Below are positions 1-64,000 of a stretch of 64,000 nucleotides of DNA, piece by piece; the stretch's first letter is position 1; the number at the start of each line of letters is the position of its first letter. Origin of the DNA: an uncultured Gemmatimonadales bacterium (GTDB lineage Bacteria; Gemmatimonadota; Gemmatimonadetes; Gemmatimonadales; Gemmatimonadaceae); assembly GCA_963793305.1 (NCBI GenBank), contig CAWBZV010000005.1:224001-288000 (forward strand), given 5' to 3'. The notes under the pieces were generated by a model that saw only the letters and a program-made list of their open reading frames with translations, made no database searches and was not told the origin of the DNA. Position numbers and translations under genes: made by a program.

Positions 1-2
1 TG

Positions 3-218
3 TACCTGATCTACCGCAAGAAGCACACGGACACGACGTACGTGCAATTGAACAGTGTCACCCCGCAGGTCCCACTGCCGGGGACGTACGCGTACGACGA
101 CACGCAGTCGGGCGGTGGTCTCGTCTTGACCACGCCGTACGACTACGAGGTCGTCGCGCGCGACTGCACGCCGGCGTTGTCGTCGGCGGTAACGCAAACC
201 AATGTCACACCTCACTAG
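3..218 (+). CDS. 3' end of a gene with a fibronectin-III-like C-terminus, probably pilus-associated (partial)
   Basis: Open frame from the window edge: YLIYRKK...TYAYDDT...YDYEVVARDCTPALS..., stop TAG at 216-218; directly upstream of a PilX-like gene. Confidence 0.55.
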   Translation, partial: YLIYRKKHTDTTYVQLNSVTPQVPLPGTYAYDDTQSGGGLVLTTPYDYEVVARDCTPALSSAVTQTNVTPH

Positions 219-231
219 CCCGGAGCCGCTC

Positions 232-2560
232 ATGACCCCGTTTCGACTCCACCGCACCGCGGGAGCCAAGGGCCGAGCAGGCTCCGCGATGATCTTGGTG
301 CTGCTGCTCACCTTCGCGCTGGCGGCTCTCGCCGGCTCGGCGATTCTGCTGTCCTCGACCGCGACGCAGACCGTCAAGTCGCGCGAGAGTGAGAAAGACT
401 TGCGCTACGCGGCCGACGCCGCGATCGCCATTGGCGAGAGCCAGATCGAGACCGATCCGACGACCGTGCCGTTGTCCGGATATACCCAGATCGCGACGAA
501 TGCGGCGATGCTCGCCGCGGACTCGACGGTGATCCCCCACCTCACGTACAACCTCTATGTGGGGCCGACCGGTTCGGTCACCCGGCAAAACGGTCGCTTC
601 GTGACGCTGATCGCGCAGTCGATGGACACCGCGCACCACCGGTCGTTCATCCGCCGCGTGGAGCTCATGCAGGAGACGTTCGCGAAGTTCGCCTACTTCT
701 CGAACAGCGAGAACGGCATCTGCTTCGGGTCCGGCGACATTCTGTACGGGCCGATCTTCTCGAACAGCTTGATCTCGACCTGCGGTCCGCCGCAGGTGGC
801 CACGTTCGAGGACTCGGTTGAGATCAGCTCACAGGCGGCGAGCCCCGGATTCTCGAACGGGAATCCGACGCAGGACTCGCTCAAGTACGGCTTCCGATAC
901 CCGGTCGCCCCGATTCCGCTGCCGTCGACCGCGCACCTGGCGAGCCTGTTCACGTTGGCGTCGAATGGGAGTACCCTGTTCACATTGCCGAACACGAACA
1001 CGGATTCGACCGGGGATCTGCACTCGCGGCTCGAGTTCGATGCGTACAACGACTCCAACCCGACGCTCGGCGCCGATTCGATCGCGACCGGCCAGGGATT
1101 CGTGAAGTTCTATCAAATCGACGAGACGAATACCTACTGGACAACGAACTTCGCGTCCGGCACGAAGCGTGACTCGGCGGCCGCGGCGTATCTCCGCGCG
1201 GGGCTCAACAAGCGCGGCGACTGGCACAACTGCGGTGACTGGCACTACGTGCTCGACTCGTCCGCGAAGCTCGCCGGCGCCACGAGTCCCTACCACTGGG
1301 AGTTCTTCCCGGAAGCGGTGCATGACTCGGCCTGGTTCAAGACCGCGGTCACCACGTCGCCATATTCATGGACGGACGGGAACGGCAACATTTATCGGTT
1401 CGCGAGCCCGTACGCTCCGACGGTGGCCGGCCTCGACTCGAATTTCATGATCCTCGAGAACGCGGCGCACAATTGGTTGCACAACTATCCGACGGTCGCC
1501 AGCACGAACACCGAGTGGAAATACGTCAAAGCCGGTACGCTGGGCTCATTGGGCAACCGAGTGCTGACGATCACGCCGAGGCGTGACGCCCAGTCGCCGA
1601 ACCCGGTGTGCTACCCGGGCGGCGATCCGCACCTGGTCTCGATGGAGCGTACGGGCTGGAAGAACACAGCTATCCTGGGAACTCCGGGTTACGGCTGGCG
1701 CGGCGGCGTGGACAGCACGTTCACGTACGCGAGCGGTGGCCCGGCCCCGACGATCCCGGCCCTCGCCGGCCTCGGCCACTGGGTGGTCTGGCCCGGAACC
1801 GCGATCTCGTGGGCGAACACCAACTTCAAGGGCAACCACGCGGACTGGGCCGCGCTGTTCCCGGTCGACACGACGCTCAACCCGGGGTTCAAGGGCGTGA
1901 TCGGCGTGCATGGCTCGACCGGCGTCAGCGGGAACGTCGACGGGCACGTCACCCTCTACATCGATGGCCAGGTCGGGATGATCGACAACCTGCGCCTGAC
2001 GACGGACCAAGGGGACTCGACGTGTGAGCACGGGATTGGAATTGTCTCGAGTCAGAGCGTTCTGGCGACCGATAACGCCCTCAACGTGCCGCAGCACTGG
2101 AACCTGAACGACTTGAACGGGACACTCGACTCGAACTGGGTCACGCTCCGTGACAACAACTCGGGCGGCAACGGCACCAGCACGTTCGGCGGCTCGCTGT
2201 ACGTCGAGTCCACTGTCATGGCGCTGAACTCATGGGGCGCCGAGGGACTGACCGCGGACAGCTCGTACACGTCCAGCGTGCTCTGCGCGACGACGGCTCC
2301 GCCGGACAACATCTGACAAGCGCGGCTGCCTGTACGTCTTCGGCAGCATCATCCAGAACTCGCGCGTCACGGTGAACTCGGGCTCGGGCGGCGCGGGCGG
2401 GTACGGGTACGCGAAGCGCTACCAGTATGACATCTGCGCGGTCACCAACCCGCTACCGTACTTCCCGACGACCGGGCGATTGATCGAGAATAAGTACTAC
2501 GAGCACGACCCGAACCGCTTCAACGTCGCGGCGCTGTACCAATCGTTGCAGGGTCCGTGA
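232..2560 (+). CDS. PilX-like minor pilin / pilus assembly protein, frameshifted near 2314
   Basis: N-terminal KGRAG|SAMILVLLLTFALAALA prepilin-like segment and AADAAIAIG helix; after the stop at 2316 the protein continues in another frame as KRGCLYVFGSIIQN...GYAKRYQYD..PLPYFPTTGR. Confidence 0.7.
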
Positions 2561-2593
2561 TCCTCACGCTGTGGCGCCGCCACCAATGGTTCT

Positions 2594-2631
2594 GACACAC
2601 AGCCCGGGCATTGCGTCCCGGGCTGTGTGTC
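2594..2631 (+). terminator. Strong stem-loop, probable terminator of the pilin cluster
   Basis: GACACACAGCCCGGG-N8-CCCGGGCTGTGTGTC, perfect 15-bp stem; weak U tail. Confidence 0.6.
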
Positions 2632-2678
2632 TTCACGTACGACAACGGCGAGCGTTGCCGAGCGACGGTCGTACAGTT

Positions 2679-2771
2679 ATGCTCGACGCTATCACGTTCC
2701 GGGAGGAAGTCCTGCGCGGCGTCGATCGATTGGTCGCCGCCGGCGGGTTGATGCGAGAGCCGGGCGAGTAG
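2679..2771 (+). pseudogene. Possible truncated antitoxin remnant
   Basis: 30-aa ORF MLDAITFREEVLRGVDRLVAAGG... immediately upstream of a PIN toxin; positional inference only. Confidence 0.3.
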
Positions 2772-2795
2772 CTCGACAAGCCGTGACCAGCCACG

Positions 2796-3223
2796 ATGCC
2801 GAAGTACGTACTGGACACGAACGTCTACGTCGATAGCGTCGCCACCGAGTCTGCGGCCGCGGGTCTCAAGCGATTCCTGCGCGCGCACCTGGGGCGCACG
2901 TTCTACAGGAGCTCCGGGTCGGCGCGCGCACACCGGAACAGGTAGAAGCACTGGTCGAGGGGGTTATCGCCCCGTTCGAACGTCGGCGAAGGCTCTTCGC
3001 GCCATCGCCACACGCGTTCGCCGAATGCGGGCGTGTGCTCGTCGACCTCACCGTGCGCGAGGGCATCGCGTACGCCGATACGAGTCGGTCGCTGGTCAGC
3101 GATGTGCTGCTCGCGACCTCGTGCCACGAGCAGGGCATCACGTTGGTCACCAGCGACGGCGACTTCAAGGTCATCGCCCGGCACCTGAAAGGGTTTCGGC
3201 ACGTCTCGCCGTTTCCGCGCTGA
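2796..3223 (+). pseudogene. vapC: PIN-domain (VapC-type) toxin, disrupted near 2902
   Basis: MPKYVLDTNVYV..., then in another frame LQELRVGA...SDVLLATSC..GITLVTSDGDF. Confidence 0.8.
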
Positions 3224-3288
3224 CCCCCTGAAAAGCTCACGCCCGCTGGACCCGTGCGGGCGCGCCCCGTCATATTGCCTTTGCGCGC

Positions 3289-3774
3289 ATGTTGCGGATC
3301 GCTGTGCTGACGATCTCGGACGCCGGATCACGCGGCGAGCGCGAGGATACCTCGGGTAACGCAATCGCGGCCTGGGCCGCCTCGCGTGGCGCCGTCGTGG
3401 CCGCGCGGGCCATTGTGCCGGATGCGTCGGCCGCGATCGCGGCGCAACTCGTCGCCTGGTGTGACGCGGACACGTCTGACGTGGTGTTGACCACGGGGGG
3501 CACGGGATTGAGCCACACGGACGTGACGCCGGAAGCGACGCGCGCGGTCCTCGATCGCGAGGCGCCGGGGATCGCCGAGCGCATACGGGGATTGAGCCTC
3601 GAGCGATTCCCGCGCGCGGCGCTGTCTCGTGGCTTGGCCGGGCTCAGGCGGCGAACGCTGATCGTGAACTTGCCCGGGTCGCCGGGTGGAGTACGCGATG
3701 GTCTCGCGGCCCTGGACCCGATACTCGATCATGCCGTGGACATCATCCGCGGCCGGGCCACGGATCATTCATGA
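3289..3774 (+). CDS. mog: MogA/MoaB molybdenum cofactor biosynthesis protein
   Basis: LTISD, TTGGTG, DVTPEAT and NLPGSP motifs. Confidence 0.9.
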
Positions 3775-5330
3775 AGATCCTGCTGACGCTGACGGATGTC
3801 GAACCCGCGGTGCGCTTGAACGCGCAGCTCGAGCAGTCGGGCGTCGAGACAGAGGTCGTCTCGCCGCTCGACGACATTCGCTCGAGCATTCGCCGCTTCA
3901 AGCCGGACATCTTGGTCTTATCCGGCGCCTTGCTGGATCCGCAGAGCGTGTCGCTCGTCCGGGAAGAGCTGTGGGATGGGACGCCGGTCGTGGGCCTCTC
4001 CGATGTGGGCGACCCCGAGATGGCCGAGCGGCTCCGGACTTTGGGCTACACTGAGATCTACGTCAAGCCGATCGTGTTCTCGGACGTTGTTGCCGGTCTG
4101 CGGCGCCTGGCCGACCGGCGTGCGCTGGCCGTCGCGACTGGCCTGTATGGCGACTCGCCGGGCATCCGCGAGGTGCTGGTCAAGGTCGAGCAGATGGCGC
4201 CGGTGTCGAGCACCGTCTTAATAGAAGGGGAGAGCGGCACCGGGAAGGAGCTGGTCGCCCGCGCGATGCATCAATTGAGCCCGCGCCGCGGGAAGCATTT
4301 CATCGCGGTGAATGTCGGCGCCTTGCCCGAGACGCTGGTCGAAAGTGAGCTCTTCGGACATGAGAAGGGCTCGTTCACCGGAGCGGCGGAGCGTCGCATC
4401 GGCCGGTTCGAGCTTGCCGACACTGGCACGCTTTTTCTGGACGAGGTGGGAGAGATCCCGCCCAGTACGCAGGTCAAGCTGCTCCGCGTGCTCGAGGAGC
4501 GTGAGCTGACGAGGGTCGGGGGGACGCAGCCGATCAAGGTCGACGTGCGGGTGATCGCGGCCACGAATCGGCCGCTGCGCGATGCGGTGGAGCAGGGGTC
4601 GTTTCGCTCCGATCTCTATTATCGGCTCAACGTGCTCGAGATCTACTTGCCGCCGCTGCGCGAGCGGAAGGAAGACATCCCCATCCTGGTTCGGCGGTTC
4701 ATCCAGGAGTTCTCGGCGCAACACGACCGGCCATTCCACGGGATCTCATCGGACGCGATGCAGGTGTTGGTCGACTATCCGTGGCCGGGCAACGTGCGCG
4801 AGTTGCGCAATCTCGTCGAGAGCATGGTGGTGCTCTCCCCGGGACACGAGATCGGGCCGACCGATATTCCGAGACAATTTCGCGACGCGAGCGCGCGCTT
4901 TCTTCCGGTGCCCGTGGGGCCGCTCCTGCGGGGGCGTGACGGCGTCGACGGGCGCGAGATGGAGTTCATCGTGCGGAGCCTCGTGGAGCTCAAGCTCCAG
5001 GTCGAGGAGTTGCGCCGTCGGATTGACGCTGAGCGTGCGTCGCCGGGGTGGGTGGGCGAGCTGCAGCCGGTGGGCGGGGCGGGCGGACTGCCGCCGGTGG
5101 GGCTGCCGGCAGGGATCGAGCCGCGCGATTCTGCGCCAGTGCCTAATATCGTGACAATCAGCCCTGGGATGACGATGGCGCAAATTGAGCGTGCGGCCAT
5201 CGAGGCGGCTTTGAAAGAAACACGTGGAAACCGAAGAAAGGCCGCCGAGATGTTGGGGATCGGTGAGCGTACGTTGTATCGCAAATTGCGAGAGTACCAG
5301 ATTCCCGATGCAGCGATGGTGCTTGATTAA
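3771..5330 (+). CDS. Sigma54-dependent enhancer-binding protein (atypical REC, AAA+, Fis-type HTH)
   Basis: [58 protein letters not shown]. Confidence 0.95.
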
Positions 5331-5463
5331 AACGACTTACGTTCGCATATTCGATCGCGCTCTGAAGTAAGTACATCCGTTGGTTGTGGGACACTTCGAC
5401 CTGCGGGGACGGCGATGTCGTTAGTCGTCCGCGTCACTTTCTCACCGGACACTCGGAACGCCG

Positions 5464-6201
5464 TTGCCAGGTCCAGCCAACTTGTCCTCTCAACTGTCGA
5501 GTTCGCCACTGTCGATTGCAGGCAGCGTGTTGCCGATTCGGCGTGCGGAAGAGTTGTTGGCGACGTTGCCCGGCATCGTCTCGGCGAAGATCGTGGTATC
5601 GGACGCGGGCACGGTCGACGAGATTCACGTGCTCACGACGTCGGAGTACACACCAAAGCAGACGGTGCGCAACATCGAGAGCGCGTTGATCGCGCATCTC
5701 GGGATGCGCGTCGATCATCGCAAAATTTCGGTCGCCTCTTCGAGCGAGCCGCCCAAGCCGCGCGAGACGGCGATCGATCCGGCATTAGTTCAAGCCGTCG
5801 CCGAGGATCTAACTCGGCGACGTTTGTATTTCGAGGACGTCGAGGTGCGCCGGTCGCGCTCGCGCGGGGTCACGTGCCGCGTAACGCTGCGGAAGGGCGA
5901 CTCGTCTTTTGTAGGAGAGGCCGAGGGCGCGGAATCGGAGCGTGCCCGTGTCGACCTCGCTGCGCGCGCGGCCATCAAGGCGATCAGCCAGGCCGAGCGC
6001 GGCGAGCGCACGCTCGCATTGGATGGCGCCAAAGTGATTGACGCCTTCGACCGCGCGTTTGTCTTCGTCGGCGTGTCCGCTCGCGTGGGGCGCGAGAGTG
6101 CGCTCCTCACGGGCAGCTGTGAAATCAAGGAGAGCGCCGAGACGGCGAGTGTGCTCGCCGCGCTTGACGCCACGAATCGATGGATCGCGTACGGGCGGTA
6201 G
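5464..6201 (+). CDS. Conserved hypothetical protein
   Basis: 245-aa ORF (TTG start, start uncertain) with VDEIHVL..PKQTVRNIES..VDHRKISVA and C-terminal ASVLAALDATNR. Confidence 0.8.
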   Translation: MPGPANLSSQLSSSPLSIAGSVLPIRRAEELLATLPGIVSAKIVVSDAGTVDEIHVLTTSEYTPKQTVRNIESALIAHLGMRVDHRKISVASSSEPPKPRETAIDPALVQAVAEDLTRRRLYFEDVEVRRSRSRGVTCRVTLRKGDSSFVGEAEGAESERARVDLAARAAIKAISQAERGERTLALDGAKVIDAFDRAFVFVGVSARVGRESALLTGSCEIKESAETASVLAALDATNRWIAYGR

Positions 6202-6222
6202 CAATCGCACGGCGTGCGATTG
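6202..6222. promoter_or_regulatory. 21-bp palindrome (hairpin or protein-binding site)
   Basis: CAATCGCACG-G-CGTGCGATTG immediately after the stop at 6201. Confidence 0.45.
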
Positions 6223-6467
6223 AGAACGGGCGCGGTCTGTGATGGGTGAGTGAGAGGTCAGTGGCACTGCTCGTTGTGGGAGCGATGACATTCGAGCATC
6301 AGACCCTTTTCCCTCTGCCAACCAGTCACGAAAGTAGATCAAAACTGAATCCCCCGTTCGCGGACGAGCGGAGCTGAGCGGGCTTACACCCGAAATCCGA
6401 GCGGAGCCTACCACGAAGCGCATGAGGCGCAAGCCTGCATGCGACTACGACAGGGAGGTGACGCCGA

Positions 6468-6527
6468 GTGTTGAGTCTCCTGCTCAAGCTATTCGGAATG
6501 TGCGCTGTAACCATGGGTTGGGAGTAG
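6468..6527 (+). CDS. 19-aa hydrophobic peptide MLSLLLKLFGMCAVTMGWE
   Basis: GGAGGTGA Shine-Dalgarno at 6454-6461, GTG 6 nt later, TAG at 6525-6527; ends 29 nt before the HD-GYP ATG; below the ORF-track size cutoff. Confidence 0.65.
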   Translation: MLSLLLKLFGMCAVTMGWE

Positions 6528-6556
6528 TTCCGCGAACGGGGGTTCAACACCGCACA

Positions 6557-7972
6557 ATGAAACGAACTCCGATCGTAATCTTCGCAGCGGCCAGCACTAT
6601 TGTCACCTGTGCCGTAATCTGGCTGCTGTATGAGCTGGCGCCCATTTCGCTGGCCGCTAATCCCGTGGTGCTCGGCGAAATCATGGTACTCGCCGCTATC
6701 GCTGTGATCATCGATCACACGCGTGTCAAGCTGCAGGGCGGAGCGAACATTACGATCTCCTCGATGGCGCTAGCTACTGCGGCGCTGTTGGTGCCGGATT
6801 GGGCGACCGCATTGGCAGTTGCTGCATCCAGTACGGCAACTCAAGTCTTGGCGCGCAGACCAGCAGTTAAGGCTATCGTCAACGTAAATGCCACAACACT
6901 CGCCCTGGCGGTTGCTATAGCCGTTCATCGGCTTACTGGTGGCAGCTCATTGCTCCTATTCGCCAACAAGTCGCCGGTCACCGCACTCTACGCATTTTGG
7001 TGGAGGGTGCCGCTCTTCGTCGTGCTCAGCTTTTTGATTTCGGCATTTGTCGTGGGGATTGCGATTGCTTTGTCTACGAAGAGCAGTGTAGTTGATGTTT
7101 GGAAAGCGAACCTTCGCGAATCGCCCTCGGTAATGTTGATAACCACTCCGGTACTCGCCTTGTGTGCCGGTTGCGCTGTTTATCTCGGTTTGCCGGGGGC
7201 TATTCTAGTTGCGTTAATACCGATGGCTTCGATTCGACGGCTTGTCGATCAGAATAAGCAGCTAGGTGTGCGCCAGGCAGAACTTGAGCAACAAAAGGCC
7301 GCACTTGAACGGACGCACAAAGAAGTACTGCAGCTCATTGTGCTGTCGATCGAAGCTCGCGACCCTTACACGTCCGGCCATTCGCAGCGCGTACAGCACA
7401 ATGCAATGATCTTTGCGCGTGGCTTAGGCTTCGATGACATTCAGGTCCACAAGATTGGCGTAGCGGGTGTGCTCCATGACGTTGGCAAGATGGGCGCGCA
7501 GTATGCACCTATTCTTGCAAAACCCTCCAAGTTGACCGCAGAAGAGCGCGCAATCCTTGAGCGCCATCCGGTAGATGGCGCGAATTTGGTGGGAACAATC
7601 ACTGAGCTCAGCGACATAGTTGATGTCGTGCGCCACCACCACGAGAATTGGGATGGAACTGGCTACCCTGACCGACTTCAGGGTGAGAGTATCCCCCTTC
7701 ATGCGCGGATTATCCGAGTTATAGACACGATAGATGCGATGACGACCGTGCGTCCTTACCGAGCTGCACTCGGGGAGGCGGATGTGCGCTCAGAGCTAAT
7801 CAAGTACAGAGGAACGCAATTCGACCCCGCGCTTGTTGATGCTTTGTTGCAGCCGCACGTCTGGGCCACGATCTTTCCGCCTGTCGCGCCGAGTATACTC
7901 GCGCGTGAATTCACTCCACGATTTGGGGTACGGCGAGTAACCGCCGAGGGGCTCAAGATTAGCCGAGGTTAG
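6557..7972 (+). CDS. Membrane-bound HD-GYP domain protein (putative c-di-GMP phosphodiesterase)
   Basis: Multiple TM helices, coiled linker, EARDPYTSGHSQRV, LHDVGK, HHENWDGTGYP, GTQFDP; start moved to ATG 6557. Confidence 0.9.
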   Translation: MKRTPIVIFAAASTIVTCAVIWLLYELAPISLAANPVVLGEIMVLAAIAVIIDHTRVKLQGGANITISSMALATAALLVPDWATALAVAASSTATQVLARRPAVKAIVNVNATTLALAVAIAVHRLTGGSSLLLFANKSPVTALYAFWWRVPLFVVLSFLISAFVVGIAIALSTKSSVVDVWKANLRESPSVMLITTPVLALCAGCAVYLGLPGAILVALIPMASIRRLVDQNKQLGVRQAELEQQKAALERTHKEVLQLIVLSIEARDPYTSGHSQRVQHNAMIFARGLGFDDIQVHKIGVAGVLHDVGKMGAQYAPILAKPSKLTAEERAILERHPVDGANLVGTITELSDIVDVVRHHHENWDGTGYPDRLQGESIPLHARIIRVIDTIDAMTTVRPYRAALGEADVRSELIKYRGTQFDPALVDALLQPHVWATIFPPVAPSILAREFTPRFGVRRVTAEGLKISRG

Positions 7973-8020
7973 CTCGGCTGCCTCGCTGTCATGCGCCGGT
8001 TGAGCGAGTGGTCAGACCCT

Positions 8021-11000
8021 CTAAACCAGAAGATGCTCAGCCTTCAGCCCGAACAGGGCAGTTAAGTAAGCAGGCGCCGCATACCGCTCCCTTCGATGGT
8101 TGCGAAGGTATTCTACCAGGATGGTTTTCGCCCGAGCTTCTTGATTCTGGGCCAGCAGCGCCTTGCAAAGCGCGAAGGCGGCGAAGTCCTGATTTCCCAG
8201 CCCCTGTAGGCGTCTGAACTCGTGCTCAAGAGTCGATATTAGCTTCGTGGGCCGATGAACTCTGTCATGAGTAAACGCTAACAGCGTGGACAGAGCCAGG
8301 AGGCAGTGTTTAATGCGGCCGCCGGACTGGCTGGTTTGACTTCGCCACTTTCTGAACGCCCGTGCGTTGCATATGCGCATGGCTTCTTTCTTGGTTCCAG
8401 CGATCAGGGCAATCATCGCCCTAAGCTGCGCGATATCTATTGCCCGATAGGGAAAACGACGCCGATCTTCAGCCGCGAATAACGTGATCCAATAGATCTC
8501 GCGCTGAGCTGAACTCTCCTTGCTCGATGAATGTTTCGCCAATCTGAGTGAGTGTGGCTAGTACATAACTGCGGCTTTGCATCCACTTAACCAGTTGCAA
8601 AGCTTCGTCCAAAGCAGCGCGTGCGTCGTCAAATCGGCCGAGAAACCTCAAGGTCAGGCGTGTCGTCGGAGACTCTGCGCGAGAAAGGTTGTGGATCCAC
8701 TGAGACGCGCGTAGGTGACCAGAGCATTACCTGCTTGTGCACCCTTTTCGAGGTCGCCGACATAGGTGTCGAACACCATGGACATCGTCAACAAGTCCAC
8801 CGGTCGAACCGTGACTTCGCCCGCGAGCGAAAGAAGGCGGTGGTGGAAGTGCTTGAGGCGCATGGGGTCATGCAGATTGAATGCGCATATCATCGCGCAG
8901 ATACCCGCCCTGACACGGGTGTCAGGTGCTGCGGAGTCGTCGGCAAGACACGTTGAAGCCTCAATGAGGAGGGGTTCCACATCCTCAAGCGCGTACATCC
9001 GCGCCTCCAATACGTCAATTTGCCACTGAGACCAAGCCGAGCTCCCGATGCGGAGGGCCTTTCGCAACCGGCTAACTTCAGCGGCCGCCCGCGATACTCC
9101 TGCCAGATCGCCCACAGCGAGCAGTGCCGGGATGATGCTTTTCCTGAACCAGTACGCGCTCGTGGTCACTCTCACACCATTCGACCGCATGCCGCCACAT
9201 CGCAGTAGCTTCATGCGGAAGCCCGAGCTTGAGGAGCCGGTCGCTACACCGTCCGAGCATCGCGATCGCTTCGCGATGCAGCCCCGCCAAGCGGTAATGA
9301 TTCGCGCAATCCCAGAGCAGGCTAGAATCGTGCGGCGGTTCGAGTTCTGGATGAAGCACGTCTCGCGATTCTTCCGTGAGCCAACTGGGCTGTCGTCGAG
9401 GTAAGCCGGGCGCAAACCAGAGTTGGCGAGTGTACTATGCATGCAATGTGCGACGCCGTGCTCCCATCGTATGAAGCCCTTGTGTTCCAGGCTGTCCATC
9501 CGACTGACGAGCTCCACCTCTGGGAACTCCAATAGACGCTTCAGTCTGCCCCGTCGTCGTATGCTGTCCAAGCATCGCGATCGTCTGAAGAACGAGCAGT
9601 TCGCTTTCCGCAAGGGTCGCCAATGCGCTCGATGCAGCGCGGACTCGATCGATGGTGGTATGGGATGTCGATGTCCACAACTTTCCCAGTAACGAGCCAA
9701 CTCGTGCATCAACCGTGGAGAGCCACACGCCATCTCGATGTAGAGAGATTCCAGATCTGTACTGAGTCCGCCGTGGTGTGTTGACGTCAGGAGGCGCAAC
9801 AACTCACCCGACTCCGTCCGGGTGAGCGGGTCGAGCGCGTGCGACCGCAAGCCTCGATTGAGCGTCGCGAGCCGTGCCGCCGACCCTGATGGGTCTCGCG
9901 CGGTCATGAGCACAAGCAACGATCTGGAGTGGCTGGTTGCCACGAGGTCAGCAACAATTTCGATCGACTGTTCGTCAGCTTGATCTATATCATCGATAAC
10001 CACGAGCAGGCTGACCTCGTGAGTTACAGCCGCAATGAGATCCAGTATCGATTGCTTAATACCCGCGTAGATAAATGACGGCGCATCCTGGCCATCAGAC
10101 GCGACAGGCATCTCGAGAGACTCGCCCGTCAATTTTCGTAAGTATTGCAGGGAGGCTGGCGAGCAACCAATGGCGCCGGGAAGGCGTTGAATCGCTGACA
10201 CGACCTTCGTCAGCACCGATAACGGGCATCGTGATTCACTCGGCAAACATTCCGCGTGCACGACGCTGATGCCCTCGAGCGCCGCGGTGCGGCTGATCTC
10301 CTCAATGAGCCGAGTCTTCCCCAGCCCCGCACCTCCCTTGACAAGGTAACCACCACCCGAACTTCGTCGCATATGCCGAACCATCGTGGTGATCGCGGCG
10401 ATCGCGGATTCGCGACCAATGAGAGGCGACTCAGCGGGCGTAAATCGGTCGGAGATGCGTTGCCGCAACAGTGCACTCGGCAGTCCCACACTGGACGCAT
10501 GAGCGGCGAGATCCTTCTTGTATCGCTCCAGCAAACGCACGGCCCCGATCTTATTGCCTCCCATCGCTCTGGCTTCTGCAAGACCAAGCGTGGCTTCTTC
10601 GTTCAACGGATCGATAGCCAGGCAGCGAAGAGCGGCCGCCTCCACTTCGAGCCAACGCCCATTTTGTCGCCGGACCCCGATGGAAGCCACAAGGCCGTTG
10701 CAAATCTGGAGATTGACCTGGTCCCGCAGCTCTTGAAGCCAACGATCGAACGTCCGAGAGACGTTCGGAGAGTAGCCAGGCAAGAATTCTCTCAACAGTG
10801 GCCCGAAGTCCTGTTGGCAACTCGCAATTGCTTCGCGGTAGTCGATGCTGACGGCCTCGGCCAGTAACCCAACACTCGCGTCATTCGCGACCAGCTGGAT
10901 GCCGGCCCGCTTCAAGGCGTAAATGGTCTGACGCAGTCGATGACGAGCCTCGACGTCGCGCGTGTCTGGCCACAACAGTGATTGGAGTGTAGAGCGAGGT

Positions 11001-11152
11001 AGCAGTTTGCCCGCCTCTATGACGAGTCGTAGCGACGCCGCAAATAGCATGTGTGATCCCGGCTCGATTCTGTGCCCAGCGACTTCTACCGCGCAATCAC
11101 CCAGAGACCGCAGCGTTATCACCGATGGCTGCGAGCGCTCAGAACCGGCCAT
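8021..11152 (-). CDS. Large regulator with winged-helix/BTAD, P-loop (STAND-like) ATPase and TPR-like repeats; multiple frameshifts in the 3' half
   Basis: GAGGAG RBS before ATG 11152; LLWPD..ARHRLRQTIY, LAIDPLNEEA, GGAGLGKTRL, VVIDDIDQAD; TPR-like segments continue in other frames (ORF-track 9435-9728, 9078-9359, 8469-8651, 8021-8542). Confidence 0.8.
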
Positions 11153-11240
11153 TCCAAAACTCCTCACCAGGGTTACGACAAACCCTGTCGGTCACCGTCA
11201 GCGAAGTGTCAGAAATCGAGAACGGTGAAAATAGCAACGT

Positions 11241-11258
11241 TTAAGCGCAGCCGCTTAA
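11241..11258. promoter_or_regulatory. Inverted repeat upstream of the BTAD regulator, possible operator
   Basis: TTAAGCG-CAGC-CGCTTAA in an AT-richer intergenic region. Confidence 0.35.
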
Positions 11259-11525
11259 CTGCAAGCTGGTGCCGTCCAAGATGTATACAGCAACCGCTAG
11301 CGCTCCTGAACTAAGCCAGAAAGCGGGCGCCACGACCGTTATCTCAGGACCTAAAGGTCACTGGAGCCGCGGCGGAGGTGTACACGGCACAAGTGAACAC
11401 GGTTACCTGGCACCGTTACGATGGTTGTCACAGCAGGCGGTCTGCTGAGTCCACGATGCGCGAGAAGACGATGATGGCGCGCAGTGTGACGGCACAAGCG
11501 CGCGGGCGGACGTGCAGCCTGCGGG

Positions 11526-12548
11526 CTAACGGTCGCTACGAATCTCGATCAGCCGCTCGACGCCGATACCCTCGGCCTCGGCTTGGAAATTCACGAGGAC
11601 GCGATGGCGCATCACCGCAAGCGCGACCGCACGCACGTCGTCGATGTCCGGGATCGCGCGGCCATCCATCGCCGCGCGCGCCTTCGCGCCGAGCACCAGG
11701 TATTGGGACGCGCGCGGCCCCGCGCCGTAGCTCACGTATTTCTTGACGTCGGCCGTGGCCTCGGCCGCCGCGGGCCGCGTGGAGCGCGCGAGACGAACCG
11801 CGTATTGGACGACCGTGGGCGGAGCCGGGAGGCGACGAACGAGATGTTGCAACTCGGCGAGCTGCGTGCCGCGCAAGACTGGAGTGATCGTCGTGGTGAC
11901 ATCGCTCGTTGTCGTGGCGACAATCGCCTCCTCTTCATCCTTTGTCGGATAATCAACGCGCAACTCGAACATAAAGCGGTCGAGCTGCGCCTCGGGCAAA
12001 GGATACGTGCCCTCCTGCTCGATCGGATTCTGCGTGGCGAGCACGAAGAACGGCGATGGCAAATTGCGCGTCTTCCCCGCCGTCGTCACCGCGTGCTCCT
12101 GCATCGCTTGCAGCAATGCCGCCTGCGTCTTCGGCGGCGCGCGATTGATCTCGTCCGCCAAGACAACGTTGGCGAACACCGGACCCTCGAGGAACGTGAA
12201 CTCGCGATGCCGCGTCGCCGGATCCTCTTCCATCACTTCAGTCCCGGTGATATCGCTCGGCATGAGATCCGGCGTGAACTGCACACGATTGAACGTGAGC
12301 TCGAGCGCCTGCGCGACCGTCTGCACCATCAAGGTCTTCGCCAGCCCCGGTACGCCGACCAGCAACGCATGACCGCCCGCGAGCAGTGCAGCGACGAGAT
12401 TGTCGACGATCTCGCGCTGGCCGATGATGCGCCGGCCGATCTGCTCGACTAACGCTCGACGCCCAACCGCGAGCCGGTCGAGCAACTCGAGGTCGCGATC
12501 ATCCGGCTTCGAACGCGTGTCACGGGCAACCGCGGGAGGCGTGGCCAT
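11526..12548 (-). CDS. MoxR-family AAA+ ATPase
   Basis: [52 protein letters not shown]. Confidence 0.95.
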
Positions 12549-12596
12549 GGCACCAAAGATCGACCCGGGGGCCGACCTAAGGGAAGGGCGACGGCG

Positions 12597-13106
12597 CTAC
12601 GGTAGGGCGAATACCGCTCGCGCGGTGCTCGGATAATTGGTGCTCGTCAGCGTAGCCACCGCGACGAGCGAGCCATGAATCGCCGGATGCTTCCACGTCG
12701 CATCGTAGGAGAGCGACTCATGCGCATCGAGCGGCTTGTTGCGCAGCGACTGCGTGAACATCTGCCCGGTACTCCAGCGCCACACCTCGCCGCCCGCCGC
12801 GTCGTACACCACCACGTCGTACGTCTGACCACTCGGAAATGTCAACTCGACCTTCCGCGCCCCGGGATTCGTCACCGTCAGGTCGAACTTCACCTGGTCC
12901 CCATCAACCGCCACACCCAACGCCAACGTCAACGTGATCGGCACCTTTCGACTCGGCGCCACACGCGAAGACAAACGCCCAGCCGACACGTTTGGTGTGA
13001 CAGACCCCGTCGTCAACGAAGGCGCCGCCGTCAAATGCGTTCGGGTGACACCGATATACGCGATCGCGCCTGCGACCAAGACGAATTGAACGAGGCGGGC
13101 GTTCAT
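12597..13106 (-). CDS. BsuPI (proteinase inhibitor-like) domain exported protein
   Basis: N-terminal hydrophobic helix; LTFPSGQTYDVVV...EVWRWS.GQMFTQ. Confidence 0.75.
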   Translation of the reverse strand: MNARLVQFVLVAGAIAYIGVTRTHLTAAPSLTTGSVTPNVSAGRLSSRVAPSRKVPITLTLALGVAVDGDQVKFDLTVTNPGARKVELTFPSGQTYDVVVYDAAGGEVWRWSTGQMFTQSLRNKPLDAHESLSYDATWKHPAIHGSLVAVATLTSTNYPSTARAVFALP

Positions 13107-13352
13107 GAATGCAAGAAGCACAAGTGCGACGGAGGAAACAACATCGGAGGAGGCGGGGTCAGCAGAAAATCACGAATATTTCGAAAGCGAACTTATCAAC
13201 ACTTGCGTAAATCGTCAAGACACATTACACGCCGTAAGTCATAACACAACGGATACTTGCCGTGCAACCCCGAAAGGACTTCGGCATGCATTCGGCTGTC
13301 GAGCCCGGTTTGCTTGCGAAAGATTTCACAAGCCGGTACCTTCTTGCGCGCC

Positions 13353-13616
13353 ATGAGCCGGGACGGCGCTTCTGAAAAGGGCGGCCGAGGGAAGGGAACG
13401 TCGCCGGCCGCGTTCGCCGGCGCGGGCTTTGAACTCGCCGGCTGCATCCTGCTCGGGCTCTTCGCTGGACAATGGGTCGACAAAAGGCTCGGCACCGCAC
13501 CGTGGCTCCTGATCCTCGGCGTCTTCGCGGGCGCCGCGGCGGGTTTCTTCAACATGTATCGTATTCTCACGACGGCTGAGCGACGCACGAAGTCACACGA
13601 CGACGTGAGTACATGA
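13353..13616 (+). CDS. AtpZ/AtpI family ATP synthase accessory protein
   Basis: GLFAGQWVDKRLGTAPWLLILG motif; first gene of the atp cluster. Confidence 0.85.
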   Translation: MSRDGASEKGGRGKGTSPAAFAGAGFELAGCILLGLFAGQWVDKRLGTAPWLLILGVFAGAAAGFFNMYRILTTAERRTKSHDDVST

Positions 13617-13999
13617 GCGTCGACATGACCGCGGGACGTCGCCAGAGTCCGATTGCAACGTCACTCGCCGCGCTCGCGCTCGGCGCCGTCGTCATCATGG
13701 CGCTCGCCGCGCTCCTCGATGTAACCGTGTTCACATCGCCCGCCGCGCGCCGCTCTGTGCAAATCAGCGCGGCCATCGCCTACGCCACCCAACTCGCGGG
13801 CTTCGCGATCCTCTCGCGCCTCAGGCGATGGAACGTGATGGCCGCCTGGGGCCTCTCCGCGCTCTTGCGTTTTGCGGCACTCGCCGCCTACGCCCTCTCA
13901 CTCAAAGCACTCGCGCTTCCAGCGGAGAGCGCGCTGATCAGTTTAGTGACGTTCTTCTTCGTGACGACTCTCGCCGAACCATGGCTCATTCGATCATAA
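13613..13999 (+). CDS. Small multi-TM protein, AtpI-like
   Basis: About four hydrophobic helices, coupled between the atpZ-like gene and atpB. Confidence 0.65.
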   Translation: MSVDMTAGRRQSPIATSLAALALGAVVIMALAALLDVTVFTSPAARRSVQISAAIAYATQLAGFAILSRLRRWNVMAAWGLSALLRFAALAAYALSLKALALPAESALISLVTFFFVTTLAEPWLIRS

Positions 14000-14898
14000 A
14001 GTCTGTTCTGCTCGGCCTTCTTCTCGCCGCCCCCCTGCAGGGTCAGGAGGCGCCGAACCAAAAGGTCGACATCATCACCCCCCACATCACCGACTCGCAC
14101 GAGCTCAACGTCCCTTGCCTCAAGCCTGGGCTCGTCTGTCGGATCGATCTCCCGCGCTGGCAGCCCGTTCATGTGGGCTCCGTCACACTCGACCTCTCGC
14201 CGACGAAGCACGTCGTCATGCTCATCGTCGCCGGGCTGCTGTGCACCCTGACCCTGCTGTCAGCGGCGGCCTGGCACCGGCGCCATCTGAACGACCCGGC
14301 CGCACCCAGAGGCTTCGCGGCCGGAATCGAGGCGATGGTCCTATACCTTAGACAGACCGTCGTACTCCCCAATGTCGGCCCCCACGGGGATGCCTACACC
14401 CCGTTTATCCTGACCCTGTTCTTCTTCATACTGTTCGCGAACCTGCTCGGGCTCATCCCATACGGCTCGACCGCGACCGGCAATATCTCCGTGACCGCGG
14501 CCCTCGCCCTGATCTCCTTCGTCGTCATCGAGATCTCCGGCATGATCGCGCTCGGCAAGAAATACTGGAGCACGATCTTCTATTGGAATCACGACCTGCC
14601 GATCCCGCTCCGCGTATTGCTGTTCATTATCATGACGCCGATCGAGATCGTGTCCAAGCTCACCAAACCGTTCGCGCTCACGATCCGTCTCTTCGCGAAC
14701 ATGACGGCCGGTCACGTCGTCCTGCTCGTGCTCATTGGCCTGATCTTCACGTTCCACAATATCTGGATCATCCCCGGCCCAGTATTCTTGGGCGTGGCGA
14801 TCTCACTCCTCGAATTGTTCGTCGCCTTCCTGCAAGCGTTCGTGTTCGCGCTCCTTACCGCGGTGTTTATCGGCCAGATTCGACAAGCCGCCCACTGA
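13981..14898 (+). CDS. atpB: ATP synthase F0 subunit a
   Basis: ANLLGLIP, TATGNISVT, KPFALTIRLFANMTAGH, LQAFVF. Confidence 0.97.
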   Translation: MAHSIIKSVLLGLLLAAPLQGQEAPNQKVDIITPHITDSHELNVPCLKPGLVCRIDLPRWQPVHVGSVTLDLSPTKHVVMLIVAGLLCTLTLLSAAAWHRRHLNDPAAPRGFAAGIEAMVLYLRQTVVLPNVGPHGDAYTPFILTLFFFILFANLLGLIPYGSTATGNISVTAALALISFVVIEISGMIALGKKYWSTIFYWNHDLPIPLRVLLFIIMTPIEIVSKLTKPFALTIRLFANMTAGHVVLLVLIGLIFTFHNIWIIPGPVFLGVAISLLELFVAFLQAFVFALLTAVFIGQIRQAAH

Positions 14899-15009
14899 CG
14901 GCCGCTCCCGTCAGATGAGCGTCGTAGCCGGCCGGGCGGCCGGCGAAGCCCATTGAGGCCCGGGCCTTAGTTGTGGGCAGCCTCCTCGGTTGACGAGAAG
15001 GCGGAGCGG
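14895..15009 (+). ncRNA. Candidate structured cis-RNA element between atpB and atpE
   Basis: CCGCTCC (14902-14908) pairs with GGAGCGG (15003-15009), enclosing hairpins at 14927-14944, 14948-14978 and 14980-15002. Confidence 0.45.
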
Positions 15010-15041
15010 ATGGGTAGGATTTCTTTCGTTCGGAGAACGTC

Positions 15042-15323
15042 ATGCTGCACCACGTACTACTGCTGCTGCAGGCCGCCGGCTCGTTCTCGAAAGAGTACGA
15101 AGGCGCATGGGCTATGATGGGCGCCGGCATCGGCGCTGGTCTGGCCGTCATCGGCGCCGGCATCGGCATCGGCCGCATCGGCGGTCAGGTCGCCGATGGA
15201 ATGGCGCGCCAGCCCGAGCTCGCCGGCACCATTCAAACCGGTGGGTTGATCCTCGCGGCGCTGATCGAAGGCGTCGCCCTGTTCGCCGTCGTCATCGCAT
15301 TCTTGATCCAAGGTCGCTTCTAA
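15042..15323 (+). CDS. atpE: ATP synthase F0 subunit c
   Basis: GAGIGIG..ARQPE..AALIEG. Confidence 0.97.
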   Translation: MLHHVLLLLQAAGSFSKEYEGAWAMMGAGIGAGLAVIGAGIGIGRIGGQVADGMARQPELAGTIQTGGLILAALIEGVALFAVVIAFLIQGRF

Positions 15324-15378
15324 ACAATAGAGGGTGAACGGGCCCGGGCCCGCTCACCTGTTTGGAGAAACGCTCGTC

Positions 15379-15927
15379 ATGCATGCTGTGATCCTTTTGC
15401 AACAGAGTCCCGAGACTGGCGGTGGGAACATCTTGACCCCGAACGGCGGGCTCATGGTGTGGACCATCGTCATCTTCCTGATCCTGCTGTTCGTGCTGTC
15501 GCGCTACGCCTTCAAGCCGATCACCGCCGCCGTCCAGGCGCGCGAGAAAGCGCTCGAAGACGCCATCGAAGGCGCCAAGCGCGATCGCGAGGAAGCGGCG
15601 AAGCTCCTCGATGAGCAACGCCGCCATCTCGAGGCCTCGCGCGACGAGGGACAGAAGATCGTCGCCGCCGCCCGCGCCGCCGCCGAGGAAGTCCGCGCGG
15701 GTATGCTCGATGCGGCCCGTACGCAGCAGCAAGAGATCCTCGAGCGGGCGAAGCAAGAGATCAGCCGCGAGCGCGATGACGCCATCGCCGATCTCCGCCG
15801 CGAAGCCATCGATCTCGCGATCGTCGGCGCGAGCAAGGTCATCGAGAAGAACCTCGATGACAAATCGAACCGCGACTTGATCGAGAAGTTCCTGACGTTG
15901 CTCGACGCCAACTCGATCAAGCGCTGA
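15379..15927 (+). CDS. atpF: ATP synthase F0 subunit b
   Basis: One TM helix followed by a long charged coiled coil; GGAG RBS; operon position. Confidence 0.95.
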   Translation: MHAVILLQQSPETGGGNILTPNGGLMVWTIVIFLILLFVLSRYAFKPITAAVQAREKALEDAIEGAKRDREEAAKLLDEQRRHLEASRDEGQKIVAAARAAAEEVRAGMLDAARTQQQEILERAKQEISRERDDAIADLRREAIDLAIVGASKVIEKNLDDKSNRDLIEKFLTLLDANSIKR

Positions 15928-16487
15928 TGCGCGCCGCGACAGTCCCCCGGAATTACGCCGAGACACTGCTCGCGCTGGCCATTCGCGCGCAGGATGCGTC
16001 GGGGTGGGGCGCGATGATCACCGATGTCGCCAACGCCGTCCGGCGCGACCGGACGCTGCGGCGATTCCTCGAGTCGCCCAAGATCGCGCCGCGCCTCAAG
16101 AAACAGATTCTGGCCAAAGCCCTCGCCGATCGCGTCCCGCGCATCTTCCTGCGCTATCTCGAGACGCTGATCGACAACCGCCGGCAAACGCTGATCCCCC
16201 AGATCGCGGTCGCCTACACCGATCTCCTCGAAGAGCGCGAAGGCCGCGTGCACGCCGACGTCACCGTCGCGCGCACGGTCGATGCCGATGGCGAAGGGGC
16301 CATCGCTCGCAACCTGAGCCGCGCGCTAGGCAAGACTGTCGTGCCGCACGTCTCCGTCGATCCGGCGATCCTGGGCGGCCTCGTCGTCCGCGTCGGCGAC
16401 ACGGTCATCGACGGTTCCGTCCGCCGACGCCTCGCACTCCTCCGTCGCCGCCTGACCGCGGGCAGCGCCACGGTGGATCGGGCCTAA
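15927..16487 (+). CDS. atpH: ATP synthase F1 subunit delta
   Basis: NYAETLL, VDPAILGGLVVRVGDTVIDGSV. Confidence 0.95.
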   Translation: MRAATVPRNYAETLLALAIRAQDASGWGAMITDVANAVRRDRTLRRFLESPKIAPRLKKQILAKALADRVPRIFLRYLETLIDNRRQTLIPQIAVAYTDLLEEREGRVHADVTVARTVDADGEGAIARNLSRALGKTVVPHVSVDPAILGGLVVRVGDTVIDGSVRRRLALLRRRLTAGSATVDRA

Positions 16488-16500
16488 CGCTTACGCCCCG

Positions 16501-19500
16501 CTGACGACCCGGCGTCGCCGTCGCCGCGCTGCCTTCGTTTTCGCGCTCGGCGCTGTCGTCGCCGGGACGCCTGGTCGAGATCGTCTCGGAGCCCAGGCGA
16601 CCACGCCACCGTCGGGCGACACCACGGGGTACTGGCAACAACACGTCGCCTACCACATCATCGCGCGGCTCGATGAGAACGCCGCGACGGTGCACGCGTC
16701 CGGCACGCTCGTATACAGAAACAACTCGCCCGATACGCTGCGCGAGTTGTTTTTTCATCAGTATCTGAATGCCTTCCGGCCCGGCTCCGCGTGGAGCGTG
16801 GTCGATACGCGCGAAGGCCGCGTGCGGTTCCAGAACCTGTCGGATCCCGACTACGGGTACGAGCGCTTCACGACGCCGCCAACTATAAACGGCACCTCCG
16901 TAATACCTGAGTATCCCGGGGCGCCCGATTCCACTGTGGCGCGCGTCGCGCTGCCACATCCATTGGCGCCCGGAGATTCATGTGTCATCGCGCTGCGGTG
17001 GGACGCGAGACCATCAACGGTGCTGAGACGACAGGGGCGGCGGGGCAGAAGTTACGATTTCGCCCAGTGGTATCCGAAAGTCGCGGTCTATGATCGACAC
17101 GGATGGGAAGCGCCTCCGTTTACACCCGCGGGCGAGCTCTATGGGGAATTCGGCACGTACGACGTCACCCTCATCCTCCGCACTGATCAAATAGTCGCGG
17201 CGACCGGCGTCGTCGTCGCCGGTGACCCTGGGTGGATGCACCGTCCCACGCCAGGCGCCGGCGACGAGCCGGGATGGCGGACGGTCAGGTTTCGTGCGAA
17301 CAATGTGCACCACTTCGCCTGGACGACGTCACCCGATTACCGCTACGAAGGCGGCGCCTATATCACACCGGCGGAGACGGTCGCCATTCACGTCCTGTAT
17401 CGCCCAGGGGACGAAGCCACCTGGGGGCGAGGCATAGCCGTCCGCAGGACCGAGCAGGCGTTGGCGTGGCTGGAGAGCGTCTACGGGCCGTACGCGTACC
17501 CGCAGCTCACGAACGTCCACCGCCTCGAAGGCGGCGGCACCGAATTCCCCATGATGATCATGGACGGCTCGGCCTCCCAAGGCCTGATCCTCCACGAGGC
17601 CGGACACCAATACACGTACGCGATGCTCGCCAACAACGAGTACGCCTCGGCCTGGATGGACGAAGGGCTCTCCGACTACCAGACCGGATGGGCCGAGCGA
17701 CTGACGCGCGCCGATCGGCATCAGGCTCCCGAGGGGCTCCAGATCCCGATCTCGCAGGAAGGCATCCATCCGCCACGCGCTCGCGGATACCGCGCCCTCG
17801 CCGTCACGCCGTTGCCAGCCGAACGCGAGGACATCCGACTCGACAGTCTCGACCTCGTGCACCGCGATCAACCCGTCGGCTGGTCCGCGAACCAGTTCAG
17901 CGAGTTCGGCATCTACAATGCCATGGTGTATGGCCGCGCCGTACGGATGTACGGTGCCTTGCGCGATATCCTCGGCGAAACCGCGTGGCGCGTATTTCTC
18001 CACGGCTACTACGCGCGCTGGAAGTTCAAGCACGTCGACGAGCTCGCGCTTCGCACCGAAGCCGAACGCGCCGCGGGACGCGACTTGAGTTGGTTCTTCG
18101 ACCAATGGCTGCGCAAGATCGGCCTCGTCGAGTACGCCCTCGGCGGCTGGACCGCCGCGCCGGATGGCGACGGGTGGACGAGCAACGTCACCGTTGTTCG
18201 CCGCGGGCCGTACTTGCATCCGATACCCGTGGGCATCCGAACAATGGACGGCTGGACGTTCGGGCGGTCGGAGCCGCTGCGCGATCCGGATACCGTGCAT
18301 GTGAGAACCCGATTGAAGCCACTGGAGGTTCGGCTCGACCCCGATCACCTGACGGAAGACTGGTGGCCGTTCGACAACGGTGAGATCACCGTCTCATGGT
18401 TCGATAGCCGGATGACGCGCGTGACGTTCGACTGGCCACTCCTCAATCAGTGGCGCGAAGAGCGCTTCGTGACCGCCATCCTCCCGTACGCGTGGTACAG
18501 CGATCCCGGTCACCTGACGCCGGCGGTGCGCATGCGCCTCAACTATCAGGGATGGCTCGACCGACTCACGATCGGCCTGGCCGCTCCGACCGGGCCGAAT
18601 GTCCCCGGGCGGTCGCACGTGCAAGGATGGTTCACGCTGAACGACCCCGCGGTCGGCGCCAAGGTGTCGCCCCAGATCAGCATCAGCGACTGGGACCTCG
18701 ACGGGATCGACAAGTTCGTGCTCCAGCACACGTGGAACATGAGCCCGTTCGTTTACGCGAATGGGCCGCAACGGACGGTCGCCGTGGCGTTCACCTCGAC
18801 CATCCCGTACGACTTCGTGTTCCTCGACCCCACGCGCTGGGAGCGCCATTCGGTCCTCTCGCTCTCGGGCACGGGCTCCATCCGCGGGCCCGCGCCGGAC
18901 TCGGTGCGCGTTCACGGGTTCCTCGACGCCGGGTTCGTCAGCGGCACCAATGCGACGCGAGGCTACATTCGCGCGGACGCCAGCGCGAAGCGCGTCTGGT
19001 CGACATCGGATGGCGCCCACGCGATTGGCATTCGGGGATTCGCGAGCTATGATGCCCGCGCCCCGATCGAGCGCGCGGTGTTCCTCGCGGCGGATGACCC
19101 CACCGAGACATTCGCCGACGATTATCTGCGCCCCAAAGGCGCGCCGCTCGCCCGGGACGATGTGCATTTCAGCCCGCTGGGCGGCGCGGGTTTGCGCGGC
19201 TATGACCCGCGCCTCGCGGTGCCGGGCATCGTGGCCGTTAACGCCGAGGCCACGACGCGCCTCTTCTCACTCGCGGATAGCCCCCGCGCGCTCGGCGCGT
19301 ATCTGGGTGCGTTCGCCGATGCGGGGACGACGTTTCACGGCGGAGTGATCGAGACGCCGGCGCTGGCGGCGATATTGCCGGGCGAGACGGGGCACGACTT
19401 AGCCTCGCACCTGCTCGCCGACGCGGGTGTCGGCGTGGCCCTGCGGGGATATGTTTATGACCAGGACGTCGCGCTGCGCGTCGACATCCCGTTCCTCGTC

Positions 19501-19587
19501 GCGCAACCGTTACTCGCTGCCGGACGAACCGGCGGGTCGCAAGCCGCGGCGTGGCGATGGACCTTCTCGTTCAATGACCTATGGTGA
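16501..19587 (+). CDS. M1-family metalloaminopeptidase with a probable C-terminal beta-barrel-like domain; start uncertain
   Basis: GGTEFP, HEAGH-X18-E, WFFDQW; signal-peptide-like stretch and YWQQ lie in frame upstream of the ORF-track start at 16690. Confidence 0.85.
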   Translation: MTTRRRRRRAAFVFALGAVVAGTPGRDRLGAQATTPPSGDTTGYWQQHVAYHIIARLDENAATVHASGTLVYRNNSPDTLRELFFHQYLNAFRPGSAWSVVDTREGRVRFQNLSDPDYGYERFTTPPTINGTSVIPEYPGAPDSTVARVALPHPLAPGDSCVIALRWDARPSTVLRRQGRRGRSYDFAQWYPKVAVYDRHGWEAPPFTPAGELYGEFGTYDVTLILRTDQIVAATGVVVAGDPGWMHRPTPGAGDEPGWRTVRFRANNVHHFAWTTSPDYRYEGGAYITPAETVAIHVLYRPGDEATWGRGIAVRRTEQALAWLESVYGPYAYPQLTNVHRLEGGGTEFPMMIMDGSASQGLILHEAGHQYTYAMLANNEYASAWMDEGLSDYQTGWAERLTRADRHQAPEGLQIPISQEGIHPPRARGYRALAVTPLPAEREDIRLDSLDLVHRDQPVGWSANQFSEFGIYNAMVYGRAVRMYGALRDILGETAWRVFLHGYYARWKFKHVDELALRTEAERAAGRDLSWFFDQWLRKIGLVEYALGGWTAAPDGDGWTSNVTVVRRGPYLHPIPVGIRTMDGWTFGRSEPLRDPDTVHVRTRLKPLEVRLDPDHLTEDWWPFDNGEITVSWFDSRMTRVTFDWPLLNQWREERFVTAILPYAWYSDPGHLTPAVRMRLNYQGWLDRLTIGLAAPTGPNVPGRSHVQGWFTLNDPAVGAKVSPQISISDWDLDGIDKFVLQHTWNMSPFVYANGPQRTVAVAFTSTIPYDFVFLDPTRWERHSVLSLSGTGSIRGPAPDSVRVHGFLDAGFVSGTNATRGYIRADASAKRVWSTSDGAHAIGIRGFASYDARAPIERAVFLAADDPTETFADDYLRPKGAPLARDDVHFSPLGGAGLRGYDPRLAVPGIVAVNAEATTRLFSLADSPRALGAYLGAFADAGTTFHGGVIETPALAAILPGETGHDLASHLLADAGVGVALRGYVYDQDVALRVDIPFLVAQPLLAAGRTGGSQAAAWRWTFSFNDLW

Positions 19588-19955
19588 GTGGCCGACATCC
19601 CATCCGCACCGTCCCGAAGCCCTGGGGCCATGAGACGATCTGGGCGCACACCGACGCCTACGTGGGCAAGATCTTGCATATCAAAGCCGGACACTCGTTG
19701 TCGCTGCAGTATCACAACCTGAAAGACGAGACCATCTACCTCCTGTCCGGCGAAATGATCTACCGGGTACAGATCGACGGCCAGCTCCAGGACGTCAAGC
19801 TCAAAGCGGGCGAGTCGTATCGGAACCTCCCTGGCACGATCCATCAGATGGAGGCGGTCACCGACTGCGACGTGCTCGAAGCATCGACCGCCCATCTCGA
19901 CGATGTCGTGAGACTGAAAGACCACTATGGCCGCGAGGGGACCTCGGCACCATGA
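19581..19955 (+). CDS. Cupin-domain protein (mannose-6-phosphate isomerase type II-like)
   Basis: KPWGHE, LSLQYH..KDET, PGTIH, DDVVRL.D.YGR. Confidence 0.85.
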   Translation: MVSGRHPIRTVPKPWGHETIWAHTDAYVGKILHIKAGHSLSLQYHNLKDETIYLLSGEMIYRVQIDGQLQDVKLKAGESYRNLPGTIHQMEAVTDCDVLEASTAHLDDVVRLKDHYGREGTSAP

Positions 19956-20944
19956 AAGTCATCATCCCGCTCGCCGGCAAGGGCACGCGGCTCAGACCGC
20001 ACACGTACGTCGTCCCGAAGCCGATGCTCAAGATCGCCGGCAAGCCCGTGATGTCGTACATCATGGACGACTTGGCCCGACTCGGGAATATCGATGAGGT
20101 GATCTACATCACCGGCCACCTCAAGGAGCGCGTCGAAGCCTACGCGCGCCAGCAGTACCCGATGCACGCCTCGTTCATCGAGCAAACCGTACAGGATGGC
20201 ACCGCGGGCGCCGTGGCGCTGGCGAAGTCGCACATCGACCAACCCGTCCTCATCGTGTTCGTCGACACTATCTTCGACGCCGACCTGTCGATCATCAACC
20301 GCTCGACCGACGACGGGATCATCTGGACGAAAGTCGTCGAGGACTATCAGCGGTTCGGCGTCGTCGTCACGGACAAGAACGAGTACATGACGCGCATCGT
20401 CGAGAAGCCCTCCGAGCCGATCTCCAAGCGCGCCAACATCGGACTGTACTACATCAGAAATTGGCGCCTCATGTACGAGGGCATCGACTGGGTGCTGACC
20501 CAGCCGAAGAACAAGGGCGAGTACTATCTCACCGACGCGTTCCAGTACATGATCGACCACGGCGCGAAGATCAAAGTGATCGACGTCGCGGCGTGGTACG
20601 ATGCCGGGAAGCTCGACACGCTACTGGAGACGAACCGCGCGATGCTCGAGCGCGGCCACGCGCGGCGGCCCACCGGCAACACCGACGGCTCGCGGATTAT
20701 CGACCCGGTCTACATCGAGGACGGCGTCACGATCACGAACTCGACCGTCGGTCCCAACGTCTCGATCGGCGCCGGCACCGTGATCGACGGCTCAACCGTG
20801 CGCGACACGATCGTCGGCAACAAGGCGACGATCAAGACGTCGCGGCTCAATGACTCATTGATCGGCGACGAGGCCGTCCTGATCGGCGCCAACGGCGCGG
20901 TCAGTATCGGCGATCACGCCGAGGTCCGACTGACGGTCGGATGA
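19952..20944 (+). CDS. Sugar-phosphate nucleotidyltransferase with hexapeptide-repeat C-terminus
   Basis: LAGKGTRLRPHT..PKP, IVEKP, GEYYLTDA, WYDAGK. Confidence 0.9.
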   Translation: MKVIIPLAGKGTRLRPHTYVVPKPMLKIAGKPVMSYIMDDLARLGNIDEVIYITGHLKERVEAYARQQYPMHASFIEQTVQDGTAGAVALAKSHIDQPVLIVFVDTIFDADLSIINRSTDDGIIWTKVVEDYQRFGVVVTDKNEYMTRIVEKPSEPISKRANIGLYYIRNWRLMYEGIDWVLTQPKNKGEYYLTDAFQYMIDHGAKIKVIDVAAWYDAGKLDTLLETNRAMLERGHARRPTGNTDGSRIIDPVYIEDGVTITNSTVGPNVSIGAGTVIDGSTVRDTIVGNKATIKTSRLNDSLIGDEAVLIGANGAVSIGDHAEVRLTVG

Positions 20945-21033
20945 TCAAGGGGCGCCGCCACGACTGGCGGGCAAGGATCAGGCGGCGGACGGTTTCGTGG
21001 TCTTCGAACGTCTGCTGGAACGTGTAGCGCACG

Positions 21034-22215
21034 CTAGGCGAGGCCCGCGGCCGCGACGACGATCGTCAAGGCGCGGGCGAGACCGATAGTGCCAGCGGTG
21101 TTGTCGAACCACTCGCCGGGCGTGTGCGCGTCGCCACCGCGCCCGCCGGCGCCGATGGCGATCGCGGGAACGCCCAGGCTGATCGGGACGTTAGCGTCGG
21201 TCGACGCGGTGGAAAGCTCCGGCTCGCGGCCGATGAGGCGCGTGGCGTCGATCGCCGCGAGGACGAGGGGATGGTCGGCGGGCACGTCGCCACACGGACG
21301 ATCGCCGATCGTCTCGACCGCGCACGAGAGCGGCGGAGATCCGGTGGCGCGACGGGCATTCTCCTCGATCTCGGCGGACCGGACCGCGAGACGTACCTCG
21401 CGCTCGTAGCGGTCGAGCATCCGCACGGTCGTCGAGCGAAGGTCGACCTCCAGCCACGCTTCGTCGGCAATCGCGTTCACGGCGATCCCGCCGCCGACGC
21501 GCCCGACGCTAAGCGTCGTCCTCGGCTCCCGCGGCACGATGATCGACGCCAGCTTCGCGATCGCCGTCCCGGCCGCGTGCACGGGATTGACGACGCCGAA
21601 CGCCGCCCAACTGTGCCCGCCTGGCCCGCGATACACGATGCGATACCGTCGGGACCCGAGGCCGCGGTGCACGATGCGCTCGTCACCCGCGCCGTCGAGC
21701 GCGATCGCCGCGGCAACGTCATCGCGCGAGCGGAAGAACGCCTTGGCGCCCCGCAGGTCGCCCGTCCCTTCCTCACCCGTCGTCGCCACGAAATCGATCG
21801 GACGGTCCGTCTTGAGCCGCACGCCGTCGATCTCCTCGGCCAACGCCAGCATCGCCGCGAGACCGCGGCCATTGTCGCCAATGCCCGGCCCAAGGAGCAA
21901 TTCACCGTCCTGTCGCACGCGGACGGTCGTGCCGCGAGGAAAGACCGTGTCCAGATGCGCGCAGACGGCGACCGCCGGTCCCGCCCGCCCGCCGCGCCGC
22001 CGGCCGATCACGTTGCCGGCCGCATCGGACCGGATATCGGAGAGGCCGAGCGCCGTAAAGCGCCGGGCGATCCACGCCGCTCGACGCTGCTCCTCGCCAG
22101 TCGGCGCCGCGATCTCCGATACCGCCACCTGCACGCGGACGATCGCCGCGTCGCGCGCCGTCATCCGCCGGCGCGCGTCGCTCAGGAGTGCATGGGTCTC
22201 AGCAGTGGTCATCAT
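21034..22215 (-). CDS. M20/M25/M40 metallohydrolase
   Basis: AHLDTV, GPGIGDN, TGEEG, GGHSW, STDAN, AHTPGEW. Confidence 0.9.
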   Translation of the reverse strand: MMTTAETHALLSDARRRMTARDAAIVRVQVAVSEIAAPTGEEQRRAAWIARRFTALGLSDIRSDAAGNVIGRRRGGRAGPAVAVCAHLDTVFPRGTTVRVRQDGELLLGPGIGDNGRGLAAMLALAEEIDGVRLKTDRPIDFVATTGEEGTGDLRGAKAFFRSRDDVAAAIALDGAGDERIVHRGLGSRRYRIVYRGPGGHSWAAFGVVNPVHAAGTAIAKLASIIVPREPRTTLSVGRVGGGIAVNAIADEAWLEVDLRSTTVRMLDRYEREVRLAVRSAEIEENARRATGSPPLSCAVETIGDRPCGDVPADHPLVLAAIDATRLIGREPELSTASTDANVPISLGVPAIAIGAGGRGGDAHTPGEWFDNTAGTIGLARALTIVVAAAGLA

Positions 22216-22255
22216 CGGACCGATCGCAATGTAGCTAAATTTCGCTGAGCCGCCG

Positions 22256-22310
22256 ACTGGCGTCGTCCGCTCATCAACAGCCCGTCACCTTGTGGCGCCG
22301 GGGTTCCCCG
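22256..22310 (+). repeat. ~55-bp dispersed element, copy A (intergenic)
   Basis: ACTGGCGTCGTCCGCTCATCAACAGCCCGTCACCTTGTGGCGCCGGGGTTCCCCG; matches 39596-39650 on the minus strand. Confidence 0.8.
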
Positions 22311-22313
22311 CTA

Positions 22314-23576
22314 ATGCAAGACCTGATGTATGACTGGAACACAATCCCGGGAGGCCCCGAGGGGTTCGATTGGGCCGGGGCCCGGGTCGAGATCCAGGAC
22401 GAGACGCTGCGCGACGGCGCCCAGAGCGTGTCGGTGGTCGAGCCCCGGCTCGATGACAAAAAAGCCCTGCTCCATCACGCCGCCGCGCTCGGCGTCCATT
22501 CGGTCGCCCTCGGCTTTCCCGCCATGGGGGAACGAGCCGCGGCCCATGTGGTCGCGCTTGCTCGCGAGATCGCCGACACGAGACTGCCCCTTGCCGCTAC
22601 CTGCGCGGCTCGCACGCTCCCCGCCGATATCCTCGCGATCGCCGAGGCATCGCAAAAAGCGGGGCTCCCGATCGAGGTCGCAACGTTCATCGGGGCATCC
22701 CGCATCCGACAGCTAGTCGAGGGCTGGACACTCGATGACATGTGCCGGCGAGTCGAGGGTGCCGTGACCACGGCCGTCCGGGCGGGGCACGACGTCATGT
22801 TCGTCACTGAGGACACCACGCGGGCGCACCCTGACTCGTTGCATGCTCTCTATAGCGCCGCGCTTCGCGCTGGCGCTCGCCGCGTCTGCATCGCGGACAC
22901 CGTCGGCTGCGCAACACCCCACGGCGTGCGGCGACTGGTCGGCTGGATCGGCGCCGAGTTCCCGACGGCTACAATCGATTGGCACGGGCACCGCGACCGC
23001 GGCCTCGGCCTCGCAAACTGCCTGACAGCGATCGAAGCCGGAGCCGACCGTGTGCACGCGACGGCCTTGGGGCTAGGCGAGCGCGTCGGCAACGTCGAGA
23101 TGGAGCTCCTGCTCGTGAATCTCTCGATGCTCGGCGCCCACCGGCACCCCATCGATTGCCTCAGCGAATATTCCCGACTGGCATCCCGGGCGTTCGACGT
23201 CCCGATTCCGGCGAACCACCCGGTCGTCGGCGCCGATGCCCATGCGACCGGCGCCGGAACGCACGCCGCGGCGATACTCAAAGCGGGTATCCTCCGCGAC
23301 CGCCTCTACACGGCATTCCCGCCGGCCATGATCGGCCGACAGCAAGAGGTCCGCATCTCGCCTGCGTCAGGCGCGTCGAACGTCCGCTGGTGGCTCGAAG
23401 AGCGGGGCTATGTCGCTGACGCCGGGGACGCCGGACTCGTCGCCTACCTACTGATGGCCGCGAAAGCCTCGGACCGCACACTCGCCGCGGACGAAATCGA
23501 AGCGCTGCGCGGCGAGTATCTCAGCAGCAGCGCGCGCCAGGACGCTCGTACCGCGCCGCCATCCGCTCGCGCATAA
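22314..23576 (+). CDS. LeuA/homocitrate synthase family (DRE-TIM) enzyme, short form
   Basis: DETLRDGAQ, EDTTRA, ADTVG, HGHRDRGL, GLGERVGN; no C-terminal regulatory domain. Confidence 0.85.
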   Translation: MQDLMYDWNTIPGGPEGFDWAGARVEIQDETLRDGAQSVSVVEPRLDDKKALLHHAAALGVHSVALGFPAMGERAAAHVVALAREIADTRLPLAATCAARTLPADILAIAEASQKAGLPIEVATFIGASRIRQLVEGWTLDDMCRRVEGAVTTAVRAGHDVMFVTEDTTRAHPDSLHALYSAALRAGARRVCIADTVGCATPHGVRRLVGWIGAEFPTATIDWHGHRDRGLGLANCLTAIEAGADRVHATALGLGERVGNVEMELLLVNLSMLGAHRHPIDCLSEYSRLASRAFDVPIPANHPVVGADAHATGAGTHAAAILKAGILRDRLYTAFPPAMIGRQQEVRISPASGASNVRWWLEERGYVADAGDAGLVAYLLMAAKASDRTLAADEIEALRGEYLSSSARQDARTAPPSARA

Positions 23577-23697
23577 AGGCGTCTCGCGAGAGCACCGGCT
23601 CGGCAGGGTGATGCTCGCGCATGTGGGCGACGTAGCGCTCATAATCGGGCACCCCGATGATTCGCAGAACCGCTGAGCGCAGCGTGGCGGCGGTCAT
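23521..23697 (-). CDS. YbdD/YjiX (DUF466) family protein
   Basis: GVPDYERYVAHMREHHP...RCC; follows cstA. Confidence 0.9.
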   Translation of the reverse strand: MTAATLRSAVLRIIGVPDYERYVAHMREHHPAEPVLSRDAFMRERMAARYERPGARCC

Positions 23698-25665
23698 GGC
23701 TGCGGCGCCAGATTCGGAGCCGGCGAGATCACGCGGAGCCACACGCGAACGGCGTCGAACACGACGATCAGCACCGACACCAGGAAGAATCCCGCCACGG
23801 CCGCGTCGAGATAGTCAGCGAACGCCAGCGACCCCGTCACCGTCTTCGCGTGCGCCAGAAGCCCGAGCCTCGGATCCGCCGCAAAAATCTTCTGCACACT
23901 GGCCGTACTGGTCACCGCGACCAGCCAGACGAGCGGGACGAGCGTTACGAGCGCGTATCGCGGTTTCCCCATCTTGATGATCACCGTCGTACCGACCGAC
24001 AGCGCGATGGCCGCAAGCAGCTGGTTCGCGATGCCGAACAGCGGCCACAGATTGTTGAAGCCGCCGGTGATCCCCTGGATGAGGAACACGCCCCAACCCG
24101 CGACGAAGAGCGCGCTCGCTAGCACGGCCCCCGGGTACCAACTGACCCTTCCAAACGGTTGCCACACATTCGACAACAAATCTTGCAGAATAAAGCGGCC
24201 CACGCGCGTGCCAGCGTCGAGTACTGTCAAGATGAACAGCGCCTCGAACATGATGGCGAAGTGATACCAGAGCGCCAGGGCGCCACCGCCCGAGAAGAAC
24301 GACGAAAATATTGTCGCCATGCCGACCGCGAGACTCGGCGCGCCGCCAGTTCGCGACAGCAGCGATGACTCGCCGACTCGGCGGGCCAGCTCGGTGAGAT
24401 CGCTCGGCGAGACCTGGAAGCCCCAGGACGTGACAGCGGCCGCCGCACTCGTGGCCGTGGTCCCAATCGCGCTCGCCGGCGAGTTGATGGCGAAATACAC
24501 CCCGGGCGTCAGCGCACAGGCCGCGATCAGCGCCATGACCGCGACCATGGACTCCGTCAGCATGCCGCCATAGCCGACCGGTCGCGCATCGGGTTCGCTC
24601 TCCAGCATTTTCGGCGTCGTCCCCGACGAGATCAGCGCATGAAACCCCGAGACGGCCCCGCAGGCAATCGTGATGAACGCGAAGGGAAAGAGCGACCCCG
24701 CGAACACGGGTCCGGTGCCGTCGATGTACTTGGTCAGCGCCGGCATCTTGAGCGGCGGCAGGAGAAACAAGAATGCCGACAGCCAAAGCGAATACGACAC
24801 CGATCTTCACGAACGCCGACAAGTAGTCGCGTGGAGCCAGGAGCAACCACACCGGAAGGACGGACGCGGCGAAGCCATAGATCATGAGCGACCACGCCAG
24901 AACCATTGGACTCAAGGTGAAGAGCCGAGCAATGACCGGGTCGGCCGCGGCCCATTGGCCGGCGAACAAGGCGCCGACGAGCATCACGACGCCAATGGCG
25001 GTCGCCTCGAGCACCCAATGCGGCCGAACCCATCGGAGATACACCCCGAGGAACAGCGCGATCGGGATGGTCAGCATCAGCGTGACGGTGCCCCAGGGGC
25101 TCGACTTGAGCGCGTTGACGATCACGAGCGCCAGGACGGCGATCAAAATGATCATGATCCCGAGGATCGCGAATAACGCCATGCCGCCCGCGACAGGCCC
25201 GATCTCGTCCTTGGCCATGGCGGCGAGGGACTTGCCATCCCGTCTGATCGACGCACACAGAATCACGAAATCCTGGACCGCGCCGCCAAGGACGGCGCCC
25301 AGGAGGAGCCAGATCGTTCCCGGGAGAAAGCCGAATTGCGCCGCCAGCGTCGGCCCAACCAAGGGGCCGGGTCCGGCAATCGCCGCGAAATGATGCCCGA
25401 ACACGATCACCCGGTTCGTCGGCACATAGTCCCGGCCATCGTTGAACCGGACGGCCGGCGTGGTCCGCGACGCGTCGAGCTGAAACACGCGCCGCGCAAT
25501 GAATCGGCTATAAAACCGATATCCAATGGCATAGGTGGCGACGGCTGCGGTGAGCAGCCAGGCAGCACTGACGGTCTCGCCTCTCGCGAGCGCCAGCATC
25601 GCAAACGATCCGGCGCCAACAAGCCCAACGCCAATCCAGAGAGCTACACGGGCGGCCTTCGACAT
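23694..25665 (-). CDS. cstA: Carbon starvation protein A family transporter, frameshift near 24770
   Basis: FGHHFAAIAG.GPLVGP, PVWLLLAPRDYLS, then FITIACGAVSGFHAL and LWPLFGIANQLLA in the next frame. Confidence 0.93.
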
Positions 25666-25688
25666 ACGGATATATTAGCTTACGCACC
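25666..25688. promoter_or_regulatory. Overlapping divergent -10 boxes, probable leaderless promoters
   Basis: Minus: TAATAT-N6-ATG (cstA); plus: TAGCTT-N7-GTG (25689). Confidence 0.55.
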
Positions 25689-26375
25689 GTGAAACGACTT
25701 CTTCTGTTGATCGCGTGCGTCGGGTGCAACGCGCACGTGCCGGGTACCAACTCGCTGTCCCTCCGGCCGATTCCCGGCCGTGCCCTCTCCGGTACCGAAG
25801 GCCAGTCGATCGTCGTGACGCCGGTCATGTACATCCGGCAGAACGACCCGCCGCTCTACTGGGGCCGGGCCATCGATAGGCCGCGCGACTACATGCGGCA
25901 CGCCGACACGTTAATCGAGACGGCGCTCACCCAGCGCGCGCCCCGCGCGCACTTCGTGTTTGCCGCGGAGATCGAGCGACAGCGGATGCGCAACCCCGGC
26001 TATATCGCCGACCCGTATGCGCTGTCCGGCGCGCAACTGTTGCCGGCAGTCCATCGGCCGGGCAATCCGATTCAGGAGCCGTTGGCGAGCGAGCTCCGGA
26101 CGTTGGTCAACTTCCAGGAGAGCGCGCGGTACGTGCTGATCCCCGTCGAGATCCATTTCACCAATGGGGCGGACGCCGATCCGAAGAAACCGCCGCCGCC
26201 ACCGCCACCGGGAGCGATCGTGATGGCGCAGCCGGTGCTACGCGTGGTGCTCTACGACGCGAGAGCGACGGTGGTGCTGTGGCAGGGCAATGTGGTCGGC
26301 GACCCCACCCAGTCGCCGAACGGGGCCATGGAGAGCGTCGCCCGCTACCTCGGCGACCGACTCGGCACACCCTGA
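25689..26375 (+). CDS. Hypothetical lipoprotein
   Basis: MKRLLLLIACVGC lipobox-like signal; poly-Pro insert. Confidence 0.7.
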   Translation: MKRLLLLIACVGCNAHVPGTNSLSLRPIPGRALSGTEGQSIVVTPVMYIRQNDPPLYWGRAIDRPRDYMRHADTLIETALTQRAPRAHFVFAAEIERQRMRNPGYIADPYALSGAQLLPAVHRPGNPIQEPLASELRTLVNFQESARYVLIPVEIHFTNGADADPKKPPPPPPPGAIVMAQPVLRVVLYDARATVVLWQGNVVGDPTQSPNGAMESVARYLGDRLGTP

Positions 26376-26383
26376 GCCCCACC

Positions 26384-27403
26384 ATGCCAACCCCGGTTAC
26401 GCTGATTCCCGGAGATGGGATCGGCCCCGGCATCACGGCGGCGACGGTCCGGATCCTCGAAGCGGCGCGGGCCGAGATCGCCTGGGAGACCCACGTCGCG
26501 GGCCTCGCGGGTGTGATGCAGCATCACGATCCAATGCCGCAGTCGACGCTCGACTCGATCACCCGTACGGGTCTGGCCCTCAAGGGGCCGCTCGAGACTC
26601 CCGTGGGCGAAGGCTTTCGCTCCATCAACGTCGCGTTGCGCACGACGTTCGACCTCTACGCCAACGTCCGCCCAGCGCACGTGATTCGTCAGGGCGGCCG
26701 CTTCGAGAAGGTCGATATCGTCCTCGTGCGCGAGAACACCGAAGGGCTCTACGTCGGCGTCGAGCACTATATCAAAATCGGCGACGATCCCCACGCGGCG
26801 GCCGAATCCGTGGCGATTATTACCCGGAAAGGCGCCGAGCGCGTGATTCGCTACGCGTTCGAGTACGCCGTGCAGCACCGCCGGAAGAAGGTCACGCTCG
26901 TCCACAAAGCGAATATTCTCAAATTCTCCCAAGGGCTCTTTCTCGAAACCGGCCGGAAGATCGCCGCCGAGTACGCGCCCAAGGGCATCGCCTTTGGTGA
27001 GAAGATCGTCAATGCCATGGCCATGGATCTCGTCCTGCGGCCGGAAGCGTACAACGTCATCGTGACGACGAATCTGTTCGGCGATATTCTGTCGGACGAG
27101 ATCTCGGGACTGGTCGGGGGACTCGGCCTCGCGCCGGGCGCCAATATCGGAGCGAGAGCCGCGATCTTCGAGGCGGTGCACGGCACGGCGCCGGATCTCG
27201 CGGGCAAGAACGTCGCCAACCCCAGCGCCTTGACGTTCGCGGCATGCATGATGCTCGATCACCTGGGCAACGTCACGCGAGCCGATCGCATCCGCGCCGC
27301 GGTCGAATCCACCATCCGCGACGGCACGACGATCACGCGGGATCTGGGCGGCACAGCCACCACCAATGAGTTCACGGACGCGGTGATCGCGAAGCTGTTG
27401 TGA
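26384..27403 (+). CDS. Isocitrate/isopropylmalate dehydrogenase family protein
   Basis: LIPGDGIGP, RSINVALR, RENTEGLY, VHKANILK, NLFGDILSD, FEAVHGTAPD. Confidence 0.93.
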   Translation: MPTPVTLIPGDGIGPGITAATVRILEAARAEIAWETHVAGLAGVMQHHDPMPQSTLDSITRTGLALKGPLETPVGEGFRSINVALRTTFDLYANVRPAHVIRQGGRFEKVDIVLVRENTEGLYVGVEHYIKIGDDPHAAAESVAIITRKGAERVIRYAFEYAVQHRRKKVTLVHKANILKFSQGLFLETGRKIAAEYAPKGIAFGEKIVNAMAMDLVLRPEAYNVIVTTNLFGDILSDEISGLVGGLGLAPGANIGARAAIFEAVHGTAPDLAGKNVANPSALTFAACMMLDHLGNVTRADRIRAAVESTIRDGTTITRDLGGTATTNEFTDAVIAKLL

Positions 27404-28194
27404 CGCGCATCTTGCACGTGTCGGACCTCCATTTCGGGTGGCCCGCCATGTTGCCCATCATCGATGCGCTCGACGCGCTGATCCGCGCCGAGCGCTACAA
27501 TGTGGTCGCGGTCTCGGGTGACCTGTCACAGCGCTCGAAAGCGGGAGAGTTCCAACGCGCGCTCGTGTTTCTCCAGAACGCCGCGCAACACGGCGCGACG
27601 ATCACCGTGCCGGGGAATCACGACGTGGCCTGGTGGTTCGCGCCCCTTGGTGTCGGGGCTCCGGATCGCCTCTACCGGAACTACCGGCGTTGGATCGCGA
27701 CGACGATCGAGCCGGTCCTGCACGTGCCCGGCGTCACGCTCGTGGGGCTGAACACGGCGCACGGCGTCTCGTGGGACACGCTGACCGGCAACCCGCGGGA
27801 CGTGTCCATCGTCGGCTCGCTGCGCGACTCGCAGATCGCGTGGGCCGGGACGCAATTTCCAGCCGGCGACGCACGGGTGATCGTGATGCATCACAATCCG
27901 ACGTTCGGCGCGCTGTCCCAACGCTACGGTATCACCCGTCCCCACCGCGCGCTGCAGGCTCTGTCGGAAATCAACGTCAACCTCGTGCTCTGTGGCCATG
28001 ATCACCAGGAGGCGATCGTCGCCGAAGGCCGCATGTTGATCTCGGTCGCCGGGACCGTCTCGAGCCGCTCTCGGGGACATCGTCCGCAATCAGTGAACGT
28101 TTGCACAATCACTCGCCAGACGGTCGAGGTGCAGACGCTGGTCTGGAACGGACAAGAGTTTGAGCCGGGGCCGCCAACATGCGTGAGCAGGTAG
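27400..28194 (+). CDS. Calcineurin-like metallophosphoesterase
   Basis: SDLHFG, SGDL, PGNHD, MHH, GHDH. Confidence 0.9.
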   Translation: MTRILHVSDLHFGWPAMLPIIDALDALIRAERYNVVAVSGDLSQRSKAGEFQRALVFLQNAAQHGATITVPGNHDVAWWFAPLGVGAPDRLYRNYRRWIATTIEPVLHVPGVTLVGLNTAHGVSWDTLTGNPRDVSIVGSLRDSQIAWAGTQFPAGDARVIVMHHNPTFGALSQRYGITRPHRALQALSEINVNLVLCGHDHQEAIVAEGRMLISVAGTVSSRSRGHRPQSVNVCTITRQTVEVQTLVWNGQEFEPGPPTCVSR

Positions 28195-28850
28195 AGCAGC
28201 TCGAGCTCGCGTTCGCGCCCCGCAACGCCGACGAGCTCCTGTCGCGTCTCATCGACGACGGTTTGCGCGGTATCACGTCGCTGCGCCTCACGCGAAATCG
28301 CGCCACCATGGTCAGCTATCGCGGCAGCGCGCTCAGGGTCCATCGCGCGTTTCTCACGGCGCCAAGAGACGTACTGCACGCCATCGCGACTTTTGTCAGT
28401 GGCCGCACGCGAGTGGAGCGAGCGGCGGCACGAAGGCTGTTATTGGCCTACCCGGTGCCGCGAGACGACCGGCCCCGACGAGCAAGGCGCGAGCCCAGGC
28501 ATCCAGACGACGCGCCGACCGAAGAGCGCCTGACCGCCGCGCACCACGCGCTCAACGCCGAGCGTTTCGGCGGCATGTTGCACCCGATATCGATTCGAGT
28601 CTCACGGCGTCTCAAAAGCCGCCTGGGCTACTATCGCGTGAGGACCGCGCACGAACCGCCGGAGATCGTGATCAGCCGCCGCCATCTCCGTCGCCACGGA
28701 TGGACCGAGGCGCTCGCCACCCTCGTGCACGAGATGGTGCACCAGTGGCAGGACGAGCGCGGCGGACCGGTTGACCACGGCCGTGTGTTCCGTGCCAAGG
28801 CGAGAGAGGTGGGCGTCCCGGCGGCTGCGCGGCGGGCCGTCACCCAATAG
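28179..28850 (+). CDS. SprT-like zinc metalloprotease
   Basis: TLVHEMVHQWQ...HGRVF. Confidence 0.85.
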   Translation: MREQVEQLELAFAPRNADELLSRLIDDGLRGITSLRLTRNRATMVSYRGSALRVHRAFLTAPRDVLHAIATFVSGRTRVERAAARRLLLAYPVPRDDRPRRARREPRHPDDAPTEERLTAAHHALNAERFGGMLHPISIRVSRRLKSRLGYYRVRTAHEPPEIVISRRHLRRHGWTEALATLVHEMVHQWQDERGGPVDHGRVFRAKAREVGVPAAARRAVTQ

Positions 28851-28861
28851 CTTTCGGTGCT

Positions 28862-30034
28862 ATGGAAATCCAAGATTTTTACGCCGTCGACTCCTCGTTG
28901 TCCGAGGAAGAGCGCGCCGTGCGGGACAGCGTGCGCCGCTTCGTCGACGAGCGCGTGCTGCCGATCATCGGCCACTGTTACGTCGAAGGCCGATTCCCGA
29001 AAGAGCTGATCCCCGAGATGGGCGCGATGGGCTTGTTCGGCGCGAACCTCCCCGAAGAATATGGTTGCGCCGGGCTGAACAACGTCGCCTACGGTCTCAT
29101 CATGCAAGAGCTCGAGCGCGGTGACTCGGGCGTGCGCTCGTTCGCGTCCGTGCAAGGCGCGCTCGTCATGTATCCGATCTACGCGTTCGGCAGCGAAGAG
29201 CAGAAAAAGCGCTACCTGCCGCCGATGGCGACCGGCCAGACCATCGGCTGCTTCGGTCTCACGGAGCCCGACTTCGGCTCCAATCCGGCCGGCATGATCA
29301 CGACCGCGAAGGAGCAGGGCGACGGGAGCTTCGTGCTCAACGGCGCGAAGATGTGGATCACGAACGGCTCGACCGCGCACGTGGCGATTATCTGGGCGAA
29401 GACCGGCACTGACCAGGACTCGATTCGCGGGTTTCTCGTCCCCACCGACACGCGGGGATTCACGGCCAAGGATCAAAAGGGCAAGCTGTCCCTTCGCGCG
29501 TCGGACACGAGTGAGATCGTCCTGCAGGATGTCTGTATCCCCAAGGGCAATCTGCTCCCGAAGTCTGGAGGGCTGAAGAGTCCTCTCATGTGCCTCACGC
29601 AAGCGCGCTACGGCATCAGCTGGGGCGCCCTCGGGGCAGCCATGGCCTGTTTCGAAGAAGCCACGTCGTACGCCAAGCAGCGCGTGATGTTCGATCGCCC
29701 GATCGGCGGCTTCCAACTTCAGCAGCAGCGTCTGGCCGAGATGCTGACGGAGATCGTCAAGGCGCAGCTACTCGTCCTCCACCTCGGCCGCCTCAAGGAC
29801 GCCGGGACGTATACGCCGCAGCAGGTGTCGCTGGCCAAGCGCAACAACGTCAACATGGCGACCGATATCGCTCGCGAAGCGCGCCGCCTGCTCGGCGCCA
29901 ACGGCATTCTCGCCGAGTACGCGTCCATGCGACACATGGAGAACCTGGAGAGCGTGTACACGTACGAGGGAACGCACGACGTCCACACGCTGATCCTCGG
30001 TCAGGCGATCACTGGACTCAACGCATTCAACTGA
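28862..30034 (+). CDS. Acyl-CoA dehydrogenase, glutaryl-CoA dehydrogenase-like
   Basis: GCFGLTEPDFGSNP, KMWITNG, LGANGI, YTYEGTHDVH. Confidence 0.92.
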   Translation: MEIQDFYAVDSSLSEEERAVRDSVRRFVDERVLPIIGHCYVEGRFPKELIPEMGAMGLFGANLPEEYGCAGLNNVAYGLIMQELERGDSGVRSFASVQGALVMYPIYAFGSEEQKKRYLPPMATGQTIGCFGLTEPDFGSNPAGMITTAKEQGDGSFVLNGAKMWITNGSTAHVAIIWAKTGTDQDSIRGFLVPTDTRGFTAKDQKGKLSLRASDTSEIVLQDVCIPKGNLLPKSGGLKSPLMCLTQARYGISWGALGAAMACFEEATSYAKQRVMFDRPIGGFQLQQQRLAEMLTEIVKAQLLVLHLGRLKDAGTYTPQQVSLAKRNNVNMATDIAREARRLLGANGILAEYASMRHMENLESVYTYEGTHDVHTLILGQAITGLNAFN

Positions 30035-30775
30035 TGAAGATCGCCGTGTGCATCAAGCGCGTGCCGGACACCGAGACGCGCATCAAAATCTCTGGCACGA
30101 GCAAGATCGACGAGACCGGCGTCAAGTTCATCGCGAACCCCTACGACGAGTTCGCGGTCGAAGCCGCGCTCCAGCTCAAGCAAAAAGCCGGCGGCGAGAT
30201 CGTCGCGGTCTCCTTGGGTCCCGACTCGGCCCAGGAAACGATCCGGACCGCGCTCGCCATGGGCGCCGATCGCGGATTGCACCTGAAGACCGACGGCCAG
30301 CCGTACGACACCTTGGCTGTCGCCCATGCGCTCGCCGCGGAGCTCAAAGGCTACGATGTGATTTTGCTCGGCAAGATGGCGATCGATGACTACAACCATG
30401 CCATGGGCCCCGCGCTCGCCGAGATCCTGAATTTGCCATGCGTCAGTGCCGTGACGTTCTTTGACCATCGACGGCACGAAGGGCACCGCCGAACGCGAAG
30501 TCGAGGGAGGTGTCGAGGTCCTCTCCTTCCCATTGCCAGCCGTTATCACGACCGACAAGGGCCTCAACAAGCCACGGCTGCCGACGCTGCCGGGCATCAT
30601 GGCGGCGAAAAAGAAGCCGATGGAAAGCAAACCGGCCGCATTGGGCGCAACCCACGTCACGGTCCGTTCGCTGGCATTGCCACCCGAGCGTCCGGCGGGA
30701 CGCATTATCGGCGAGGGCGCAGCCGCGGTCCCAGAGCTGATTCGCCTGCTCCAGACGGAGGCGAAAGTTCTATGA
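30034..30775 (+). CDS. etfB: Electron transfer flavoprotein beta subunit, frameshift near 30458
   Basis: MKIAVCIKRVPD, NPYDEFAVE, ALAMGAD, then REVEGG...GIMAAKKKP in the next frame. Confidence 0.92.
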
Positions 30776-31734
30776 TCCTGGCATTCGCGGAATCCCGAGG
30801 CACCGCGCTCCGCAAGGCAGCCTTTGAGGCCGTGACCGCTGCGCGCGAGCTGGGCGATGACGTTCACGCGATCGTGGTCGGCCCGAGCGGCATCGCCGCA
30901 CAAGCCTCGCAACTCGACGCGTCCCGCGTGCTGGTCGCGGAGCACGCCGCGTTCGCGCAATACAATCCCGAGGCGACCGCGGCGCTCGTCGCCGAGCATG
31001 TCAAAACAGGCGGCTACCGCGCGGTCTTCTTCGTGTCGACGGCGCAAGGTCGCGACCTCGCGCCGCGCGTCGCCGCCAAGCTCGGCGCCGCGTTCGCGCC
31101 GGACGTTACGTCGGTGGCCACGAACGGCGAGGAGATCATCGTCACGCACCCGGTATACTCGGGAAAAGCCATCGCGACGCTGGTGCTCACGGGCGCTCCG
31201 GCCGTCATCGCGGCCCGGCCCTCGACGTTCCAGCCGGCACGGACGGATAGCGCCTCGCCTTCCGTCGAGGCGATTACGCCGGTCGGCGATCCATCGGCGT
31301 CTCGCGTGGTCGTCACCGAGCTTCGCACCGGAGGCGGCGCCAAGCTCGATGTCAGCGAGGCCGCGATCGTGGTGAGCGGAGGCCGCGGGCTCAAAGGCCC
31401 TGAGCACTTCACGCTCGTCGAGGATCTCGCCGCCTCGTTCGGCAACGCGGCGGTCGGCGCCTCCCGCGCCGTGGTCGACGCCGGCTGGCGGCCGCATTCG
31501 GACCAGGTGGGCCAGACCGGCAAGGTCGTGAGCCCCGACCTCTACGTCGCCGTCGGCATCTCCGGCGCGATTCAGCATCTGGCCGGGATGCGCACGGCCA
31601 AGACCATCGTCGCCATCAACCGCGACAAGGACGCGCCGATCTTCAAGATCGCGGACTACGGCATCGTCGGCGATGCGTTCGAGATCGTGCCGGCGCTGGC
31701 GGCCGCGGTGCGCGAGGCGCGCCGCTCGGGATGA
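30772..31734 (+). CDS. etfA: Electron transfer flavoprotein alpha subunit
   Basis: [36 protein letters not shown]. Confidence 0.95.
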
Positions 31735-33743
31735 CGCCGGTCACCGAGTCGCTCTACCTGATCATTCTCGGACTCGCCGCCGGGTTCTTCTTCTACAACG
31801 CCCAGCGACTCGTCGACTACCTGCGCGTCGGCCGACCCGAGGACCGTACCGATCACCCCCTGGTCCGCACGAGGAATCTCATCTCGATCGGCGTCCTCCA
31901 GTCGAAGATCCTGCGCGATCCGCTGGCCGGCGCGATGCACGCGATGGTCTTTTGGGGTTTCATGGTGCTCACCGTTGGCTCGGTCGAGATCCTGATCCAA
32001 GGCATCGCCCCGTCGTTTACGTATGCCGTCGTGCTCCCACCGCTCCTGTACTCGGGCTACGTCCTGTCGCAGGAAGTGTTTGCGCTGTTCGTGCTCGGCG
32101 CCGTCGCCTGGCTCTTCTATCGTCGCCTGGTCATCCGCCCGAAGCGTCTCCAGGGCGATAAGCTGGAGCAGTGGGACGCACTGCTGATCCTGTCGATGAT
32201 CGCGGCGCTCATGATCACGTTGTTCCTGCTGAACGCATTCGCAATTATTGCCGGCCAGGAATCGAGCACCCGCATGCTTTCGAGTGGACTGGCTCGCGTC
32301 CTGTCGAGTATACCGCCGGATGCGGCCGCCACTTCGCGCGACGTGATGTGGTGGTCGCACGTGCTGTTGATTCTGGCTTTTCTGAACTATCTGCCGTACT
32401 CGAAGCATCTCCACGTGATCACGTCGCTGCCGAATGTGTATTTGTCGAACACGAGCGGCCCGGGCACCGTCGGCGCGATGCGGCCCATGGATCTCGAGGC
32501 GGAGGGCGTCGAGCAGTTCGGCGCGGCGGACGTCAAGGATCTGCCCTGGAAGAACCTCCTCGATGGATACTCGTGCACGGAGTGCGGACGGTGCACGGCC
32601 GTGTGTCCGGCGAATCTCACCGGCAAGGTGCTGAGCCCGCGCAAGATCGTGATCAACGTGCGCGAGCGCCTGTTGGAATTTGGCGGGATGCCCACGGGGT
32701 TGGTACACGGCGAGGGCGAGCACGAGCCGGACGCGCGGTTGCTCGACGGCTACATCTCCGAAGAGGAGCTCTGGCAGTGTACGTCGTGCCGTGCCTGCGT
32801 CCAGGAGTGCCCTGTATCGATCGACCAGCTCGACACGATCATGGAGCTGCGGCGGAACCTCGTGCTCATGGAATCGCGGTTTCCGCCCGAGCTCCAACCC
32901 GCATTCCAGTCGCTGGAGCGCAACGGGACTCCGTGGGCGTTCAACGCCGCGGATCGCGGCGAGTGGGCCGAGGGGCTCTCCATTCCGACCATGGCCGATC
33001 TCTCTGCTCAGGGCCGCGAGCCCGAGGTGCTCTTCTGGGTCGGGTGCGCCGGGTCATTCGATGCCCGCGCGAAGAAGATCACCGTGGCCTTCGCCCGCAT
33101 CATGCAGGCCGCCGGCATCGACTTCGCCATCCTCGGCCAGGAAGAGAAGTGCAATGGTGACCCCGCGCGACGCATGGGCAACGAGTACCTGTACCAGATG
33201 CTCGCCAAGGAGAATATCGGCACCTTGAACGCGTATCGCGTCAAGACCGTGGTGACCATCTGCCCGCATTGCTTCCATCAGCTCGGCAACGAGTATCCGC
33301 AGCTGGGCGGCCACTACGAGGTCATTCACCACTCGCAGTACATCGAGCGCTTGCTGGCCGAGGGTCGCGTGCCGCTCGCCAATGGGAATGGCGACGAGCG
33401 CACGTTCACGTATCACGACAGCTGCTATCTCGGGCGCTACAACAACATCTACGACGCCCCGCGCCGCGTGCTGCCGGTCGTGAATCTCGTCGAGCCCGTC
33501 CGCAACAAGAGCCGTGGGTTATGCTGTGGCGCCGGTGGTGGGCGCATGTGGATGGAAGAGACCCAGGGGAAGCGCATCAACATCGAGCGCACGCAGGAGT
33601 TGCTGGCGACGGGCGCCGAGGCGATCGCGACGGCGTGCCCGTACTGCATGACGATGATCAGCGACGGGGTCAAGGCGAACGAGTCGGCCGTCCCTGTCTA
33701 CGACATCGCCGAGGTTGTCGCGAGCCGGCTCAGCGCGGTCTGA
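31731..33743 (+). CDS. Membrane Fe-S oxidoreductase (FadF/HdrD-like, CCG domains)
   Basis: N-terminal TM helices, [43 protein letters not shown]. Confidence 0.9.
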
Positions 33744-34320
33744 TCGCGCTCGAGCCCCTGGCCGGCGTACCCATACCGTAACTGACCGTGACGTGGAGCC
33801 GGTCGCCTTCGACCTTGGTCGTCACGCGCCGGCTGCAACCCGGGCACTTCTGCATGGTCGGCCCCGGCTCCGAGCGCTGACCGATCACGGTCCGGCAGAC
33901 AGGGCAGTGGATCGGCCCCGTGACGAGCGCCGCGGCCGGAATCGGTGGCGCTTCGGCCTGCGCGGGAGCAGCGGCGGCGCCACCAGCGCCCGCCGGAGGG
34001 CGCACGAGGCGTGGCCCAGTGCCGTCGCCGAGTCGCGCACTCATCGTCTCGAGAAAAAACTGCTGCTCGGCCGCGCTCATCCCGGCCAGGGCAGCGGTGG
34101 ACACGCCCTGCTCCTTGAGCTTGCGCGCCATGTTGTAGTTGTCGCGACTCATCGCCGCGGACTGCAGAGAGCTGCCCGAGCGGCCGCCGCCGGATCCTGC
34201 CGATGGCGATACCTGACCCTTGAGCTCCTTGCCGAACCGGACGATCGCGACGCTCGCCAGGAGCAATACGCCGCAGGCCACGGCGGCGAGCACGAATTGG
34301 ATCCAGGAGGTCGAATTCAC
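33730..34320 (-). CDS. Hypothetical membrane-anchored protein with C-terminal zinc ribbon
   Basis: N-terminal TM; CPVC...CPGC; coupled to moeA. Confidence 0.7.
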
Positions 34321-35567
34321 AGGGCGAAATGCGTCGTCAGTGAGGCGTCGTCAGTCAGAGGCAACGCGTGCAAGTGTTCCCCGGGTTCCACCCGAGTGCG
34401 GTCTTCAGGGACGACGAGCAACGCGTTCGCGAGTGACATCAATGTGACGATCCCCGATCCTTGCGGTCCCGTTAGCCGCGCCGTGAGCGTCCCATCTGTA
34501 TGCGTTGTTACAATTATGCGCAAGAAGTGCGTGAGGCGTGCGTTGATCGTCACGGGCTCCTCCAGGATCACATCGACCGGGCGGCGAAACAACCGTACGT
34601 GGCCGAGCATACGGCGGATGGCTGGCCGGGCGAACAGTTCGTACGTCACCATCGTTGACACGGGGTTGCCCGGGAGGCCGAGCCACGGCGTCTTCCCGAG
34701 GAGCCCGAACCCGAGTGGTGCGCCGGGCCGCATGCGCACGCGCCAGAACTTCATCTCGGCGCCCATGTCGCGGAGCACGTCGCGCAGGTAATCGTGCTCG
34801 CCGACCGAGAGCCCGGCGGTTGTGAGAATCAGATCGCAGTCGGCGGCCGCGGCCAGTCGCTCTCGCAGCGATTCCCGTGTGTCGATCGCGACCCCGAGGT
34901 CTCTCGGCACTCCGAGCGCATCGGTCACCGCCGCCACGAGCGCGTAGGTGTTCGACGACACGATCTTGCGGCCGGCGAGCACCTGGTCGAATTGCTCGAC
35001 CGGAACCAACTCGTCGCCCGACCCGATGATCGCGACCCGCGGCTGTCGCACGACGTCGAGGTACGCCGCCCCGACCGAAGCGAGCACGCCGATCTGCGCC
35101 GGCCCGATCGGTTGTCCGGCGGCCAGCACCACCGCGCCTTCGCGAATGTCCTCGCCTCTCGGGCGCACATTGCGCGTGGCATCGCGGTCAGACCGGATCG
35201 CGACCCGCTCGGTTCCGCCATCGGTGTCCTCGATGCGCACGACCGTGTCGGCGCCGGCGGGCAGTGGTGCGCCGGTCATGATGCGCGTGGCTTCGCCGAC
35301 GCGCACCGTGGCACTCGGGAAGCCTCCAGCGGCAACGCTCTCGATGACGTTCAATACGACGGGCCGATCCGTGCTGGCTCGAGCGATATCAACCGACCGA
35401 ACCGCGTAGCCGTCCATCGCCGAGTTATCCCACGCGGGTAGCGTGACCGGGGAGCGAATCTCGGCGGCGAGGACGCAATGCAGCGCGTTGGCGAGCGGTA
35501 CCCGTTCCGCGGGTAACGCCGTGACATGTGCCAGAATCGCCTGCAATGCCTCGGCGACCGACAACAC
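34317..35567 (-). CDS. moeA: Molybdopterin molybdotransferase
   Basis: SAMDGYAV, RIMTGAP, GDEL, GLPGNPVS. Confidence 0.95.
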   Translation of the reverse strand: MLSVAEALQAILAHVTALPAERVPLANALHCVLAAEIRSPVTLPAWDNSAMDGYAVRSVDIARASTDRPVVLNVIESVAAGGFPSATVRVGEATRIMTGAPLPAGADTVVRIEDTDGGTERVAIRSDRDATRNVRPRGEDIREGAVVLAAGQPIGPAQIGVLASVGAAYLDVVRQPRVAIIGSGDELVPVEQFDQVLAGRKIVSSNTYALVAAVTDALGVPRDLGVAIDTRESLRERLAAAADCDLILTTAGLSVGEHDYLRDVLRDMGAEMKFWRVRMRPGAPLGFGLLGKTPWLGLPGNPVSTMVTYELFARPAIRRMLGHVRLFRRPVDVILEEPVTINARLTHFLRIIVTTHTDGTLTARLTGPQGSGIVTLMSLANALLVVPEDRTRVEPGEHLHALPLTDDASLTTHFAL

Positions 35568-35571
35568 GCGA

Positions 35572-37098
35572 CTATCGCCGATCGAGCGTCATCGCGGCGA
35601 GCCGCGCGGCGATCTCGTCTTGCACGCGCTCGACATCGCGGACCGATGTCGTCCAGTTGTTGCACAGGAAGCTGAACACGAGCGGCGTGCCATCCGCGGT
35701 CGTGACATACCCGGAGAGCGACCGGGCCTTGTCCACGAATCCGGTCTTGGCCCGCACATTGCCCGCGGCCATCGTGCCGCGCATGCGATCGGCGATCGTG
35801 CCGTCGACGCCGGCAATCGGCAGCCCGTCATAGAATACCTGAAACGCCGTATCGCGGCGCATCGCGGTCAGCACGCGGACGATGGTCTCCGGCGTGAGAT
35901 AATCGTGTCTCGACAACCCCGACCCATCGTGCAACACAAATCCATCGGGCGCCGCGCCCCAGCTGATGAGCAGGTCGCGCACGATGCGCACGCCGCTATC
36001 CGCGGATCCCACACCCGTCTTCTCGAGGCCGATCGTCTTGAGCAGCCCCTCGGCGATCTGATTCTGCGACGGTTTCAGTAACGCCGGTTCGATGTCCCTC
36101 AACGGCGGCGATAGCATGGTGAAGAGGGTATCGAGCGTCCCCACGGAATCCGTACTCGGGTCGACAGCGTTCGCGCGCAGCGCGACGCCTTGTGCCGACA
36201 GCGCCGATGCGAACGCGTGCAAGTACGCCGCGGCGGGATCCCGATAGGCCACGAGCGCGAGCGTGCTATCGCGCGGCGCGACGGTACCGTTGACCACGAG
36301 CTCGCCACTGGCCGTGTCATACACCACCGTGACGGGTTGCGCCGGTGCGTCGCCGGTCGGCGCCGCCGTACGCACATGGTTTCGCAGGCTGGGAAAGGTG
36401 ACCGCAGGTGCCGTCGCCACGGTCGCCGGTGCGCCGGGCTTCGCGCCGCCACGCACGACGACCGACGTGAACCCCTCATTGAACATGAGCTCATCGACGC
36501 CGGCCGCGTACGGCTCGTTCAAGTCGTCCCACGCCCACCCGTACCCCCAGTTCGCATCGGGAAACGCGTCGCCGCCCCGCACGACATGTCCCGTGATGCG
36601 ATGGATCCCATGCGCCGCGACCGAGTCCGCCGCGGCGCGCAGCGGGATCATGGCGTCGTGCAACATGTGATCGCTGACGGTCGGATCGCCGCGACCGATC
36701 ACGACCAGATCTCCGTGGAGCACGCCCCGCACGATCTTTCCCCGCGCCGCGTACGTCGTTCGGTACTGGTAATCGGGGCCGAGCTCGACGAGCGCGGCCG
36801 ATCCCGTGACGATCTTCATGTTTGACGCTGGCAAGAAGAGCTTGCCGGCGTTCAGCGAATACAGCGTGTCGTTCGCGTCGGGGTTGACGATGAGAATGCC
36901 CCAGATCGCGCTTCGAAACCGCGAATTTTCAACCATCGAGTCGATGGCGGTTTTCAGCTCGGCGACTGCCGACGGCGCTGGCGGCGGCGAGATCATCGCG
37001 GCAGGGGTGGGCTCAGGAGAAGGCGCAGGGCGGGTCGTGCCGCCGCATCCAATCGCTGCCGTCGCCGCCAGGACCACGGCAGCCACTCGTGGGCTCAT
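35572..37098 (-). CDS. dacB: D-Ala-D-Ala carboxypeptidase/endopeptidase (PBP4, S13), lipoprotein
   Basis: Lipobox AIGC; PASNMK, SQN, DGSGLSR, AKTG. Confidence 0.93.
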   Translation of the reverse strand: MSPRVAAVVLAATAAIGCGGTTRPAPSPEPTPAAMISPPPAPSAVAELKTAIDSMVENSRFRSAIWGILIVNPDANDTLYSLNAGKLFLPASNMKIVTGSAALVELGPDYQYRTTYAARGKIVRGVLHGDLVVIGRGDPTVSDHMLHDAMIPLRAAADSVAAHGIHRITGHVVRGGDAFPDANWGYGWAWDDLNEPYAAGVDELMFNEGFTSVVVRGGAKPGAPATVATAPAVTFPSLRNHVRTAAPTGDAPAQPVTVVYDTASGELVVNGTVAPRDSTLALVAYRDPAAAYLHAFASALSAQGVALRANAVDPSTDSVGTLDTLFTMLSPPLRDIEPALLKPSQNQIAEGLLKTIGLEKTGVGSADSGVRIVRDLLISWGAAPDGFVLHDGSGLSRHDYLTPETIVRVLTAMRRDTAFQVFYDGLPIAGVDGTIADRMRGTMAAGNVRAKTGFVDKARSLSGYVTTADGTPLVFSFLCNNWTTSVRDVERVQDEIAARLAAMTLDRR

Positions 37099-37700
37099 CC
37101 CGTAATCTGTCCAGTCGCCAACCCCTCGGCCAGCGCCAAGTCGCTCGGCGTATTGACGTTCATAAACGTTTTGTCCGGGTCTGCCGGCGGAGGGAGCCGA
37201 ACCACGCGCACGCTCTCGAAGAACCCGACCACGCGCAGATCGCCGCCGTCCATGTGCCGTTCGATCGGCGCGATGCACGTCGGCCGGTAGAACGCGCACA
37301 GCGGCTCGACACCACGCGTCGACCGGCTCTCGAACACGACCACATCAGCGTCCGCCCCGGTCTTGCGAAGCGCGTCCAAAACGCTTGGCTCGACGAAAGG
37401 CATGTCCCACGCGACAACCAGAACGGCCTGACCCTTCGCGTGCACGAGCGCCGAGTAGATGCCGCCCAGACTTCCGAACCCCGGGCGCACGTCGCCAACG
37501 GTCCGTATCCCTGGTAACCACGTGCTGGCCTCTGGCTGATTCGCGACCAGGAGCAGCTCATCGGCGACCGCGCGCAGCGCGGCGGCGACCCGATCAATGA
37601 TACGTGCACCACCAACGAGCTCCAACCCTTTGGGTTGGCCGCCGAAGCGTGTCGCTTGCCCGCCGGCGAGGATGACGCCGGTAAGGCGCTCAGCCGCCAC
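37095..37700 (-). CDS. mobA: Molybdenum cofactor guanylyltransferase
   Basis: GVILAGG..RFGG.PKG, GSLGGI, WDMPF, EPLCA.Y, NVNTP. Confidence 0.92.
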   Translation of the reverse strand: MAAERLTGVILAGGQATRFGGQPKGLELVGGARIIDRVAAALRAVADELLLVANQPEASTWLPGIRTVGDVRPGFGSLGGIYSALVHAKGQAVLVVAWDMPFVEPSVLDALRKTGADADVVVFESRSTRGVEPLCAFYRPTCIAPIERHMDGGDLRVVGFFESVRVVRLPPPADPDKTFMNVNTPSDLALAEGLATGQITG

Positions 37701-38116
37701 CGTTATACGTGGCCCACAGCGTCTCGTCCTCGGCGAGTCGGACCGAGACCACCGTCCCGCGATCGCCGAGGCTTTCTTCGATCCGCTCGAAGATGAACCG
37801 CGCCAGGTTCTCGCCGCTCGGCACCAATCGCCCTTCCTCGAACTCGGGCACGTCACGATTGATGTTGCGCTTGTCGAAGCGCACGATCACGAACGTCCCG
37901 GATCACATCGTCGAGCGCCTCGAGGTCGACGACGAACCCGGTCGTGTGATCGATCTCCCCGCCGACCGTGACGTCGCAGAGATAGTGGTGCTCGTGAAAG
38001 TCTTTCCCGGCGCAGGCGCCGAACACGAGGCGATTGTGCTCCTCGTCCCACTGCGGCAATCGGTACCAATGCTGCGCGGTAAAGGCGACGCGTCGAGTCA
38101 GCAGCGCGCGCGACAT
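37690..38116 (-). CDS. queD: 6-carboxytetrahydropterin / PTPS family synthase, frameshift near 37892
   Basis: RRVAFTAQH, GAC..FHEHHY, TGFVVDL, then PSGENLA in the next frame. Confidence 0.8.
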
Positions 38117-38802
38117 TAGCGGAACGCGGTGAGCGAGAGCCCCACCGTCGGAGCGAGATTCTGTCGCCACGCCGTCAAGGCGGCGTTCGCCGGGACGACC
38201 GGCGGGCCGGCCGTTGTTCCGCGGAAGCTGCCGGGGTAGCGGGTGGCGTAAAAATAGTCCGTCACGTCGAACCGCATCTGGATCGGACCGCCCGGTACCC
38301 ATCGAATGCCGGCGCCGGCGGACATCTCGAACTGCGTGCCGAACCGGAACAGAGCGGAGTCGCGCGCGGCGCCGAGATCACTCGCCACACCAACGTCCAC
38401 GTTGATCACGGGGATGAGGCCGTGCCAGGTGCGCTCGCCCACGAGGTTGAGCGCCATGCCAACGTCGACCAGGTTGAGCTGCGTCGGCTTGGTCCCGTGA
38501 TCGCGGATCGTGGGCGGCTCCGTCGGGAATGTGACATCGTGGTCGGTGAACACGTGCGCCCACCGCGCCTCGAAGTACGCGGGCCCGCCGATGTGAATGT
38601 CCCAGCGTATGCCGGCGAGCGGCCCGCTGTGCGGATTGACGTGACCGCGGGTGTACGGCGCGAGGAGATACCCGCCGAAGAACGAGAGATTGCGCGGATC
38701 CTCAATGTCCTGGTAGGGACTCGATTCCGGCGCGTGGCCGACGATCTGCGCCGCCGCACTGTGGGCGAGCAGCAGGGAGAGGACGAGAGCAGTTGGCTTC
38801 AT
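38116..38802 (-). CDS. Exported protein, probable small outer-membrane beta-barrel
   Basis: Signal peptide; amphipathic beta strands (GAGIRW, MRFDVTDY). Confidence 0.7.
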   Translation of the reverse strand: MKPTALVLSLLLAHSAAAQIVGHAPESSPYQDIEDPRNLSFFGGYLLAPYTRGHVNPHSGPLAGIRWDIHIGGPAYFEARWAHVFTDHDVTFPTEPPTIRDHGTKPTQLNLVDVGMALNLVGERTWHGLIPVINVDVGVASDLGAARDSALFRFGTQFEMSAGAGIRWVPGGPIQMRFDVTDYFYATRYPGSFRGTTAGPPVVPANAALTAWRQNLAPTVGLSLTAFR

Positions 38803-40388
38803 GGGTCCCGCAAATCTACCCCGGTCATCTCGGAAGGTGGCCTGATTCCGAGCATTCCCAGGATCGTCGGTCCCACATCTTCGAGGGCACCGCCCTCGCG
38901 CAGCGGGCGCTCTCCCCCCACATGGATAAAGGGGACCGGATTGGTCGTATGCGCCGTATGCGGACCCCCGGTCTCGGGGTCGATCATGAGCTCACAATTC
39001 CCATGGTCGGCGGTCACGAGCACCTCGGTCTTCGATCGCCCGGCCGCCGCGAGCACACGCCCCAAACACTGATCGACCGTCTCGACCGCCTGGATCGTCG
39101 CGGGCAACGACCCGGTATGCCCGACCATGTCGCCATTCGCGTAGTTACAGAGAATGAACTCGTGCTGCCGTTTCTCGATGGCCGTGCACAGCACATCGGT
39201 CACTCCGGGCGCGCTCATCTCCGGCATGAGGTCATAGGTCGCCACTTTCTGACTCGGCACCAGGAGTCGCTCCTCACCCGCGTACGGGGTCTCCTCGCCG
39301 CCATTGAAGAAGTAGGTCACGTGCGGATACTTCTCGGTCTCCGCGGTCCGAAATTGCGCTTTGCCGTTCGCGCTCAGGACCTCGGCCACGATCCGTGCCA
39401 TCGACTGCGGCGGAAACGCCACCGAGAGCGCGAACTGCTGCGCGTAGGACGTCATCGTCACCACACGCAGCTCTGGGCGCGCGGAGACGTCGAAGCCTTT
39501 GAACGCGGGTTCGGTCATCGCGCGCACGATCTGGCGCATGCGATCCGAGCGAAAATTGAAGCAGATCACGGCGTCGCCGTCTTTCATGGGCGCGCCGGGG
39601 AACCCCGGCGCCCGTAAGGGCGACGGGCTGTTGGAGCAGGCGACGCCAGTTGCCTGCTCCGAAATCACCGTCGGGAGAATAAATTCGTCCGTCTGGCCGT
39701 TCTCATATGCCGCGCGGATCACGGACAGCGGGTCCGTGCCACTCGGCCCCACGCCGTCGACCATGGCCCGGTACGCGAGCTCGGTCCGCTGCCAGCGGCG
39801 ATCGCGATCCATGCCGTAATACCGCCCGCCGACGCTCCCGATGACCGTCGGCACGCCGGCCCGCGCCACACGCGCGGTCAGGTTCTGCATGTAGCCGAGC
39901 GCGGATTTTGGCAGCGTGTCCCGTCCGTCGAGCATCGCGTGGATGGCCACGCGCGGCACATGCTGGCGATCGGTCAGGTCCAGCAGCGCGTACAGGTGCC
40001 GGTCGGCGGCATGCACGCCACCCTCGCCAAGAAGGCCAACCAGGTGCAGGGTCCCGCCAGTTCGGCGCACCGCATGGCACGCCGCCAGAAACGTCCCGTT
40101 GCACTGAAATGACCGGTCGGCGATGGCCGTGTCGATGCGGACAAGGTCCTGCATCACGACTCGGCCCGCGCCCAGGTTGAGATGGCCGACCTCGCTGTTG
40201 CCCATCTGTCCAGCCGGCAGTCCGACTCGTAGTCCGGACGCCTCCAGCAAGGTGCGTGACGGACGGCGCCACAACGCGTCCCAGGTCGGCGTCGTCGCTA
40301 ACGCAATTGCGTTTCCTTCTCGCTCGGCTCGATATCCCCAGCCGTCGAGAACGACGAGGACTACCGGTGCAAGGACGGATCCAGCCAT
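38799..40388 (-). CDS. gpmI: 2,3-bisphosphoglycerate-independent phosphoglycerate mutase
   Basis: VLDGWG, GQMGNSEVGH, DGRD, MDRD, AETEKYPHVT, DMVGHTG, TADHGN. Confidence 0.97.
   Translation of the reverse strand: MAGSVLAPVVLVVLDGWGYRAEREGNAIALATTPTWDALWRRPSRTLLEASGLRVGLPAGQMGNSEVGHLNLGAGRVVMQDLVRIDTAIADRSFQCNGTFLAACHAVRRTGGTLHLVGLLGEGGVHAADRHLYALLDLTDRQHVPRVAIHAMLDGRDTLPKSALGYMQNLTARVARAGVPTVIGSVGGRYYGMDRDRRWQRTELAYRAMVDGVGPSGTDPLSVIRAAYENGQTDEFILPTVISEQATGVACSNSPSPLRAPGFPGAPMKDGDAVICFNFRSDRMRQIVRAMTEPAFKGFDVSARPELRVVTMTSYAQQFALSVAFPPQSMARIVAEVLSANGKAQFRTAETEKYPHVTYFFNGGEETPYAGEERLLVPSQKVATYDLMPEMSAPGVTDVLCTAIEKRQHEFILCNYANGDMVGHTGSLPATIQAVETVDQCLGRVLAAAGRSKTEVLVTADHGNCELMIDPETGGPHTAHTTNPVPFIHVGGERPLREGGALEDVGPTILGMLGIRPPSEMTGVDLRDP
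39596..39650 (-). repeat. ~55-bp dispersed element, copy B, in frame inside gpmI
   Basis: Minus strand ACTGGCGTCGCCTGCTCCAACAGCCCGTCGCCCTTACGGGCGCCGGGGTTCCCCG, encoding TGVACSNSPSPLRAPGFP. Confidence 0.8.
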
Positions 40389-40416
40389 CTTGAGCGCAAA
40401 TGTACAGCGGGGCTCC

Positions 40417-41061
40417 GTGACGTTCACGCCGGTTCTGTGGCGAGCGCTGATAGCGCTTGGCATTGCTGCTGCGACGGTGCAGGCTCAATCCGCCACGAAG
40501 AAGAGCGCAAAGGTCGCGTCCTCACAGAAGCCAAAACCGCCGGAGCCCGACTCACAGCCGCTCGTCGCCGGGGCAGGCAATGTCGTGTTGAGAGCGGAGC
40601 CGGAGGGCCATGCGCTTGCGACGCTGGGGTCAGGCACGCCGTTGACGGCGATCGCGCGAGACCGCGGCTGGGTTCGCGTCCGCGTAGAGGGGTGGGTTCG
40701 CGAGGACTCGGTACAGATCTCCAACGGGTCAACGGGATCACTCAGCGCCGCTGACCTACGGGTCGATCCGAAGGGCGCCAAGGGCAAGACGGTGCGCTGG
40801 GATGTCCAGGTGCTCGCCCTCGAGACCGCGGACTTCTTGCACCGCGACCTATCGCCCGACGAGCCGTATCTGCTGGCGAGAGGCCCGGGTTCCGAGAATA
40901 CGTTGCTGTATGTCGCGGTGCCGCCCTCCATGCTCGCCGCCGCCAAAACGCTAGCCGCCGCCGCCCCCGTGAGCGCCACGTTGGTGGCGACCGTCCGTGT
41001 CGGCCGGAGTGAACCGGTCGGCGTCCCGGTACTCGACGCCCAAAGCATCTCCCGTCGTTGA
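40417..41061 (+). CDS. Exported protein with SH3-like domain
   Basis: Signal peptide; LRAEPEG..LATL..G..RGWVRVRVEGWV. Confidence 0.7.
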   Translation: MTFTPVLWRALIALGIAAATVQAQSATKKSAKVASSQKPKPPEPDSQPLVAGAGNVVLRAEPEGHALATLGSGTPLTAIARDRGWVRVRVEGWVREDSVQISNGSTGSLSAADLRVDPKGAKGKTVRWDVQVLALETADFLHRDLSPDEPYLLARGPGSENTLLYVAVPPSMLAAAKTLAAAAPVSATLVATVRVGRSEPVGVPVLDAQSISRR

Positions 41062-41769
41062 CAGAACAGCAGCCACAGCGGGAACGCCGGGATCCACGCC
41101 GCGCCGAGTTCCGGTTGGCGTACCCGGGCCTGCTCGTGAGCCTCTGGCTCGCGCTCGTCGTGCTCGTCGCGCTCAATGTCTACTTGATGTCCCAGCGCGA
41201 GAACTACGCCCGGGAGATCAGTCGATTGCGCGCGGGAATGACCGCGGTCGAGCGCCGCTCGGCCGACCTCGCGGTCGCGGCGAACGTCAATCATCTCCGC
41301 GTAATGGTCGCGCTGCTTCGCCGCCAGGCCCAGGGCGACCGCGTGCTGCATCTCTCGATCGAAGTCGACAGTGGCGTCATGACGCTCGAGCAAGAGGGCA
41401 ATGTGCTGCGCGAGATGCCGGTGGTCGTGGCGCCGACGCGTCGGGTCGGCGTGCCGCCCGACACCATCATGCTGCCGGCCCCGCAGGGGACTCGCCACGT
41501 CGAGCGATTGCTGACACCCGATAGCACGTGGACGGTGCCGAGAATGGGTGTACGTCGACCGGCATCTCCCGGCAGACGCCACGCCGGTGCAGGGAGGTCT
41601 GGGGTTCGGGATCGTGCTCGACGGCGGCACAGTGATCTACAGCGACCCGCACGCGGGGCCACTCGCGGACACGGCCTACGTGATGCCGGGGAGCGTCCGC
41701 GCGCGCGAGGCGGACGTCAAGGCGATCCAAGCGAATCTCAAGCCGGGCACGAGCGTCTACTTTTACTGA
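41058..41769 (+). CDS. Membrane-anchored YkuD-fold protein lacking catalytic residues, frameshift near 41541
   Basis: TM and coiled coil, LSIEVD..APQGTR, WTVP/WVY, IYS...MPGSVR, GTSVYFY; collinear with the next gene. Confidence 0.7.
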
Positions 41770-41770
41770 T

Positions 41771-42616
41771 ATGCGCGAACTGCGCTCGGGACTCCGCGTC
41801 ATTTGGGTGCTCGCGCTCTGCGTGGTGGCGGCACTCGGCGCCAGCGCGTGGCTGTTGAACAACGTGCTGCGCGAGAGATTCCGCCGCGACATCACGCGGA
41901 TGGCGTTCAACCACAACCTCGACCTGCTCGAGGACGTGCGCCGCAGCGTCGGCGCCTCGCGCGATACGCTGGCGGCGTCCCAACATGACGTGCCCGATAC
42001 GCCGGATGACAAGCCGTACATCGTGGTCAGCATCGAAGACCACCGGCTCTGGTACAAGCGGGGCGATGAGGTCCTGTTCACCGCGCGCGTCGCGACCGGG
42101 AGCGGCAAGGAGTTGGTCAACGAGGGTGGCATACACTGGAAGTTCGAGACGCCGCGCGGACGGCTCGTCGTCCTGAGCAAGGAGATGGATCCCGTGTGGG
42201 TGCCCCCCGATTGGCACTACATGGAGCTCGCCAAGAAGAAGAAACTCGGCACGATCAAGCTGCAGCGCGGGCAGTCGATCCTCATGCAGGGAGGCGGCAA
42301 GATCGTCGTCTCCGGCAACAACGTCGTCACCCAGTATCCCGACGGGCACATCGAGCCCTTCGAGGTGAAAGAAGGCCACGAGATCGTGGCGAACGGCAAC
42401 CTCATCATTCCGCCGTTCGGCACCAATCAACGCAAGTACATCGGAACGCTCGGCGTTGAGCGGCTGTATCTAGGAGATGGATACGGCATCCATGGGACCA
42501 ATGAGCCCATGAGTATCGGCCAGTCCGCGAGTCACGGATGCGTCCGCCTCAGGAACGAGGATATCGAGACGCTATTCCGGGTGGTTCCGATAGGAACTGT
42601 TGTTTATATCTACTGA
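41771..42616 (+). CDS. L,D-transpeptidase (YkuD family)
   Basis: VATGSG, FETPRG, GIHGTN...[16 protein letters not shown]. Confidence 0.93.
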
Positions 42617-42669
42617 TTCGCGCTGGTCGTCTATAAGTTGCCTAGCTTTGCCTCAAGGGGGCTCACACG

Positions 42670-43623
42670 GTGCATCGCGTCGTTCGCCTTTTGTTCGGTA
42701 CGGCATTCGCCGCGAGCATAGCCAAGGCGGCGCCCTCGGTGCCGTCCGATACGCTCGTCGACTCGAGCGCCAAGGTGGACACTGCGCGGACCGTGCTGGC
42801 GTCCTTTGTGGGCCGCAGCGGCAAGCTAAGGGCGCATTTCGTCACCGAAGCCCGCCGCGCGCTGGAAATCCCGATCATTCGCCAACTCTTCGGCGGCGAC
42901 TCGGCACTGACGCTGCCGGGCGTCTACGCGGTCCCTGACAATTCGTTCGCGTTCATCACGATGCTCCCGTTCACGAGCAAGACCAAGGGCCGCATCGGCG
43001 ACTATCGCGTCGGCTTCTGGCCAGCCGAACGCCACCGGAAGCGCTCGTCGCTCGAGGCGTACGAGAACCCGGACGGGTTCATCATGGTCACGCCCGAGAA
43101 CGCCGACACGCCGATCTCCGAGCACTTCACGTTGCGCGACTTCCTGACGCACGATCAACAGGATGTCTGGCCGAAGTACATGGTCTTGCGCGAAGAGCTC
43201 GTCGACAAGCTGGAACTGATCATCGACGACATGGAAGCCCACGGCCACCCGGTGAACAGGCTTGTGGTCATGTCCGGATTCCGCACACCGGAGTACAATA
43301 TTCAGGGTGTGGGGCGTCGCGGTGGCCGCGCGCTCGACAGCCGGCACCAGTTCGGCGATGCCGCCGATATCTACGTCGACAACGGAGACGGGCAGATGGC
43401 CGACTTGAACGGCGACGGCCGGGTCGACACGCACGACGTGCGCGTGCTGCTCGAATCCGCCGAGCGAGTCGAGGCCGAGCACCCGGAGCTCGTGGGCGGT
43501 GAGGGGATCTATCGGGCGAATCGCCAGCACGGACCTTTCTTGCACGTAGACGTACGCGGCTGGCCGGCGCGCTGGGCTCTCATCGAGCCCCCACGCCGAA
43601 AAGCACGGAGACACACGGCGTGA
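42670..43623 (+). CDS. Peptidase M15A-like zinc peptidase, exported
   Basis: SEHFTLRDF, SGFRTPEYN, SRHQFGDAADI, HVDVR; DLNGDGRVD Ca-loop. Confidence 0.8.
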   Translation: MHRVVRLLFGTAFAASIAKAAPSVPSDTLVDSSAKVDTARTVLASFVGRSGKLRAHFVTEARRALEIPIIRQLFGGDSALTLPGVYAVPDNSFAFITMLPFTSKTKGRIGDYRVGFWPAERHRKRSSLEAYENPDGFIMVTPENADTPISEHFTLRDFLTHDQQDVWPKYMVLREELVDKLELIIDDMEAHGHPVNRLVVMSGFRTPEYNIQGVGRRGGRALDSRHQFGDAADIYVDNGDGQMADLNGDGRVDTHDVRVLLESAERVEAEHPELVGGEGIYRANRQHGPFLHVDVRGWPARWALIEPPRRKARRHTA

Positions 43624-43924
43624 ATGAGCTGTTGCGCGAGCGAATCCTTCGGAATCTCGACGCGCTGAGTGACGACCGGCTGTACCAGGTGCTCGACTAC
43701 GTCGAGTTCCTGAGCTCGAAGTACGCGGAACGCCAGAATCCGCCCCCAAATATCTTCTCGCGCTTCGCGGAAACCGTCGAAGACCAGCTGCGCGCCGGCC
43801 GCGTCTCGACGGCCGCGATCGGCGATGCCATGAACCTCATGAATCGGGCCATGGGCGTGCTGAGCGGCGTGGCCGCCGCTGGCAAGTCTGTTGCAACGGA
43901 TCTCGTGAAAGGAGGGGATAACCC

Positions 43925-43928
<4 letters not shown>
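43620..43928 (+). CDS. Small hypothetical protein
   Basis: 102-aa ORF coupled on both sides; LYQVLDYVEFL. Confidence 0.7.
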
Positions 43929-45930
<2,002 letters not shown>

Positions 45931-45947
45931 CCCACCAGGAGAACGGC

Positions 45948-47426
45948 ATGGCCCTCGGGTCAACGAAAAGCATCGCGATGCTGCAGGCGGAAGCTGCCGA
46001 CGAAGGCAGCCACAGTCTCAAACGCGTCCTGACGGTCTACAACCTCACGTTCTTAGGTATCGGCGCGATTATCGGCGCCGGTATCTTCGTCCTCACGGGA
46101 CACGCCGCGGCGGAGAACGCGGGGAACGCGGTGGTCCTGTCGTTTGGCCTTGCCTTCTTCGGTTGCTTGTTCGCCGGCCTCTGCTACGCGGAGTTCGCGT
46201 CGGTCGTGCCCATCGCGGGGAGTGCCTACACGTACGCCTATGCAACGCTCGGCGAGTTCATGGCCTTCTTCATCGGCTGGAATCTGGTGTTGGAGTACAT
46301 GTTCGGCGCGGCGACGGTCGGCGTGGGTTGGGCGGGCTACTTCTCCGATTTCATGGCCAAGATGGGCATCGTTCTGCCGAAGGCCTTTTCGCAGGCTCCG
46401 GTCGCGTGGAGCGAGACCTTGCACCGGCTCGTGGCTGTCCCCGGGGGCATCATCAACCTGCCCGCGTTCCTGCTCGTCATACTGATGACCGTCGTGCTCG
46501 TGATCGGCATCAAGGAGTCGGCACGATTCAATAACTTCGTCGTGTTCATCAAGCTCGCGATCGTGCTGATCGTGATCGGCGTCGGCTTCTTCTTCGTCAA
46601 TGTGGCGAATTGGCACCCGTTCATCGCGCCGAGCTCCGGTACGTTCGGCAAGTTCGGCTTGAGTGGCGTGGTGCGAGGGGCCGCGGTCGTATTCTTTGCG
46701 TATATCGGATTCGATGCCGTCTCGACGGCTGCTCAAGAGGCGAAGAATCCCCAGCGCGACCTTCCGATCGCCATGCTGGGCTCGCTGGTCATCTGCACGG
46801 TGCTGTACGTGCTCATGTCCCTCGTCCTCACCGGGCTCGCGCCGTACAACCAGCTCGACGTCCCGCACCCGGTCGCCTACGCGCTGAGTCACATCCCGCA
46901 ACTCGGCTGGTTGGAGATCTTCGTCGACATCGGCGCGATCGCGGGCCTCGCGTCCGTCGTACTCGTCATGCTCCTGGGCCAGTCGCGCGTGTTCTTCTCC
47001 ATGTCCCGCGACGGCCTCCTGCCGCCGGCGTTGAGCCGGGTGCACCCGAAGTTCCGCACGCCGTACGTGACCACCATTCTGAGCGGTACGGTCGCCGCGG
47101 TCATCGCCGCCATCTTCCCGATCGACATCCTCGGTGAGTTGGTTTCGATCGGAACACTGTGCGCGTTCACGATTGTCTGCGCGGGTGTGATCGTCCTGCG
47201 GGTAAAGCGCCCGGACCTGCATCGGCCGTTCAAGACGCCGTTCGTCCCGTACGTGCCGCTCCTGGGGATCGGGAGCTGCCTCGGCCTCATGGCGTTCCTG
47301 CCGCGCGCGACGTGGATCCGCTTGATCGTCTGGATGCTGGTCGGGTTCGTCGTGTATTTCGCCTATGGCCGCTATCATTCCAAGTTGGCCACTGAACGCG
47401 AACCCAGCCTGGCACCCGCCGACTGA
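45948..47426 (+). CDS. Amino acid permease (APC family)
   Basis: GIGAIIGAGIF, CYAEFAS..GSAYTY, FFAYIGFD, SRDGLLP. Confidence 0.95.
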   Translation: MALGSTKSIAMLQAEAADEGSHSLKRVLTVYNLTFLGIGAIIGAGIFVLTGHAAAENAGNAVVLSFGLAFFGCLFAGLCYAEFASVVPIAGSAYTYAYATLGEFMAFFIGWNLVLEYMFGAATVGVGWAGYFSDFMAKMGIVLPKAFSQAPVAWSETLHRLVAVPGGIINLPAFLLVILMTVVLVIGIKESARFNNFVVFIKLAIVLIVIGVGFFFVNVANWHPFIAPSSGTFGKFGLSGVVRGAAVVFFAYIGFDAVSTAAQEAKNPQRDLPIAMLGSLVICTVLYVLMSLVLTGLAPYNQLDVPHPVAYALSHIPQLGWLEIFVDIGAIAGLASVVLVMLLGQSRVFFSMSRDGLLPPALSRVHPKFRTPYVTTILSGTVAAVIAAIFPIDILGELVSIGTLCAFTIVCAGVIVLRVKRPDLHRPFKTPFVPYVPLLGIGSCLGLMAFLPRATWIRLIVWMLVGFVVYFAYGRYHSKLATEREPSLAPAD

Positions 47427-48484
47427 CCGACCTCCTCGCTGTACCCGCCCGCCGGGCGGCCGCCGCCCGCCGGCTCGCCACCGAGCTGGTAACGGGACGT
47501 ACAGTCGCACTCTCGACCCACATCAACGCCGACGGCGATGGATGTGGGTCGGAGGTCGCGCTCGCCCATTTGTTAACCGCCTTGGGGCTCAAGGTTTTCA
47601 TCGTGAACCCGACCCCGTGGCCCTCGGCCTTTGATTTTCTGCTCGGCCAAGTCGAAGACCGCTCTGCCGACGGCGCATCGGCGCTCGCGCGCGCGGACGT
47701 CATCCTGGTCGTCGATATCGGCGATGTGCGGCGTCTGGGGACGCTGACCGATACAGTCCGGGCGTCACGCGTGCCAAAACTCGTGATCGATCACCACGAG
47801 GCGGGCGATGAGCCACCCGGCCCGATCCAAATGATCGACACGACTGCCTGTGCGACTGGAGAGCTCGTCTACGATCTGGCCGTCACGCTCGGGCTGCCGA
47901 TCGACACGGCCACAGCGACAGCGCTGTACACCGCGATTTTGACTGACACCGGGGGCTTCCGGTTCAGCAACACCACTCCGCGATGTCACGCCATTGCCGG
48001 GCAGTTGCTGGCGGCCGGCGTCGACCCGGAAGACATGTACCGGCGCGTGTATGCGTCGGTACCGCTCGGGCGGTTGCAACTGCTGCGCGATGCGCTCGAG
48101 ACGCTCGAGGTCGACCCGGAATATGCCATCGCGTGGATCTCGGTCCCCGCTGGTGCAGTCGAACGCTACGCACTTCGCTCTGAAGACCTTGACGGCATAG
48201 TCGAGCATCCGCGTTCGATCGCTGGAACGCGGATGGCGCTCTTCTTCCGCGACCTCGGTCACGGGAAAATCAAAGTCTCTTTCCGCTCGACGGGCAACGT
48301 CGACGTGAATCGCTTCGCCCGCGCGTTCGGGGGCGGAGGGCACGCGAAAGCGGCTGGCGCCCTCATCTCAGGGACCCTTGAGGAGGTGCGCTCGCGCGTT
48401 GTCGAGGCCGCGCGGGCCTTTGTGCAGCCATTGGGCCTCGCACCGCACAACGGCGTCCCTGCAGACGACTCGCTCGCGCTGTAA
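47423..48484 (+). CDS. nrnA: DHH/DHHA1 nanoRNase / pAp phosphatase, probable CTG start
   Basis: THINADGD, IDHH, TDTGGFRF, VSFRS, GGGHAKAAG. Confidence 0.88.
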   Translation: MTDLLAVPARRAAAARRLATELVTGRTVALSTHINADGDGCGSEVALAHLLTALGLKVFIVNPTPWPSAFDFLLGQVEDRSADGASALARADVILVVDIGDVRRLGTLTDTVRASRVPKLVIDHHEAGDEPPGPIQMIDTTACATGELVYDLAVTLGLPIDTATATALYTAILTDTGGFRFSNTTPRCHAIAGQLLAAGVDPEDMYRRVYASVPLGRLQLLRDALETLEVDPEYAIAWISVPAGAVERYALRSEDLDGIVEHPRSIAGTRMALFFRDLGHGKIKVSFRSTGNVDVNRFARAFGGGGHAKAAGALISGTLEEVRSRVVEAARAFVQPLGLAPHNGVPADDSLAL

Positions 48485-48493
48485 CTTTCGTCC

Positions 48494-48751
48494 ATGGCGC
48501 GAGCCGAGCATATCGAAATCCGCATTCGTCAGGTGATCACCGCGCTGAGGCCGTTGCTGCGACTCGAGCCCGCGGCTGGTTGTATCGAGCTCGTGCGATT
48601 CGACGCCGAGTCCGGTGTGGTCAGCGTCCGCGTGTCCGGTGGGTGTCCGGATTGCGACATGTCGGCCACCGCCCTCATTGCTGGCATCGAGGCGCACCTC
48701 ATGCAGCGCGTCCCCGAGATTCGCGCGGTCCAAGCGGTCGGCTCGACATGA
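48494..48751 (+). CDS. NifU/NfuA C-terminal-like Fe-S carrier
   Basis: GGCPDC..S...GIE..L..VPEI. Confidence 0.85.
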   Translation: MARAEHIEIRIRQVITALRPLLRLEPAAGCIELVRFDAESGVVSVRVSGGCPDCDMSATALIAGIEAHLMQRVPEIRAVQAVGST

Positions 48752-49845
48752 GCGACAACCTGCAGGACCTCGTGCGCGCCGCGCTCTCTCGCGTCCGCAA
48801 CGCGCGCCTCGGCGTGAACGTGCTCGACGCCGAGATGATCCGCGACATCGCGATCGCCCCGGGCGGCCGCATTCGGTTGACGCTCCTCCTGACGCCCGAG
48901 GACGACGCGACGCTGGTGCGCAATGTGTACGCCGCGGTCGCGGCGGTCGAGGGCATCACCGATGTCCGCGTGGACCCGAAAGACGCCTCATCGACGCCGC
49001 CCCCAACGTCCCGTCGCATGCTGCCGGTCTTCGACGCCGCGCCGAAGACGCCGGCGCGCCCCGCGGCCCCGACGCCGACCGCGTATCCGAATTTGGGCCG
49101 CGTGATCGCGGTGTCGAGCGGCAAGGGCGGCGTTGGCAAATCGACGGTTGCCGTCAACCTCGCGGTCGCCCTGAGCAAATCCGGCGCTCGCGTCGGGTTG
49201 ATGGACGCCGACATCTACGGACCAAACGTCCCGCGGATGCTCGGCGTCAGCGCACCGCCGCCGGTTATCGACCAGCGCATCATCCCGCTGGTGGCGCATG
49301 GGATCAAGGCCATCAGCCTGGGGCTCCTCATCCCGCGCGATCAACCGGCGATCTGGCGCGGGCCGATCGTCATGAAGGTCATCGGCCAGTTCCTGAAGGA
49401 CGTCGACTGGGGTCAGCTCGACTTCTTGATCGTCGACATGCCACCGGGCACCGGCGACGCCCAGCTGTCGCTCGTGCAGTCGACGCACGTGCACGGCGCG
49501 ATCATCGTCACGACGCCCCAGGCGGTGGCCACCGGTGACGCGCTCCGCGGGGTGAAGATGTTCGAGCGCGTGAACGTGCCCGTGCTCGGCATTGTCGAAA
49601 ACATGAGCTACTTCGAGTGCCCGCACTGTGGGAAGCCCTCGGCGATCTTCGGCGAGGGTGGCGGCGAGCGGCTGGCGACCGAGGTGGGTCTCCCGGTCCT
49701 CGCTCGCATCCCGCTCGACCCACGCGTCGTTGCGGGCGGCGACACGGGCGCCCCCATCGTCGTCACGGCCCCCGAGTCGGGCGCCGCCGTCGCGCTGACT
49801 GCCCTCGCCGCCCGCGTCACCGACGCCGTAGCCGTGCCCGCATGA
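48748..49845 (+). CDS. apbC: Mrp/NBP35 (ApbC) Fe-S cluster ATPase
   Basis: SGKGGVGKST, DADIYGP, WRGP, DMPPGTGD, CPHC. Confidence 0.93.
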   Translation: MSDNLQDLVRAALSRVRNARLGVNVLDAEMIRDIAIAPGGRIRLTLLLTPEDDATLVRNVYAAVAAVEGITDVRVDPKDASSTPPPTSRRMLPVFDAAPKTPARPAAPTPTAYPNLGRVIAVSSGKGGVGKSTVAVNLAVALSKSGARVGLMDADIYGPNVPRMLGVSAPPPVIDQRIIPLVAHGIKAISLGLLIPRDQPAIWRGPIVMKVIGQFLKDVDWGQLDFLIVDMPPGTGDAQLSLVQSTHVHGAIIVTTPQAVATGDALRGVKMFERVNVPVLGIVENMSYFECPHCGKPSAIFGEGGGERLATEVGLPVLARIPLDPRVVAGGDTGAPIVVTAPESGAAVALTALAARVTDAVAVPA

Positions 49846-51221
49846 GCGAAGGGGCGCTGCCCGTCGATGTTTATGACGGCGCGGCGCCAGTAGCACCAGG
49901 CGGACCGTCTCTCGTCCACGATCCGATCACGCGCGTCGTCTGGCGCGTCGGCGTCCCGGCGGTCGCGTCGAACCTCCTGATGATCGTCTTCAGCGTGGTC
50001 GATGCGTTCTGGGTCGGCCGACGCCTCGGCGCGGTCGCGCTCGCCGCCGTCACGACGTCGCTCTTCTGGATCTGGCTCTTCATCTCGATCGCCGAGATGA
50101 TCGGCGTCGGCCTGACGGCGCTCGCCGCGCGCCGGCACGGTGAGGGGCGCCCGGCGGAGGCAGCGCTCGCGGTCGGCGATGCGCTCCAATACGCGCTGGT
50201 GCTTGGCGTTGCCATCGCCGTCCTGGGAACCATCGCGCTCCCGGCGCTGTTCGCCGCGATGCACACACCAGCGGAAGTGACGGCGCTTGGCAGGATCTAC
50301 CTTGGCACGTACCTGCTCGGCGCACCGGGCATCTTCTGCTACTTCGCGGTCGATGCGGCATTTCGCGCGCAGGGTGATACGCGTACGCCATTGCTGCTGC
50401 TGGCGTCGTCGGTCGCGATCACCCTCGTGCTCGACCCCGTGCTGATCCTGGGGTTGGCCGGTGCACCCAAGCTCGGCCTCATGGGCGCCGCGATCGCCAC
50501 GGTCTCGGTTCGCGGCGCCGCCTGTGTCGCCGGCGCCGTGCTGCTCGCGCGCCGCAAAATGGTGCGCTTCGGAGGTGTCCACCCTCGTGTCGTCGCCACG
50601 ATCTCCAGTATCGGTGCGCCGACCGCGCTGACCGGTGTCCTGTTCAGCCTGATCTATGTCGTCGTGACGAGGACGGCCAGTCAGTTCGGGACGCCCGCCC
50701 TCGCGGCGATGGGTCTCGGGTTTCGGGTCGAGAGCTGGGTCTACGTCATTGGCGTCGGCTTCGGAGCCGCGGCTGCGGCGATCGTAGGCCAGAATCTCGG
50801 CGCGGGCGACCCCGTGCGCGCGGAGCGCGCCGGATGGATCACGGTCGCGTTCGCGACGGCGCCCGCGTCGATCGCCGTCGCCGCCGAGTTGCTGTTCCCG
50901 ACGCAACTCGCGGGCATATTTACTCGCGAGTCCGCCGTGATCACGGAGACCGCGCACTATCTCCGCATTGCCGCGCTCTCGCAGCTCTGCGTCGGCGCCG
51001 AGGTGGTGTTCGAGGGCGCGATGGGCGGCGCGGGCGACACGGTGCCGCCGATGGTGTGGTCGACGAGCTGCACGGCAGCCCGTGTGCCCCTGGCGTCGTG
51101 GGCCGCGGCCCGCTGGGGAACGGGCGGCATCTGGGTCGTTATTTCCGCCACCGCCGCGCTCCGCGGGCTCGGCATGGCGGTGCTGTGGAGTTTAGGCTGG
51201 TGGAAAAAGCGCCGGGTATGA
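49842..51221 (+). CDS. MATE family efflux transporter
   Basis: Many TM helices; RAQGDTRTP, LDPVLI.G, VGQNLGAG. Confidence 0.92.
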   Translation: MSEGALPVDVYDGAAPVAPGGPSLVHDPITRVVWRVGVPAVASNLLMIVFSVVDAFWVGRRLGAVALAAVTTSLFWIWLFISIAEMIGVGLTALAARRHGEGRPAEAALAVGDALQYALVLGVAIAVLGTIALPALFAAMHTPAEVTALGRIYLGTYLLGAPGIFCYFAVDAAFRAQGDTRTPLLLLASSVAITLVLDPVLILGLAGAPKLGLMGAAIATVSVRGAACVAGAVLLARRKMVRFGGVHPRVVATISSIGAPTALTGVLFSLIYVVVTRTASQFGTPALAAMGLGFRVESWVYVIGVGFGAAAAAIVGQNLGAGDPVRAERAGWITVAFATAPASIAVAAELLFPTQLAGIFTRESAVITETAHYLRIAALSQLCVGAEVVFEGAMGGAGDTVPPMVWSTSCTAARVPLASWAAARWGTGGIWVVISATAALRGLGMAVLWSLGWWKKRRV

Positions 51222-51979
51222 TCGTCACCCTGCTGACCGATTTCGGGACGGCCGACGGCTATGTCGGCGAAATGAAAGGTGTGCTGGCAGCCTTGGCGCC
51301 GGACGCGGAGCTGGTCGACATCACACACGATATCTCGCCCCAGGATATTGAGGGCGGCCGGCTCGCGCTCGCGCGATACTGGCAGCGTTTTCCAACGGGC
51401 ACGGTGCATCTCGCGGTCGTCGACCCCGGCGTGGGTGGATCTCGCGCCGCGCTCGCCGTCAGCGCCGCCGGACGCTATCTCGTGGGACCCGACAATGGCC
51501 TTCTCTCGCCTGCGCTCCTCATGCCCAGCGCGCGAGTGGTCGAGCTCCCGATTCCCCCAGGCGCATCAGCCACGTTCCATGGACGCGACGTATTCGCCCC
51601 CGCGGCTGCACGATTGGCACTCGGCGCGACCATCGAGACCCTGGGGCAGCAACCGGCGATCGAGCCCATGATTCGCCGAACGCCCGAGCCGAAGCGCGGC
51701 GTCGACGGTGGGCTGCACGGGATCGTGATGACGATCGACCGGTTCGGCAACGCGATCACGAATCTCGTGGGGCTGCGCGGCGGGTCGATCACGGTCGGAG
51801 ACCGGACCCTACCCGTCGTGCGATCCTACATCGATGTGCCTGCCGGCGCGGTGACGGCGGTGTGCGGGTCGAGCGGATTGGTCGAGATCGCCGAGCGCGA
51901 TGGGAACGCGGCGCGCTCGCTCCAGCTTACGCGCGGAGCGAGCGTCGTCTACTGGCCGCCCGCGCCAGCGAGCTTGTGA
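51218..51979 (+). CDS. SAM hydrolase / SAM-dependent halogenase (DUF62) family protein
   Basis: LLTDFG, VVDPGVG, GPDNG, TFHGRDVFAP, DRFGN. Confidence 0.92.
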   Translation: MIVTLLTDFGTADGYVGEMKGVLAALAPDAELVDITHDISPQDIEGGRLALARYWQRFPTGTVHLAVVDPGVGGSRAALAVSAAGRYLVGPDNGLLSPALLMPSARVVELPIPPGASATFHGRDVFAPAAARLALGATIETLGQQPAIEPMIRRTPEPKRGVDGGLHGIVMTIDRFGNAITNLVGLRGGSITVGDRTLPVVRSYIDVPAGAVTAVCGSSGLVEIAERDGNAARSLQLTRGASVVYWPPAPASL

Positions 51980-52980
51980 TCGACCGTGATCTCGCCTAGC
52001 GTCGCGCTGCCCACGAGGTGCAGCGTGAACCGCGGCGCCGGCGTGGTATCGCTGACCTTCACGATGGTCACGTCTTTCGTCTTGACGATGACCGGCTTTG
52101 CGCCTTTCATCGCGGCCTTCGCGCTCGCTTTGGCGACCGCGGCGTCGGTCGCGCGCGCGACGGCGTTGTCAACCGAGCTGTCGTCGTCGCTCGTATCCGC
52201 CGCGTCCTCGTCGTCCGAGGTATCCCGAGCCGGGGCCGCCGCCCGCTCGTGACCCGTCCGTTCGTGACCGCCATCGACGGCGCCCAGTAGGGCCTTGACG
52301 TTCTGCTCCACGCGCACGTCGTCAGGCACGTGGATCGTGAGCGAGCCCAAGCCGACCTTGGCGTCGAGCGTGATGTCGCCGGTCCACGTGCCGTCAAAGT
52401 AGAGATCCCAGTCGCCGATGCCGGCGCGGAGCATGATATGGTCGGCGTTCGCGTTCGCGAGCCCCGTCGCCTTGAATCCCGCGGCGCCGACGGTGAGATC
52501 CATCGAGCGCATGTGGATGGTGTTCGGCGACGAGAACGCGAGGGTCGCATCGGTCGCGCCGGTCTTGAACTTCAGCTGCTGCACGGCGAGACCGCCCAGG
52601 TCGATCTTGACGTCCGCGGCCGCGATTTCCGTCGTGAGGTCGAGCGGGACGCCGCGCGCGAGCCCGATATGGAGCTCGTTCTGGTCGACGTCGCCCCCGG
52701 GCATGGTGAAGTTCTGAGACTTGATCCCTAAGTGGACCGAGTGGCTGGCGGCGTCGTACGTCGCGACCGGCGCGGTCCGTCCCGTGGGATAGCGCAGGTG
52801 CATCTCGTACAAGTCCGGGCCCGTCGCCGGTCCGAGCGTAAACGTGCCGGCGCCGTAGGTGATACTCACGTTGAGCGGAGCCGGGTCGCGCAACTGTCGC
52901 GTGACATCGAGCGTCCGCCATTCCTGCGCGCTGGCGCTACTCCACGCGAGCGCGACGGCGAGAAGTGTCAGTCTCATCAT
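51949..52980 (-). CDS. Exported toast-rack/LiaF-like beta-solenoid protein
   Basis: Signal peptide; repeated L.x.GA/G.x beta units; acidic low-complexity insert. Confidence 0.65.
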   Translation of the reverse strand: MMRLTLLAVALAWSSASAQEWRTLDVTRQLRDPAPLNVSITYGAGTFTLGPATGPDLYEMHLRYPTGRTAPVATYDAASHSVHLGIKSQNFTMPGGDVDQNELHIGLARGVPLDLTTEIAAADVKIDLGGLAVQQLKFKTGATDATLAFSSPNTIHMRSMDLTVGAAGFKATGLANANADHIMLRAGIGDWDLYFDGTWTGDITLDAKVGLGSLTIHVPDDVRVEQNVKALLGAVDGGHERTGHERAAAPARDTSDDEDAADTSDDDSSVDNAVARATDAAVAKASAKAAMKGAKPVIVKTKDVTIVKVSDTTPAPRFTLHLVGSATLGEITVDHKLAGAGGQ

Positions 52981-54476
52981 GATGACGGCGTCTGCGAAGG
53001 CGGTGGGGTCGGCCGACGAGCGGCTGCGACGCCGCCCACCGGCGTCGGTGTCTGCCATGCCATGCCTGGCAGCGACGAAGCACCCGCGGTTCTCATCTCG
53101 CCGCGCGCGGCTTTGCGTGCGTCGTACCGCGTGGCGATAACCGAACCGAATCCCGAGGCCAGCGCGATGAACGTGACGGCGCTGGCGATGACGTGCAGGA
53201 GCGCGCCGGCGACCGGGATCCAGCCCGCGGCGGCGGCGATCACCCAGAGTCCCATATAGATCGCAATGCCGGTCACCACGGCGCGCAACCGTGCGCCGCG
53301 GTCCGTCAACGCATGCGCCCGCTTCCGGAAGAACGCCTGCCCGGTCGTCTCGGCGACGGCGGTGAATCCGAGCACCGCGACGCCGAGCACGAGCAAGACG
53401 TAGGCAATGGCGGCGAGCGGCGCGACGACGATCCCGATGATCGTGATGCAGAGCAGCACGATCATGATCACACCCACCGGAATCACGGCGAGAAGCCCAA
53501 TGATGCCGAACAGCAGCGAGCGGCCGAACTGCTCGGAGAGCGAGAGCGACGCCGCGTCCAGGCGGTCACCGGCGAATGTGAGGACGCCGATGCCCATGAC
53601 GAGCGCGAGACACAGCCAGGCGATGGACAACTCGAGCGAGCGCCACGGTGACCGGCCGGCTCTTGGCGCAGCGGCGATCGGAGACATCGGACCGATCGCT
53701 TCCGGGAGTGAGCGGATCTCGCCGTCGACCTCGCCGCCCGGCATGACCACGACGTTCCCGTGCGCGGCGAACGCGTTGCCCGTGATGTGTCCCGACGGAT
53801 GGACGTGAATGTCGCCATCCACGCTGACCACGTCGCCCTCGACGAGCCCGCTCACTTCAATCGGGCCATCGACGGTGGCGACGACTTGGTCCAACTTGGC
53901 GGTCGAATCCACGGACCGCATGCCGACGCTGAACGCGCTGGTAGCGGGAATCGAGATCGAGGCCGGATCACGCCGCGCGCGGTCGATCTCCCTGCGCATG
54001 GCATCGGTCATGGAACTCCCGGGTGGCGCCATCATCGGCGGCATGGGCGGGATCGGCGGTACTGGCGGCACCGGCATGCCGTGGGGACCAGCGAACCGGC
54101 GATGGTGCCGGTCCATGGCGCGGTGCAGGGCGTCCTGGAATTGCTGGCGTGCTTCGGCTGCGTGGGGATCGTGGTGGACGCTGTATTGGATGTAGCGCTT
54201 CATGGCGGCCTTGACCTCGGGGTCGCGCATGACATCGGGATCGTTGTTGATCGCGTCTTGCATGGACGAGTCGCCGAATGCCTGGCTCATTGCCTGGCCC
54301 AGGGATTCGCCCCACCGGCCCATTTGCTCGCCGTATTTCTGGCCCCACTGTCCCATCCGCTCGCCCCATGCGGCCATGGAGTCGGCGTTAGTCGGCGGCG
54401 GTGGCGGGGCAGGCGGTTGCGCTGTGGCGACCGCGGCAAGCCCTAAGAACGTCAGTCCGGCAACGAGTATGCGCAT
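52977..54476 (-). CDS. Membrane protein with bactofilin-like beta-helix and C-terminal TM bundle
   Basis: Signal peptide; G.V.GD/GN repeats; TM region LLCITIIGI...WIPVAG. Confidence 0.7.
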   Translation of the reverse strand: MRILVAGLTFLGLAAVATAQPPAPPPPPTNADSMAAWGERMGQWGQKYGEQMGRWGESLGQAMSQAFGDSSMQDAINNDPDVMRDPEVKAAMKRYIQYSVHHDPHAAEARQQFQDALHRAMDRHHRRFAGPHGMPVPPVPPIPPMPPMMAPPGSSMTDAMRREIDRARRDPASISIPATSAFSVGMRSVDSTAKLDQVVATVDGPIEVSGLVEGDVVSVDGDIHVHPSGHITGNAFAAHGNVVVMPGGEVDGEIRSLPEAIGPMSPIAAAPRAGRSPWRSLELSIAWLCLALVMGIGVLTFAGDRLDAASLSLSEQFGRSLLFGIIGLLAVIPVGVIMIVLLCITIIGIVVAPLAAIAYVLLVLGVAVLGFTAVAETTGQAFFRKRAHALTDRGARLRAVVTGIAIYMGLWVIAAAAGWIPVAGALLHVIASAVTFIALASGFGSVIATRYDARKAARGEMRTAGASSLPGMAWQTPTPVGGVAAARRPTPPPSQTPSS

Positions 54477-54477
54477 T

Positions 54478-55077
54478 CTAAGCGCGCCTCCGCCGCGACA
54501 CAGCCGCGGCACGAAGAGCAAATGCTGCCGCCAAAAAGACGACAATATAGAGACTTATTGACGCCACTATAACAGCAGTAGCGTTACCACCAAGGGCTTG
54601 GGTAGCGGAGCGGCCCAAGAGGGCCTGCACAACCGCAGCGCCGGTCGTTGCCAGGCCCCGGACCAGCGTCGTCCGGACCAGGCCGGCAAAGAACAGGGTG
54701 GCGTCCGCGTGGCCTGCGAGCCACACAGTGGCCACTGTCACCAGGGTGGCCAATGACAAGGCCGCCCCACCCAGGGCCAGCCGGACGGGCTGGGAACGGG
54801 GCGCTAGGGGCCGAATCAAGCCCACGACGCTGTCACGGGCGGCAACATGCCAGGGTTCGTATATCTGGACCTGGGCCATGACCCGGGACGTAAAGTCCGG
54901 GGACGGGGCCAAGCGCGGCAAATGTTCCAGGGCCTCGACCACCTCACGCTCCTCCTCGAACGCCGCGCGGCACTGGTCGCACTCGCCCAGATGCGCCTGG
55001 AGGGGGGCAACGCCAAAGCCGACCTCTCCGTCCAGGAGCTGGTCGATTTCGTCGGGGAGAAGGTGGCGGTGATTCAT
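54478..55077 (-). CDS. Zinc-binding (HxxxCxxC) transmembrane anti-sigma factor
   Basis: LLDGE..AHLGECDQC, APSPDFTSRVM, TM helices. Confidence 0.85.
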   Translation of the reverse strand: MNHRHLLPDEIDQLLDGEVGFGVAPLQAHLGECDQCRAAFEEEREVVEALEHLPRLAPSPDFTSRVMAQVQIYEPWHVAARDSVVGLIRPLAPRSQPVRLALGGAALSLATLVTVATVWLAGHADATLFFAGLVRTTLVRGLATTGAAVVQALLGRSATQALGGNATAVIVASISLYIVVFLAAAFALRAAAVSRRRRA

Positions 55078-55701
55078 GGCTCTGTATCAGGTGTACGGAG
55101 GTCGGCGTCTTCGGGTTTCAAAGCTCTTCTCAGTTCCAATCGAGCCCTGTGTATGTACGTCTTTACGGTGCCGAGCGGGAGGTCCAGGGTGGTTGCGATC
55201 TCCTCGTACGACCGCCCTTCCACGTGCCGCATCAGAGATGCACGAACGGTACTCCGGCCGCAGCGCCGCGATCGCCTTCTCGATCGCGCTCCCCAGCTCG
55301 CGCGACTCCAACTGATCGAGCGCGCTCGGCGCGTGCGAGGCGATCTCGAACGACGTCGCCTCGACCTCGGCCTCCGTCGCCGCATGCGGCGCGCCCGAGA
55401 CGCTGACCGTCGCCAGCCGGCGCTTGCGCAGATGATCGATCGCGACGTTGTTCCCGATCTTGAACAGCCAACTCGACAACTTGAAATCGGCGCGATACCG
55501 GTCGATATGGTTCAGCGCCTTGAGAAACGTGTCCTGCGCGAGCTCTTCGGCCGTCTCCCGATCGCGCACCATGCGATAGATCAGCGAGAACAACGGACGC
55601 TCGTACCGTCGAAGGATCTCCCGGAACGCGGGCTCGCGGCCTTGCTGCGCGAGCGCGACGACATCCGCGTCCGGTAAGTTGGCGAGATCGAACACGGCCA
55701 C
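55074..55701 (-). CDS. ECF sigma factor, frameshift near 55236
   Basis: AEELAQDTF, SWLFKI.NN.AIDHLR, then SYEEIA..L.LPLGTVKTYIHRAR in the next frame. Confidence 0.92.
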
Positions 55702-55735
55702 AGCAGGGAAGCTACCGTCCCCTTACTTTTCCCGC
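55702..55735. promoter_or_regulatory. Back-to-back -10 boxes, probable leaderless promoters
   Basis: Minus: TAGCTT-N7-GTG (sigma factor); plus: TACTTT-N6-ATG (methyltransferase). Confidence 0.55.
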
Positions 55736-56437
55736 ATGTTGGTCGACGCCAAGCGCCAGCACGTCCAGCGGATGTTCTCGGAGATCGCGCCGCGCTACGA
55801 TCTCTTGAATCATCTTCTGAGCTTCAACGTCGATCGGTCGTGGCGTCGCCGCGCGATCGCCGCGCTCGCGTGGGAACGCGCTCCCGCCGGCACGTATCTC
55901 GACCTGTGCGCGGGCACCCTCGACGTGTCCTCGGCCCTGGCGACCCACCGGGGTTTCTCGGGCCGCGTGTTCGCCGCCGATTTTGCGGAACCCATGTTGC
56001 GCGCGGGCGCTGCGAAATCCCGTGCGTCGATCAGCCCCGTGGTCGCCGACGCCCTCGTGCTGCCACTGCGCGACGAGAGCGCCGACGGCGCGATCGTGGC
56101 GTTTGGAATAAGAAATGTCGAGCACCTGGACGCCGCTCTCACCGAAGCGCTCAGAGTGTTGAAGCCGGGCGGCCGCTTCGTGATCCTCGAGTTCTCGACC
56201 CCCCCGTCGCCAATGATCCGCACGGCCTACCACGCATACTTCCACCACGTGCTGCCGGCCATCGGCGGCGCCGTCAGCGGTCATGGTGCCGCGTATCGCT
56301 ATCTCCCGCGCTCAGTCGCGCACTTCCCAAATGCTGAAGATCTCGCGGGCCACATGCGATCCGCGGGATTCACCGGCGTGACCTGGGAGCCTCTCACTTT
56401 CGGCGTGGCCGCGCTCCACGTCGGGCAGCGCCCGTAA
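55736..56437 (+). CDS. menG: Demethylmenaquinone methyltransferase (UbiE/MenG)
   Basis: MFSEIAPRYDLLN, LDLCAGT.D, FGIRNV, RVLKPGG, YRYLP.S. Confidence 0.9.
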   Translation: MLVDAKRQHVQRMFSEIAPRYDLLNHLLSFNVDRSWRRRAIAALAWERAPAGTYLDLCAGTLDVSSALATHRGFSGRVFAADFAEPMLRAGAAKSRASISPVVADALVLPLRDESADGAIVAFGIRNVEHLDAALTEALRVLKPGGRFVILEFSTPPSPMIRTAYHAYFHHVLPAIGGAVSGHGAAYRYLPRSVAHFPNAEDLAGHMRSAGFTGVTWEPLTFGVAALHVGQRP

Positions 56438-57907
56438 GTGTCGCTCGACACCCTCAGCGCCTTCATCTCCGCGATCGAACACGCCGGCGAGCTTCGCCGC
56501 ATCAGGCAGCCGGTCGCCGCCCGCTTGGAACTGTGCGAGATCGCCGACCGCGTAATGAAGCAACCCGCGGGCGGCGCCGCGCTGCTCTTCGAGAACGTCA
56601 CGCTCGACAATGGATCGCGCTCGCCGTACCCGGTGGCGATCAACCTCTTCGGCTCCGACCGCCGTATGTCGCTCGCCTTGGGCGTGACCAGTCTCGACGA
56701 CCACGCGGCGCGCATCACCGAGCTCCTCTCCACGCAGGTTCCCCCCGGCATCATCGCCAAACTGGGTCTGCTCCCCCGGCTCCTCGAAGTCGCCAAATTC
56801 CCGCCACGCCATAGCTCCTCGGCGGCATGCCAAGAGGTCATCTGGCGTGGCGATGAAGTAGACCTGGGCCGCTTGCCCATTATCACGTGCTGGCCAGAGG
56901 ACGGCGGTCCGTACATTACCCTACCAATGGTGATCTCGCGAGACCCCGTGCGAGGGATCCGCAACGTCGGGATGTACCGCGTCCAAGTACTCGGGCCGCG
57001 CACTATCGCGATGCACTGGCAGCGCCACAAAGTCGGTGCTGCTCACTGGCGCATCATGGCGGAGCGCGGCGAGACCATGCCGGTGTGCATCGCGATCGGC
57101 GCCGACCCCGCATCGATCTACTCCGCGTCGGCCCCGTTGCCACCAACCGTGGACGAATTCTTGTTCGCGGGATTTCTGAGGACAGCCCCGGTCAAGCTGG
57201 CCAGAGCCGTGACGTGTGATCTCGATGTCCCGGCTGAGGCCGAGTTCGTCATCGAGGGTTACATTGATCCCCGCGAGCCATTGGTCACCGAGGGACCATT
57301 CGGCGATCACACCGGTTTTTATTCGGAGGCGGATCTCTACCCGGCGGTCCACGTTACTGCGGTGACGATGCGCACGAGCCCCATCTATGCCACGACCATT
57401 GTCGGACGCCCCCCGATGGAGGACTACTACCTCGGGCACGCCACCGAGCGCATCTTCCTTCCACTGCTCAAGCTGACGATCCCGGAGATCGTCGACTATC
57501 ACATGCCGGCGGAGGGGATCTTCCACAACCTCGTCTTCGTGTCGATCGATAAGCAGTATCCGGGGCAAGCCTACAAGGTCATGAACGCGCTGTGGGGCGC
57601 CGGACTCATGTCGCTCGCCAAGATGATCGTGGTCGTCGACAAAGAGGTCGATGTGCGCGACCCGCGGAATGCGTGGTGGATCGCGCTCAACAATATCGAT
57701 CCCGAGCGCGACGCGCGGTTCTCGATGGGCCCGATCGACGTCCTCGACCACTCGAGCCGCGCGTTCACCTATGGCTCCAAGATCGGATTCGACGCGACGC
57801 GCAAATGGCCGGAAGAAGGCTACACGCGCAACTGGCCGCCCCTGATCGAAATGGACGCCGCGACACGGTCCCGCGTGGATGCGCTCTGGCCGTCGTTGGG
57901 CCTATGA
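56438..57907 (+). CDS. UbiD-family decarboxylase (menaquinone biosynthesis, MqnL-like)
   Basis: WPEDGGPYIT, NVGMYR, EGPFGDHTGFY, GRPPMED. Confidence 0.92.
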   Translation: MSLDTLSAFISAIEHAGELRRIRQPVAARLELCEIADRVMKQPAGGAALLFENVTLDNGSRSPYPVAINLFGSDRRMSLALGVTSLDDHAARITELLSTQVPPGIIAKLGLLPRLLEVAKFPPRHSSSAACQEVIWRGDEVDLGRLPIITCWPEDGGPYITLPMVISRDPVRGIRNVGMYRVQVLGPRTIAMHWQRHKVGAAHWRIMAERGETMPVCIAIGADPASIYSASAPLPPTVDEFLFAGFLRTAPVKLARAVTCDLDVPAEAEFVIEGYIDPREPLVTEGPFGDHTGFYSEADLYPAVHVTAVTMRTSPIYATTIVGRPPMEDYYLGHATERIFLPLLKLTIPEIVDYHMPAEGIFHNLVFVSIDKQYPGQAYKVMNALWGAGLMSLAKMIVVVDKEVDVRDPRNAWWIALNNIDPERDARFSMGPIDVLDHSSRAFTYGSKIGFDATRKWPEEGYTRNWPPLIEMDAATRSRVDALWPSLGL

Positions 57908-58812
57908 CACAGCGCTCACGAGAACGGCAGACGTTCGCGGGCACCTCACGCTTGGTGACCTACGCGAATTTCGTCCGGCTCCCGCACACGATTTTCTTAT
58001 TGCCGTTCGCGCTCGTGGGCGTGACACTCGCGTCCGATGTCGCGCCCGTGACGGGACGCGTTGTGGCGTGGGTCGTCGTGGCGTTTACCGCCGCGCGGTT
58101 CGCGGCGATGGGCTTCAACCGCGTCGTCGACCGCCATATCGATGCCCGGAATCCCCGCACGGCCCAGCGCGAGTTGCCGCGCGGGGCGATGAGTGTGGCC
58201 GAAGCGCGTTGGGCGGTCACGCTGGCGTCGCTCGTTTTCTTTGGCGCGGCGTGGATGCTGAGCCTCATTTGCTTCGTGCTCTCGCCATTCGCGCTGGCGT
58301 GGGTCTTTTTCTATAGCTACACCAAGCGCTGGACGCGCTGGTCGCACCTGGTGCTCGGCTTCGGTCTCTCCATCGCGCCAGTTGGGGGCTACCTCGCGGT
58401 CACCGGACGGTGGAGCCATCCCTGGTGGATGCTGATCAGCCTGGCCGGTGCGGTCGCCTGCTGGTCCGGCGGCTTCGATATCCTGTACGCGTTACAAGAC
58501 ACCGCGTTCGATCGGGCAAACGGTCTGTTTTCATTGCCGGCCGCTCTCGGGGAGGCGCGTGCGCTGCGCGTCGCTCGCGGTTTCCATGTCGCGGCGGTCC
58601 TGGGCCTCCTGCTTACAGGACTATCGACGAATGTCGGTTGGCTCTACTGGCTCGGTTGGGCCACCGTCGCCGCATTACTCGCGTATGAACATTCGCTGGT
58701 CCATGAAGACGACCTCTCGCGCCTCGACGCGGCATTCTTCACCCTGAACGGGATCATCTCGATCTTGTTCATGGTGTTCGTGGTCGCCGACCGCGTGATG
58801 CGCGCATGGTGA
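57904..58812 (+). CDS. UbiA-family polyprenyltransferase (MqnP-like)
   Basis: FNRVVDRHIDARNPRT, YSYTKR, GFDILYALQD. Confidence 0.92.
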   Translation: MTQRSRERQTFAGTSRLVTYANFVRLPHTIFLLPFALVGVTLASDVAPVTGRVVAWVVVAFTAARFAAMGFNRVVDRHIDARNPRTAQRELPRGAMSVAEARWAVTLASLVFFGAAWMLSLICFVLSPFALAWVFFYSYTKRWTRWSHLVLGFGLSIAPVGGYLAVTGRWSHPWWMLISLAGAVACWSGGFDILYALQDTAFDRANGLFSLPAALGEARALRVARGFHVAAVLGLLLTGLSTNVGWLYWLGWATVAALLAYEHSLVHEDDLSRLDAAFFTLNGIISILFMVFVVADRVMRAW

Positions 58813-59411
58813 CGGAGCCGCTCGTCTTCGGGATCACGGGCGCCTCCGGCGCACCGTACGCCGTCCACACACTGCGCGCATTGGCCGCCGCTGAGCGCCC
58901 CGTCTCGCTGATAATTTCCTCCCACGGTCTCCGTCTTCTTCATACCGAGATGGGGATCCAAACCCTCGATGCGTTACGCGAGGCAGTCGGTGGCCCGGTC
59001 TGGGATCGGTGGGTGACCGTCTACGATGATCGCGATCGCGGCGCCGCGCCGGCGTCGGGTTCGGCGCCGAGTGCCGGAATGCTCGTGTGTCCCTGTTCGA
59101 TGGGCACGCTCTCGGCGATCGCCGCGGGCAGCTCGCGGTCGCTTATTGAGCGCGCGGCCGATGTGACGCTAAAGGAGCGGCGCAAGCTCGTGCTCGTCCC
59201 GCGGGAAACGCCGCTCTCCGAGATCCATCTCCGCAACATGCTGCGCGTCACCCGCGCGGGCGCGGTCGTGCTCCCAGCCGCGCCGGGATTCTACCACCGG
59301 CCGACGACCATCGACGCGCTCGTCGATTTCGTGGTCGCCCGTGTGCTCGACCAACTCGGCATCCCGAATGCGCTCGCGCCGCGATGGACCGGATCCATTC
59401 GATCGGTCTGA
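58806..59411 (+). CDS. ubiX: Flavin prenyltransferase
   Basis: GITGASG, ASGS, PCSMGTL, RAADV.LKE, PRETP, PGFYH. Confidence 0.95.
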   Translation: MVTEPLVFGITGASGAPYAVHTLRALAAAERPVSLIISSHGLRLLHTEMGIQTLDALREAVGGPVWDRWVTVYDDRDRGAAPASGSAPSAGMLVCPCSMGTLSAIAAGSSRSLIERAADVTLKERRKLVLVPRETPLSEIHLRNMLRVTRAGAVVLPAAPGFYHRPTTIDALVDFVVARVLDQLGIPNALAPRWTGSIRSV

Positions 59412-59863
59412 TCGCCGACACGCACGGGCTCCTGCGGCCGGACGTTTTCACCGCACTCGATGGGGTCGAGCTGATCCTCCACGCCGGTGATGTCGGTGGC
59501 GATGGAATTCTGGATGAGCTGTCGCTCATTGCTCCAGTGCTCGCCGTGGCGGGCAACACCGACCCGCCAGGCGATCCGCGCCTCGCGCCAAGTCGTGTGT
59601 GTGAGGTGGCGGGCACGAAGATTCACGTGAGCCACGGCCACGAGCTCGGGTCTCCGACACCGGCCGCGCTGTTCGCCCGCTACACCGAGCCGATCATCGT
59701 GTACGGCCACACGCACAAGCAGCTCGTGTCACGAGACGGCGAACGATGGGCGATCAACCCCGGCGCTGCTGGGCCGCGCCGGTTCAATCTGCATCCCAGC
59801 GTGGCCCGGCTGCGCCTGTCGGGCTCGAGTATCGATGTGGAAATCATACCGCTGAACGACTAG
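59384..59863 (+). CDS. YfcE-like metallophosphoesterase
   Basis: ADTHG, HAGD, GNTD, HGH, GHTH, NPG. Confidence 0.9.
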   Translation: MDRIHSIGLIADTHGLLRPDVFTALDGVELILHAGDVGGDGILDELSLIAPVLAVAGNTDPPGDPRLAPSRVCEVAGTKIHVSHGHELGSPTPAALFARYTEPIIVYGHTHKQLVSRDGERWAINPGAAGPRRFNLHPSVARLRLSGSSIDVEIIPLND

Positions 59864-59881
59864 AGCTCAGCTTCACCGAGC

Positions 59882-60100
59882 TCAGATCAACTTGAAGTGG
59901 CCTGCTGGGTACAAAAAGTCGTCGTCCGAATCATCATTGATCCGATAGAGCGCGCCATTGGCTTCCACGGCGAGCAATTCATAGATCCGCCCGAGCGTCA
60001 GGTCGTGACACCCGCCTGGCTCGTCTTCGCCGGGGATCTTGAGCCAGGGTCGAACACTGATACACTGAACGAGGCTTGTGGGCTCCCACGAAGTCGCCAT
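59882..60100 (-). CDS. Small hypothetical protein (72 aa)
   Basis: GGGAG RBS-like sequence upstream; DLTLGRIYE...YRINDDSDDDFLYPAGHF. Confidence 0.6.
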   Translation of the reverse strand: MATSWEPTSLVQCISVRPWLKIPGEDEPGGCHDLTLGRIYELLAVEANGALYRINDDSDDDFLYPAGHFKLI

Positions 60101-60128
60101 CGCGTCGCTCCCGCGTTGGAGGTGGTCG

Positions 60129-61223
60129 TTACGCGGTGCAAGAGGCCGGCCACTGCGACGTACGCTTAAGCTCCACCGGAAAGCGCCTGAACCAGGACGA
60201 CAATAACTGCAGCTCGTCGATCTCGTGCGCGGGCACGGCCAAGGTCGCCTTCTGTTTTGGCGCGAACACCCCGTGGACCAAGTCACGCCACTCGCGCCGC
60301 TCTCCGGCGGTCCGCGGCGCGCTTCGGTCCGCGCGGATACACCCGCGCCGAATCGCGTAGACATGACGACTACCGTCCCAACCACGCACTGTATACACGA
60401 ACGACAATGTCTCGACCGCAAACCGGAGCCGCCCGAACTGGTCCCTTAAGCTTTCCAATCGCTTGAGCTTGTCGCGCAACGCCGCCGCGCGCTCGAACTG
60501 CAGGCGCTCGCTGGCTTCACGCATCGCTTCACTAATAGACCCAAGCGGCCCGTCATCGGTTCCATCGAAGAACGCCCGCGCGAGCCTTACCCGCTCGTCG
60601 TACTGCGCAATCGAGGTTCCCCCGATACACGGCCCCAGACATTTCCCGATCTCGAATCGAATACAGCCCGGTGTCCGCTGCGGGGCGCCGAACAACTCCC
60701 CTTGGTCACTGAAGCGCATCGGGACGTCTTTTGCGCAGTCCCGGAGCCCCAACGCGTCACTCAATTCTCTCGTGGCCTCTTCCAACTGTCGCGCACCGTG
60801 AAACGGCCCGTAGTAGGTCTCCGTGTGGTCAGTCCCGCTGGCCGTACGCACCACAACTAATTTTGGCGCCGGCGGCGCGCTCATCTTAATGAATGCGTAA
60901 TGCCGCGCGTCCGACTTCATCATGACGTTGTAGCGCGGCCGAAGCCGCTTAATGAGGCGCAGCTCGGTGATGAGCGCGGCGAACTCGCTGGGGCAGTACT
61001 CCCAGTCGATCGAGCGGGCCTCACGGAGAATCCGCGCGCCTTTTTCTTCCGGGTACTCGCACCGGAAGTAACTCAGCAGGCGAGACCGAACCTGTTTCGA
61101 CTTGCCGACGTAGACGATTTCACCGTCGGCCGACAGCATCCGGTACACGCCAGGCCGATCCGCCGCGTTCGCGCGAACATGCGCGCGCATGGCTTCGAGC
61201 TCGCTATCGCTGGCAGTACGCAC
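60129..61223 (-). CDS. UvrC N-terminal-like GIY-YIG nuclease with UVR domain
   Basis: PGVYRM..VYVGKS..RL.SYF, E..LIK..PRYN, FERAAALRD. Confidence 0.88.
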   Translation of the reverse strand: MRTASDSELEAMRAHVRANAADRPGVYRMLSADGEIVYVGKSKQVRSRLLSYFRCEYPEEKGARILREARSIDWEYCPSEFAALITELRLIKRLRPRYNVMMKSDARHYAFIKMSAPPAPKLVVVRTASGTDHTETYYGPFHGARQLEEATRELSDALGLRDCAKDVPMRFSDQGELFGAPQRTPGCIRFEIGKCLGPCIGGTSIAQYDERVRLARAFFDGTDDGPLGSISEAMREASERLQFERAAALRDKLKRLESLRDQFGRLRFAVETLSFVYTVRGWDGSRHVYAIRRGCIRADRSAPRTAGERREWRDLVHGVFAPKQKATLAVPAHEIDELQLLSSWFRRFPVELKRTSQWPASCTA

Positions 61224-61227
61224 AGAA

Positions 61228-61317
61228 CGCGGCTCCGCCGCGCGTCGATGCAGCGCTACGCGCTGCTCGACTGGTCGGTTCGCCTCCGGGGGGCAAACCC
61301 CAACTACGCCCCCCGGA
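61228..61317. repeat. Cluster of three hairpins (REP/MITE-like element)
   Basis: CGCGGC-TCC-GCCGCG; GCAGCGC-TAC-GCGCTGC; TCCGGGGGGC-N13-GCCCCCCGGA. Confidence 0.55.
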
Positions 61318-61331
61318 CCCCCCGGCTATCC

Positions 61332-62144
61332 TCATCGCTGACACGTGGCGCAGAACACCGTGGCACGCCCGTCGATCGCATGCGTGCCGACGAGCCGCGC
61401 ACCGCACCTCTGACACGCCCGTCCGGCCCGCCCATAGGCCGCGAGCGCGGCGGCAAATGATCCGCGCTCGCCGTTGGCGTCACGATAATCCCGAAAGCTC
61501 GTGCCTCGCGCGGCGATCGCTTCGGTCAGCACGTCGACGATCGCGTCCCGCAACGTGCCGGCCTCCGTGGTCGAGACGCTCCTCGCTTCTCGCGACGGAT
61601 CGATCCCGGCGCGCCACAGGGCCTCGTTCGCGTAGATGTTGCCGATCCCGGCGATCAGCCGCTGGTCCATGAGCACCTTCTTCACCGCCTGTCGCGAGCG
61701 TGCGAGAAGTTGGGAGAGATGATTGGACGTGAACGCGGAATCAAGGGGTTCGATGCCGAGCGCGCCGGTATATGCCTCAAAGCGCTTCGGCGTCATCAAG
61801 GCGACCGTGCCCAGTCTTCTCACATTGCGATAGTGCACGACGCGCCCATCGTCCAGTTGGAGCGTGACGGTCACATATCTCTCGTCGCTGGGATTTATCA
61901 ACAACGCGCCGGTAAACCGTGGCTGCACCACGAGGCGGTCCCCGCTTGAGAGATCGAGGACGACGAGTTTAGCGCGCCGCCAGGCGCGCAAAATAGTCGT
62001 ACCGGTTATCCGACTCGTGAGCGTGCGAGCGCTGACCTCGCGCAGCACGTCGGCGTGACGCACACGAACGCCGACAATCGTGCTCCCGGCCACCGCGCGG
62101 TCGAGATCCCGCGCGATCGTCTCCGTCTCAGGTAGCTCGGGTAT
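61332..62144 (-). CDS. mutM: Formamidopyrimidine-DNA glycosylase, apparent ATA start
   Basis: PELPE, RRAK, LMDQ..IAGIGNIYANE, C-terminal CxxC..CxxCQ zinc finger. Confidence 0.95.
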   Translation of the reverse strand: MPELPETETIARDLDRAVAGSTIVGVRVRHADVLREVSARTLTSRITGTTILRAWRRAKLVVLDLSSGDRLVVQPRFTGALLINPSDERYVTVTLQLDDGRVVHYRNVRRLGTVALMTPKRFEAYTGALGIEPLDSAFTSNHLSQLLARSRQAVKKVLMDQRLIAGIGNIYANEALWRAGIDPSREARSVSTTEAGTLRDAIVDVLTEAIAARGTSFRDYRDANGERGSFAAALAAYGRAGRACQRCGARLVGTHAIDGRATVFCATCQR

Positions 62145-63381
62145 GGCGAAACCCGATATCAGATCGGAACTGCTTGCCGTCGAGACCCACGCGCTCGACA
62201 AAGCCGTGGCTTTTCGCGTGCGCGTCGTTGAGCGTAGTCCCGACGCCGGTCACGCTCAACACCCGCCCGCCGGCCGAGATGAGCCGCCCGCCGCTGTCCC
62301 TCGCCGTCCCGGCATGGAACACGTAGACGTCATCCTCGGGATCTGGCAAGTCGATTCGGTCGCCAGCGCGTGGCGTATCCGGATACCCCGCGGCCGCGAT
62401 GACGGTCGTGACCGCGTAGCCGCCGGGCGATCGGCCGAGCTCCGGCAGATCATCGCCGACGGCGACGGCATGCAGCAACGCACCCAAGCCCTCGCCCGTG
62501 AGCGGCATGATGGTCTGAGTCTCCGGATCGCCAAACCGGGCATTGAACTCGACGACCTTCGGCCCGTCGTCGGTCATCATCAGGCCAGCGTAGAGCAGGC
62601 CCGTGAACGGCCGCCCCCGATCACGCATGACCTCGAGCACCGGTCGGATGACGTTGATCGCGACGTCATTCGTGAGCTGACTGTACTTGTCGCATCGCTC
62701 AAACGGGGCATACGCGCCCATGCCGCCGGTATTCGGCCCGCGATCCCCATCCAAAAGCCGTTTGTGATCCTGCGACGGCATGAGCGGCACAATCGTCGTG
62801 CCGTTGGTCACGCCAAATACCGAGACTTCTTCGCCTCGCATAAACTCTTCAACTAGAATCTCGCCCCGCTCGAGCAAGGCATCGATCGCCGCATCCGCCT
62901 CGGCGAGTGTCTCGGCGACAATCACACCCTTGCCCGCGGCGAGTCCGGACGCCTTGATCACCACCGGCGCGCCCAGGTCTCGCGCCGCGCGCTTTGCCGT
63001 CGCCGCCTCCGTATGTCGCGTCGCGCGAGCCGTAGGCACCCAGGCCTCGGCGAGTATCTCTTTCGCAAACGCCTTCGACGATTCGATCTCCGTCGCGGCC
63101 TGAGTAGGCCCAAAAATTGGTAGCCCCTCGGCTCTGAACTTGTCGACAATTCCCGCGGCGAGAGGCGCCTCAGGTCCAACTATTGTGAACGCTGGCCGCT
63201 CGTCACGCGCGAGCGCAGCGAGCGCGCTCAAGTCAATTGCCGCGATGCCGACACACCGGCCGAGCGTAGCGATGCCAGGATTGCCCGGGGCAGCTACGAT
63301 GTCGACGGTGGGATCGTCGCGGCGGAGGCGCCAGGCCAGCGCGTGCTCGCGCCCCCCGCCGCCGACGATCAGCACTTTCAT
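62128..63381 (-). CDS. purD: Phosphoribosylamine-glycine ligase
   Basis: GGGGREHAL, GPEAPL, GLAAGKGV, QDHKR, GPNTGGMG, EFNARFGDPE. Confidence 0.98.
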   Translation of the reverse strand: MKVLIVGGGGREHALAWRLRRDDPTVDIVAAPGNPGIATLGRCVGIAAIDLSALAALARDERPAFTIVGPEAPLAAGIVDKFRAEGLPIFGPTQAATEIESSKAFAKEILAEAWVPTARATRHTEAATAKRAARDLGAPVVIKASGLAAGKGVIVAETLAEADAAIDALLERGEILVEEFMRGEEVSVFGVTNGTTIVPLMPSQDHKRLLDGDRGPNTGGMGAYAPFERCDKYSQLTNDVAINVIRPVLEVMRDRGRPFTGLLYAGLMMTDDGPKVVEFNARFGDPETQTIMPLTGEGLGALLHAVAVGDDLPELGRSPGGYAVTTVIAAAGYPDTPRAGDRIDLPDPEDDVYVFHAGTARDSGGRLISAGGRVLSVTGVGTTLNDAHAKSHGFVERVGLDGKQFRSDIGFRHTRAT

Positions 63382-64000
63382 TTCTTGCGAAACGCCGACG
63401 TGAACGCGTCGCGCGCGCGATCGACTACGCCCTCGATGTCATTGAGGACCGTCTGGGCCTTATCCGAGTAATGTTTCGCGGCGTCGCCGTAGTCTTTCTT
63501 GAGATCGCGATCGTCTTCCGATCCACGCCGCGGATAATCCCCGGCGAGGATCTTCGCGTAGTCCCCGCTCGCGACCCACCGCTGCAACTCGGCCACCCGC
63601 ACGGTCGCGAAGGGATGATCCTTCCCGACGGTATTCAGCAGCTTGAGGATGTTGTCCCACACGCCGCCCGATGCCTCATACTCGGCCGCCTGCTTCAAGA
63701 ACTCGTCGAGGTTGAGCTCATCATCGCCCGCGGAGCCACCGGCCATTTTGAAGTACGTCATCATGGCCTTGTTCGTGTCCTGCCCGCCGAGCAGCCCGGC
63801 GCGGTCCGACGACAACTCGGCTTTGCGGAACCACTCCAATAACGCCAGCCTGAAGGGCAAAAGCGCGACTTCCGCTATCCACGGCAAATTCGACAGGCCG
63901 AATTGCAACAGAATGATGGCGATCGTGCTATAGGTGACGTGCCCGCTGATAATATGGCCGAGCTCGTGCGCCAAGACGTTCGCGTTGCTCCTCACGATCG
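63378..64000 (-). CDS. M48-family metallopeptidase (partial, 5' end outside window)
   Basis: LAHELGHI, W.RKAELSSDRAG, HPF..VR. Confidence 0.88.
   Translation of the reverse strand, partial: IVRSNANVLAHELGHIISGHVTYSTIAIILLQFGLSNLPWIAEVALLPFRLALLEWFRKAELSSDRAGLLGGQDTNKAMMTYFKMAGGSAGDDELNLDEFLKQAAEYEASGGVWDNILKLLNTVGKDHPFATVRVAELQRWVASGDYAKILAGDYPRRGSEDDRDLKKDYGDAAKHYSDKAQTVLNDIEGVVDRARDAFTSAFRKK

Follow-up and report, generated by a model that had tools for sequence, protein, structure and literature searches.

A conserved hydrophobic peptide gene within a structured leader upstream of a MASE9-HD-GYP gene in Gemmatimonadota: a candidate ligand encoded next to its proposed sensor

The window analysed here, a stretch of 64,000 nucleotides from an uncultured Gemmatimonadales bacterium whose relatives place it among the Gemmatimonadaceae, encodes a hydrophobic peptide directly upstream of a membrane-bound HD-GYP protein. 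Judged by comparative sequence data, this ORF is a genuine, conserved 19-residue gene under selection, and it is embedded in an RNA leader with covarying helices and repeated AGCG(G/A)A boxes. The reading we favour, though at no better than even odds, makes the peptide a ligand or subunit devoted to the neighbouring MASE9-HD-GYP: it would set the phosphodiesterase activity of that protein, and its translation would be gated by the leader and probably by the upstream protein. The first-pass annotation had recognised the ORF and called it a signal precursor or mini membrane protein, which still appears the best class for it; it had overlooked the folded leader and the upstream protein, as well as the occurrence of the system in several phyla. 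The features of the locus are the following.

5464..6201, + strand: up245, a conserved protein; start uncertain, conserved from about 5530
6346..6364, + strand: 5' arm of helix P1; perfect 14-bp complement of 6351-6364 to 6529-6542
6366..6382, + strand: AGCG(G/A)A-type boxes 1 and 2; AGCG at 6367 and 6377
6399..6408, + strand: box 3, GAGCGGAGCC; predicted to form the 5' side of helix P2 with 6457-6464, flanking tandem G-A pairs
6417..6446, + strand: hairpin P3 with a bulged A; holds a spurious ATG at 6422
6454..6464, + strand: Shine-Dalgarno sequence GGAGGTGA and a conserved CGC; predicted 3' strand of helix P2
6468..6527, + strand: peptide gene, 19 aa, MLSLLLKLFGMCAVTMGWE; GTG start, TAG stop at 6525-6527
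6529..6546, + strand: 3' arm of helix P1; starts 1 nt past the stop, its G-run (6538-6542) ending 14 nt before the HD-GYP ATG
6557..7972, + strand: MASE9-like membrane domain and HD-GYP, 471 aa (HD_5, 7.5e-34); predicted c-di-GMP phosphodiesterase
8021..11167, - strand: BTAD-STAND(AAA_16)-TPR regulator; convergent, a lineage-specific member of the cassette

The Shine-Dalgarno (SD) sequence at 6454-6461 is followed by a 6-nt spacer and the GTG at 6468. Its duplex with a generic anti-SD has an energy of -14.3 kcal/mol, a value equalled by none of the 40 long ORFs in the window (median -4.55). The next in-frame ATG of the HD-GYP gene, at 6557, lies beyond a gap of 29 nt after the peptide stop and scores only -3.2 kcal/mol. 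Both values agree with the earlier reading of a strong SD before the GTG and of an HD-GYP ATG with no obvious ribosome binding site. Within the same genome, 14 of 224 GG[AG]GGTGA sites precede an ORF of 14-35 codons, and three of these 14 ORFs have a Trp among the last three residues. Since one genome cannot rule out a chance ORF, conservation was tested, and it settles the reality of the gene.

A relative of the HD-GYP is encoded at 592 loci, and the 80 best of these made up the homologous set. In 76 of the 80, the motif GG[AG]GGTGA[AC]G[CT] is followed 5-7 nt behind by a start codon and an ORF of 16-35 codons. Loci L058 and L051 carry variant forms of the SD-led ORF, and L053 and L055, cut by contig ends, were left out of the informative loci, so that a hydrophobic ORF of 16-35 aa precedes the homologous MASE9-HD-GYP gene in all 78 informative loci. 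Tryptophan is the second-last residue in 67 of 77 peptides, the one from the window included, and falls within the last six in 76; it is the sole nearly invariant residue. The short Trp-terminal ORFs that the first-pass annotation proposed to look for are thus present, and its call for codon-level conservation is answered by 74, 51 and 132 differences at the three codon positions and a pN/pS of 0.39 (20 pairs, uncorrected; non-overlapping, of equal length and at least 65% identical in nucleotide sequence). Loci were also selected independently across the phylum with the MASE9 profile, partly from the same genomes as the 80-locus set; of the 30 best, 29 have the ORF and one is cut by its contig. 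The HD-GYP orthologue occurs in 88 of 151 genomes of the family, mostly in single copy; this tally includes two genomes, G007 and G034, that are marked unpublished and enter no other result. No further copies of the peptide or leader were found in the genome by tblastn or with an RNA model, whose one match was the locus itself.

An HD-GYP start at 6422 was ruled out, as the extension is not conserved. The 6422 frame is open for 544 aa here versus 481 and 477 aa in two same-genus genomes, where stops close the extension, and across the homologous loci the small ORF is found in all three frames relative to HD-GYP. The suspicion that the N-terminal extension was spurious is thereby confirmed.

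The peptides matched no family in Pfam (two homologous peptides scanned) or NCBIfam (five scanned), and the ESM Atlas gave no usable match for a 35-aa homologue. Asp or Glu stands at position -6 in 36 of 76 peptides, the window peptide not among them, and Ala, Gly or Ser at -7 in 62 of 76. The Gemmatimonadota peptides are without a basic N-terminus (mean charge -0.17 versus +1.5 in the metagenomic set described below), which makes classical Sec export doubtful.

Around the ORF, gene order is fixed: up245, the leader with the peptide ORF, the MASE9-HD-GYP gene and the convergent BTAD-STAND-TPR gene. All 57 loci with at least 1.5 kb of sequence have up245 upstream, and 50 of 53 with at least 4.5 kb have the BTAD-STAND-TPR gene downstream. 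G+C content of the HD-GYP gene is below that of the upstream genes in 50 of 52 loci (0.56 versus 0.65). Eight loci (L014, L015, L017, L024, L028, L030, L073 and L078) carry a Gemmatimonadota-type cassette on short contigs of genomes labelled Acidobacteriota, Chthoniobacterales, Propylenella or Nitrospiraceae; here mis-binning is as likely as transfer. A gene of the sigma-54 activator type with an N-terminal receiver-like region, at 3771-5330 in the window, precedes up245 in 52 of the 80 loci and itself usually follows a MogA-like gene.

The 236-nt region containing the leader folds far better than its shuffles (z -3.95). Helix P1 (6346-6364 with 6529-6546) encloses both leader and ORF. Over 62 loci, the 5' arm of P1 forms a duplex of -30.4 with its own partner, -22.4 with partners from other loci and -16.6 with shuffled sequences; the corresponding values over 60 loci are -27.0, -16.9 and -16.2. 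RNAalifold found only eight pairs on the whole alignment, and the pairs were therefore set by hand and then counted. The resulting structure of 25 pairs shows 153 two-sided changes versus 73 +/- 10 in shuffles (0 of 500) and 76.5% paired cells versus 37-52% when slid along the 62-sequence alignment, both controls being inflated, as the sequences are related and the structure was derived from the same sequences. Hairpin P3 folds better than its shuffles (z under -2) in 52 of 72 loci, the window reaching -4.0, has two-sided changes in six of its eight pairs and contains an AGCG in 39 of 72 loci. Covarying P1 and P3 and the boxes are demonstrated features of the leader.

Boxes of the AGCG(G/A)A type occur 151 times per 8,613 nt on the sense strand versus once on the antisense strand, with about 0.7 per kb in the flanks; the second set gave 174 per 9,117 nt versus one. 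Their density in the leaders is about 25-35 times that of the flanks, for a motif defined from these same leaders. Boxes 1 and 2 are spaced 10 nt apart in 46 of 52 loci. The possibility that the boxes are DNA sites of the BTAD regulator is disfavoured, because they occur without that regulator, sit between covarying arms and recur inside P3; the 10-nt spacing fits a DNA or an RNA reading alike. No relevant Rfam match was found (window at E <= 10, eight loci at the gathering score, 11 metagenomic leaders at E <= 1), these same covariance-model searches gave no riboswitch match over the leader, and no sigma-70-type promoter was found ahead of it. In the leaders of L086, L118 and related metagenomic loci a two-state switch can be drawn, an AGCGGA-loop hairpin competing with a helix over the SD-to-start region.

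In the predicted helix P2, box 3 pairs with the SD and the conserved CGC, and 99.2% of the aligned cells can be paired. P2 is nearly invariant and without covariation support: three of its six pairs never vary, and there is one two-sided change. The high level of translation expected by the first-pass annotation is not supported: the prediction places the strong SD inside P2, although its eight nucleotides keep a mean unpaired probability of 0.46. Contigs from soil metatranscriptomes (4 of 24 listed runs; unstranded) bridge up245, leader and ORF, and come from relatives mostly 90-99% alike. Two of the four end at about 6558-6573, near the end of P1, which is a weak hint of an RNA end there, and two continue to 6802 and 6864. 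Part of the loci have a U-run after the stem.

The upstream protein up245 gave no Pfam family above chance and no sequence match in NCBIfam or the PDB. Its model (pLDDT 86.5) combines an N-terminal alpha/beta domain resembling BolA and the C-terminal domain of CDF proteins with the fold of the LeuA/citramalate-synthase regulatory domain (3f6g: Z 9.3, rmsd 3.2, 110 residues; 6vd9: Z 8.5). Foldseek matched it to LeuA at 1e-5, with dsRNA-binding domains lower down. From its co-occurrence with the boxes and the resemblance of its modelled fold to dsRNA-binding units, we infer that up245 is a candidate binder of the AGCG boxes. The family is large and unannotated, with 2,621 representatives at 50% identity, and its regulatory fold of the LeuA type is not attached to an enzyme. 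At the metagenomic loci L158, L161 and L164, up245 occurs without boxes, peptide or HD-GYP.

The HD-GYP protein contains the catalytic motifs HDVGK, HHEN, GYP and RPYR. Its membrane domain scores 19.5-21.9 bits against MASE9, under the Pfam cut-off of 24.3, and orthologues exceed that cut-off, that of locus L012 with 34.7 bits and those in 84 of 201 genomes of the phylum. Through these relatives, the enzyme is assigned to the MASE9-HD-GYP phosphodiesterases, the group of TM1467 of T. maritima and HdgA of Streptomyces venezuelae; its activity is predicted. The L012 MASE9 model (pLDDT 90.2) superposes on the six-helix core of ECF S-components, a statement on predicted fold and not on function. 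Its best match is RibU (Z 14.2, rmsd 2.9, 160 aligned residues) and the top 14 structure matches are all ECF substrate-binding chains (Z 10.4-14.2, the next row at 8.3), although helical bundles can reach a high Z through arrangement alone. Foldseek gave the same ranking, with no S-component match at E <= 0.001 (best 0.013). ECF S-components hold a small ligand in an outward-facing pocket. MASE9 has been described as a membrane domain of eight segments with no known ligand, for which a binding site inside the membrane is likely, according to the available part of that report (10.1101/2021.11.05.467447).

Co-folding with the HD-GYP membrane domain, as the first-pass annotation had suggested, was carried out with the 35-aa peptide of L012 and its own MASE9. 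The pair scored 0.52 and the best of three controls 0.00, with contacts agreeing to at least 79% between runs and a partner pLDDT of at least 63. Of 157 solved complexes, 116 reach the pass mark, as do two of 215 mismatched pairs; passing scores at or below 0.60 comprise only 18 of the solved complexes and both mismatches. The prediction weakly supports the pairing. In the 24 complete loci, the peptide was tested for co-evolution with MASE9, HD, up245, BTAD, STAND and TPR. The HD domain and up245 diverge much more slowly than peptide, MASE9, STAND and TPR. With the other genes controlled, no relation emerges between the similarities of peptide and MASE9 (partial r 0.10, p 0.19; peptide C-terminus -0.005, p 0.53), and a nominal one is seen between those of peptide and TPR region (raw rho 0.13, partial r 0.27, p 0.003 in a set of 12 tests; C-terminus p 0.23).

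A search with up245 extended the range beyond Gemmatimonadota. Natranaerobius thermophilus and Subdoligranulum variabile have the same gene order: up245, boxes, a strong SD, a hydrophobic ORF of 28 or 25 aa, a stem arm, HD-GYP and DUF5317. The HD-GYP of N. thermophilus scores 49.9 bits against MASE9; in its record (L083:5938-7229) a frameshift near the start splits the gene. In the one actinomycete example, Nonomuraea gerenzanensis, a hydrophobic ORF of 34 aa ending in SWT precedes an HdgA-like gene, and the locus is without up245 and leader boxes. Named up245 homologues include Clostridia, Armatimonadetes and Atribacterota. The metagenomic set, the 80 best of 457 up245 loci, with taxonomy not given, has an SD-led ORF of 21-27 aa in 67 of the 72 loci with enough sequence, HD-GYP in 54 of 56 and DUF5317 in 28 of 36. 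These peptides typically read MK, a hydrophobic stretch, LAGGA and four to six further residues. All 61 distinct ones have a small-residue motif 4-6 residues before the end, 50 have an aromatic residue among the last four and 35 a Trp there, and their pN/pS is 0.35 (23 pairs). The Gemmatimonadota and LAGGA-type peptides give no significant alignment; from their shared position, leader boxes and hydrophobic-plus-aromatic pattern we infer that they form one family.

Apart from the MASE9-HD-GYP gene, no neighbour recurs in every setting examined. DUF5317 was not found in the genome of the window (92% complete), the clusters of neighbouring genes in the metagenomic set include no BTAD-STAND gene, and neither the Gemmatimonadota loci nor the metagenomic set have a peptidase, exporter or modifying enzyme as conserved neighbour. 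No HdgA-like relative was found on viral contigs, and L200, a weak non-HD match to MASE9 (20.4 bits), has no upstream peptide. Among the metagenomic loci L085-L164, an HPF/RaiA gene lies directly upstream of up245 in 28, and genes of a polar amino-acid ABC transporter lie upstream of it in 7-12.

If the peptide is indeed a ligand or subunit of MASE9-HD-GYP, the following sequence of events may be envisaged. The hydrophobic peptide would partition into the membrane and act either intact or once cut close to its end, where the LAGGA-xxxx and A-D/E-xxx-W-x patterns hint at a cleavage site. Its aromatic C-terminal tail may then enter the predicted S-component-like pocket of MASE9, and the occupied pocket would set c-di-GMP breakdown, in whichever direction. 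Production of the peptide would be regulated rather than constitutive, with P2 burying the SD until a protein bound to the AGCG(G/A)A boxes, for which up245 is a candidate, frees it. A ribosome terminating at the peptide stop would melt P1, so that the enzyme would be expressed in a coupled manner with the peptide. This partnership is favoured because MASE9-HD-GYP is the only neighbour shared by all settings, because selection acts at the protein level in both sets of peptides with the Trp at -2 kept, because the ligand of MASE9 is unknown and was suggested to lie within the membrane (10.1101/2021.11.05.467447, in the part available), because the L012 model matches ECF S-components and, weakly, because of the L012 co-folding score. 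The sense-strand boxes and the covarying P1 further favour the regulatory part. The explanation is weakened by the peptide similarity, which follows TPR nominally and not MASE9, by the lack of an exporter or peptidase as conserved neighbour and by the window MASE9 score under the Pfam cut-off; gating by P2 by its missing covariation and the half-open SD; and the S-component reading by the Foldseek E-values and the general behaviour of helical bundles. Simple secretion is argued against, since the Gemmatimonadota peptides are without a basic N-terminus and no exporter is linked.

A broader version of the ligand reading is tempting, though we regard it as rather doubtful: peptide signalling in several phyla, in which a precursor of about 20 residues would give an aromatic-tailed pheromone read by a sensor of ECF S-component fold fused to a c-di-GMP phosphodiesterase, and in which a LeuA-type, ligand-gated RNA-binding protein would act on the AGCG(G/A)A boxes of a leader clasped at both ends to control how the pheromone is translated.

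It is unlikely, in our estimate, that the peptide serves only as a leader peptide in cis, with no partner of its own, so that merely the act of translation, maybe with stalling at the last codons, would matter, the ribosome melting P1 and freeing the HD-GYP start or preventing termination or RNase III cleavage. The geometry suits such a role: the 3' arm of P1 begins right behind the stop, its last G-run starts 7-13 nt past the stop in most loci and lies 11-16 nt before the HD-GYP ATG in 40 of 56, and this G-run is predicted to be unpaired at 0.02 in the whole leader versus 0.34 without the 5' arm. The poor SD of the HD-GYP gene fits as well, and the RNA contigs of two studies that end near P1 give a weak hint in the same direction. 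Arrest peptides can conserve a Trp, and the stem geometry would fit a leader or arrest peptide; a run of Trp codons is absent from the ORF. Against a role in cis alone, selection spans the whole hydrophobic helix at lengths of 16-35 residues, and the last residues vary by lineage, with no more than 35 of the 61 metagenomic peptides having a Trp among their four final residues, a poor fit to arrest or Trp-sensing. Furthermore, many metagenomic HD-GYP genes have their own GGAGG downstream of P1, Nonomuraea keeps the peptide without boxes, and the co-folding weakly supports a partner. Coupling in cis can coexist with the peptide-ligand explanation.

We hold it to be quite improbable that the BTAD-STAND-TPR regulator uses its TPR region to read the Gemmatimonadota peptide, or the D/E-xxx-W-x tail of that peptide, as an intracellular pheromone, much as Rgg or ComR do, with HD-GYP as a co-regulated output. 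The regulator is a near-constant downstream neighbour, its TPR region diverges faster than any other part (a normalised similarity of 0.09) and is the one nominally correlated with the peptide, and the Asp/Glu at -6 after the small residue at -7 recalls the Asp/Glu-led mature SHPs, as presented in the accessible part of PMC13361665. In Bacillota, in Nonomuraea and in the metagenomic clusters, however, the peptide has no such regulator next to it, the correlation stands among 12 tests and is missing with the C-terminal score, and in this assembly the regulator gene is interrupted while peptide and leader are intact. A type I toxin-like membrane peptide, silenced by pairing of the 5' and 3' parts of its mRNA, seems highly implausible to us. 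Type I toxin mRNAs share a small hydrophobic product, end-to-end pairing and a buried SD, an analogy in appearance that must be set against the single copy per genome, the fixed operon place with a signalling enzyme across phyla, the lack of antisense promoter- or terminator-like sites over the ORF, the boxes on the sense strand only and the absence of a Pfam or NCBIfam match for the seven homologous peptides scanned. There is equally little to commend a precursor of a modified peptide, whether by Trp prenylation as in ComX or by Cys/Trp cross-links. Modification at Trp or Cys had been raised by the first-pass annotation; the Trp half of that proposal has a nearly invariant residue near the terminus to point to, whereas Cys is found in only 18 of 76 distinct peptides and is missing from one of the two same-genus homologues. 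No prenyltransferase, radical-SAM or tailoring enzyme is a conserved neighbour, and Trp is missing from the last four residues in 26 of 61 metagenomic peptides.

A literature description of the peptide or leader was not found, nor was literature on DUF5317; supplements or small-protein catalogues could list such ORFs, and the peptide gene and leader are apparently undescribed. The available portions of the descriptions of MASE9-HD-GYP proteins make no mention of an upstream peptide gene, structured leader or upstream protein. Added here are the Gemmatimonadota form with its BTAD-STAND-TPR partner, the box and P2 architecture, the predicted folds of up245 and MASE9 and the co-folding result.

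Some known systems resemble parts of this one. MgrB, SafA and alike are single short hydrophobic helices acting on a membrane signalling protein; here the presumed partner, an HD-GYP enzyme, carries a sensor resembling S-components in its predicted fold, and many of the peptides, with 16-19 aa, do not reach the length of a complete transmembrane helix. Attenuation leaders and RNase III stems combine a short ORF in a structured leader with a stem arm just past the stop; in contrast, the stem here encloses the whole unit of about 200 nt with repeated AGCG(G/A)A boxes, and the peptide keeps its hydrophobic-plus-aromatic pattern. SHP/Rgg and ComS/ComR of the RRNPP type are alike in that unannotated hydrophobic precursors of about 20 aa adjoin the receptor gene; they have Asp or Glu near the start of the C-terminal part, as have some of the peptides here, as far as the accessible text goes (PMC13361665). 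They differ in that the constant partner here is a membrane c-di-GMP enzyme instead of an Rgg-type HTH-TPR factor, and in that our peptide gene is co-directional inside an operon, occurs in diderm Gemmatimonadota as well as monoderms and has no linked exporter. An Rgg-type HTH and TPR neighbour is absent: Gemmatimonadota have the BTAD-AAA_16-TPR protein of about 1040 aa, and the metagenomic set none. The CD1980.2 family of C. difficile comprises small membrane-associated proteins of 58 aa, multi-copy downstream effectors under c-di-GMP class I riboswitches, and likewise ties a small membrane protein to c-di-GMP via an RNA leader; in the available text, however, they are not encoded with a MASE9-HD-GYP gene (PMC13724677), and the leader here has no riboswitch match.

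MASE9 is a widespread orphan sensor, and the peptide is a concrete, synthesisable candidate ligand encoded next door. HdgA of S. venezuelae, the single member that has been studied, is membrane-bound and poorly expressed, hdgA mutants were without developmental phenotype and a missing activating signal was suspected, according to the part of the report available (PMC6205966); the phenotype may thus be lacking for want of the signal. With the candidate ligand in most of the Gemmatimonadaceae examined and counterparts in cultured Bacillota and actinomycetes, the proposal is directly testable. If true, it would link peptide signalling to c-di-GMP with no kinase or transcription factor between, a transporter-type S-component fold would serve as a peptide receptor, and the leader would represent an undescribed protein-responsive RNA with a candidate new family of RNA-binding proteins. 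Should the pheromone reading hold, MASE9 would gain a ligand and Gemmatimonadota, a dominant soil phylum, a form of peptide communication.

Two further genes of the window deserve mention. The BTAD-STAND-TPR gene has seven single-base coding indels relative to an intact orthologue of 1042 aa (at about 8474, 8657, 9137, 9362, 9422, 9552 and in the 9617/9632 region), while nearly all relatives have a frame of 1010-1100 aa; either assembly errors or recent decay may account for them. Between L002 and L001 or the window, the regulator is only 57-59% identical, with up245 at 98% and the HD domain above 90%, and this sequence contrast suggests an exchange of regulator alleles between genomes of the same genus. 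At 202-2316, an ORF of 704 aa, apparently continued by a short ORF at 2372-2560, gave no Pfam match, and its N-terminus is, we presume, PilX-like in appearance.
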